64,000 bases of DNA. Source: Guillardia theta CCMP2712. Its lineage: Eukaryota; Protista; Cryptophyta. The stretch lies in NCBI RefSeq assembly GCF_000315625.1, contig NW_005434650.1, positions 462,005 through 526,004 on the forward strand, in the 5' to 3' direction. A program made the translations under genes and the position numbers. The notes beneath the pieces were generated by a model. It had not been told where the DNA came from and did no database searches. It was given only the letters and a program-made list of their open reading frames with translations. Of the stretch, positions 1 through 64,000 are shown piece after piece; the stretch's first letter is position 1, and each line of letters opens with the position of its first letter.

Positions 1-41
1 TGCATGAGGAGGAGGAGGTGCTGTGCACCGCATGACTGTAA

Positions 42-1800
<1,759 letters not shown>

Positions 1801-2115
1801 AGTCCTTGATGCCATGACGCGCTGTATGAGATGAAGAGACGAGAATTACTCGGCTTGACTTGTCAGAGTCCCTACCACTTTCTCCTTCACTCTTTCATTC
1901 ACGTAAATCTCAAACAACACGAAGACCTGATTGCCGTTGCGCTTCCAAACTCCTCCCATCTCCTCCCCTGTCCAATCTCTCTCACTTCACACACATGTTC
2001 ACTCTGAAGATGCCTTATACACATTTCTCCGTCTCTCCTTCCTTGAGCTACAGCAAACCAGCCTTCTTATCTCTTCACTGTAATGTACACAGGGCTCGAC
2101 CCTCAGCAACGTTGA

Positions 2116-3468
2116 CTAGTTGCACGAGCTTGTCTGATAGTCGATCATCTTCCAGACCCCATCGACGTCCTTGTACACCAGCGCCTGTAAAGCAACTCAG
2201 GCAGGAGCCGTTGCGACAACATACGAACATTCCAGTAACAGCAAACTGAACAAGACTACCACTGCTACACATCACAAATAAGGGACTGCAATAACAACAC
2301 AACCCATCTTCCAGAGCGAAAATCGACAGCGCTTCGGCATATGTCTCAACACTACAAGTCGCTTCCACTTCAAAGTGCCCTCACATTTGCCCGGACATTC
2401 GTCTCGACGGAGTTGACAACTTTCTTGTAGTCTAGGATGAGATACAGGTACCTGACTCGCTCGTAACCGATCAGAACAAACCCATTAAGACTCACGTCAG
2501 CGAGTTCTTCTGCAGGCCGCTTGACAAGACCTGAGCCTGCGCCTTGGCATCCTGCTCGACCAGCTGCTGGATTCCTTGCTGGGTTTCAGTGATCTTCTGC
2601 TGGCTCAGCTTCTGCTGCTGTTCGGCCGCGCCGATGCTGTTCTGCAAGGCGGAGATGTCTGAGTTGATCCCGGAGATTAAGGCAGAGTCCACGGAATTTC
2701 CGCTCTCCAGCGCAGACTTCTTGAAGCTCAGCTTCTGGACCAGGACTGCTTGTAGCTTCAAGATTTGGTCGGAGGCCTGCTGGAGGAGGGTCTGACTGCT
2801 TGTTTGCAGGTCGCTGAGGGTCGAAATCTCTTGCCCGATGTTCCGCACCCTCGTCTCTGCATGCAGCAGCTGGTTCAGCACGTAGCTCTCCTCTGTCGTC
2901 GGCTTCAGGGCGTAGGATCTCAGCAGCTTGTCCGTTGCGTTCGTCCCCTCCAGCAGCACGGGAGCATCGAGGCTGAGCTGAGACCAGGAGTCTCCAACAG
3001 TCGTGATCATCTCGGGGGAGGAGGACTTGATGTTCTTCGAAGAGGTCTGGAGGAGGATCGACCAGGGAAGCTGCGGTTTCTTGCAGATCTGCACGGGTTG
3101 AGTCTTGGACTGATCGGCCATTGCGATGTCCAAGAGGAGGTAAAAACATTGCTTGTCCTGCCACGACATTATGAGTAAGTTGCATTCTCAAGAGAAGGGG
3201 CAAACCGCAGGGCTTGTTGACAAGTATGAGGCCATCGCAATCTTGTTCAAGATCACCGACGTGCAGAAAATGTTCTTGATGTTCATGTAGTCCACCGCAT
3301 ACTGATTCATGTCAGAGAAGATGGAGATAGTCAATATTTTGGCACCTTCGCTACTTGTTGCACTTCCCCCATCATGTCAGGAGATGCTGTCTTCCAGTCG
3401 CTCACAGAAATACCAAAGATGCCGCCGGCAGACATGCAGAAGACAAGGAGGATAGCTTGAAGGTTCAT
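2116..3468 (-). CDS. Secreted hypothetical protein with central coiled coil, possibly cystatin-like folds
   Basis: ATG at 3468 begins MNLQAILLVFCMSAGG (signal-peptide-like). Long exon ~2496-3157 has a heptad-rich segment. A GTGAGT donor near 2495 leads to further short exons ending ALVYKDVDGVWKMIDYQTSSCN*. Some junctions are uncertain. Confidence 0.5.
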
Positions 3469-3520
3469 GGCCTGTACCGTTGTCAGCTTTTCAGCTCCAC
3501 TCCATCACAAATCTTTGCAA

Positions 3521-3660
3521 GTGTTGTGTTGTGTTGTGTTGTGTTGTGTTGTGTTGTGTTGCGTCAGACGTTTCTTTCATATCATTCACTTTACCTCCTT
3601 ATGCTACCTCCTCTCCTCTCCTCTCCTCTCCTCTCCTCTCCTCTCCTCTCCTCTCCTCTC
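3521..3660. repeat. (GTGTT)n and (CCTCT)n microsatellites
   Basis: Pentamer arrays at ~3521-3560 and ~3608-3660. Confidence 0.9.
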
Positions 3661-4039
3661 CATTTCCTAGCCCGTCCCCTGCCATCCATTCGTTTGACCG
3701 CTACCCCTCTTAAAACATTTTTCTTCACGCATATATGTAATATTTAAAGATTACATATCCAACTGAACCAGTCAAATAAGAATATTATCTTGTAGGAAGG
3801 CAATTAATAATAAGTAATGTTTTATTTAGAAACAAAGTTTCATTTCGATTAAAAGGTACAGATCAAAAATATATTTTGGCACATGACTATAAGACCTTGC
3901 GCTAGGATAAAGGAGATAGGTGAGTCCTAGGTATCCGCTTGAGGGATGTCATAGATAGATACCCCGGGGGGTACCTGGCTAGAAGATCCTAAGAACGCGA
4001 AGAGTCAATGCAATGGAGAGGATGAATGATGACGATAAT

Positions 4040-4080
<41 letters not shown>

Positions 4081-4584
4081 GGAGGAAGAGGAAGAAGAAG
4101 AGGAAGAGGGGGAGGAGGAGGAAGAGGGGGAAGAGAAGGAGGACGAGGTGGTGGTGGCTGAGGGGAGGGGGTAGGATGAGGAAGAGAATGGGGAAGGGGG
4201 AGAAGGAGGAGGAGGAGGAGGGGGGGAGACGGAGAACGGTGGTGACAACAAAGGATCCACCTTTCGGAGGGTCGCAAGGAGGGGAAGCAGATGCGAGACG
4301 AATGAATGGGTTTAGACGATGATAGAAACGAAGATTAGACCCTTCTACCCTGCAATCTCGTGACGAACATATTCTCCTCTCTATCAGATGCGGAACGTTT
4401 GCATGGGAGAATGTAATTTTGTAGGTGTGTTCTCATCGAAAGGGCTGTAAATATTTCACAAAAAAAATGAAGAGCGTATGAACATTAGAGTAGTCAATCA
4501 ATCCATTCAAACTAAAGCTAACCTGTAGTACACCTGGATAATGTGGCAGCTATTCACGATACATCTTGTACAGGTCTCATCTCC

Positions 4585-6938
<2,354 letters not shown>

Positions 6939-7366
6939 AGAAGCAAGACAAGTCATGAAGCTGGTTGAACGATGCAACTCTTGATCTTCCACCTGCTCCT
7001 GTGCTCCTGCTCCTGCGCTGCACCTGCACCTGTTCCTGTTCCTGCGCCTGCCCCGGCTTCGGCACCTGGTCCCATCACCACCTGGAACCAGCACCTAGAC
7101 CGACTCTATCGCCATGGACATGTCTGTCCACCTCCTACGTCACTTCTGCGATTCACCTTGACCTGCTTGCCTCTCCTCTACCTGCCTGACACTCGCCCTG
7201 AGATCAATACGGAAAACGATCGAGAAACTCTGCTACTTTACTGTCCTTGTTTCTTACCTCTATTCCATTCCGTTCTTTTGCACCAGCTTCTTTGCTCTCT
7301 GTTTTTTTGCTTTTCTCCATTCCCTCCCTCTTCTCGGCTTCACATTTGCACTCACAATTAGGGAAG

Positions 7367-7835
7367 CTATTTCGGCTTCCAATCTGCTCCCGCAGCTGCT
7401 CCTCCTCTGTCTGTCTCTCTCCTCCATGGCAGCAGTCTGCTCCCGCTGCTCCTTCTGCTCCCGCTGCTCCCGCTGCTCCTTCTGCTCGAGAGTTTCAAAA
7501 GCGGACTCTCCTCCTCTCGCCCCACCTCAACTTCCTTCTCATCTCCTCTCCTCTGGCACTGCTGCAGCTCATGCATCTCATCTTCTCTATGTGCTGGGAG
7601 CATGTCACTTCCAATCTAAAAGCAGATTGTCAAACACGATCAACAGAAACTTCCTCCAGCTCCTCGCCTGCTGATTCTTCTGCTCCTCCTCCTCCTTTTT
7701 GTCGATGCCCTGCAGCGCTCTCTTGCTCTCTTTCCGCCCTCTCCTCCGTATCCTGGCGAGCAGCAACTGCGCGTAGCTCTCGGCGTCCTCGTTGAGCTCC
7801 CGTCGCTCATCGAGGTGCTTTCTCAGCTCCGACAT
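7367..7835 (-). CDS. Hypothetical coding segment(s) between the collagen copies
   Basis: Charged helical ORF MSELRKHLDERRELNEDAESYAQLLLARIRRR plus a downstream ORF. No recognisable domain; gene extent (possibly to 8983) is unresolved. Confidence 0.3.
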
Positions 7836-9817
7836 ATTATATTTGACGCTGCATCAATGAGAGTCTAGCTCCTTCTGCAGCGCTGATGAGGGTTGTGAGC
7901 CTTCGGAAGGAGGGGCTCCAGGGGGAACGGGCTACAAGACTGACTCGCTGACTCGGGGGGATAGAGCTCCACAGTGTAGCTGGCATGAGCCCGGAGAGAG
8001 CTGCCTGCACCTGAGACAATTGCGCCCGTCGCTCCAGATGAGGGGGAAAAGTCTGCATCAACCGTCCTGTGATTGAACGCTGGGGGGGAAGAAAAGGAGG
8101 TCCGCCCGCGAGTTGAAAGAGAGCTGGAGACGGGATCGAATTGTTCAAGTGCGCGTCATCCAGGTCACTGAGTGATAAACTCTCCAAAAGTATCTCTCGA
8201 ATCAGTGTTGATACACGAAGTAATCCCGTCAAAAAACCAAAGAGCAAGTGTGCATAACAGTGTGACATCTATTCAAGAAAGACCTGACGACTTGTCATAT
8301 CCTTTTCAACGAACAAGGTACTGCACACGATTACCTATCCCACGACGAGCCAAAATACTGTCGACCTCAAAATACTGTCCATCTCGTTGAAAGGAGTCGG
8401 TTGAAGCGTATACTGCAAGGTTTCAATCCATGGTTACGCACCTTCAGGCATGCTATCTTGTGTCCAAGAGGCCTAGTGTAACCCTAGGCATGTGGGAACG
8501 TGTTTTCGTTGATTTCGTTTCAGGTTGCAAATGGATGACGCTCGCGCTATGTTACGAAAGGAACTGAGCACGCTGATGGATACTTATCATGCGGAGTCTT
8601 CACTTCACCCAGGTGCAACCTCGGTCACGCTGCCGGATCTCATGATCTCACGCACTCTATAGCGGAACGATTGTAGTAGTATCATTTTGCCGAGACAGAT
8701 AGTCTGCGATGACATAGGAGATTTCTTCCAAGTCGTAGTCGGCAAGAATTTGACACCATCGGTTGCTCTGCGTGAGAAGATACTGCAGACTTTCTTGCTC
8801 TGCAGAGCAATCGAAGAGCCAAGCTCGCGTTCCTTGCTTTGAAAAGAGACGGCAATCTCCCTGGTAGAAGTGAGAGACATAAGGGAAGACGCTGTGTGCA
8901 AACGATCTGCATCGCGGGAGCTGGTCTGCCGGCCTGGCGAGGAATTCTTCACCCAGGGACGCGAAGTGACCCTTAGACGCCATAGGATGGAGAGGAGGAA
9001 GAGGAGGAGGAGGATGAAAAGGAGAGGGATAAGGAGGAGAGGAGGATAAGGAGGAGGATGCCAGAGGAGGGGAGGAGGAGGAGGAGAGGAGGATGAAAGA
9101 GGAGGAGGAGGAGGTTGAAGAGGAGCAGGAGGAGTATAGGAGGAGGAGGATTACAGGAGGAGGAGGACGAGGATGACGAGGATGAAGAGGAGGAGGGGGA
9201 AGAGGATGCCAGAGGAGGAGGAGGACGAGGATGACGAGGATGAAGAGGAGGAGGGGGAAGAGGATGCCAGAGGAGGAGGAGTATAGGAGGAGGAGGATGA
9301 AGAGGAGAGGAGGATGAAGGAGGGTAGGCGGAAGAGTTTTGTTGAATTATTTGACGGTAAATATATTTTTAAGATTATATATATAAAACATTCACTACGA
9401 TTGTCATTCACCTCGGTACTAATCCAGAATATATATATGAAGAGAGGTGATAGGTAGATATCCTATGGGGTACGGGGCTAGGAGATACTAGGAATGCGAA
9501 GAGTCAAGATGGCAACGCGATGAGACGGCAAAAAGAGGAAGGATAAGGAGGAGAAGGGGAAGGAGAATGAGAAGACAAAGATAGTAAAGAAGCAACCCAG
9601 AAACAGATCCTTCTGCCCTGAAATCTCGTGAAGTACATATTCTCCTCTCTATCAGATGCGGAGAAGATTGTGTAGGTGGGTTCTCATCTCGAAAGAGGTA
9701 TCAAGCGCGTATGAACATTAGAGTAGTCAATCAATCCATTCAAAGTAAAGCTAACCTGTAGTACACCTGGATAATGTGGCAGCTATTCACGATACATCTT
9801 GTACAGGTCTCATCTCC

Positions 9818-12147
<2,330 letters not shown>

Positions 12148-12460
12148 AGAAGCAAGGCAAGTCATGAAGCTGGTTGAACGATGCAACTCTTGATCTTCCA
12201 CCTGCTCCTGTGCTCCTGCGCCTGCTCCTGTACTCCTGCTCCTGCGCCTCTGCTCCTGCCCCGGCTTCGGCACCTGGTCCCATCACCACCTGGAACCAGC
12301 ACCTAGACCGACTCTATCGCCATGGACATGTCTGTCCACCTCCTACGTCACTTCTGCGATTCACCTTGACCTGCTTGCCTCTCCTCTACCTGCCTGACAC
12401 TCGCCCTGAGATCAATACGGAAAACGATCGAGAGACTCTGCTACTTTACTGTCCTCCTCC

Positions 12461-15400
12461 TCAAACCCTCTGCCGTTTCTTGAGAAGTGTCAGCGCCAGC
12501 TCCTCCTCGTCCTGCAGCGATCGTTTCTTGTCTATTGCTTCCTCCTTGCCTTTCCCTCCCTTCCAACCTGCGCTTGCCACCTCAACATCACTATTCTCCT
12601 CGTCACTCCCGTCAGAGCTGCGAGCGCCTTGCTCCTCCTCCTCCTCCTCCTCCTCCTCATCATCATCATCATCATCGTCATTCTCCTTCGCGGGACCGGC
12701 CCCGTCGGAGCCTTCCTCGTCCTCCTTGAGCATCTTCTTGAGCTTGATCTTGAGCTTCAGCTTCTGCTCCTTCTGCCTCCTCCTGAACTCCTCGCGGTCT
12801 TCCCGATCTCTCGACGCCATCAGGTTCTGTTGGCAAACTCGTCAGTCTGTTGGGACACAGCTGGGGGTTTCTCACCCGCAGCTGTTCGGCGTGTGCCTCG
12901 GGGGTGATATCATCATCGACTCCCTCCCTCCCCGTCCCCTTCCTCCCCATGTACGCGATCGCGTCCAACGCCTCCCCGGTCTCCTCGTCAAAGACGATGC
13001 GCGAGCCGTTCCCTCCGTTCACTCGGATCTTCTTCATGGACCTCTTGGAGATCCTTGGCTTGAGCTCCTCCTTCTGCTCCTCCTCCTCGTCCGCCATGTT
13101 GAGGTACTTAGGGTTCTCCGAGACCTTGAAGATCTCATCGTCGCTCTCCCCTCCCCCCTCCTCCTCCTCCTTCTCCACCATTCTCCTGTAGCTGTCGGAC
13201 AGCACGTCATGGTTCTTCCTGTTGAACATCTTGGTGAACTTTGACTCTGGCTGCACGGTCGCGATCACTCGTGTCCTCTGTGACTTCTCTTCCTCTTCCT
13301 CTTCCTCTTCCTCTTCCTCTTCCTCTTCCTCTTTCTCCTCCTTCTCAGCTCCCTTATTTCCGTCCTCCCGGAGAGCGTAGGGGATGTTCTTCTTCTTCAC
13401 AGCAGGAGCGGCCACAAACCGCAGCCGCGGCATCGTAGGGAGGCCCCAGGAGGAGGCCAGCAGCTCGACGGGGAGCTTGTTGACGTCAAAGATCTGCTTG
13501 TCCGGCTGCAGGTGGACGCTCCTCAGGTAGGAGACGAAGGCCTTTTGAGCCATGTGCTTCAAGGAAGCGTCCTGGGAGAGAAGAGTGGCGAGCTTTTGAT
13601 GGAGAGGCTGGGGGAAGCAGGAGAGAGGGCAAGATCCAGGAGGAAGAACGGAAGACGAGGAATGAGGGAGACCAGGAGAAGGGGATAGGAAGAGACGGAG
13701 AGGAAGAGGAAGAGAAAATGGAGGTCAGTCACGCGCGAAGGCAAGGATGCTGATCTTCTACCTGCATCCTCGACTTGTTCACTTGGATCTGCTTGATGGG
13801 TATCCTTGCCTCTTGCACGTTGCTCGCCATCTTCTTCTCGTGCTCGCATAGCAGCAGCAGTGACTTCCCCTTCGCCTCGTTCCTGGCTGTCCTCCCCACC
13901 CGATGGATGTACGTCGCCACATCCTCCGGGCAGTCGACCTGTGCACATACTCAGCTGCTCTTTGCACCCCCTTCGCTCCTCGTGTGCGTCCTTCCTGCTC
14001 CCCGCTCCCCGCTCCCCGCTCCCCGCTCCCCGCTCCCTGTTCCCTATCTCCTCTCCTGTTCATTCTCTGGTTCCATCTGCTCCTCATCTCCTCTGATCGA
14101 CTTGCCTGGATCACCCAGTCGACCTCGGGGAAGTCCAGTCCTCGTCCAGCCACGTCAGTCGCGAAGAGAACTGCCTCTTTCCTCTCGCAAAAGTCCAGGA
14201 AGATCTGCAGGTCCATCAGGAGGGAGGGAGACGAGGAAGGGAGACAAGCAGAAAGGAGAGGAAGGAGAGGGAGATGGTGGGACTGCTGAAGGCAGAACAT
14301 GGAGGAGGATGGGAAGGAGAGAGGGAACAAAGGAGGTGAGGAGGAGGAACTCGACGGAGAGGAAGGAGATGGATGGCAGGGAGGGAAGGGAGGACAAAGA
14401 GGAGGATGAGGAGGAGGTGGAGGATGCGAACGGACCTGCAGCCTCTTCTCCTGCTTGATCTTGCCATGGAGGGCGCTCAGGACCACACCTGGGCGAAGGC
14501 GGCAGAAGACCTCGTGGACGAAACGAACTTGATTGCAGGAGGACAGGAAGACGATGGACTTGCTCTTGAGGTGCATCTTGATGAAAGACCACAGCACGTC
14601 CAGTTTCTCCGCCGGGTTTACAACCTACGGGGCGAGGCAGCAGGTCAGCAGACGGTCACGGGAGAGATGAGGAGGGCGGGAAGAAAGAGAAAGGGAGTTG
14701 GAGAGAGGGGCAGGATGTGGAGGAGCCAGCGGAAGCTTCAGAGAGAGCAGAGGAGGAGAAGCAGACGGGGAGGAGTCGCTGAAGGAAGGAAAGAAAACGG
14801 TGAGAAAAGGAGGGGAGAGAATCGGAGGAGGAGCGGGAAGAAGAGAAGGGAGGAGGGGGTGACCATGTAGTGCTGCTGGAGTCTGCTGGGGGTGACGGTG
14901 GAGGAGGCCTCGTGGATAGCTATGTACTCGGGCTCCTTGAGGCTTAGCCTCGCCAGGTCCCTCACCTGCTTGGACAGGGTAGCAGAGAAGAGCAGAGTCT
15001 GCCTGCTCTTGGGCAGGTTCTCAACGATACTGTTGATCGTCGCAGAGAAGCCGAGGTCCAGGATGCGATCGGCCTCGTCAAGGACTAGCACCTGGAGGTT
15101 GCAGGCGTCGAAGCCGTACGTCTCGTCCATGTGCTGCAGCAGCCTCCCCGGCGTGCAGACCAGGATGTTCATGTGGGTGACTCGCTCCTGCTCCTGCCCC
15201 ACGTCCTTGCCACCGATCACCAGCCCTGCCGACATCTCATGCTTCTTCCCGACCTTCCTCAGGACCTCGAAGATCTGGATCGCAAGCTCTCTTGTCGGCG
15301 AGATCACCAGCCCTCCCAGCCCGTCCAGCTTCGACCACTTGAGCCGGAACAGCCTCTCCATTACTGGAATCAGGAACGCCAGCGTCTTCCCCGATCCCGT

Positions 15401-15709
15401 CTTCGCGGCTCCCAGCAGGTCTCGACCTGCCAGGATGTGCGGGATGCAGGCCCTCTGGATGTCCTTCATAGTCTTGTAGCCTCCCTCCTCGAGCCCCTGC
15501 AGCGTCGGGCGCGACAGCGGCAGCTCCCTGAATGACTTGGCTGCTGGCTTGCTGGCAAGGTCATTGGCAAGCGGGTTGGTCCCAGGAGGAGGAGCTTCAG
15601 CTGCGATACGCTGCTCTAGGGTCTGAATCTCCTCCTCCAGCCTTTCATGCTTCTTTGATCGCTGCTCCTTGTGCGTTCCTCCTCCCCTCTGCTTCCCTTT
15701 GGCCACCAT
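12461..15709 (-). CDS. DDX10: DEAD-box RNA helicase DDX10/Dbp4
   Basis: Motifs [31 protein letters not shown] and HRVGRTAR, plus the Dbp4-type C-terminal extension [23 protein letters not shown]. Multi-exon; an alternative upstream ATG lies at 15805. Confidence 0.92.
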
Positions 15710-16919
15710 TTTGCCTGCTGTATCGAGAGAGAAGAGCCTGCCGCCTGTGTCGAGCTTACCAAGAAGCTTCAGCTGCTGCCTGTGCCTCTCTCTTGGCCTG
15801 GGCATGGCAAGAGTCAGAAGAAAGATAACAGGCAGAGAAAAAAACACTCTAATAGCTTCATTGTACAGTGTATGGCAACGAGAAATATGAACATTGAGGT
15901 GGAAAATGGTTGGAGGAAGCAGCGCAAGCGAGTCAATTGCAAGCATTAGAAGCTACACCACAAGCAGGAGTAAGAACAAGAGTGCAGCAATGAGCAGCAG
16001 TAGCAATGGAGCATAGGGCAGTAGGGGCAGGGGCAGCAAGCTTCTACTGCAACTACAGGGGCAGCAGCACTTACTCCAACCTTGTCCTAACAATGTATCG
16101 GAAGAGTATGAGTGTGAGCATGAGCATGCAGGAGGAGCAGGATCAGGATCAGGAGCAGGAGCAGGAGCAGGAGGGGGAGGAGGAGCCGGAGCGTCATGAA
16201 CGGCGCGAGGCGTTAATCGCCGCATGACCGCACGTGCATTGCGCAACTGCGAATGAATTTGGGTCATAGACATTCAGGGGGGTACGGGTACTTTCACTAC
16301 CCCTCCTAAGAACATCATTTTACTCAGATATGTACGGGTGATCATTCCAAGTGTAACATGAATTTCTGGAAAGAAAATCTTGTAAAATGTAAAAAACTAA
16401 AAAACCGTAGGGGCTTGAGAGTTGATAAAAAGTTTGTTTTGTATCGACTTGGGGGTGGGGTACTTTTGGATCTGTGCTGTTTAGAGCAGGTGGGGTACAT
16501 CACCCTACGTGGTCTTATCACACGTTTGTACCCCGAATTTATGGCTCTAAAATACCCTACCCTTGCCTTTCAATCGAGATGTGAAATGATAGGGTAGGGT
16601 AGTAAAAGTACAAAGGGCGATAGGCGCGGGATTTTTCATGGCTTGAATATGTACTAGAGGCATAACAAGTAAAGAAGAAGAGAAGGAGAGAAGAAGAAGA
16701 GAACAAGAAAAAGAGAAAAAGAGAGAAATAAGTGGAGGATAAGAGGAGAAGAAGAGAAGAAGAGAAGAAGAGAAGAAGAGAAGAAGAGCGAAAGGAGAAG
16801 CGAAGAGGAGACGAGGAGAGTGGAAGGAAAACAGAAACGGAGACATCAAGATCGTCATAGGTGGTGGTATCAATCGAGAGACTACGAAAAAGAGAGTGCC
16901 GAATAGAGTGGATCGGAGG

Positions 16920-18108
16920 ATGTTCGTTGATGTCGATTGTGCTCGCAAGCAAGAATTCGATTCATCATCGGAGTATTCTTCGCCATACTTCTCGTACAGG
17001 CGAGAGATTGTCCAGTTTGTTGCCAAAGTGTGCTCCAAGTTCAAGCTGAAGACTTTGACGATCCACTATGCGATGAACTACCTCGATCGTTTCGTGAGAG
17101 CCATCAATATGAAGAGCTCGGACAAATCTCGATACTTTGTCTTCGCAGCTGCTTCTCTGATGATAGCCGCCAAGTTCGAGGTATCCATGTTCCCCGCTCG
17201 TCGATCGCTTGAGGTGAACTAAAGTCGCAGGAACGGCCTGACCACGTGCCATACGTCCAAGAGCTCTTCCTACTCCCCGAACTGCGAGGCTTCGACCACT
17301 CAGAGGTCTCGTCGTCGGAACTCATGATCCTCAAGGGTCTAGGATGGAAACTGCACGTCTGTACCTACGTCCACATGTTGGACTCGCACATCAGCACGGT
17401 GCTTCATGCCATTGCCTCCTCGAGGACGCTGACAAGGCCGCCAGGGGATATGCAGCACGACAGAGGAGGCGTCTGTCGACGACATCTCGCGAAGGAACCT
17501 GGTCAAGTACATCTACTTCTTCGCCGACCTGTGCCTGCTCAACTGCAAGTACTCCGACCTCCCGGTCGGCCACGTCGTCTCCTCCATCATCGGTGAGCTC
17601 TCGCTCCTGCTGCGGTCTCTCCGTCATCCCCGCCATCGTACTGCTCCTGCACCACTCTGGCCCGCGCCTTCTCTCCTGTGCCCTCCCTCTCCCTCCTCCG
17701 GTTGAGTCTGTCAAGGTGACTTGACTCGTTTCAGGAGCTGCCCGGCTGTCGGTCCAGCTGCAACCCTGGTGGCCCACCAGCCTCGAGGAGACGCTGAGCT
17801 TCCGGGAGAAGGATATCGAAGCTTGCACGCACATGATCTTGAACGACTTCCTGCTCCAGTGGCCCGACTGGTTTCCTCAGCACCTGAGAGGATGGAAGGC
17901 TGCTGTTGCGTCGACGCCGTGCCGAGTGCCATGCAGGGAGGAGAGGGAGTCTTTGGATGCGATGCACATCGACGAGGAGGGTTATAAGAAGAATCTCCTG
18001 CAGGAGATGGAGAGAGACGTCGAGGAGGACGGGGAGGCTGCGATGCTTGTTGCACCCCTCCCTTTATCATCTAAGCTGAAGGATGGAAGTCAGCTGCTGG
18101 TGCTTTAG
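16920..18108 (+). CDS. Cyclin-box protein
   Basis: RREIVQFVAKVCSKFKLKTLTIHYAMNYLDRF...AASLMIAAKFEE...ELMILKGLGWKL is a cyclin N-terminal box. Spliced, followed by a C-terminal cyclin-like region. Confidence 0.85.
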
Positions 18109-18337
18109 ATGCTGGACGCATTACATCGGTTACGTAGAAGTTGAGTGTTGGTTTGCCTTGTTTGTGTTTCTATTTTGTAATCTAGTTACACCTATGTGAT
18201 GTAGTGCATGATTGAATTAAGATACCTTACTCCTCATATTTGCCCAGACACATATTGTCAACATGACCTCCTTCCATACCATTTCTCTTCCTCTTCCCAC
18301 TCCCGCCCCATCCTCACCATTGGACTCCTTGTGCAGT

Positions 18338-21335
18338 CTATTCTTCGTCCTCACTACTCGCCTCGCTCGAGGCTAGCGAGTCAACCTCAATATCATCGTC
18401 TGAGTCGAATTGAATGAACGAGGAGGCGCCTTCGAAACCGATTCCGTGCTCGTGCTCGTGCTCGTGCTCCTCAGCATGCACATCTCGACAGAGCAAGGCG
18501 TCTATGGCTGCAAGCATCAAGGCAAGTCAGTTACAAGAGGACGACCTATCCTCTCCCTCCCCCTCCCTCTACCCCCACATCCCTTCACTCCTCTCCCTGC
18601 TTGAGTGCCCCACACCTTCCAGCTGCAACCCAGCTGAGTTGCCGACTTGAAAATCACTTGAGATCTCAGCTTCCTGCTCAGCCTGCAGGTCCAACGTCAG
18701 CGGCGACGCAGCGAGCAAGGATCATCTGCTCACAAGCGCGAGACACTGAGAGTCGTCGGGGTCCTCCCGTGCTTCAGGAGCACGTCGATCGCCATACAGG
18801 ACCCCTCGCTCTGGCTCCATCCCCAACTTCATAAGCTCCTTGCAAGCTGCCCTCCTCTCCTCGCTTCTAGTCTCCAACGAGATCTCGCGGGTTGCCATGA
18901 CGCTCATCTCGTCGCTGGTGCTGGTACTGTCCAAGTTCTCCCCGGCAAGACTGACTTTCTCGGCTTGAGAAGGGGCGAACATGTCAGGGAGAGCAGAGAC
19001 ATGCGAGAGGAAAAGATCTAACGACTGCATCTCAGCAGCCCTCCTCTCCTTCTCTTCAGTCTGCTTCCTGACGAGCAGGTCAACCTCGTCCAGTGCCTCC
19101 ATGAGGCGATTGTTCTGCCGCAGCTGTTAGCAAGAGAGCGATGGGGAAGGGAGACAGGAGAGGCGATAGAAGTGACACAGGAGAGGCGATGGAAGTGACA
19201 CAGGAGAGGCGATGGGAGGGTGAGAGAGGGGGAAGTTCGATGGAAGGAGAAGGCGAGAATCGACATGGGGGACCGTTGAGTCCTTTTTACATTACCTCTC
19301 TGCGCTTCGAGTCAAGATCCAATCTCAACGTATTGACTTGCAACTTGAGGGATTCGATCTCCTCGACATGTTGCGCAATCTTCGCCTTCAGATCTTCACG
19401 CTCTTCAAGCCCTTCGACTTCTCCCGGAGCTCCTAGTTCTCCCCCAGCAAAAGGATTTCGATCCATACACGCATCTCTGATATGGAAGTTCGAGTCTGTC
19501 CCATCCTCTGTCTGCAAATCTCTATCACGATATTCCTGCCTGTGGGTCTGAGTCTGTGCTTGACCAACTTCTTTCTCCTCTGTCTGCGAATAGCTTTCAC
19601 AACCAGACTCGCACGTCAGAGTTTGAATGCAGGCCTCATTGCATGTCAAGACTTGTTCTGTCTGAGTACCATATTCCTGGATTTCGCACAGGGCTTGTTG
19701 TTTTCGCTGCAGACTGTTCAATCGCTGTATTGTCTCCACATACTCTTGCTCCCTATTGTTGAGTTGAACCTGCAGTTGCTCGTTGATCGAACGAGCTTCC
19801 CTTTCCTCCCTCCGAATCATCTCCACATCTCTCTGGAGAGACTCGTTCTCCCGCTGTTTCATCTCCATCTCGTAGCTCAGAGTCGATATCTCTGCTCGCA
19901 GTCGATCGCATTCGAGATCCTTCACCTTCATCTCCTCCGACTCTCTCTGATAGCACTCGAGGTAGACCAGCTTCTGCTTGCTCTCCTCCGCCAGCCTCTC
20001 CTGCAGCACCTGCCTGTCAAAAAAAGCAGGACTCTGATGAGGGCGAAGACCTCAAGCTCGGTGGATCCCCGTTGGCTGTCGAGCTCTTTCTTAACTTGAT
20101 CCTTGATTTCCTTGAGTTCATCACCGGCTTGCAAAAGGGCTTGCTTCAACTGCTCCCGCTCTGCCTCGTGCGAGGTCCTCTGCTCGCTGCTCAGCTTCTG
20201 TTCCGCCTGTGACAGTTGACTCAGTCATCGTGCCGTGAGTCACAGCAAGAGCGAGGACCTCAATCATCAGGTTCGCTCTCTCCAGCCGCTCTTCCAGCTC
20301 GATCTTCTCGTGCTCGATCCTCAGCATCTCTGCCTGGATCGCCTCGTGCTCATGATCGAACTCCCTGCGCATTCTTTCCTTCATCGATCTCACTTCCTCC
20401 TGCAACTGTGCAGCTCCAATCACAATGCGCAAAGCAACCAACACCAGAGTCAGCAGGTACAACTCAGGTGCTATACCTTCTTCATCTTCATCGTCAGCAT
20501 CTCTCGGAGGTACTCGGATTCTCCGAGTCTTTCTTCAGCACACTCGGCTCGCTCTTTCTCCGCCATTACCTTCCTGCTGAGATTCTGCACACAAGGTCAG
20601 CTCACAGAGACGGCTGTGTGCACAGACCTCGATCTCCCTCCTGCATTGCTTCAGCTCTCGTCGCACGTGCAGGGCATCCAGCGGATCGCCTTCCTGACGG
20701 GACTTGAGCGAGTCGATCTCCTTCTCCCTCTCGATGATCTTGTTGCAGACGCCGTCAGCGATGGCGAAGATGAAGAGACCGAGTACCATCATTTTCAGCT
20801 CCTCCGCAATCATGACGCTCTTCTCTGCTTCTAGCTTCCACCTGTTTACTTCATCGTGCTTTGCTCGGGCTTCTTGTCTGGAAGAAGAGGAGCTACATCT
20901 TGAATCCTCACAGTCCGACATGTCCTCTTGATCGCTGCCCCATGCTCCAACCCTTGTCTTTACACTCATCTTCCTCCAAAGCATTTTGTCCTTGTGACCG
21001 CCTTGCTTGACGGATTCCTACTCACCTCAATGATCAACTGCGTTCAATCATTCGGAACTCACCTCGAATGATCCTGCACCTTCGCCAAAGCTCTTCCTTG
21101 ATCGACTGCGGTCGTCGGGAGCTAAGATCCTCTTCCGATTAGATATGCTTTTGTACATTGCCTGCATTTGAGCCAAATAAACACACATCATAAATACGAA
21201 GAGCTTCAGCTTGTCCTGATTGATATCTTCGCTCAATCTACGTGTCCTTCTGACCTTAATTCTCCTCTGTGACTCATGTGCTTCCGAAAATGATATCGGT
21301 CTGAGCCTTTCCCCAATATTCTGCCCTCGCGACAT
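18338..21335 (-). CDS. Large coiled-coil protein with clustered TQT-like motifs
   Basis: Series of E/K/R/Q-rich minus-strand exons with GT-AG boundaries. No catalytic domain recognised; ends are approximate. Confidence 0.6.
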
Positions 21336-21465
21336 TGTATCCAAGTGCGTCAACCTTCCTCTTTCCCGAATCTTTATCAATCTTTCTTTCTACTAGTTTG
21401 CAACCTCCTCTATCCATCCTAATTTCTACTTGTTTACCATCCTCTCCGTTTCCTCTGTCTGCATC

Positions 21466-21560
21466 TGCATCCTTGTCTGCATCCTTGTCTGCATCCTTGT
21501 CTGCATCCTTGTCTGCATCCTTGTCTGCATCCTTGTCTGCATCCTTGTCTGCATCCTTGC
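21466..21560. repeat. 12-bp tandem repeat (tgcatccttgtc)n
   Basis: About 8 consecutive units. Confidence 0.9.
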
Positions 21561-22995
21561 CTGTCTGCCGCCTCTACCATGGACGGGCCCCATGGCGCGA
21601 AAACCCGGTGGAACCATATCCCCCCTCTTCCCCTCGCTGGACAGGCAGACTCTGAGGCAGCCAGGCAGCTGAGGCAGACTGATCAGCAAGGCATCCAGGG
21701 CCTCATCCCCCAACTGATCCATAAATCATCACCCTCATTTCATGCAACTCTCGATACTGCCCTCACCCCCACAAATCCATAACCCACCCCCATCTTCCTG
21801 TTCCAACACCAAGTTTTTCACTACCCTTACCCCCTCTTTTGATACCCCCACCCCTTGGGATTGTTTTCCCACCAACGTGCTTGCCTCTTGAAAAATTAAA
21901 CGGCAAGAGGTAGGGTCCTTGAATGTCACAAGTACCCGGGTCCTTGACTATATTGCATTGGGGGATTACGGGGTACTTGCTGGTGAATTCTATGGGTGGG
22001 GCTCTCGAGCAGCAGTCTTCATTTACCGGTGTATTATCCTGGATATTTGGTGGTAGGGGTAGTTTCGAAGGGGGTTCTGAATGACTTTTTCCGCTCGGGG
22101 GTGGGTAGAAAATGGGGAGCAGACAGGTGACCCATAGTCATTAGGGTGGGGTAGTGAAATATACCCCATGATAGACTGAAATCGCTACGGAAGAATGGGG
22201 TACTGGACAAAAGGAATGGGGTGGTAAATTCTTGACGGGATGTATGAGTGGTCATTGGACATTTTTGTTTTTTCCATCACGCTGTGGGGAGGGGGTGCCA
22301 TAGCCATTCGAGCTGGGGTGGGGGTACGGACTGTGTTAGTACGGGGACACACAGCAAGAGGTTCGCAGGGGGAAGAGCAGGGGGAAGAGCAGGAGGAGGA
22401 AGGGAGGATAATGATCTCCAGGGTAAGGATGAGGACGGTGATGATGGTGAGGATGAGAAGATGGTTGGAGATTACGTCGTGGCAGACGATCAGTTACAAC
22501 AAACGACAACAGCCTATCGAATCAGGAGCGCAGGAGGATGAGGTCGAGTGAAAGCAGGCGTGGAATGAGAGGATCCCAGTGAAGTGATAACATCAAGGAG
22601 GGCTGTGTGTTGAAGGACGGGACTTTGTTAGAAGATAACTTCAGAGTAGTCTATTACAGCTTTTCAAGAGTCGAAGTGGCAGGGTTTAAGAGTTTGAAAT
22701 ACCCTTGGAAGATTGTTCTTGCAGTTGTTGTAGAATGCCCAATCAAGGCCAGTTTTGAGGTTTTCTTACGAGATAATCGAGTTATGGTTGCAATTGTAAC
22801 CATGTGATGTACCGTTGCGACAAGACCGAAATTCTTCAGTTCTTTTTCTTCAGTTGTTTTCACGTGTGATGTGATCCTAGAGTGCCCGATGTCGCCTTTC
22901 ATTGCTGAACCATGATTCATGACAGATTTCAAGTAATTCCCTGCTCTGAAGCTAGGCTCCATGACATAACCTCCTCCTGAACCTCTTGGTTCTCC

Positions 22996-24584
22996 ATGCA
23001 CCCCACCCCCAGCATGCAAACAGAGTTTTCCATCTTTCCTTCACATCCAGCGGGAGAGGAGGGGATAACAGACAGGAAACACCACAAGTCGATTTTCAAG
23101 ATCGAGATCGATGTCGAGGACAACCGTCACAGGCTTATCGATTCTTCTCAAGAGAAGACCTCCTCTTCCTCCTCCTATTCCTCAGCCCCCCACCCTCCTT
23201 CCTCCCGCCCACCACATGCGCAAGATGCCCGATGGGCGGCCAGGGTCGTTGCATTCCAGAACGGAGCGTGCAAGGTCATATGGAACAAGTACTCCATCAT
23301 CTGGCTCATGTCCACGGGCATCAGTCCCGTTCACATCGGCATGTTGAAGTCCGTCGGCCACCTCGTCAAGGCCTGTGCGCAGCCGCTCTGGGCGGTTATT
23401 GCTGATCGTCAGAGCACACTAGGTGAGGTCCCTGTGGTGCCCTGAACTGTCTTGCTGACGTCACGGTGGTAGATCGAGAGAACCAGCTCTTCTCGTTCTC
23501 CTCCCTCGCGCTGATCGCGTCCATCTTCTCAATGGAGATCTACAGGAGGTGCGTACAGTCGGACCTTTACGTGCTGTTCATGGCGCGGATCGCACTGGCT
23601 TCGCTCTCAGCGGGGCTTTCGTTGGTGGATGTAATCATAGCGGACCTTTCCTCCAGGAGCAGGGAGGGATACGGCAAGAATAGGATGTTCTACTCTGTGT
23701 CTTGGTGTGGGCTATCTCTCCTGGGAGGAGTGCTCATCGACAAGTTTGGGATCGGCGTGATCTTCCTGTGCACATACGTGTTCAGAGCCTGCCTGACGAT
23801 GACTCTCTGCTACCTGCAGTACACGATGCCATCGCCCCATGACGGTTCAGAGCTCGAGGCCCTCGACAAGGAGTCCGGGGGAGGGGACGGAAGTGACGCT
23901 GGAGGGGCGACGGGCGATAGGGCGGCAGTGGTGGGGTATCGAGAACTCCTGCAGGAGAGGGTCGTCAGGGATCTTCTCCTCTCCAACTTCATCTACGGGT
24001 TCGTCTACGTGGTCCCGACAACCATCACAGTGATGCAGCTGGAGGACCAGTTCGAGACCGGGAGGACTTTCATCGGGGCCGTGGGCGGGGTGATCATCTT
24101 CGGCACGCTGCCAGCGTTCTGGTTCAGCAAGAGTATCCTGGACAAGGTCGGGCTGATGGAAACTCAGAACTGGACCATGCTCCTGTTCGCGGTCGTGCTG
24201 TTCCTCTACTCGTTCGTCACGCAGCAGACGGTCTACGCCTTCCTCGTCCTCTCAGCTGTCAAAGGGGCACTGTTCGCACTCTTCACCACCGCAAGCGTGG
24301 AGTCTGCCACTGTGAACGTGGACTCGCGCTTCTTCGTGGTGACTCAATCTGCCATCAGCTGGTGCCACTACACCTTCGGCGCGGGTATCGGAAACATTTT
24401 CTGGGCCTTCATCTACCAGAAGCTGGGTTCCACTGCCGTCTACCAGTTTGCCTCGATATTCATGCTCGTCACCTACATCCTGTTCACCGAGACCTCGAGG
24501 GTGGCGAAGGCCCTGAGCATGAGCGTTATCCTCGTCGCTGTCCTGGTGGGTTGGAAGTTTATCGGTGAATTTCTGGAGGACTGA
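22996..24584 (+). CDS. Major facilitator superfamily transporter (MFS_1-like/MFSD6-like)
   Basis: Multiple TM segments, AQPLWAVIADR and YGKNRMFYSVSW..LGGVLID motifs; one intron at ~23423-23472. Confidence 0.85.
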
Positions 24585-24690
24585 TGAAGTTTTTCTGCCG
24601 TAACCCTGAGATTCTCTGGGCATGAACTTTGAACTTGCTGTTTATAACTTTTGAAAATTGAGATACTCCCTCTGTCGCTGCCCCCTCCCC

Positions 24691-25515
24691 TTAGTCGATC
24701 GGGCCCAGGTAGTCGTCCAGGATTGTCCCTACTGCACTCTGCAAGTACGTCACTGGGTGCTACACCCCCATCCCTCCCCCAGTCTTCCCCTGCCCTTCTC
24801 GAAGCACAGTGGACTTACACATTGGGAGATGTCGTTTTGAATTCTCGTTCCCAGTATGCGCAACCGGAGGTGGGTCTTGTCTCCGATCACTATTCGCTCA
24901 TCTCGTGACATCCAACACCTGAGCAGCAGCAGCAGCATCACTGGCCGGCAACTCGAGGCGGGTACGCACGGAGGAGTGTTGTCGCCGCGCCATTCCAACC
25001 CATTGTTATCATCCGCCAGGTTTGCTTTTGCGATGAAGACCTTCAAACAGCCTCATGAAATCATCTCTTCTCATGTTGTCTCACCTGCAAAGGGCCGCAC
25101 TGCACAAACAGACCCTGGGCGGCCGAGCTCTTCACCACTCCATTGAGCACCTCTCCTCTATCAACGCCAAGTCAAGAAGAAGGTCACTCGAGAGGTAGAC
25201 GAATACTTGAAGGGCTTGAAGACAATCGCGTCATAAGGGACCGTGAAGACAGCCGTTCCTCCCGGATGCATACCCGTGGGCATGATCTTGCCTTCCAGGT
25301 TGTCTACGTCAATGTTGAAGACCTTCAAGACGATGCCATATCGCTCGCTGCAAGAGTTCTCAACCTTGAGACAGACCGTCAGGGGCAGGTGGAGCAAGCA
25401 AGACAAGATCGACCTCATCCTGTAGCCTCTGCTTGATCACGACCGCAAGGCTGGGCCCATAATACTTTGGCTCTATCTGGAGGTTCTTCGACAGCCTCTT
25501 CACGTGAAAGAACAT
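24691..25515 (-). CDS. RPB7: RNA polymerase II subunit RPB7
   Basis: MFFHVKRL...EPKYYGPSL, CSERYG, F.VPYDAIVFKPFK, GLFVQCGPLQVFI, LRLRILGTR and C-terminal AVGTILDDYLGPID*. Confidence 0.9.
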
Positions 25516-25705
25516 GACGTCCTTCTCCTTCCGCACGGAGAGGACTTGAAGAGTCTGTACCACTCACCACTTCTTTCTCAGAGAACCTGGTGACTTGTCA
25601 ATCATTGCAAACGAGCTCACGGCAATGCGCTTGCAGTCCAAACGGTTCGTGCAAATAGATGCTGGGTCTACTTGAATGACTCGATGCCTCTGTTTCTGTT
25701 TCTGC

Positions 25706-25801
25706 CATAAATCCTTCCTCACATAAATCCTTCCTCACATAAATCCTTCCTCACATAAATCCTTCCTCACATAAATCCTTCCTCACATAAATCCTTCCTC
25801 A
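25706..25801. repeat. 16-bp tandem repeat (cataaatccttcctca)n
   Basis: About 6 units upstream of RPB7. Confidence 0.9.
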
Positions 25802-26606
25802 TCCCCGTCTGACTTCTCTCTCTCTCTCTAAACAACATTCTGTAAGTCCTTACAAATCTCCTCAGCTTATAAACCTGCCCAAGACAAGCTACAGCTTCAT
25901 CTGCTTTGCCTTCGATGTTCCCTCCATCATGTTCAACATTCCACTTTGCAGGTCTTCATACTCAAATTTCTCTCTCCATCACAATTTCCTTTGGCTTCTT
26001 TGGCTTCATCCGCAACTTACTGCTCTCCCGAGCATACTGAAAAATGAAAGCACTTCACTTGTAGTATTTCTATCTATACACAAATCAATCAACCATGTAA
26101 CATTCCTGCTCCTGCACTCCATTTGCCTACATCCATCCTTCCCCATCAGTTCCTCCTTCTCCTCTCCCTGTGTCATCATCATTTTCATACTCCTGCTGCA
26201 TGTCCTCCTCCTCACAGTGCTGCCGCTGCTGCCCCGCCCGCTCCTCCTCGTGCCTGCCCATACTCAAAATCCGCGCTCTTCCATAATTCTTACCACCCCA
26301 CCCCTGACCCCCATTATCACCCCTTTAGACTATGAGAAATAGGGGGGGTGTAGGAACACAACGTACCCCCAATTGTAACCCCCCCCCCCACCCCCCCATC
26401 AACTGTCCCCACCCGCCTCAGAAAGCACCCAAGGATTTGTGGGTGGTATCTACATACCGGTACTTGAAAGGTAAATTGGTGGGGTATTTTAGTACAATGG
26501 AAGGTGAAAAAACGGGGGTGGGGGTGATCTAGAGCGAAAAGTCACAGACATGCTGCTGTATGTGTTTCCACAGGTGAGGAGGAGGAGGAGGAGGAGGAGG
26601 AGCAGG

Positions 26607-26637
<31 letters not shown>

Positions 26638-27099
26638 TGATCATGAGCAGGAGCAGGAGGAGATGCTACACTGGGAATGAGGATGAAAGAGGAATATGAG
26701 GGGTGAGACTGAGAGGATGTTGAGAACAAAAAGAACGAACACATAGGTCAGGAGGGATGATATGGAGCTGTAAGATTTGAGAATGCATGGGCAGGAAGAG
26801 GATAAGACGAGTTAAAGGGTGCCTTGAGGATGCGAAAGTGCTCAACAGATCCAAAGAAGGTCTTGCATGACAGGAGATTGGTATAGCAACCGCCATCTCT
26901 TTTGAAAGGCAGCAGCCACAAATAGTGAAGCGGTGGGATGCACTTTGCAGATATGGTGGTAGGCAAGAGATTGAAATTGAAACGGTTTCTCAAGGGGAGC
27001 AAAGCAGCAAACCAAGGAGCTCATGAAGAATAGATTGCAAGAGCACTCTATTTACTCTGGACTTTGTGCTGTTTTTTGTGCTATTGTTTCATTATCCAG

Positions 27100-27426
27100 A
27101 TGTTCATTCAGAAGATGATTCAGAGCCAATCATTGAGAGAGCGAGTTTGGATTTGATCCACTGACATCTCCTGCCTCTCCTACACCCTGACTGTCATTCG
27201 TTACTTTGCAGAATGTCACGATGCTCAACAAGTGTGTAGTCGATGGCGTTGGCGTAGACAACAACCCATCCTGTAGAATGTGGGGATGGTAAGACACTCC
27301 TGTTGTTCCCTCAGTTCAACTGTTCATCACTCTTCTCCCCTAAGCAGGTACTGGGATGGACCTAGTCCTCAGACACCCCAATACGGCGATTTCGTGTCCA
27401 GCTGGAATTACCTCGACGCTCCATGA
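27100..27426 (+). CDS. Putative three-exon 66-aa microprotein
   Basis: Exons 27100-27144, 27212-27288 and 27348-27426 join in frame via GT-AG introns: MFIQKMIQSQSLRERNVTMLNKCVVDGVGVDNNPSCRMWGWYWDGPSPQTPQYGDFVSSWNYLDAP*. Confidence 0.6.
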
Positions 27427-27534
27427 ACGCCTTGTACTGTAAATACTGAAGTTGCGACTGCAGCCTGATTGAATCAACTACTCGAATGGAATCGCTGGCC
27501 TCTTGCATTTCAACTTCCAACCCTCGGATACTTC

Positions 27535-28054
27535 ACGCCCTGCAAGTTGACCCATCCTCGGATACTTAACGCCCTGCATGTTGACCCATCCTCGTTCGAT
27601 CCCATCCAAGTCTCTCGTTTTAGTTGAGCAGTGAGGGATTTCATCCTTATACTCTCACGAGCATCACCTCAGTCCTCCAAGCTGAGTCCAGATTGGCAAC
27701 GAGAGCTTTCGTTCTCTCATGTCGCCTCGTAAAGGACTAGAGAAGCGCTGCTATCTAGATGTTCGATGGCGTCGAAGCACGGTTGTGACTGACCAACAGA
27801 TTGCATGATACAAGTCCTTTCTTCATCAACTTGTTTCCTCATCATGACATATTCTTGTCAATGGTCTCGGGATGTGTCCACTTGGCTCACACAATGCCCC
27901 TCTCCTCTACTTCTGTCTGCTCCCCTCCCCTCCCTCCTTCTCCTCTCCTATCCCATTCTCTCCTCCACGGCCATGTCCACTGATCCCTGCACTGCTCACC
28001 TTGAATGTCACAATGTCACTGACTGGTGGGAGCATTGGATTCCATGGGAGGCGT
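27535..28054 (+). repeat. ~520 bp dispersed repeat, copy A (inverted relative to 45070-45590)
   Basis: Reverse complement of 45070-45590 with few substitutions; ~34-bp tandem subrepeat at the outer end. Confidence 0.9.
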
Positions 28055-29628
28055 AAGATTCCAGCAAGAATCTTTCGGATAAGATCGGGTCTGCATCCTG
28101 AGGTAAATGAAGAGAAGATTTCGCAAATTGTGTCTGTAAGGTGTGAGATTGCAATTGGCACATCATTGTTCCTGTCTACTCTCGAATGTTGATATCTTGC
28201 AGAACTACATGGTAGCATGTCAGTATTTTGTTAAACACCTAATGCACTAAGCTCGCTGATTATCTAGAGTGATATTCTTGTATATCTTGTTGTAATTGAT
28301 CAACAGTATCATTATCAGAGGTAGCCCAACATGCAATACGCTCATACAGTGACCTGTGCTTTTTCTGATAATTATTTACTTGATTTCGAAGTCTTTCCAT
28401 CTCCATGTGCAACTGGAGCTCATCATGATGCCATTTCCCCTGATCTCCTTGTTGAAACAAGGTGAAGAAACGAAAAAATCATTCTCGAAGTTCTCTGCTG
28501 TCTGTCCCAAGAGGTTGCCTAGCACTATCAACCTGTCTCGTACTTGAGAGAAGGTGATTAGTTGAAGGCTTAGTTTCAAATCCTTGGCAGCAACTTGAAG
28601 CAACATATCATTCGTGTTGTTGATCTCTACATTTGCTTGCCCATAATTTTGCAGGAAATGCAACAACTTCAAAAAAATTGCATCAGTGAGACTTGAACGA
28701 TTTTCTAAATCTGTCAAGTTGGAGTCAAAGAGAGCTTGTCGACAACGTGAACACCCTCTGATACCGTTCTCGGGATTTTTTGGATGCTGTTGGAACTGTG
28801 CCTCGTGTTGCACATAGGGCAATCCTCTCGGCATGCTCTTATCTTCTTCATGGTGAGGATGCAGAACATGTTACCCACTAGTATGTTGATTGTGTTTCTC
28901 CCCATGGTGCGTCATAGATCTTGCGTTCTTGCCTTCTATCCGCTGCATGGCCACCAACTGCGATGTGCATCGTAGTCGGACGGAGGGTATTTTTAACTAA
29001 ATATTTGTACCAATTCAGGTCTGGGTGAAATGGTTGGCCCGCAGATCAGATGGAAATTATTCTTTTTTTTGGGCCGAATCAGTACTGTTTTTTTTAATGA
29101 CCATGTGTAAAACGTAGGGTCCTCCGGCAGGTCGACGACAATTTGGGTGGGTACGGGTACCGATGTAGACAGGTTGTAGGACTTAGTAGGGTAGGTACTT
29201 TCAAAAAGTGGGTAGGGGTACAAAAGTACCCGTAACTTTGACCACAAATTTCGGAGAATGAACAGGATAGGGTACAACATATCAGGGTACTTTTGTCAAA
29301 GTTATTGAGTACGGGGTCACACGTCTGTTGGTTGTCTAATTGAGGGGTGGGTGACCATTCACAAGGTTCTCAATCAGTAAAAGAATGACGGCATCGGGAT
29401 GGCCAGGGGGGCGATGGTGAAAGCGCAGAGGGGGAGAAGTGCGAGCATGACGGTGAACATGGAGAGTGAGAGCATGGTTCAACACTGAGACATCCATCTT
29501 GGCTCTCCTCTCCCGGCACAGTCCTTGTGCTCGTTGCGGTAAGGGACGAGAGAAGGTTGTGCGACTTGGAGTGAACGGAAGTCTCAATCGAAGTGAACGA
29601 GCAACCTCAGAGCGAATGTCACGACAGT

Positions 29629-32600
29629 ATGATGAGGAAATATCTTGGGGTATCAACACGAACTGTTGGGTTCTTCGTCTTCGCTGCAAATCTGTTCTTG
29701 TTCCTTCAATGGTCATTGGTGAATCGCTGGCGGAACAGGTAATCTAACTTCGTTTCGACTAGCACCATTGACTTGTTCTGAAGGAACAAGCTCGCTCTAT
29801 GTAGCATTCTACATCAAAAGTTGAAAGCAGGTAGTCGGAGTCACGGGTTCACCAGCTTGACCGACGTGAAGAGCTGGGAGGAGCTTGAGTGCAGCCGATT
29901 CTACCGCTCGCATGAGCTGAGTGACAGTTCCTTCCGCATCAGCCCACCCCGCACACCAAACAGCTCCTCCTCTCCTCCTCCCTCCTGCCCGCAAGCGTGC
30001 GTGGGTAGCTGGCAGCCGGGAGATTGGGTGCAGTGGTGCCCAGAGGACGAAAGAGACTGTGGGAGCACGTTCATCCCTTCGAGCCAGGACTGCCTGTACT
30101 ACTTCTACGATCGATGGGAGACAGCACGATGCCTGAGAGACAGCTGGGTTGTCATGCTGGGGAGCTCTGGAGTGACCAACCTAGGTGAGCTTCCTGGCTT
30201 GTTGGACAGTCTGCCCGCCTTACCTTCATGGCAGGACTGAGCTGGTTGTCGTCCCTTGACCCAACCTTGTCGGACTCGTTCAACGGTCCGCAATGGTACA
30301 ACATGAGCTGCTGGACGGAGAAGGGAGGCTGCTCGAAGCCGCTTCACACGGTCCCTGGCTTCGTGAACTTCGCTTACATGAGGCTGGATGTTGTCTTCGA
30401 TGGAGGAGGGAGAGTTGTCTACAAGAGCGGGGACAGAAACCTCTCTGACGCCCCTGTTGTCCCAGGAGGATGGAGACTGACGGTTATCCCTGTGCAGTAC
30501 GCGCATGAGGCCGTCACGCAGCTCAGAGACGCGATGAGGTGCAGCAGGGATCGGCAAGCGTCTCCCATCGTCTACGTGCAGGTGGGCCAGTGGTACCTCA
30601 ACGGGTTCGACGGGAAGTCGAGAGCATGGGGGCTGAACACGAGCGAGAGCCGCACGCTGCATGCGCTGAGGACAACGAATGAGCTCTTTCGGCTGTACAT
30701 GGAGGACATCGACTGGATGATCAGGAGGATGAAGACGATGCGCGTGTCGGCGATCGCCATCGGCAACATGCCGACCAGCAGGCACGCGTGCCGGAAGCGA
30801 GAAGCGCTGGGTTGCAGACAAGGGCTGAACAGGATCGTTGAGATGGTGGTAGAGGGGCACATGTCAGGCAGTAGTGCGAGGGGGGGAGGAGAGGGAAGGG
30901 AGGAGGAGGAGGAGGAGGAGGAGGAGGTGTCAGTCTTCATGGTTGACTGGTCTAGCGTCAGCATCGGGCAGCAGGGAGGAGCTCATTCGAGCCATCAGGC
31001 TGGTATCATGGGGATGCAGAGGATCCTGTCTGTACTCTGCGACCACGAGGACACGAGGACAGGCAGAGGAGGGGAGGGAGAAGGAGAGGAAAGAGCAGCG
31101 GGAGGGGCGGAGGAAAGGAAGAGAGCTGGAGAGCCAGTTCCAGGCATCGCGTCAAGGAGACGCTCGGCAAAGCAAGTCTGCGGGAAGTTTTCATCGTGGA
31201 GCTCCTCATGTGGGCCTTCAGGGGACTGGAGGACGATGATAGGGAGGAGATGCGATGTGAGCTTGTACAACATCACGGCGGAAGACGGCAGCAGCGTGAT
31301 CCGTGAAGTGATAAGTGGCAAGAGGAGCAGGAGGACGGGAAGGCTGATCATGTCAAAGAGCACGATCTCGCTGAAGGTGATGAAGAAGCTATCCGTCCCC
31401 ACCATCTCTCGCAGGATGCTGGAGCTCAGGCACGGGCTCCTCCTCCTTTTCGCTCTCCTGCTGGTGTACGTGCTGCATGCAGGTGAGATGGAAGAAATCG
31501 ACCTTGCCTGCTTGCTGCAGCTCCTCCGATCAGCTGGGAGACGAACCAAGAAGTCGCAACATGACTCGTTGACAAGTGCGGTTCCCATGCAATCTAGCAA
31601 ACAGTCAGATGCCGATGGTGCAGCATCATCCTCGTCAACGCCAGGGACAGAAGCAGGAGCAGGAGCGGGTAGAGGAAAAGGGGGCGAGAGGTTGGAGGCG
31701 ATCAGCGGAGCTCGTCTCATCGCATCTTTGCATGTCGTTGGTACACACCTCTCCCGCCTCTCCTCCTCCTCCTCGCATCCATACCTGCTGCAGTGGGGAT
31801 ACACGTGGGTCCCCTGGTTCTTCCTCTTGTCCGGCTACATTTTGACATTCGGGAGGGTAACGAGGAGGTCGAGGGCCGACGATCTCGATCCTCTGCAGTT
31901 TGTGTGGAAGCGATTGGCTGCTGTCTACCCGCTTTACATCTTTGGTGATATGCGTGTTGCTTGACTTCACTGTCCCGTCTGCTCATTCTCGATTTGCTTC
32001 CTGCCTCCTGGTTGTTTGTTCTGCAGGTCTTTTGTGCCCTTGGTGTATATCCTTGCATGTTTTTGTCTTCATCCTTGCACTGTGTTGTTCGAAGAAATCA
32101 CGATGGTCCTTGTTTGACCTCTCCACGTGATTGTGCAGGATTTGCAGTTTCTTTGATCTCTTCGCTCGGCTCTCACAACCTTCTTCGCTCCTTCTCCCTC
32201 TCCTCCATCATCATCCAGATGTTCTTGCTTCAATCTTGGTTCCCCTCGGAGACAGAGCACAGCCTGCAGGTAAGCAGGGGAGAACGCTTCTTGTCTCGTC
32301 AACAACTCCTCCTGTCTTTTCATAACCTCAACATGACTTCTCTACAACTCCATCTCTCCTCTCGCTCTCTCTCGCTCTCAATCGGTTGATTGTCGTTTTC
32401 CGACAGTCCCAGTGCTGGTTTCTCAGCTCGATCGTTCCCTTCTGGTACATGCACAACACGACGCTCAAACGTCTCCTGCTGCTGGATACCAAGGTTCTTG
32501 ACCCCCTTGGATGTCATGGTCGTTGATGCCAGCTTCTCGCTCAGAGGCTTCGCCTTCTCCTCTCGCTGCTGTTTGTTTTTCCTTGGATCTTCCTCTTCGT

Positions 32601-34300
32601 CCTGCCGTTCTTGTTGAGGGCCCCATTGGAATGGTACAAATATCACAAGGTGACTTGAGCGAGCTGTTGTGGAGCTTCTGACTTGTCTCCTCCTCGTTCT
32701 TCTTGATTTCTTCCTTTATTGTGTGATTGCTATTGAAAACGTCGTTATTCATGGCGATGACGATGATGATGGTGTTGATGACGACGACGATGTTCGCAGT
32801 GGGGGCGATTCGAGAATTGGGCTGACGTGCTGGTCGTCGTGCTCAAGTGACAAAATCAGTTCTCACCACATCAGCTACGAGACCTGACATCTCTTTCTTA
32901 TCTCTGTCGGCTTGTATTGTCAAATCTCCATCGTTGTTCCTGTTCTCTTGCTCTTTGAAATCTCTGTTCTTACCTCTGTTCTTCTTCTCTCTTCGCTCTC
33001 TACGTGTTATCTTGTCCTGCTTGTCTTGCTCACAGGTTCCATCCCTTCTGCTACTTCCACATGTACGTCACGGGGATGATCCTGGCCATCGTCTACGTGC
33101 GGCAGAAGCAACAGGGTGAGAAGGGAGGACATGGGAGGGAAGAAACATGAGGGGAGGAGGAAGGAACCAGAAGGGCAGCAGTACCAGAACGGAAGGGAGG
33201 AGGAGCGAGGAGGAGGAGAAGCGAGGAGGAGGAGGAGATGGATGATGATGATGATGATGAGTTGATGGTGGAGGACAAAACGACGGATAACAAGGAGGAG
33301 GAGGAGGAGGAGGAGAAGCGAGGAGGAGGAGGAGGAGGAGGAGAAGGAGGAAGGGGCAGGAGGGAGGTCTGATTCGTGATCAGGTTCAGTGCCATGGATG
33401 TGGCGCAGAGGGTCGCTCATAGGATATTCTCTCCTCCTCGTCGTCTTCTGCTTCCCTGCTATCCGTCCTCCTGCCAGCAAAGTGAGAGGACTACGTGCCT
33501 ATGATCGTGCTTCTCCTCCTTCTCTTGCTGCTGTTGCTGCTCCTCCTTCTACCTCTCTTTCCTTTTCTTCCGCTCCTACACCTGCTCTTGCTCCTGTTTC
33601 TTCGCTCCTGCTCCTGCTCCTCCTGCTCTTCCTTCTGGTATACATCCTACTCGTCCGCATTTCTCCCTTTCTCTTCATTTCTTCTCGCGCTCTTTTTCCC
33701 TTCCTTTGACTTCCTTTAGCTCCTCTGTCGCCTCGGCGGGCTGGCACCGCTGCAATGCTTGATCTTGATCGGGTTGTCGCAAGAGGAAGATGCGGTTGCG
33801 AGGTCAGTGAACGTTTGTTTGACTTGTCCTTTCTCTCTCCTTCTTGTTGTTTTCTCTTTTCTCACATCTTTGCTTCTCTCTGATCTTCTTCTTCAACTTC
33901 TTGTCTTTTTATCCTGCTCCTGCTCCCCTCCCACTCCTTCACCTGCTGCTGCACTCGCTGCACCTGCATCTCCTCCTCCTTGTCCATCGCTTCTATCTCT
34001 GCTCAGATTCTTCAAGACCAAGTTCATGGCATCACTGGGCAAGTTTTCCTACTGCATCTACATACTGCAAGTCAGTGGCAGCCTGGCATGTTTGACATGA
34101 TCACTAATTCTTGCCGACTGCAGTACATTGTATTCTGGTTGTGGGGAGGAGACGAGGTCTTGTCAGAATCGGTCAAGTTTTCTGCTGACGTCCATCAGGC
34201 GGATTTCGGGTTCTGGTTCCTTCTGGTTGTGTTGGCTGCAATCTCGTATCACACCATACAGGTGGAGATTGGTGTCAATGTTTGCTGCTGCTGCTGCTCC

Positions 34301-34331
<31 letters not shown>

Positions 34332-34380
34332 CCTGCTTCTGCTGCTGCTGCTGCTCCTGCTGCTGCTGCTCCTGCTCAAC

Positions 34381-34432
<52 letters not shown>

Positions 34433-37400
34433 TCTGCTTCTGCTCCTGCTTCTCCTCCTCCCTCTTGTGATGATTTTACCATGACGATTCTCAATTCCCA
34501 GGTTCCATGTACTTCAGATAAAGTTTTCTCGAAGATTGTCTACATTGCAGCAGGCAACACATCTAGATTCTTATCTCAACTTTGACCCCGACGATCCTTC
34601 AGCCTCCGCCTTCGCCTTGTTCTTTGCCGTTTCAGTCCTCCCAGATCCATGGAAGAACTATTTGTTCCAGAGAGGTAGGGAGGGAGGGGAGGGAGGTAGA
34701 GAAGGAGAGAGGGAGGGAGGTAGGGGAGGGGAGGGGAGGGAGGGAGGGAGGGAGGGAAAGCAGTCTTAGCACATGGCAAAGTTGTGAAGAATATGTTCAG
34801 GTTCTCTCAGCAAGCAGACGCCTTTCGCGATCATCTACGAGCAAGGGATCGTTGATGTCCGCCTTGATCTGCAGGTGATGTTTCGTCTTTGATCTTGTAA
34901 ATCAACACCTCTTGCCCGTAATCATTGCAATGACATTGAGAGTTTTATGTTGAAACATTTTCAAGTGTTTGTCTCTCATCACAGTGCAGATCCCGCAGCA
35001 AGATGAAGAGGATGCTTTCTGGGATTGGGAGAACAAGGGCCTGGTATATCGAATCGACCTCCCTTCAATTCTCACCTTGACAACCTGAAATTCATGTTTT
35101 GCCTTTCTCTTTTCTGTGCTTCTTCGTGATGATGTGTTAGTTTTCACTCACCTTCCCCCTGCAACAATCTTTCTATGTTTGTTGTCTTATTGCGTGTTGT
35201 TCGATCTTCCTCTTCCTCTCTCGCACCATCCACTTGCTCCTGACTGACTTCCCTCCTCGCTTCAGAACCACAAGGTCATCAACCCCTCCATTGCGGTCGA
35301 TCCCAAGGACTCGGACGTGCTGTGGGTGGCGGCAAGGCTTCATCGAGAAGACAAGGAGAAGTGAGAAGAGCGAAGAGTTGATCTCTTATCTGCAAACCTG
35401 TTCTGATTGCTCTGAATCCCTGTACATGTAAACATCACTTGTTGTGTTGCTTTGTTGTCTTGATCTTTGACACACTGCAAGACAAACATCCGTGGACTGA
35501 TATCTCTGATCTGTTTCTCCCATCTTCGGCAGCACCATTTTGCATGTTACAGTTGAGGCTTTTGTATGCCCTCATTCCTGGTACAGGCATCAAGTTCAAT
35601 CTAGAAGGAGGAGGAAGGCTGGTTCGAGGAAAGTGTCAAAGGCAGAGGACGTCGCTCTTTCTGTTTCCAAGTGGAATTCACGAATTGCAGGTTGAGATGT
35701 GTTGATGATCAAGATTGAGTTCTTCTGCCACCATGGCGACCATTACCTTCTTTCTTGTCTCCTCCTCCTCCTCACTCTCCCTCTCCTCCTCCTCCTCCTC
35801 CTCCTCCTCCTCCTCCTCCTCCTCCTCCTCCTCCTCCTCCTTCTCCTCCTCCTCCTCCTCCTCCTCCTCCTTGTTCGCCTCCCTCACTCCTCCTTGTCCG
35901 CCTCCCTCACTCCTTGCCCTCATTGTTCTCAAACCTGTCACAGTCGGAGTGCTCTCCGTCTCAAAACTCACAGACACCCACTGGAACACGTTCGCTCCCA
36001 TACATCCGGTGCAAACAACGACAAGACTGTCAAGGTTGCAAGCTGAAGTTTGATGTTCAGGTTGACATTCCTCTTCCTGCCGACATGAATCTCAACAGCT
36101 CGATCTGGACTCCTTGTCTTCCTCCTCCTCTCCGTCATCCTGTCAACAACTCGGCGACGCTGCGGTTCTCAACAGGCCCTGAGGATCCGAGGATCCAGGT
36201 GTGAAGATAGATGATCGTTGGGAGAGGAGCGAGGGGAGACGAGGAGACGGAGAGGCGAAGAGATAAACAGATGAAGAGAGGAGAGGGAGAGATGAACGAT
36301 AGAGTGGTGAATGTGGCGGTCATAGATGTCAGGAGATGTGGATTGGACGATGTCTCATTTTGTCCTGTCCTGTCCTGTCCTGTCCTGTCCTGTCCTGTCC
36401 TGTCCTGTCCTGTCCAGTCCTGTCCTGTCCAGTCCTGTCCTGTCCTGTCCTGTCCTGTCCTGTCCTGTCCTGTCCTGTCCTGTGTTCTCTCTCAATCTTA
36501 CCACCATCCCTCAGTTCGGCACGTCAGATTCGCAGATGCATATCACTTTCTTTTCGTTCGTCCCAGGGCATCGAGGCAAGACAGGTCTGTTTGACAACCT
36601 TGACCTTCTCCCAGTTCTCATGCTCAGCAGATATTCCTCCTCGTTGTTCCGATCCGACATCATACGGGAAATTCTACGAGACGATTGTGTTTGCTGAGGA
36701 AAACCGACTTGAGACCAAACAGGTGCTGGAGGAAACGGGGGCAAAGGATTGGTTGCATCTGAATTGACTGACAGTTGAGTTTCGATGGAGCTGAGCGTCA
36801 AGAGATCGAGAAGAATTGGATGAGGTGAGTGATACGAGGATGTCACTTTGACATGCGAGGAAGAGCAAAAGGAAGAGGAAGAGGAGGGGGAGAGGAAGAG
36901 GAAATGGAAAGGGAGGGGAGGGGAGGAGAGGAGAGAAGGGAAGGGAGGGAAGGGGAGAGGAGATGAGATGCTTGTCAGGTTTGAAGTGAAGGGAGTGGTC
37001 CATTACATCCGATCTCTCCACCCTTACATCGTCGTCCGGCAATCTTCTCGCAAAGCCTCAACTCAGGTGAATGAAATTGCGTTTTGTGCTCCTCCTCCTC
37101 CTCCTCCTCCTCCTCCTCCTCCTCCTCCTCCTCCTCCTCCTCCTCCTCCTCCTCCTCCTCCTCCTCCTCCTCCTCTTACCCTCCTCACTCCTCCTCCTAC
37201 CCTCCTCACTCCTCCTCCTGGTCCCCAGTCGTCTCCTCCTCATCCTCCTCATCCTCATTTTCGTCTTTCTTCTGTTTATTCCCATCCTTTTCATTACAAT
37301 TCTTGATAGGTCATTGTACGGACAGAAGTTCCTGCGTTCGCGCAAGTAGTGCAACATGAGAAGGTACGAGAAGGAGGAGGAGGAGGAGGAGAAGAAGGAG

Positions 37401-38157
37401 AAGGAGGAGGAGGAGGAGGGTTTCATCTCACTGTATTCCCGTAGCTCAAGATTCACGGAGGGAGCAACGCAGTGCTTGTCTGCGATGGAGGTAGCAGGAG
37501 GAAGACTGACGGTCTTCGTCTGACTGTCGTGATGTCAGTCGACTCGTCCTGCTACTTCCTTGCCGCGTTTCATACGGTCGACAAGAAGGGAAGGTGAGGC
37601 CGCGAGCAGACAAGACAAATAAAGAGAACGAGCAGGACAGGACAGGGCAGGGCAGGGCAGGGCAGGGCAGGGCAGGGCAGGGCAGGGCAGGGCAGGGCAG
37701 GGCAGGGGAGAACATGAAGAGCAATGGAGTTTGTGCACTTTGCTGACTGTCTTGTCATCTGCGCTCATCGCCATCTCTGATCTCTTCCGGCAGATATCTC
37801 AACTTTGCCTTCGCCTTCGACAATGAGAGACCTTTCAGCGTTCTCGCCTTAAGTCGCCAGGTGATCGCACTTGCTCTCAGAAGCACCTCAACTCGTGATG
37901 ACTGCGTTCGCAGCTCCCCCTCCTTAACAACGAGGGTCAGAACAACTTTTTGTCCGGCCTCGAAGTCGTCCAAGCCGGAGGAAACAAGTTTGTTCTCTTC
38001 ACATACGGGTGTAACGACGACCATAGTCGGTTGCTCAAGGTTGCTCTCGGATGTGACGACACTTGGTCTTGTGACAATCTCGCAGGTCCCGCTGTCTGTT
38101 GTACATGAATGGCTCTTTCCTCCTTCGCATGTATGGTCTTCATGTCTTTCCTTCTAG
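29629..38157 (+). CDS. Multidomain membrane protein: PC-esterase/SGNH-like + acyltransferase-3 + GH130/GT91-like beta-propeller
   Basis: About 25 exons join in phase. Signal anchor; CLYYFY...ARCLRDSWVVMLGSS and GAH; AT3 motifs RLEAISGAR, FFLLSG, KRLAAVYPLY, WFLS and LGKFSYCIYILQ; an extra TM across GC-AG intron 34554-34602; then NPSI, GPEDPR, EKNW, HGG, AFH and FLSGL...TYG..D. Confidence 0.8.
36361..36482. repeat. Intronic (TGTCC)n microsatellite
   Basis: Pentamer array. Other intronic arrays in this gene include (CCT)n at 35760-35870 and 37089-37175, and (GGGCA)n at 37644-37706. Confidence 0.9.
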
Positions 38158-38693
38158 CCAAGAGATGTTGATTTTCTGCTCCTTCAGAATCACTATCATC
38201 ACTTTTTACACCAACCTTACCCACTGGTGAGTTCAGTTCGCCGAGACAGAAAATTTCCTATATCGTTTCTCAAACTCTCTGCCTTGTTGTGATGAGGTTG
38301 TGTTTGCAGTTAACGAAAACTCTAGTGAGATCGTCTTTTCGGTTTCTGGACCGCATGATCGCCGGCAATCGAACAAGACAGGAGACCAAGTTTGTCTTCT
38401 GAGTCTTTATTCTTTCTCAACAAATCTTCTCATGAAGACGTGTTGTTTTCCGCCCGAAACCTTCAAACTTCACATGTCCTCTGCTGATCCATCTGCTTTC
38501 GTCTTTGTACATCATCGCGCCATCCTTATTTCTCATCACCCATCGCACTTCCCCATCGCACTTCTTCTCACTTGCTCGACAATCACTTGCATCACTTCAA
38601 TATCACCAAAAACTCGCACCAAGTCTCCTCAAGATCTCTCCCCTCTCAACTCGTTGCTTCATCACGCTCCTCTCAGCACATGTGCCCTCCTCC

Positions 38694-38924
38694 TCAGAGC
38701 GCCATAGTTCCCACGTTCGGCATCAGGTTTCCTCCAGCGCCTTGCTGGGTGTAGTAAGCGCCGTTGGCGACGAAGTTCGAGATCATCTCCACTGACTCGA
38801 CGTCAGCTACAGGGTAAGAAGAAGCTTCTCCTCACCTTGACCGGCTCCGAGGATTTCTGAAGTTTGCGGGTGGGAGAGGACGAGTTTGGCAACTTCAAAC
38901 TGAGAAGGTAAGAAAAAGTTAGCG

Positions 38925-38964
<40 letters not shown>

Positions 38965-41453
38965 TGGTGGTGGTGGTGGTACGGGTAGAGAAGGAGGGTG
39001 GAGAGGGAGGAGGAAGAGGAGGAGGAGGAGGAGGAGGAGGAGGAAGTGGAGGAGGAGGACGAGAGAGAAGGAGGGGGAGCAAGGATGATCGCGAGTCTCG
39101 ATTTCTCTCCCCTACCTTCTCATCCAGCGCTCGCTTGCTGCTCTCGGCCTTTCTGTCCAGCAGGAACGCCAGGAAATCCCCGTGAGAGAAAAGTTTCTTC
39201 ACACCCCAAGCGTGATGCGCCATCGACTTAAACATGCAGATCGCTCCCACCTGTCGCTGCTCAATCCACCACCTCCACCTCCTCCTCCTCGACTTCCCCC
39301 TCCTCCCATCCATAACTGGTTTCCTTCCTTCCTCCTCCCTTATGATCTGCCTCAAACCTCGTCTCCTTCTTCCTCATCTTCGCTCTTCCTCTTCCTCGGC
39401 CTCTCTCCCCTCCTTCCCTCACTTTCTCCTCTTGGATCGGACATTTCGCCAGCTTGATCAAAGGTTCCATCACATCCCCAAGCCCCTCAGCGAAAATCGT
39501 CGACGCCGCTTCTCCCTCCTCCTCAGCAAACTTTGCCGATCTGTTTGCTCATCAACTATCCTCGTCGACCTCCCTCCCTCCCTCCCTCCCTCCCTCCAAC
39601 CTGATCGCCTCCACACACAAGGAGAGAGTTGCGAGCTTGAGATCCGACTGCTGGCTCTGCGGGGCGAGTGAGGCCGAGCACGTCACGGGCACGAGCGACC
39701 TTGAGGTTTGATGAGACGCCCCGGCAGACGGAGGGGAGAGTTTTGCTCCTCACCAAGACTTGAAGAGGGTCAGAAGGCACCGAAGGGAAGAGGGAGCAAA
39801 GGAGGAGAGAGGAGGAGAGGAGAGAGGGGGGCGACAAAGAGCAAGGGAAAGTTACGGCAAGGGCAGCAGGAGCGGTTGATGAAAGGGATGAGGATGGAAG
39901 AAAGGAGGGCAGAGGAAAGTTGCCAGCGAAGGGAGAAAGGAGGAGGGATGCAGACTAGGGAGGGAGGGAGAGGAAACAAGGGACAGTCTGCTGCTCACTT
40001 TTCAACCCTCGGGGAGAGGAGCTCAGTACAGAAAGGACATTCAGCATGTCGACTTGCTCTTGCACGCTCGAACTCTTGCGAGTGTCGTCAGCGCTCGAGC
40101 CGATTCTCCGCCCTCCTCCTACCTCTCCTCTTGCTCTCTGGCTCACAGTCTCGCAGAACCTTCCCTCCAACTCTGCGGAGGACTCAACTTCCCCTGCCAA
40201 ACGATCGTCATGAGGGAGGAAGTGAGGGGGGAGAGGGAGGAAGGGAAACGGGATGAGAGTAGACAGTGTTGAGCAGAGGAAACACGGGCAAGAAGAAGAT
40301 ATGCGAAAAGTGGAGAAGGGGAGTGCAGAGCAGTGCACAGAAGAGTAGAGCAGAGTAGAGCAGAGTAGAGCAGAGCAGAATGGAGTGGAACAAGAGAGGA
40401 GAGGACGGAGGAGGAGAGCAGAACTAGTAACGCTCCTCGACCTGCAAGAAATCTCGCACATGCCTCTAGCAACCTTGCCGGCACTGCTCCACTGCCCAGG
40501 GTGCTCTCAGCTACCTGAAGGAGGTGCACGAGAAGTTCCTGAAGAGCCCGTGAGGTTGAAAGGGGAAGGTGGAGGAAGAAGAGGAGACTGGGGCAGGGAG
40601 GAGAGGGGAGAGGAGCACAAGAAAGAAACAAGGACAGTGAGCAGGCGAGAGGGACAGAGGAAGAGGAGCAGGAAGAGGAGGAGCAGGAAGAGGAGCAGGA
40701 AGAGGAGGAGCAGGAAGAGGAGCAGGAAGAGGAGCAGGAAGAGGAGAGGAAGAGGGAACGCGGCGCTACCTTGCCGATCTCATGCGAAGGCAACAGCGCA
40801 ATCACTTCTACCGCGTTGAGCTGCAGCAATATGTCGTCGGAGTGGATGATTGCAACCAGCTGATCCTTGGCTCCAGTTGACTTGAAGACCTCCGTCTCGT
40901 CCTCCCTCCTCCTCCACGCCGTGCAGATGAACTCCAGCACTCGGAAAGCGACAACAGCCTGCTCTCTGTCACAGATGATCTTGCTCATGTGCGCGACGTG
41001 GCGCTCGTTGAAGACGACTCGCACTCCACTGGGCTGCCCCACGGCTCTCAGGAGAGCAGAGGAGGCGGCAGAAGACATCTGGATGCTCTCGTCGGAGAGC
41101 ATCTTGACGAGCAGGAAGACTATATCTCTCTCCTGTAGCCATAGGAGGTCTCCCTCGTTCCCCATGAGCTTCTCCACTAGCTTGATAGTGGACTTCCGCA
41201 CAACATCGCTGGGGTGCTGAAGACCTAGAGGAAACAACTCCGATCCTTGCTGCTTGAGGACATTGAGGTCCTCCTGAGAGCTCTCTGAGAACAGCTTGTT
41301 GAGACACTTGGAAACAAGCTCGACATGATTGGCATCGTTGAGCAGCTCCAGCAACTTGGGCAGCGGAACAGCGGCAAGCAGGGCGGACTTGCTCTCTGCC
41401 GTTGCGGGTAAGCGATCGAAGTCTTGAAGCTTTGCTGCTATGTCGATAGCCAT
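38694..41453 (-). CDS. PSMD5: 26S proteasome assembly chaperone PSMD5 (S5b/Hsm3-like)
   Basis: HEAT/ARM-like helical protein with LGLQHPSDVVR, SDDILLQLNAVE, and C-terminal WG..L....DFLAFLLDRKAE..K...K-FE and GAYY patterns typical of PSMD5. Confidence 0.75.
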
Positions 41454-41870
41454 ACTTCGAAGAAACGATCGTTCCTGCTCCGCTGGGGATGGAAGCTAAG
41501 GGTCAGAGAACTTTTACAGCATCTCCAAGGAACATGGAACATTTTCCAGCTTACATTTTCCTTCTACTACTAATGCGACAGTCCTTGTCTCTGGTGTCTA
41601 TCCTTCCCACTCAATCTCCACGTCAACCTCAAAATAAAGAATTCTTACATGCCTCATCACACCTGCCATATCCATACTCTCCCTACCTCACGGTTATCAT
41701 TCTTCTGCCTGGAGAATTATTTAATCTTTCTACCTTAACATCCCTCCCGGTCCTCAACTTCTTTCTTCCTCATCCTGATCATAGTTCTGATGACCCTGAC
41801 CATCCCTATTCTTATCCCTATCATCCTCCTCCTCCTCCTCCTCCTCCTCCTCCTCCTCCTCCTCCTCCTC

Positions 41871-41902
<32 letters not shown>

Positions 41903-42283
41903 TCCCTCTTCTGAACTACGGTCACCATGAACACCTTGGTTGGACTGATATCGCTACCTCATCCCCGCTCAAATCCAGGTCATCCGAATCTCATCCGGGC
42001 CCGGGCCAGACCGAGTCGTCCCGATGTTCAACTTAATTTCATTCTTGGCAGCGAAGCATCCTATGAACATTTTCAAACACAACACTTCTGAACATCTGAA
42101 ATTCTTTTCCTCTGTACATTATAGCTAGTCATATGATAATGGATGTATGATGAGACAACCTCAAACTGCTTTAGTCTACCATCACCTTTGAAATTCATTC
42201 CAACACGTCCATTACCACGAACAGTGTGGATTGAAAAAAATCTTTCGGATGCTGTCACCAATTTATCATCATCATATTGAGTA

Positions 42284-44278
42284 ATGGCCAAAAGAAATCG
42301 AGAGCTGTTTGAGCAAGAGACGAATTCTCGTAGAGCAAGGCATCCTGGATGTAGAGCAAGAGATCAAAACCGTAGATCAAGCCATCACTCGTGTAGAGCA
42401 AGAGATCAAAACCGTAAATCAAGCCATCACTCGTGTAGAGCAAGAGATCAAAACCGTAAATCAAGCCATCACTCGTGTAGAGCAAGAGATCAAACCGTAG
42501 ATCAAGCCATCACTCGTGTAGAGCAAGAGATCAAAACCGTAGATCAAGCCATCACTCGTGTAGAGCAAGAGATCAGCCAGGCACAAGACCCCGATATGAA
42601 GGCCTTCATTATCACTAATCACAAGAACCTTGTCGAAGACAAGAAACGGCTTCGAGACAAAGAGGCACAGCTTCGAGCTGACAAGAGACAGTTTCGAGGG
42701 GGAAAGCAGGAAGAGAAGCAGACATCATTTCCCTGGACAGAGTCAGAAGCTCGGTTTGACAGTATGGGATTTTGCATGGAGGAGAAATACTTCCGTCTAG
42801 ATTGCTCCTACTTTATGGGCACAAGTGAAGACAACAGAGAGCAGCTTCTTCTCTACTGCCGAGCAGCCTTCCTGGAGCAGTTCCGTTTCCTGCGAAAGCA
42901 AGTGCTAGAGCAAGGTGCTCTTGGATGGATACAAGGCTCTCCAGGGACAGGGAAGACAACAACAACGCTTTCCTTTTGTATGACGCTGGATATGAACGAG
43001 TGGAGCTTCAAATACATCAGACTGAAGGCCAAAGACAACACATTTGTTGTGGCGGTTGAAGGCAATAAGAGAAAAACATGCTCTGTCGCCAAGGCTGAGA
43101 GGAAACAGTTGACACAGTTGCTTGAAGAGTTGTCAGGCGGCAAGAAGAGCCTCCTGGTACTCGACGGCTATTTGACACACCAAGAATATCATATCAAAGC
43201 TTTGGATGCTTGTATAATATGGCGGAATGCTGACAGGCAAAATCGACGTCTTGTGGTTGTGACGTCAATGGCTTCTCGAGGAAAGACCTACGAAGAAGAG
43301 GAGAAACACATGCAGCTGGAGCAGCACATAGTTCCATCATGGAGGATCGATGAATATCTAGATGCAGTGCAGCTCGACGAGTTTTACGACAAAGTGAAAG
43401 CCAATCTGGAGATGGATGTGGACGCAGACATTTTGGGTGTCAAAGTAACAAATGGGCCGAAATCGAAAGAACAGCGGGTGAATCATAAGCATTACCTCGC
43501 AGGTGCGTCATGTCGGTACATGTTCGACATAACTTCGGAGAAGGTCCTTGAGTACTTGGATCTTGCGTTTCAAAGAGCTCCAAACTTACAAGATCTTTTT
43601 CGGGGCAATGTAGGCGCTTCGGCAGCAGATATGACAAATCGGTTGATTGCTACTTTCGTAGTTCAGAAGAGGGTGGTCTGGTATCCTGTGAGTAAGTACG
43701 TAGCCAGCAATCTTACGGCGTCCGTTGGAGCAGTTGACATGCTGAGAAAGATGTTTACTACCTTCAAAGGCCCGCGAGCCATGCATGGACATCTTTTGGA
43801 GATGCTCTTTTTCGAGGAAGTCAGACGAGACCTGAGCATCACTTATGAAAAATCAAATCAGCCTGAAGTCTTGAAAGCATGTAATTTCGTTGTAAACTTC
43901 GATCCGTCACAACAGACTGACTTGCTACCTCACGAAAGGGTGTGTTACAAGCCAATCAGTGAATTTCAAGGTGGCTACGACGCATTGATTGTAGATCAAA
44001 TCAAGAAGGTCGTACAGTTTTTCCAGATGACGGTGGCAATGGATCACTCTTTCAAGCTCTCGTACTTCTTGAGTGCTCTTGAGGCTCTCAGGATTCCGCC
44101 AGGTAGGACATGGACCATACGGATCGTTGTTGTCGTCCCGCCAGAGAATAGGTGGTCGTTTCGAATAGCCCCTGTCAAGGATGACGGGGCGCTGGAGCAG
44201 TACATGTGGACGAAATGGCTGGAACGGTCGATGGCCGAGGTGGCCAGTATTGATTTCGATCGAGGGTACATTGGATAG
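42284..44278 (+). CDS. Crinkler/RHS-type P-loop NTPase + PD-(D/E)xK nuclease-like protein
   Basis: Intronless 664-aa ORF with a coiled-coil header, Walker A GSPGTGKT, Walker B LLVLDG, AGASCR.MF, GHLLEMLFF and P....QGGYDAL...FFQMTVA..H. Confidence 0.75.
   Translation: MAKRNRELFEQETNSRRARHPGCRARDQNRRSSHHSCRARDQNRKSSHHSCRARDQNRKSSHHSCRARDQTVDQAITRVEQEIKTVDQAITRVEQEISQAQDPDMKAFIITNHKNLVEDKKRLRDKEAQLRADKRQFRGGKQEEKQTSFPWTESEARFDSMGFCMEEKYFRLDCSYFMGTSEDNREQLLLYCRAAFLEQFRFLRKQVLEQGALGWIQGSPGTGKTTTTLSFCMTLDMNEWSFKYIRLKAKDNTFVVAVEGNKRKTCSVAKAERKQLTQLLEELSGGKKSLLVLDGYLTHQEYHIKALDACIIWRNADRQNRRLVVVTSMASRGKTYEEEEKHMQLEQHIVPSWRIDEYLDAVQLDEFYDKVKANLEMDVDADILGVKVTNGPKSKEQRVNHKHYLAGASCRYMFDITSEKVLEYLDLAFQRAPNLQDLFRGNVGASAADMTNRLIATFVVQKRVVWYPVSKYVASNLTASVGAVDMLRKMFTTFKGPRAMHGHLLEMLFFEEVRRDLSITYEKSNQPEVLKACNFVVNFDPSQQTDLLPHERVCYKPISEFQGGYDALIVDQIKKVVQFFQMTVAMDHSFKLSYFLSALEALRIPPGRTWTIRIVVVVPPENRWSFRIAPVKDDGALEQYMWTKWLERSMAEVASIDFDRGYIG
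42310..42575 (+). repeat. 42-bp coding tandem repeat (VEQEIKTVDQAITR)
   Basis: Unit gtagagcaagagatcaaaaccgtagatcaagccatcactcgt, about 6 copies; one copy lacks an A near 42493. Confidence 0.92.
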
Positions 44279-45069
44279 TGAAGAGTCGGGAAGCCAATCA
44301 TCGTTGCTGGGCGCTACAGTCTTTGAATCATGAATTGGGGATATTGGCCGTGAATGGTTTTGCACATAGAGTGAGTTCTGATCTCATCGCATACCCTCTT
44401 TTCCCGTCCTGCTGCTTCACCCCCCCCTCACCGCCTGCCTCAGTATGACATTGGGGGAACTGTCCCCGCACCTTCTCCTCCTCCTCCTTTCTAGATATTT
44501 TTCCCGTAGATTTGCGCGTAGGTCACCTGCTATCACCTGCGTGCTGTTCATGTAGTGAAGCAACAAGGGTCATGGAGTCACCAGCACCTTTGCTCGATCC
44601 ATCAGGATGTGCAGCTCAGCTCCATCTCTGGTAGAAACGAGACAAATCGGGCATAAGGACTTGTCTCGAGATTTTCGTCCTTGTTGCAATTCGCAGCTCT
44701 CTCGCAAAGGGGACAAAAATCTCCTGGACGGGTGAAGCGTCCTTCTCCAAGAGTTGCGAAGCATTTGGTGGACAGCACCTCACCAGCAATCTATTGTCTG
44801 CAGCTTGATCGAAGGCTGTCGTTGCGTCTGAAATAGTGCAGATGACTTTTTAGGATCATTCACATGTGAGATTGAGTGAAGAGGTGGGTGAGCTGGAGAA
44901 ATGGGCGAGAAAAGTGCATTGAGTTACCTAGGTTCAAATCAGACCTGCTTAGATGGTCTCTCTCGTAAACAGTGGTGTAAGCAGTTCAGAATAGCACACT
45001 GACAATCATTGTAACACAGGGCAATATGCAGCGACTAAAGGCATTGATCTATGCAAGAGTAGGGTGAGA

Positions 45070-45590
45070 ACGCCTCCCATGGAATCCAATGCTCCCACCA
45101 GTCAGTGACATTGTGACATTCAAGGTGAGCAGTGCAGGGATCAGTGGACATGGCCGTGGAGGAGAGAATGGGATAGGAGAGGAGAAGAAGGGAGGGGAGG
45201 GGAGCAGACAGAAGTAGAGGAGAGGGGCATTGTGTGAGCCAAGTGGACACATCCCGAGACCATTAACAAGAATATGTCATGATGAGGAAACAAGTTGATG
45301 AAGAAAGACTTGTATCATGCAATCTGTTGGTCAGTCACAACCGTGCTTCGACGCCATCGAACATCTAGATAGCAGGGCTTCTCTAGTCCTTTACGAGGCG
45401 ACATGAGAGAACGAAAGCTCTCGTTGCCAATGTGGACTCAGCTTGAAGGACTGAGGTGATGCTCGTGAGAGTAGAAGGATGAAATCCCTCACTGCTCAAC
45501 TAAAACGAGAGACTTGGATGGGATCGAACGAGGATGGGTCAACGTGCGGGGCGTTAAGTATCCGAGGATGGGTCAACGTGCGGGACGTGG
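45070..45590 (-). repeat. ~520 bp dispersed repeat, copy B
   Basis: Inverted copy of 27535-28054. Confidence 0.9.
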
Positions 45591-46152
45591 AGCCCTGTCA
45601 TGGTTGCCATTCAACTTTCCATCAAGTGCAAACAAAAGTTCAGCTTGCAGTTTCCTCGCGTCATCCATCTAAGGAAAGCAGAGATCTGCAACACCACGCT
45701 CGTCATGAGCGATAACCTCTCATATCATACCAGCACCGCAGTGTTTTCTATTCCAATTTTCCGATCTATCATCATGTCCTGAGGGTGTAAGGGCATCAGC
45801 TTACGTTCCTCGGCAGCATGCCTCAACATGCCAACAGTCGGCAGGAGCAAGCGAATGTCAACTTCTTGTTTCATTTCCTCCGGAGCTCCGTCGGAGTGGA
45901 GCGAGAGGTTGCTGTTGGGGGGGAATACAGTCAGAGATGCAGCTGCTCTCAGTAGAATCACCTCGATATGGTTGGGAGCGACTTGGAGCCTGCAGGAACA
46001 GCTGCGTTCCAAATCTTCCCTTTCCAAGTCTCTGGGGTCATTTTCTTGCTATCTGTCGATGTTTCCCTCATACCAGATCGGCTTCTTGATGTGCAAGTGC
46101 ATCAACCTGGCCTAAGGTCTGACCGTCCCTGCGAGCCACCTGTCACATGGAC

Positions 46153-46622
46153 TGAAGAGCTACTTGAATGTAATTTGTCGAGTGACTGACGTGACTCACG
46201 GACAGCCTTGACCATCCGATCTGCCCTCTCCGGGGGCCTCCGAGACCCTTCAAGTCATCGCTCTACCACCAGCACTCGAAAGCCCCGAGGCTGATCAGTG
46301 ACTCGAAGTATGAGAGACGCCATGAAGGGACGTCGAGAGCACTGTGACGGCACCAGGGGACAGGAACATCAAGAGACGGGACTGAGTCTCTTGTCCGAGG
46401 ATTGCTTCACTTTGCTATTCAAACAGAACAAGGGAGATCGGCCTAGCACATTCTTTGTACAATTCAAGAGCAGCTCTGTCGCAGTTCAAAGATCTTCATT
46501 CACAGTCGATTCACACTTAATTAAAACACAATCAATCATCACAATCATTCTTCGATTCACAGATAGCAATCGAATCCAAACTCGTACACCGATCCCCACG
46601 AAAGGAGATCGGCCTACCTTCA
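46153..46622. mobile_element. Possible solo-LTR-like remnant
   Basis: 470 bp bounded by TGAAG...CTTCA, internal repeat ggagatcggccta twice and an A-rich 3' part; no target-site duplication seen. Confidence 0.25.
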
Positions 46623-46687
46623 AGCCATGAAAGGTTCGATAGTCTCCGACCTTGGGAGTAAATCGTCAGAGGCTGTCAACGCATCAA

Positions 46688-47379
46688 TCATCCTTGCCTG
46701 GCATGGAAGACAAGCGGAGTAATCTCTGCTCCAAACGGCCACAATGCAAGTTGTGCTAGCTTAATGTGCCTGAAGGACAAGTCAGCTGGTGTCGTTCAGT
46801 TGTGCATGCTTACTGCACAGCGAATGGAATCCCGATGATGGTGCACGTGTACAAGAACGCCCAGAACACATGCACGAGGGCTATCAGAATGCCCATCGGC
46901 AACCAGCTGAAGATTGATGTCAAGAAGAGATATTGCTCTTCAGCATGTTCTTCTTACATGACGTTTCCCAAGAACGTGCAAGGCTCAGCAGGTTCATACA
47001 CAATCGATTGTCCGAAGGGAAATCTGAGGGTAAGAAAGGAGATGATGAGCCCGAAACATAGTGTAAGGTGGTGGCAGGGGGTAAAAACTCACAGGCTCAG
47101 ACCCGAGAGCTTGAAGCACTGGTGCGCACATGGGATACCCACAATAGTGATACAGCACAGAAGTCCAGCGATCAACCAGACGATCGCAGACTGCAAACCC
47201 CCGAAGACTACCCACATAAAGTTTCCGAGCCAGCTCCATACACCCCTGCTTGACATGTCAAGAATAGCAAGGCTGCCAGCATCATGTAGCGACCTCCCAT
47301 CTTCAATCTCTATCGTTATCCTCCTGGTGGAATATGGTACGTATTCCGGTGCTGACGGCTCGGGCACATCGAAAGACAT
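46688..47379 (-). CDS. YccF-domain membrane protein (two YccF repeats)
   Basis: LGNFMWVVFGG...CITIVGIPCAHQCFKL...PFG and LGN..W......TIIGIPFA..HIKLAQLALWPFG; spliced. Confidence 0.88.
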
Positions 47380-47450
47380 CCTGACAGGCACCGCCGTCAG
47401 TCTGAAAACAGGAGAGTATCCACAAGCAATTGCACGTTTTTCAAATCAAT

Positions 47451-47858
47451 TCCTGTCCTCCTGTCCTCCTGTCCTCCTGTCCTCCTGTCCTCCTGTCCTC
47501 CTGTCCTCCTGTCCTCCTGTCCTCCTGTCCTCCTGACTCGCAATCGCTCCCTGCCTCGACTCATTTTTGCTGGACGCATTTGTGCACGATTTGAGAACTT
47601 CAAACTTTGAGGTAAAACTTTCAGTTCGTTGTTGGTGAAACTTTCAACAAGAACTTCCAACAAAAATGAAAGTTTTAAGGAGATGAGGATGCGATGAGAT
47701 GAGATGAGATGAGATGAGATGAGATGAGACGGGATGGGACGGGATGGGATGGGACGGGACGGGATGGGACGGGATGGGACGGGACGGGACGGGATGGGAC
47801 GGGATGGGATGGGATGGGACGGGATGAGATGAGATGAGATGAGATGAGATGAGATGAG
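47451..47858. repeat. (TCCTCCTG)n and (GAGAT/GGGAT/GGGAC)n arrays
   Basis: 8-mer array at 47451-47535 and pentamer array at 47693-47858. Confidence 0.88.
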
Positions 47859-49857
47859 AAGCGAAACTTGTAGTTTCGTATTCAGAAAAGATGTTGTAAT
47901 AAAAAAATCCGTTGAACCAAGCACAGTCAACGACCCAACAGGGTCAAGAAAGGATGTCATGCCTTTCTGTCACAAAGAAGCTGTTTAGCCGATCATGTTG
48001 ACGATACCTAGAAGCAACGCACGGGAGGAAATTTTGATTGTATTCGAGTTCATAGCAATATTTTCTACATCATTTCTCATATTAAAAAATTACCAGCATG
48101 TGGTATCCAATCCTAAATTACATACAAGTACATGACGAGCCTGAGAGTTGAGTCCAACAAGTGCAAGGTAACATTTCAAGCAACTTCTGTCCCTTGGCCT
48201 TCCACTCGGCAAGTTCGTTGAAGTTGCCCAAGGTCCCGTGTGATCCTTCAATCTTGGCTGCTGATGCTTCCAAGGCCCCTCACCAGGTACCTCCCGTTGT
48301 TATCGATCGACTTGGTGCCATCGGCAGATCTCATTGCCAGCAACGCGTGGAAGTAGGGGCTACCAGCTTTTGTCCTTCCGAACGAATCGATTGATGGGGT
48401 CAGAGGCAAACTTCCAGGAATGCTCGTGAAACTCGATGCTGGTGCTCGAGAGACAAGAAGCTTTGTTTGCTCAGTCAGCACCGTCGTCGAAGAGGAATGA
48501 AATAGTGTTTCTTGCATGCTCGTTTCGAGGTGGATTGCAGAGGAGATTAGGAAGATATTGGGAGCAACGAGACAGGAGAAGAGAAAGAGTTGTGAAGAGC
48601 AGGAGATGTTTCGAATCTCGAGGGACGAGGAGGAGAGGTGGAGGTGGAGGGTGCGGGTGGAGGGGGAGGGTGCGGTTGCTGATCCCCCGGAAGACTTGAG
48701 GATTCGGGGGAAAAGGGCTACATTGCGAGAGTTTGTGGAAAGGACACGATTTTGAGGCGTTTGAACTCTTGAACACTCTTCTAGAAGATATGTCAGCGTG
48801 ATCGATCTCGAGAAGATGCGAAAACACATCGTTCTGTATCCGTTTGTCACACTGTTGAACGGAGCACCGGCTGTCACCAGCGGCCGCTCCGACTGGCCGG
48901 GCGGGTCCGACGGTCCCGGGCCGGGCCCGCGACCGCGGCACTGCCCGGCCTCATTCTTCTTTACTCAAAGTTAAGTTAAAAATCAGTACGAGGACAATAA
49001 TGAGAGTCGAGGAGGCTTGACCCTGACACTGTCGCACAGGCCAAACGGCTCCGAGTTCCGAAGCAAGTTCGCCTCAACCCACTGCAACCACGGCCCGATG
49101 AGTATGATTCGGAATTCGGGTCACTGAAGCCTCCGAGGCTCTGGATTTTTAACTTATCTTTCCGCCGTACCGGACCCTTTACTCAAAGTTAAGTGAAAAA
49201 TCATTACGTATCTTTCAATGTGAGTAAAAAGAATTCGGTCAGTCAATCATCGCGGCCCGCTGATCCGGAACTTCGAAGCCTCCCAGTCCGAGCCCACCGG
49301 GCCCGGGGGGCAGGCGGCCCGCTAAAAAAACCAAAAAAGAATCTAAAAAGAAATGTAAGGAGTAAAATACTTTGGGGGAGCGCGTGACCACCCCACCCTG
49401 TTTCTGACTGGACAAGGACAGATATATCACCCAAAAGACCCGGTTCTTTGAGAGCATTATCGCTTACAAAGGGCGGGTGACGGATATGTCGGAGCATGGG
49501 GTGGGGTATGTGCTCAATGAAGAGTATGCAGTCGGAAAACCTTGGAGGGGAGGGAGGGAGGGAGGGAGGGAGAGCAGGAGGGAGGGAGAGCAGGAGGAGG
49601 AGGAATGTTTGAATTGACTGAGAAAATTCTGATTGGTGTATTAGAATGGCCTAATTGGGATGAATTTTGCTGTAAAGCTTGTGAGGAGATAGTTTGCAGA
49701 TGAAAGAGTTCAAATTTGCTTCATTGAGTGGGATAAAGGAAGTTCCCGAGATTTCCCACCTTCCTTCACCTTCTTACTTCTAAATCCCTTCTATTCTGTT
49801 GGAAAAAATCAGATCTTGGCTGACTTTCAAACAGCAGAGGTGATAGTCTATGAAAAC

Positions 49858-52800
49858 ATGATCAGCATCCAACTTAGTACCTTACTTGTGTTCGGCGTCT
49901 TTGGAGTATCTTCTGCAACAACGACATGTCTTCTTCCCCTGCTTGCAGGTTCAGATTCCAACTGCCACTGTCCGGACGTTTCGAAACAAGCTGAGCTGAA
50001 GCCAACGCGCAAGATATTTGCTAGCGCAAGGGGTGGCTCCTCCTGCATGGTCTCAGGGGGGAAGGTGAAGTGCTGGGGTGACAACTCCTACATGCAGTTT
50101 GGGAGTTCAGCTGCCGTGAACCCAGATGGCATCCTCTACACACTGGACATCAATGGGGAGCCCAAGAAAGTGATCGCAGGGGAGGGCTTTCTATGCGTGA
50201 TCCTCGTGTCCGGCGATCTCTTCTGCTCGGGCTCGAATTCAGTCGGTCAGGCAGGGATCGGAGGGAAGAACTGGACCTTGAACATGGTGCAAGTGAACGT
50301 CGGTAAGGGGCTCGGGGTGGTCGACGCCGCCGCTGGAGCATGGCACACCTGCGCAATCCTCAACAACAGCCAGGTGAAGTGCTGGGGTTATCACACTGAG
50401 TCACTCCCAGCATGCGGCGTGGGCCCGGTGGCAGCCGACGAGTGGGCGCGGATCATGAAAGCCATGGGAGATGCCCTGCCCCCCGTGAGCCTGTCAGGAA
50501 CACCTGTCTCCATCGCAGCAGGGAACTTCCATACCTGTGTCGTGCTTGCGGACGGCAACACCCAGTGCTGGGGGAGCAACTTTGTGGGAGAGCTGGGGTA
50601 CGGGGTTGACGGGATAGTCGGCTTCACGAATGAGTCCATCCCCGTGGTTGAGCTTCCAGGCGATCTCTACGCCCTCAGGTGAGGCGGTCTCGCGTCTGCC
50701 TCCTCTGTCCCTGTTTTCCTCCTACCACTTTCCTTCGCTCCCTTCTCTCCCCCCTTCTTCTTTCCCCCCTCCCCCTCTCCCTCCCTCCTCCGCTTCTTCG
50801 CTCCTTCCTGCTTGCATTTCACCTCTCCTGATGACTTCCACTCCCTCAGAGTATGGGCTGGAGGATTCTCAACTTGCGTTCTGCTCTCGAACGGGAGAGT
50901 CGCTTGCTGGGGACAGAACTCTTGGGGAATGTTGGGGTACTCCGACAGCACCGATCGCGGATCAGACTACTCCTCGAGTTTCATGAAAGATTACTTTGTG
51001 ATGGAAGGAGTTGAGGAGGTCGCCATTGGAAGTTCCTCCTTCTCCTGCTTCTTGTTGCAAGACCAGACCGTCCGATGTGTCGGCAACAACGACAAAGGTG
51101 AGGCAATTTCGCCTGCCGGGGAAGGTTTTCTGAGAATGTGATGGTGCAGGGCAACTTGGGAATGGTCAGCCGCTCGACAACTCCATGTTTCGCTACCTTG
51201 CGGAGCAGGAAGCATCGATGAATGGCCTGAAGGCGATCAAAGTTGTTGCAGGAATCGATCATGCATGTGCCGTCCTCGTGAACCTCAGCACTGTCTGCTG
51301 GGGAGGAAATCTTTACGGCCAGGTTGGAACAGGGAAGGTGGATCAAACCTCCGGAGCAGTTGTGACGCAGATCAAGGATGTAGCGGATCAGACTATGTTC
51401 GCCTCGTGTTTAAGCAACGCCTATTGCACTCTCCCGACGTGATTTGATTGTCAACTCGTTGCGAGGAAAATGAGAATTCTCGTTGCAGGCTCGGCAACGG
51501 AACCTTCTTGACGGGCAACAAGACGCTTGCGGGAGGGATAGCTCGGGTATCGATGATGCTGACAGGGTTGCTGCTTGTGGCGTTGAAAAATAATGAGGGA
51601 GAGGAGGAGGATGAGGGAGGGAGGGAGGGAGGGAGGGAGGGAGGGAGGGAGGAGGATGAGGAGGAGGCGGGTTTCTTGGCTTGTTGGCAGAGTGAAGATT
51701 GGTCAATGCTTGGGTTGTCCTGACACGATACGCAGGTGATGTGTGACAATGGCTTCACCTTTCAGAACGAGTCCAACACGGTCCTGATTCTCAACTGGTG
51801 AGTGAGGGAGCCCCGGAAGCGAACACCCCAGGTTGAACTTCTGCCAGTCTTAATTCAGGCCTGGGAAAGAATGCTACATGGGACAGGCTTCCTCCCAAGG
51901 TGTGGTCCCTGACTCTAACTTGTTTTATTCTCTTCTGGTTACCTTATCTTGCTCTACCTTTTGTTTCCCACTGTCCTTCTGCTGTATGCTCCCCTTGTCT
52001 TCTTCTGCATCGTTGCCTAGGGTGAAGTGCATATCAGTGTGTGAAGGAGCAACCTGTTGTCATCAAAACTTGTCCCAGCTCGTTGGGCTTGTCGATGGTG
52101 AGAAGTCAGTCGAGCGCATGGCGCGGATCTGACAGGTTGTTTAGAGAGGAGGAGGCTGCTTCCTCCCCATCAACAGCGGATGTCAGGCTTGGACTGATTG
52201 GGCTGGCTGGATCAATCGAAAGTCCCAGGTCTTGCAATTCGATCAGCATACTCTGTCGCTCATCATTGCTGGTTCCTAGGCTGCATACATGTCATGGTGT
52301 ATGGAGCAAGATTGCAGTCAGAGCCTGGAAACTGCATCGAACTGGCACCCGTACGCCGGTTGCAGGTGAGCAGTGGTTTGTTGCCACATTGATCTCTAGA
52401 GGATGTTGTACTGCTCCGGTCTGACGTGTCAAACTGATCAGGTACGTCGATGCCAACGGATTCTGCATGAAGTATGAGTCTGCGCAGGAGTACTGTGTGA
52501 AGAATCCAGGTAATCGTTTGAGATGTCAACACATCAACACTGACTTGACCTTCAGAAAACATCTACTGCAAGGACGGAGGTCTTAAATGGGCTCTACAGC
52601 CGCTGGTGCGATATTTCTTCTTCCTTTTTTCTTGTCTCACATGGCGTTTCAAGGGCAACGCCTCCCACCAACCCTCCCAGTGGTACCCCAAGAGTGACGT
52701 CTCCTACTACGATTCCTCCAAGACCTTTAGCTGCTCGGTGCCTCTCGTTTCTGTCCTTCCATTCAGCCTGACTTGAGTCTGCCCCAGTGCCTGAAGCAGT

Positions 52801-53208
52801 GCCGATGCCATGGCAGCTACGGCGACGTAGAGTGCGATTGCTACAGCAAACTGGATCTGCCTTCAGGCTCCGTCGTCCGCACGGATTTCTCCCCAGTCGG
52901 CGCGTGAGTTGTCCCATGTTGACTAAAGAGGCGGTTGGACTGAACTTGAACTTGTCAGGGGTGACTTTGGACGTATCAAGGAGATTTCCAAGTCAAGTTG
53001 GGCGTACCAGGTAAGATGATAATGTCTTGTAGCTGCATGGCGGTGCTGACCGTGTTGATCCGGCAGAAAACGTGCTCCTGTATGTGCGACAAGAGGAATT
53101 ATTGGGATGACCGATAGTTGTTTGTAAACGTCCTTCATAAAAACATGGAGATGTCTCCATCAACCAGGATCACTGGCTTCACGGTGGGAGAAGACGTGAG
53201 GACTTGAA
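49858..53208 (+). CDS. Secreted RCC1/BLIP-II-repeat protein with Cys-rich C-terminal region
   Basis: Signal peptide MISIQLSTLLVFGVFGVSSA; repeats AGxxHTC.....G.V.CWG.N..G.LG; later exons with a CDNGF...C...TW..PP (sushi-like) pattern. The 3' end is uncertain. Confidence 0.75.
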
Positions 53209-53720
53209 GCAGCACTGAGGAGGACTGGCGGAACCTTGGAGCAAGGAGGAGGAGGGTGTGTGGTAGTGAACTGGCAAACGACTCAGTCTTTTGAGCACTG
53301 ATAGTTGAGTGATAGTGTTACAGAGGTAGCAGCGAGTTAGTGATAGTTACTCAGTAAGCAGATCTTTGAACACCTTTTCTGCCTTCGTCACTTCAACTAG
53401 TGATCTCTCCGAGGCTGGCTCGCTTGGAAGAGTAATGTAATGTTGCTCCCAGCTGGGAGATTAGGTTCATATTAGCGCGAGCAGCAGCAGGAAGAGGGAG
53501 AGAGGGAAGGGAAGGGAAGGGAAGAAGCGGAGGGAGGGAGGGAGGGAGGGAGGGAGGGAGGGAGGGAAGGGAGGTCAGTGAGGGTGCGAGGATGATGAAA
53601 GTATACATGAATGCCTCTCCCTTCACAAGACCACTTGTCAAATTATCTCCTATAGTTGTCTGTGCTGAGCTTGATCCCCCTGTTTTAGAACGTGATTCAT
53701 GCCGCAGGTAAATACCAGTC

Positions 53721-55034
53721 ATGGTTGTCGGGACATTCTTCTACCTCCCCATCTTCCTCTTCTTCTTCATGTCGGATGCAGCAGCAGCAACACCGGCAGC
53801 AGCAGCAGCCGGGAGGGACTGGGGAAACATCACCTTCGTCCACTGCGTCCAGCCTTACACATGGACGGAGCTTGTGCAGAACTACAAGACGAACAGCGTC
53901 TTCTTCAAGACTGGAGGGCTGGGAGAGCTGCAGAGGGAGGGGATCTATACATGGCAGTGCTTCAAGGATCACTACTGCGCTACAGGCCCCGAGGACCCCT
54001 GGTTCTGCTTCGTGTACGACGAGGTCACTAGCAAGTTCATCCCATGGGGGCCAAACAGTGAGCTGCAGCTCGTCGTGCCTAGCGAGAGGAAATGGGAGGG
54101 ATGCTCGTCGGAGATCGAGGCTCTTTCCAGACAGATCCAGCAGCTCAAGAACGAGTCGTCCTCGCTCAGACCCTCTTCGTGTGCCGGCAGCAGGCTGTAC
54201 ATCGCCGCCAACTCCACCATCATGTGCAGCCCGGGCTTCGGGGGCAACTCGGACGTTGGGTGCAAGCTCTGCCAGGAAGGCACTTACAGCGCTGAGATGC
54301 ACCTGTGCCATTCCTTGTCAGCCACCATCCTTATCGACGGGCACACAAGGGGGAACGCGGCTGGGACTTCAGTGTGGATCGGAGGGGGCCTGAAGTTGTA
54401 CCACGACGCCTCGTCCGGTAGCGGGAATCCTGACCGGATGTCGTACATCCTCCTCAAGCTAGGCTCCGCCCCAGCGGGCTGCTCCCTGAGTGCAAACAGC
54501 ATCACAAAGGCGCAGATGAAACTTTATAAGACGTGGGATGGAAGCGCCGATGGCTGGAGCTGCTCAGAGCACAAGTACCAGATCCGTTTGGCGTCTGTTG
54601 GGAACCTGTCGGTCTACGACTCTACCCAGGTGGTGAGCTACATCGAGCAGAACTTTCCGTACTCCAGCGGGAAGCAGACAGACAGTCAGGGGATGTACGT
54701 CCTCGACAACGGCCAGCGGATCTCTACCTACTTCGATCTCAGCACTACGATCAACGTGTGGTATGACATCGATGTCACCACCTTCATGAAGCAAGTCGTC
54801 CATCACTACGGGGACTCGCTCTCTGCCATCCTGTTGGAGTTGCGCTCTGTCAACGACGGCTGCTTGACCGCGCTCTCCGCCAGTGGGGCCACCAGCCCGA
54901 TCTTCAACATCGCTCTCAGTGACAGCAACGACGATGACATGATCTCAGTGCCGACCTCTTGCGTGCCTTGTCCGCCGAACTTCACGTCTCCAGCAGGGAG
55001 CAGCAGCATTCAAGCATGTAAAGCAGCCAATTGA
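53721..55034 (+). CDS. Secreted protein with Cys-rich GCC2/GCC3-like repeat and a DNRLRE/CBM96-like insert
   Basis: Intronless 437 aa with a signal peptide. CSPGF...CKLCQEGTYS and CVPCPPNFTSPAGSSSIQAC flank a beta-rich region with SYILLKL...ITKAQMKLY and WYDIDVT. Confidence 0.7.
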   Translation: MVVGTFFYLPIFLFFFMSDAAAATPAAAAAGRDWGNITFVHCVQPYTWTELVQNYKTNSVFFKTGGLGELQREGIYTWQCFKDHYCATGPEDPWFCFVYDEVTSKFIPWGPNSELQLVVPSERKWEGCSSEIEALSRQIQQLKNESSSLRPSSCAGSRLYIAANSTIMCSPGFGGNSDVGCKLCQEGTYSAEMHLCHSLSATILIDGHTRGNAAGTSVWIGGGLKLYHDASSGSGNPDRMSYILLKLGSAPAGCSLSANSITKAQMKLYKTWDGSADGWSCSEHKYQIRLASVGNLSVYDSTQVVSYIEQNFPYSSGKQTDSQGMYVLDNGQRISTYFDLSTTINVWYDIDVTTFMKQVVHHYGDSLSAILLELRSVNDGCLTALSASGATSPIFNIALSDSNDDDMISVPTSCVPCPPNFTSPAGSSSIQACKAAN

Positions 55035-55335
55035 CAGGCTAGATGTGACCTGTGCCGATGTATCTATGAACCATCAAGTTGGATGCCCGACGTATGCTAG
55101 TCATGAAGCGACAGATCACTGTAGAATGAATGAAACGTCCAATAGAATCTCCGAATCTTCTGATCGACAATGATAAAGAAAAAGCCTCCAAAGGAAGGTA
55201 GGTAGGTAGGGAGGTAGGTAGGTAGGGAGGGAGAGAGGGAGAGAGGGAGGGAGGGGAGGGAGGGAGGGAAGACGGGGAGGGAAGGAAGGGAGTGGAGTGG
55301 ATGGATGGATGGATGGATGATGGATGGAGGAGAAG

Positions 55336-55435
55336 NNNNNNNNNNNNNNNNNNNNNNNNNNNNNNNNNNNNNNNNNNNNNNNNNNNNNNNNNNNNNNNNN
55401 NNNNNNNNNNNNNNNNNNNNNNNNNNNNNNNNNNN
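55336..55435. other. Assembly gap (100 N)
   Basis: Run of N flanked by (GGGA)n/(GGAT)n repeats. Confidence 1.
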
Positions 55436-57114
55436 GGGAGGGAGGGAGGGAGTGAGGGAGGGAGGGAGGGAGGGAGGGAGGGACGGAGGGACGGAGGGAG
55501 GGGAGGGAGGGGAGGGGAGGGAGGGCTTTTTGACGTCCGTTGAGTCTTAATAAAATTTTAACCTTCTGCGAACGCAACACCGATCACTGTCAGTAACTGA
55601 CGTCGGGCCCGGGCGGCCCCGGCGACATAGTTGCCGGGTCCCGAGTCCAGTCAAAGACCGTACCGTACGCTGATGGTACTACATGATTTACTCACCAGAT
55701 ACCACCGGTCATGGGCATCTTCGCTTAAAACCACCGGATTTTTCTATGGGTCGCCGAGTCATCCATGACCCCACCCCAGCCCCTACCTCTACGTCCCTGG
55801 GGTCACTGAGCCCACCCCACCCCCTCGAAATGATTGACACGAAGGGATGCCGTCTTATGAACTATCAGTAGCACCACCCCGTCTTCCGAGTCTGCTAGAC
55901 ATGGTAGCGATGTGTCACCCATTGCCAAACGCACATCTTGAGATAAGCACAGAATGTTTGATTCACATCCTAACATTTCAAGTTTTGCGAGTAAAAATTC
56001 AAAATATTTTTGAGCAACCCGAAACCAAATGTTTTCAGGTCACGTGACAGGTCTGACATTCGAAACGTACAAATGACTGCCCGCAAGGTAAACTACCCCT
56101 ACCCCCTCCTGCCCCACACACAGCAGCTGCAAAACAATCCTTTTACTTGTGTACTGTCACAGGTAATGTACTTCCCGCGTCTGTACTGCGGTTTGAGTAA
56201 TCTTATAACACATGTAAGTAATAGGTCGTACCAGGTTGTGTACTGCTGCAGGGATCCCAGGCCCCAAGTATTTTGGGCGGACGGAGGAGATATCCACACG
56301 CTGGAGGGGGTGGTGGTGGGTACGAGGTCCTTCAAGAAGCCCTTTTTACGGCTTATTCAAAGGGTGGGGGGTCATATTACCAGGGTACGTATGGTGCTTT
56401 TTACTTGGGGGTGGGTTGGTGCCAATGCCTAAAGAGTCAAAGTGGAACCGGGTGGGTGGTCTGTCGCAATCCTAGAGGCCTGGGTAGTGGGCTGGTCCGA
56501 TGGAGGGGTGGGTCTGCTTAAAGGGATCCTGCAGGTGAGGGACCCCCCAACCCCCACTTGTTTGGCTGGAGCACTGACATTTGATGGTCAAAATTAGTAA
56601 TCAGTGAACCCTGGAGGTGGGTGGGCCAATTACAATCCTTGTAAGACGATTTCACCGGTACATATGAACTGAGAGATGGGGGTAGGGGTCCAACAGCTGC
56701 AGGGATTGAGAGCTCCCCAATTTGAACTGAAGGACGAAGGGGGTGGGGTGATTGAAACCCTTCGGTTGAAGGGGTTTGTGTCCCATTGTCGAAGGGGGTC
56801 GGGGTACCTTTGGACACCCGTACTAAATGGCTTCAAAGTGGACTCGATCAGGGGGGTTGGACCAAAAATGGACGGGGATGAGGCCGTTTGAGTAATCATC
56901 GAAGGAAAGACAGACGATCAGGGGGTGGGGGTACACATTGAGACATTGCGGAGGGGTCCTGATGAAGGGGGTGGGGGGTGGGAGCCAGGGGGTAGGAGTA
57001 GAGGGGAGGGGTACAATGATGAATGGAAGTAGAGTGGAACTTACGGCATGGCACGGAAAATCGGAGACAGGATGAAGCTGAGATGAAGGAGTTTGAGGAC
57101 AGAGAGAAAGAAAA

Positions 57115-57238
57115 GAGGAGGAGGAAGATCCGAGATACAGGATAGAGAGAGAGGACAGAGGCGGAGGAAGATCTGAGATACAGGATAGAGAGAGAGGACA
57201 GAGGAGGAAGAAGATCCGAGATACAGGATAGAGAGAGA
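57115..57238. repeat. ~45-bp purine-rich tandem repeat
   Basis: Three copies of gaggaagatc(c/t)gagatacaggatagagagagagg. Confidence 0.8.
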
Positions 57239-57655
57239 ACAACTTGGAGAGGAGAGAGCTGTTTTGAGAAGCGATTTAGATGGTGGGTTTGAGCCGAAGG
57301 AGGACACTCGCAGAAGCTGTACCAAGAGGAAGAAATGGCGAGATCTTGAATCCTGCTCCTTCATATGGTTTGAGAAGAATGTAGGGAAGGTATAGAGATA
57401 GGGGAAGTTGAAGCTGAAGGCAGTATTTCATGATAAGTGTGGTGTTTCATGGAATCGAAGAGCATATGGAATCGGATCTGAACTAGGATTGTGAATGATA
57501 CTACCATCGAACATGGCCTGTGATGAACGAGCATGTGCTAGATGATAGTCCAATTATGATACTATATTGAAGACGTTCGATAAGCCTTTAACGCGTTTCT
57601 TTGGCAGACTTTGGCAGCGCATTGAACTCCAACTCCTTTCCCTGAGAAACTTCCG

Positions 57656-59028
57656 ATGGCGAAGACAGGAGCGCTCGCCCATGACCAGAATACGGCCAAA
57701 TTTGCAGCCAAAGGAAGCAATTTCAACACTGAAGACGATGGTCTGAAGCTACCTGCTGTCCCTTCCGCGGACTCGCTGGAGTCTCTGGCGTCTACTTCGT
57801 CGCCAGCTCCTTCCCCAACCCTCCAGGCCAAGAAGGCCTCCGATCATACGACGGGCAAGCTCGGGAGCCTTCCAGTGCTAGTGAACGAGGACATAGAGGC
57901 GGCGAGGAACGAGTGGCTGTTCAACCCTCCCAGGTTTATGATCGAGGGCATCAAGACTCTGCTGATCGATGAGCGTGACTTACCAATGGCCCTGGCGTTC
58001 TTCAACATCATCGTGACGACGCTTCCAGCGGCTGCAGCAGTGTTCTACTTGCAGTCTCATGTTTTCGGCCTCCTCTACGTCGTAACCAACCTGATAACAT
58101 ACCAAGAGCGCTTCATCCTCGGTGCCTGCAGCTCTGATCTTATCCTTCACCCGACCCTGACTTTTCTTTTCCCAGGCCTTCACTATAGCTCACACCGTGC
58201 CATCTTCAAGTACTCGGCCTTGAACCTCATTCCCCCGTATCTTCTGTCGCCGTTCTTCGGCATCCCCAGCGGGATCTACTACCTGCACCATTGCGTCATG
58301 CACCATGTGGAGAACAACGTCTTCCCCTATGACGTTAGCTCCACCGAGCCCTTCCAGCGCGACAACTTCGGCCATCTGATCTTCTACTGGCTTCGCTTCT
58401 TGATCGCCATATGGTTCGAGCTCCCTTACTACGCACTGAGGAGGCAGCGATATGGCCTGGCATTCCACTGCGTTTCCTGTATCGGATTCTTCATGGTGAC
58501 CACTTCGGCCCTGTACAAGATGAGTCCGGTGGGGACCATGTGGGTGTTCTGGATCTACACCTTTGTTACCTCCTTCCTCCTCATGCTGGGTAACTGGAGC
58601 CAGCACATCTTCGTGAGCCCGCGGAACCCGAACAGCAACTACCTCCTCGCCTACAACGTGATCAACGTCTCCAGCAACCAGCGCTGCTTCAATGTGAGCC
58701 AGTGCTAGTTGCGACCTTGTTCTTTCCGTTCTGACTCTCCTTGCTGCAGGATGGATATCACGTGGAGCATCACCTTCACTCCCGGAAACACTGGAGCGAG
58801 CTGCCTACCAGCTTCATGCGCTCGCTGGACAAGTACGCCAAGGAGGGCGGGCTGGTCTTCGAGGGCATCGACAACATGGCGGTCGGGTACCTTACGTTCA
58901 GCGGCCAGCTCGACAAGCTCGCCGAGCACTACGTGCAGCTCGGGCCGGTGGAGTGGACGAAGGAGGAGATAGTGGCGGAGCTCAAGAGCCGCCTCGTGCC
59001 CATCCATCGCAAGCCGAAGACGAGCTGA
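57656..59028 (+). CDS. Membrane fatty-acid desaturase-like protein
   Basis: Three His boxes HYSSH, HHCVMHH and GYHVEHH with intervening TM segments; exons ~57656-58121, 58176-58693 and 58750-59028. Confidence 0.88.
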
Positions 59029-59195
59029 GAGTTCAGTTGGGCAAGGAGCAGTAGGAGAAGCAAAGGAGCCAACTGTACAATAAGAGGAGGAGAGGGAGGA
59101 GTAGCGAAAGGAAAAGGAGCGGCGGGCTGAGGGAGGAGAGAGGATGGTACTGACACTGGAGGATGATTGATAGAGATTGATTGAAACTCAAGGGG

Positions 59196-60092
59196 TCATC
59201 TCCTGCCCTCACTGCTGCCCCGTCCTGTCGCTGCACTGGTTGCATTGCCATAGCCACCGCGTCCTGACCCCACGATCTTCTCGAGGACGGACAAGCGGTC
59301 CGCCGTGTGCCGCTCCTCGGAGATGACCAGGTAGCAGGAGGCCAGCAGTTGCAGAAGCTCGTCCCAGCTCCGCCCCTCCGTCACGCTCTCTACTGTCTCC
59401 TTCATGAAGGACGCCTGCCATGCGGTCAGAGCGCAGGCGGGAGGTGAGAGTGGGGATGAAGACAAAAAGGGGATGAAGGGGTAAGAAGAAGAAGGAAGTC
59501 GTGAGGGAAGCAGAGGTGAGGAGTGGGCAGGGGGAGAGGGAGGGAGGGAGGGAGGGAGGGAGGGAGGGAGGGAGGGAGGGAGGGAGGGAGGGAGGGAGGG
59601 AGGGAGGGAGGACTTCCTACCAGGTTCTCTACGAGCTGAGGATCGTTCTCAGTGCGCATGTTGCTGATGTTGTTCATCTCTTCCGCCTCCTTGGGTTTCT
59701 GCGAGGCGTCAACGAGTTGCAGCTGACAGCAGGCAGCACGTCACCTCTGCCATCGCTGCATCCCCCAAGCCCTCGCCATCCGCTGCCGGTTCCTCGAGCT
59801 TCTGCTTCTTCTGTGCCTGGTCAGAGTTCAGATCGCCGAGGAGCAGGCATGGGAGGGGAGGTTCAACCGATTCCTGCACAGAGGGCTCGGTGCTGAGTTG
59901 CCTCTTCCTGTGCTGCTGCTGCTCAACCTGCTGCTGCTCAACCTGCTGCTGCTCCCAGCACCAGGTAGCGTTGAGGTCAGCAGCCCGTAGGGTGAGGATG
60001 GTTGGGTAAGTCGTCTTGGGTAGAGGTTCTGCGAGGAAGCTGGCTTCGTTGAGGACGCTCGTGATGATTGCCTGCTCGACTGTGAGCAGCGC

Positions 60093-60173
<81 letters not shown>

Positions 60174-63100
60174 GGGAGCAGAGATGGAAAACAAGGCAGG
60201 AAAGGAGGATGCACATGCTCAATGGGACCAGGAGGTCATACCTCAACCCACTGATCAGTTCCCATCACGTTTCGCTTCACTCGGATCAGCGCGTCCGTCC
60301 TGATCCTGTTGCCCGACTTCGTATCCCCCGCCGCATGCCCGTCCGCGCCGACCGCCGGCATCCTCTTGCTCGCAGGCTGAGGGTGGGGGGCCGCGGGGCG
60401 GGCGATTTGATCGCACTCGATGTCGAAGTTGTACTTGGTGACTATTCGCTCCCCCTCCTTCACCTGCCACCAGACGTCAACACAGCCTGCGGCTCCGGTC
60501 GCCCTGAGCTCACCAGGTGGGAGTCAACCTTCTCCCAGCACTCCTCCGCCTCGTCGCAGAGGCTGTTGGCCTTGCTGCAGATCATGTCGTTGAACCTCTG
60601 CGCCGCCTGCTGGTCCGCCAGGCTCTTCGCCCTCTGGCTGTCCAGTGCCGCCTGAGCCGACGGCCATCGCCACTCCTTGTTCTCCTGGTCGGGGGAGTAG
60701 ATGTCCTTCCACTCGCCCTTCTCCTTCAGGTTCTCGATCACGATGTGGACCTCGAACTTGGCGATCTTCAGGGCAAGTCAGCTGGGCTGCTCCTCGGGCA
60801 GTGGCTCTCACCTTGTCGGGGTACAGCGGGTCGCCGACGACGTTGATCACCCGGCCCGGCACCCACTCGTTCTCGAACGTCTCCGTGTCTTGGACTTCGA
60901 TCTCTAGGATCGCCCCGATCTTGAGCACGCGCTCCTGCGACAGCGGGATGACGTACGGTCGCGACCTCGACGTGTCCTGCTGCCCCAAGAGGGCGGAGGA
61001 GCTGCCGTCCTCGCTCGCCATGGCGGCCGCCCGCGAGCCTCCGAGTCCTGGGAGCGGGTGAGAGGCAGGAATGGCAGGTGGAGGGCAAGACCGTCAGGGT
61101 TGTTGAAGCGGATGGCGTTGTCGCGGATCAGGTAGATCCTCTGCATGAAATGCGACTTACACCGGACGATCTTCGAGTCGATGTCGAAGAGCATCGTCGC
61201 GAGGTCCATCGGGTGAGCGATGCAGGCCTTGTAGCTCTCCCGCACGTGCTCGGGAACGTGGGTCTGCTGGACGACCTGGAGGGCAGGTGAGGAGGCTGGA
61301 GGAAAGGAGGGAGAGGATCAACCGGGGACGAGAAATCCTTGAACTTCTTGTTCTGGTACAACTTGAGGCAAATCTCCCGCATCTTCACCCTCAGCCCGCG
61401 CATGGTCTTCTTGTCGCGCTCAATCTGCTGCGGGTCCAACAGCTCCGGGACCGCCTGCCACCTCACGGGCGTATCGTCCTTCTCGAGCTCCTCGTAGCTG
61501 AGCTGCTCCTCCTCCCTCCTCATCTCCCACCTCTTGACATCCCGCACGAGAGGGGAGAAGAACTTGCGACGATGTTCCACCGTCGGTGGGTTCAGCTGGT
61601 GAGCATGGGAGAGGTTGAAGATCCTTGAGAACTTCATGAGCTGGAGAATGTCGTAGTCCCTCTCAGCATCAGCCGTCGCAAGCAGTAGGACAGGATGTGA
61701 AGCAGGAAGGTTGTACAAGGATGTATCCAGACACGTTCTCAGTCCGTCCGACGCCGACTTCCACCACCTGGGAGAACAGCCCGCGGTCAGGCTCGTACCG
61801 AAGCTCTTGTTTCTCCTCTTCCTCCCCCGGCCCCCCTACCTTACCGCGCCGCCTCCCCCTCCCCCTCCTCCTCACACCTGTGAAAGTCCGGGAGGAAGAG
61901 GATCGACGGTGCTCGGTTGCGAGCCTCCGCAAACTTGGACACAAGGGCCTCCTCGAGCGTCTTCACGTCTCCGCTCCCAGTGGAGGTATGAAGGTCTTGC
62001 AGCCCGATCCCGAACGTCGGCATCGGGTCAAGCGCCTGGATGAGAGCTCTTGCCACGTGGTTCTGCGCGTCCCCTGCCCTGCCCCACAGTAGGACTCTCG
62101 GTCGGTACACCACGTCCATTCCCCTGAATGAAGCAAGGTTCTGTATCTCGAAGTCCCCCGCGTACACAGCGTGCTTGCTGGAGCTGGCTGTGGGGTTGCT
62201 GCCGTTGGCCGGATCGCCGCCGCTGTCCGTGACGGCATCAGCGTTCGCTTTCGCTCCCTCCCTGACTCCCTCCTCCTCCTCCTCCTCCTCCTCCTCCTCC
62301 TCCCCAGTCTTGAACTGATTTCGCATCTCGTCGACCGTGTGTTTCAGTCGATACAGGGATGGTTTGCCCAGTGGAAAAACTTCGCAGAGCCGCTCGAAGG
62401 ACTTGACGAGGTCACCGTAGAGAGGGTCCAGCAGCGAGTTGGGCAGGGTGACGCCAAGGGAGCTGCACAGGCGATCAGAGCAGGGAGAGAGAAGGAGGGT
62501 TCTCACGGGGCTGATCGACGCGACGAGCACTTGATGGTCGCCATGGCCTCCTTGAAGTCTTCCTCCGTCACGAACAGCTTGTCCTTGTCGATCTTTAGCC
62601 GATAGTCTTGCGTGTAGATCTGTGTTGACAGGCTTTCAGCGCATCTTGCTCGCTGTTCCTCCACCTCTCACCTGTGGGAACGTGCGGCGGAGGGCCCGGA
62701 TGCCAGCCTCCGTACATAGAGCCTTGAGATCCGCTCCTCCGAACCCCACGCAAGCGTTCGCTGCTTGCTCAATGCACTTCTTGGAGAGCGGAGGCTTCCA
62801 GTCTTTGGTGTAAATCTGAGGTGGGCAGCGATCAGACTAGCTGGTCGACATGGAGGGGTCAGCCTGACCTCTAGGATCTTGGCTCTTGCGGCAGCATCAG
62901 GGAGAGGAAAGTAGAACTCTCGGTCGAACCTCCCCGGCCTGCGTAGCGCCGGATCGACCTGTCGGAGGAGCCGTGAGTGCCGGAGGAGAGGAGGATGGAG
63001 AGCGACGTCACCGCATCCGGCCTGTTGGTCGCTCCGATGAGGACCACCATCCCTCGCTTGTCAAGGCCGTCCATGAGGGCGAGGAGAGTGCTGACTATGG

Positions 63101-64000
63101 AGGAGTGAATCTGGTCCTGCCTAGAGCTCCTGACTGGGGCCAGCCCGTCTATCTCGTCAAAGAAGATGATAGAGGGCTGGGTGAACGTTCAGGATCATCG
63201 GGTGCGAGGGCAAGTCGCCGTTACCTGCAGTCGGGCAGCCTCCGCAAACAGCAACCTCAGTTGTCTCTCAGCCTCTCCGTGGTACTTGCTGAGGCAGTCG
63301 GCTCCCTTGCGCATAAAGAATGAGATCTTCTGCGATCCCTGGCTGCACGAGTTTGCTAGCGCCTGCAAGGAAGTCACCCACGCACCATCCCGGCAGGCCT
63401 TGGAAGTTACCCGAGCCATCATCGTCTTCCCTGTCCCGGGAGGTCCATGGAACAGAACTCCTCCGGGTGCCTTGATCCCCAACTTGGAGAAAATCTCGGG
63501 GTAAGTGAGCGGGAGGAAGACGCTTTCCTTGAGACTCTTGATGTGAGCGTCAAGGCCCCCGATCGACTCGAACGAAACCTGTTGATCAACCACGTGAGGA
63601 GCGGGGCACTTTCAGAAGCACGCATCCTCCTGCGGGACTCACCGACTGGTCGATGGACATAGGGCTTATGTCCGCGTTGATCGGCTTCACTTCCCCGTCC
63701 TCCGTGTAACCCTGGTTGCTCTTCACCTTGCCTGCATCGACCGTCAGCTAGTCAAGCAGCGAATAGCGACAGGACGTACTTCCATTTTGGTCATCGTCAG
63801 AGGAGGAGCCTGCGCGACCGTTGGCCCCTCCAGACTTCAACATCTTGAGCTGCTTGGTCCACCCGGCCGACAGAGGCACATCCTCCCCGGAGTGAGAAGC
63901 ATCAGTTTCAAACACTCTGCATGCGTCACGTTGGTTTCAGCTGTCACACACACGAGCACAACGAGGGCACCTCAACTTCTTCCCACACTCGGTGACTACA
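59196..64000 (-). CDS. ATAD2: ATAD2/Yta7 AAA+ ATPase with bromodomain (5' end beyond window)
   Basis: GVLFHGPPGTGKT, FFMRKGADCLSK, IIFFDEIDGLAPVRS, GATNRPD and ALRRPGRFDREF; a degenerate second AAA (YRPRVLL); bromodomain (Y...IAHPMDL...IRDNAIRFN). Confidence 0.95.
60093..60172. repeat. Intronic (GAT)n microsatellite
   Basis: Perfect trinucleotide run inside an ATAD2 intron. Confidence 0.95.

What the first reader, a model, noticed from the sequence alone, without database searches (positions are those of the whole stretch)
29629..38157. Hidden three-module glycan-modifying enzyme: SGNH-like + acyltransferase-3 + GH130/GT91-like propeller in one polypeptide
Seen: about 25 exons join in phase from a signal anchor at 29629 to a stop at 38157. 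They encode (i) a luminal Cys-rich domain with CL..WV.LGSS and a later GAH, (ii) a multi-TM domain with AT3 motifs, and (iii) after one more TM, a soluble domain with NPSI (~35281), GPEDPR (~36175), EKNW (~36808), HGG (~37454) and YG..D (~38004). Known: PC-esterase/SGNH domains paired with membrane acyl-donor domains form O-acetylation systems (CASD1; bacterial OatA/OafA, where SGNH is C-terminal to AT3). EDPR/EKNW mark five-bladed propellers of GH130 mannoside phosphorylases and GT91 beta-1,2-mannosyltransferases. Inference: a single-chain assembly line that builds or remodels a beta-mannan-type glycan and O-acylates it, with SGNH-AT3 order reversed relative to OatA. I know of no characterised protein with this architecture. 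The ORF track fragments it completely.
Basis: partly seen in the sequence, partly recalled or inferred. Interest (0 to 1): 0.85.

Follow-up and report, generated by a model that had tools for sequence, protein, structure and literature searches.

The report
Three-enzyme algal glycan acetylation protein
A cryptophyte alga makes one membrane protein that joins an acetyl-group carrier, an acetyl-transferring enzyme and a probable mannose-adding enzyme; the same design is kept in dinoflagellates and other microbial eukaryotes, I found no description of it, and it probably builds an acetylated sugar chain, though no activity has been tested.

Summary
The gene is real. It is Guillardia theta GUITHDRAFT_137224, publicly labelled only as 'acyltransferase 3'. 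My model has 33 exons (29629-38402, 1,496 aa). Predicted folds: the N domain is closest to XOAT1/PC-esterase (Z 16.1), the C domain to GH130 propellers (Z 25.3). The SGNH Ser and His, the AT3 R-X10-H motif and the GH130 catalytic Asp are invariant in the roughly 20 relatives aligned. Two relatives carry all three modules in one uninterrupted genomic ORF. Correction: SGNH-before-AT3 is the known Cas1p/CASD1 order; the new part is the propeller, which sits where OatA/OafB carry their SGNH domain. Best reading (about 50%): a secretory-pathway enzyme that adds beta-1,2-mannose from GDP-mannose and O-acetylates the glycan. Not a Pfam member of GH130, GT91 or PC-esterase. No read-level RNA check was possible, and exons 1-2 lack direct junction evidence.

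The parts
29629..29738 (+). Exon 1: start codon and N-terminal hydrophobic signal/anchor (aa 13-31)
   Evidence: Sequence; hydropathy; same start in public model P0017. Junction not seen in RNA.
29784..30184 (+). Exon 2: Cys-rich cap and SGNH block I (G-S-S, Ser165 codon at 30166-30168)
   Evidence: Ser in 18 of 18 covering rows; 69% identical to a Hanusia phi protein
30235..31944 (+). Exon 3 (1,710 nt, one open frame): rest of the PC-esterase/SGNH-like domain (Trp290; His421 codon at 30984), TM segment about 31430-31480, low-complexity linker, and start of AT3 (R-X10-H codons 31713 and 31746, FFxxSG)
   Evidence: Open frame; fold match to XOAT1 Z 16.1; PF01757; L002 covers 31112-31944 unspliced
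32139..34261 (+). Exons 4-13: body of the AT3 membrane domain (includes the 47-nt exon 32800-32846)
   Evidence: All junctions in spliced contig L002; PF01757 E 8.9e-14; alignment A4
34502..34674 (+). Exons 14-15: end of AT3 and the extra (11th-type) TM helix, split by the GC-AG intron
   Evidence: the homologous helix is present in P0064, P0065, P0066
34554..34602 (+). 49-nt GC-AG intron that contains the TGA at 34583-34585; the hinge of the fusion
   Evidence: Spliced out in L002
34801..38130 (+). Exons 16-31: five-bladed beta-propeller of the GH130/GT108/GT91 type (NPS 35281, GPEDPR 36175, EKNW 36808, HGG 37454, YG..D 38004)
   Evidence: Model pLDDT 86; Z 25.3 to RaMP1; junctions in L002
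38188..38402 (+). Exons 32-33: short C-terminal tail and stop TGA 38400-38402
   Evidence: same tail in public model P0017 and similar tail in P0064

Best explanation
A single polytopic ER/Golgi enzyme that builds and O-acylates a glycan. Shown: one reading frame with PC-esterase/SGNH-like, AT3 and GH130-type propeller folds, each with its main catalytic residues kept. Inferred: (1) the N domain is luminal; a TM returns the chain to the cytosol; the AT3 bundle starts and ends on the cytosolic side; the extra TM places the propeller in the lumen, at the spot where OafB/OatA carry SGNH. (2) AT3 takes an acyl group, most likely acetyl, from cytosolic acyl-CoA through R-X10-H and presents it on the luminal side. 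(3) Ser165/His421 form an acyl-enzyme and pass the group to a sugar hydroxyl, as XOAT1, CASD1 and OatA do. (4) The propeller acts as an inverting beta-1,2-mannosyltransferase using GDP-mannose, like GT91/GT108, and makes or extends the acceptor. The product would be an O-acetylated beta-mannosyl glycan on a surface or secreted polymer.
For: Spliced contig joins AT3 and propeller; SGNH and AT3 share one open frame. Single uninterrupted genomic ORFs with all three modules in L260 (1,294 aa) and L263 (2,029 aa); same order in L003, L254, L261. AT3 and propeller trees share their starred clades, and pairwise identities of the domains track each other (Spearman 0.71-0.88), which fits a stable old fusion. 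Propeller: equivalents of BT3780 N74, R89, E141, D142, K199, Y302 are invariant in 20 of 20 rows, D363 is D in 17 and N in 3, and the phosphate-site His is invariant; no acidic base at either hydrolase position (PMC4599007, PMC7660257). All beta-1,2-specific GH130 phosphorylases tested can use GDP-mannose (PMC12814180). Luminal signs: 17 Cys and 5 sequons in the N domain; PAN and ILEI domains N-terminal in relatives. GH130 phosphorylases are cytoplasmic (PMC4599007), which argues against that role in a lumen.
Against: No activity is measured. The K199 and R168/E227 equivalents were placed by motif, not by the profile alignment, which slips there. Identity to GH130 structures is only 12-17%, so sugar and linkage may differ. 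G. theta keeps Arg at the R168-like place, which in GH130 binds phosphate, and transferase versus phosphorylase cannot be read from the active site alone (PMC10913872). The second Arg of the AT3 RxxR motif is absent in all 21 rows. The SGNH domain lacks D-x-x-H; the family has E-x4-H and G. theta has Gln there. Topology rests on hydropathy and analogy; flanking charges at the first two TM segments are ambiguous. I found no report of acetylated beta-mannan in cryptophytes.
Confidence: 0.5

Rival explanations
1. Same coupled build-and-acylate design, but with another donor sugar, linkage or acyl group (for example another GDP-sugar, or succinyl/propionyl).
For: 12-17% identity to GH130 structures; no Pfam hit to GH130 or GT91; unusual AT3 (no second RxxR Arg) and SGNH (E-x4-H) motifs; one relative sits next to an NDP-sugar epimerase gene.
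Against: The mannose-binding and linkage residues known from GH130 (N, R, E/K pair, F, D) are nearly all invariant.
Confidence: 0.2
2. The propeller is a phosphorylase or dual transferase/phosphorylase (GT108-like) that cycles a beta-1,2-mannan, possibly on the cytosolic side.
For: Top structural hits are GH130 phosphorylases; G. theta has Arg, His, His, Tyr at the four phosphate-site places.
Against: 16 of 20 rows have Tyr instead of that Arg; an extra TM after AT3 predicts a luminal propeller by analogy with OafB TMH11 (PMC9833829); characterised GH130 phosphorylases are cytoplasmic (PMC4599007).
Confidence: 0.12
3. A remodelling enzyme: the SGNH domain removes acyl groups and the propeller trims mannosides, with AT3 re-acylating (the 'opposing activities' idea of PMC2824669).
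For: SGNH folds are mostly esterases; secreted GH130 members are beta-1,2-mannosidases with the same E/K pair (PMC4599007).
Against: No Glu/Asp at either hydrolase-base place in any of 20 rows; phosphate-site His invariant; the closest N-domain structure, XOAT1, is a transferase (own knowledge).
Confidence: 0.1
4. The propeller or the SGNH domain is catalytically silent in G. theta and only binds the glycan; AT3 alone does the acyl transfer.
For: Gln replaces the family's conserved Glu five residues before the His in G. theta; stand-alone AT3 proteins work without SGNH (PMC9558356).
Against: Ser, His and the propeller's catalytic Asp are invariant across rows only 22-33% identical.
Confidence: 0.05
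5. The 5' SGNH exons and the AT3-propeller part are separate transcripts in this species; the full fusion is a modelling artefact.
For: Both cryptophyte transcript-type contigs (L002, L007) begin just after the SGNH His; no read-level check was possible.
Against: Both contigs are open-framed to their 5' edge, next to a purine-rich low-complexity stretch; SGNH and AT3 lie in one exon; intact single-ORF relatives exist; word share fits the whole mRNA.
Confidence: 0.03

Closest known systems
Cas1p / CASD1 (PC-esterase + 10-TM acyltransferase, PF07779)
   Same: N-terminal luminal PC-esterase/SGNH-like domain followed by a multi-TM acyltransferase of the AT3 superfamily; Cas1p acetylates mannose of glucuronoxylomannan (PMC2824669).
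   Different: The membrane domain scores as PF01757, not PF07779; no GDS or D-x-x-H motif; an added C-terminal propeller.
Bacterial AT3-SGNH proteins OafA/OafB/OatA
   Same: R-X10-H and FFxxSG motifs; an extra TM after the 10-TM AT3 leading to an extracytoplasmic domain (PMC9833829, PMC9558356).
   Different: The domain after the extra TM is a glycosyl-enzyme propeller; SGNH is N-terminal; the second RxxR Arg is absent.
XOAT1/TBL29 (PC-esterase, PDB 6cci)
   Same: Best structural match of the N domain, including the Cys-rich cap: Z 16.1, 226 residues, rmsd 3.4; Trp after strand 3.
   Different: 12% identity; no PF13839 hit; E-x4-H (Q in this species) instead of D-x-x-H; fused to its own acyl-donor domain.
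GH130 mannoside phosphorylases/mannosidases and GT108 MTPs
   Same: Five-bladed propeller (Z 21-25 to GH130, 18 to a Leishmania GT108-type chain); catalytic Asp and -1/+1 residues kept.
   Different: No PF04041 hit; membrane-tethered and probably luminal; fused to acylation modules.
GT91 Bmt beta-1,2-mannosyltransferases (PF12141)
   Same: TM 0.60/0.63 to a BMT cluster model; membrane-anchored secretory-pathway propeller using GDP-mannose (own knowledge).
   Different: PF12141 matched only 1 of 20 rows at E 0.05; several uncharacterised viral, bacterial and fungal propeller clusters score as well or better; no residue-level comparison was possible.

Membership tests
AT3 (PF01757) | Profile score above the curated cut-off | tested here: met
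   51.7 bits against 31, model positions 3-314 of 326
AT3 (PF01757) | R-X10-H in TM1 and FFxxSG | tested here: met
   Invariant in 21 of 21 rows
AT3 (PF01757) | RxxR at the cytoplasmic face of TM3 | tested here: not met
   First Arg invariant and preceded by K/R; second Arg absent in all 21 rows
SGNH superfamily | Alpha/beta/alpha fold with Ser after strand 1 and His before the last helix | tested here: met
   All 50 listed structural hits but a few are SGNH/GDSL proteins; Ser 18/18, His 19/19
PC-esterase (PF13839) | W/H after strand 3 in place of GxND | tested here: met
   Trp in 20 of 20 covering rows (criterion from PMC2824669)
PC-esterase (PF13839) | GDS motif and D-x-x-H triad; Pfam match | tested here: not met
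   G-[GSA]-S instead of GDS; E-x4-H in 16 of 19 rows, Q in this protein; no PF13839 hit, NXPE4_C in 3 of 24 rows
Cas1/CASD1 (PF07779) | Cas1_AcylT membrane domain | tested here: not met
   Only PF01757 matched at E up to 1
GH130 (PF04041) | Five-bladed propeller with catalytic Asp and -1 site residues | tested here: met
   Z 25.3; HHalign 92.8% to a BT3780-like profile puts N74, R89, E141, D142, Y302, F344, D363 in register
GH130 (PF04041) | Sequence-level family match | tested here: not met
   1 of 20 rows at E 0.18; none in the genome
GH130 hydrolase subgroup | Acidic catalytic base at E227/E268 places | tested here: not met
   R/Y/Q and R/H/S at those places; the E227 place was set by motif only
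GH130 phosphorylase subgroups | R/H phosphate pair and cytoplasmic location | tested here: inconclusive
   His invariant; Arg in 3 of 20 rows including this one; location inferred luminal
GT91 (PF12141) | Profile match | tested here: not met
   1 of 20 rows at E 0.05; genome search blank but its control rang nowhere
GT91 / GT108 | beta-1,2-mannosyl transfer from GDP-mannose | not testable with these tools
   Needs an enzyme assay

The most novel reading that the evidence does not exclude
An undescribed, old family of single-chain glycan synthases in algae and other microbial eukaryotes: a luminal GDP-mannose-dependent propeller from an unclassified branch of the GH130/GT108/GT91 group makes a beta-1,2-mannosyl glycan and hands it to an SGNH acyltransferase with an unusual Ser-His-Glu triad, fed by an AT3 carrier between the two. 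It would point to an O-acetylated beta-mannan not yet reported from these algae.
Probability: 0.4. Interest if true: 0.75.

Novelty: new variant of a known kind. Interest (0 to 1): 0.6.

Why it matters
How O-acetylation is timed with glycan synthesis in eukaryotes is poorly resolved, since donor carrier, acetyltransferase and glycosyltransferase are usually separate proteins (own knowledge). Here evolution has kept all three in one chain across distant algae, which gives a single test system. The propeller is also a eukaryotic branch of a fold with few characterised transferases, and the family predicts a specific modified glycan on cryptophytes and coral-symbiont dinoflagellates whose surface chemistry is little known.

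Tried and rejected
My own joined model was never typed or searched: it was checked exon by exon for phase and stops only; whole-protein searches used database records by id (P0014, P0017). No junction-spanning pattern was searched. An intron at 31483-31533 was considered and dropped: L002 and the relative P0064 keep it as coding. First guesses for two junctions (36035-36098; stop at 38108 or 38157) were overturned by L002. The public model's direct jump from exon 13 to 34554 and its skipping of exon 32545-32649 are not supported by L002. Pfam on single exons found only AT3. PDB sequence searches with the domain profiles found nothing. No close relative in bacterial/archaeal genomes, viral contigs, plasmids or phages. 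No paralogue in this genome beyond one 23-residue propeller match on contig C76. The metagenome scan for the 5' exon gave nothing. Paper searches for the accession and for the architecture were blank; the library lacks most subscription papers.
Full report
Source and identity. The genome is 87.1 Mb in 669 contigs. The cluster look-up names the gene: GUITHDRAFT_137224 of Guillardia theta CCMP2712, 1,479 aa, called 'hypothetical protein' or 'Acyltransferase 3 domain-containing protein'. So a model spanning the whole fusion is public, but two of its three modules are unnamed.

Observation. I built an exon model by hand and checked phase and stops exon by exon. The hinge is at 34502-34602: read straight on, the exon stops at TGA 34583-85. 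A search with the SGNH exon returned P0014, a 985-aa protein identical to the window, encoded on a 4,887-nt JGI contig, L002. L002 maps to the window from 31112 to 38793 with no mismatch and no gap, through 29 canonical introns, one of them GC-AG at 34554-34602. It differs from the NCBI model at several junctions and includes untranslated sequence, so I take it as a transcript assembly and not a model export (inference). It refutes the 'two genes' case for AT3 and propeller. The final model has 33 exons, 1,496 aa, stop at 38400-38402. SGNH-like and AT3 parts share one 1,710-nt exon, so their link needs no splicing.

Introns 1 and 2 have no direct evidence. Indirectly, RNA-like runs X1 and X2 hold 0.41 and 0.38 of the region's sampled words; the whole mRNA predicts 0.39 and the part from 31112 only 0.24. 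These runs are guessed to be RNA, and retained introns could add words, so this is support, not proof.

Relatives. The public model found 24 proteins. All but one carry AT3 followed by the propeller at E below 1e-4 per domain, and the remaining one reaches the start of the propeller. Most with enough N-terminal sequence also carry the SGNH-like domain. Named ones are dinoflagellates: Biecheleria, Durusdinium, Symbiodinium; a Hanusia phi protein matches exon 2 at 69%. The rest come from unnamed metagenome or transcriptome contigs, so the full range is not established. L260 (a 309-kb contig) and L263 hold all three modules in one uninterrupted ORF; L003, L254 and L261 show the same order with introns. 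Trees of AT3 and of the propeller share their strongly supported clades, and pairwise identities correlate between domains (0.88, 0.71, 0.74); this fits a stable inherited fusion and is not evidence of functional co-evolution. Some relatives add PAN, ILEI or beta-lactamase-like domains in front. Two searches for stand-alone relatives of either soluble domain returned only five short proteins, mostly fragments of the same genes, within the length and word limits of that tool.

N domain. The model (pLDDT 78) matches XOAT1 best (Z 16.1, 226 aligned, rmsd 3.4), then GDSL/SGNH esterases, PatB and OatA. The language-model search gives algal clusters, some with PC-esterase or NXPE4_C labels. Ser165 (18/18), Trp290 (20/20) and His421 (19/19) are invariant. 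The usual D-x-x-H is absent; the family has Glu five before the His in 16 of 19 rows, and this protein has Gln. It works like a PC-esterase-type acyltransferase but fails strict membership.

AT3. PF01757 passes its cut-off. R-X10-H and FFxxSG are invariant in 21 rows; the second Arg of RxxR, essential in OafB (PMC9833829), is missing throughout, while a Lys and an Arg further on are invariant and may stand in for it (inference).

Propeller. The model (pLDDT 86) matches GH130 enzymes at Z 21-25, above GH43/GH32 at 18 or less, and the Leishmania GT108-type chains. In the Atlas the nearest shapes are uncharacterised giant-virus, phage, bacterial and fungal propellers and a BMT cluster, all at TM 0.60-0.65. 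To place residues I fetched a BT3780-like protein and bridged to it with EKNW-type prokaryotic and viral propellers (those were picked by motif, so their scores are inflated). HHalign (92.8%, E 5.6e-8) puts N74, R89, E141, the catalytic D142, E268, Y302, F344 and D363 in register. K199 and E227/R168 were placed by motif. The family keeps N, R, E, D, K, H, Y in 20 of 20 rows. [quoted passage not shown] Beta-1,2-specific GH130 enzymes and GT108 can use GDP-mannose (PMC12814180), and transferase versus phosphorylase cannot be read from the active site (PMC10913872).

How it most likely works. Hydropathy gives an N-terminal anchor, one TM before AT3 and one after it, in this protein and most relatives. 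With AT3's N-terminus cytoplasmic and an 11th helix leading outward as in OafB, both soluble domains face the lumen. Cys content, sequons and PAN/ILEI partners agree, though flanking charges are ambiguous. The simplest working order is: AT3 carries acetyl from cytosolic acetyl-CoA; Ser165 takes it; the propeller adds beta-1,2-mannose from GDP-mannose; the SGNH domain acetylates the product. Folds and residues are shown on predicted models and alignments; location, substrates and coupling are inferred. I give this 0.5, a same-design variant with other substrates 0.2, phosphorylase 0.12, remodeller 0.1.

Comparison with what is known. An AT3 with an extra TM and an outside domain is the OafA/OatA plan (PMC9558356). 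What I did not find in the papers searched is a GH130/GT91-type propeller in that place, or this family at all. One bacterial-collection locus, L096, has an AT3 gene overlapping an EKNW-type propeller gene by four bases, after a nucleotide-sugar dehydrogenase gene; it is a single case among 240 loci and only a hint that the pairing is functional. Two unchecked scan notes report other multi-enzyme glycan fusions in this genome, so such fusions may be common here; I did not test them.

Verdict. A real, expressed and conserved three-module enzyme; a new variant of the Cas1/AT3-SGNH O-acylation kind with an added, probably transferase-type, mannoside propeller. Interest 0.6: undescribed and directly testable, but built from known parts and with no activity shown.

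Noticed in passing
window 38310-41484; L002:3011-4887: The spliced contig runs on into the convergent minus-strand neighbour, a proteasome chaperone PSMD5/S5b gene (PF10508); the two 3' ends overlap enough to assemble tail to tail.
   Followed up: partly
window 30969-30971: Gln in place of the Glu that 16 of 19 relatives have five residues before the SGNH His; close relatives P0001, P0065, P0066 keep Glu.
   Followed up: partly
L260:8423-13885: Intronless three-module gene directly downstream of an NDP-sugar epimerase/dehydratase gene on a 70% GC eukaryote-like contig.
   Followed up: partly
L261:3413-5261: A GT15 mannosyltransferase gene and a second, stand-alone SGNH-like ORF of this family lie 3-5 kb upstream of the three-module gene.
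   Followed up: no
L096:707-2943: Prokaryotic locus with an AT3 gene overlapping an EKNW-type propeller gene, after a UDP-glucose/GDP-mannose dehydrogenase gene.
   Followed up: partly
G000:C76:236514-236582 (L013): A 23-residue match to the propeller profile (H..Y region); possibly an exon of another propeller gene.
   Followed up: partly
window 23466-24584 (+): 372-aa hydrophobic ORF that looks like a major-facilitator-type transporter exon; not checked.
   Followed up: no
P0070, P0072, P0083, P0105: Relatives add four ILEI domains, PAN domains or a beta-lactamase-like domain in front of the SGNH-like domain.
   Followed up: partly
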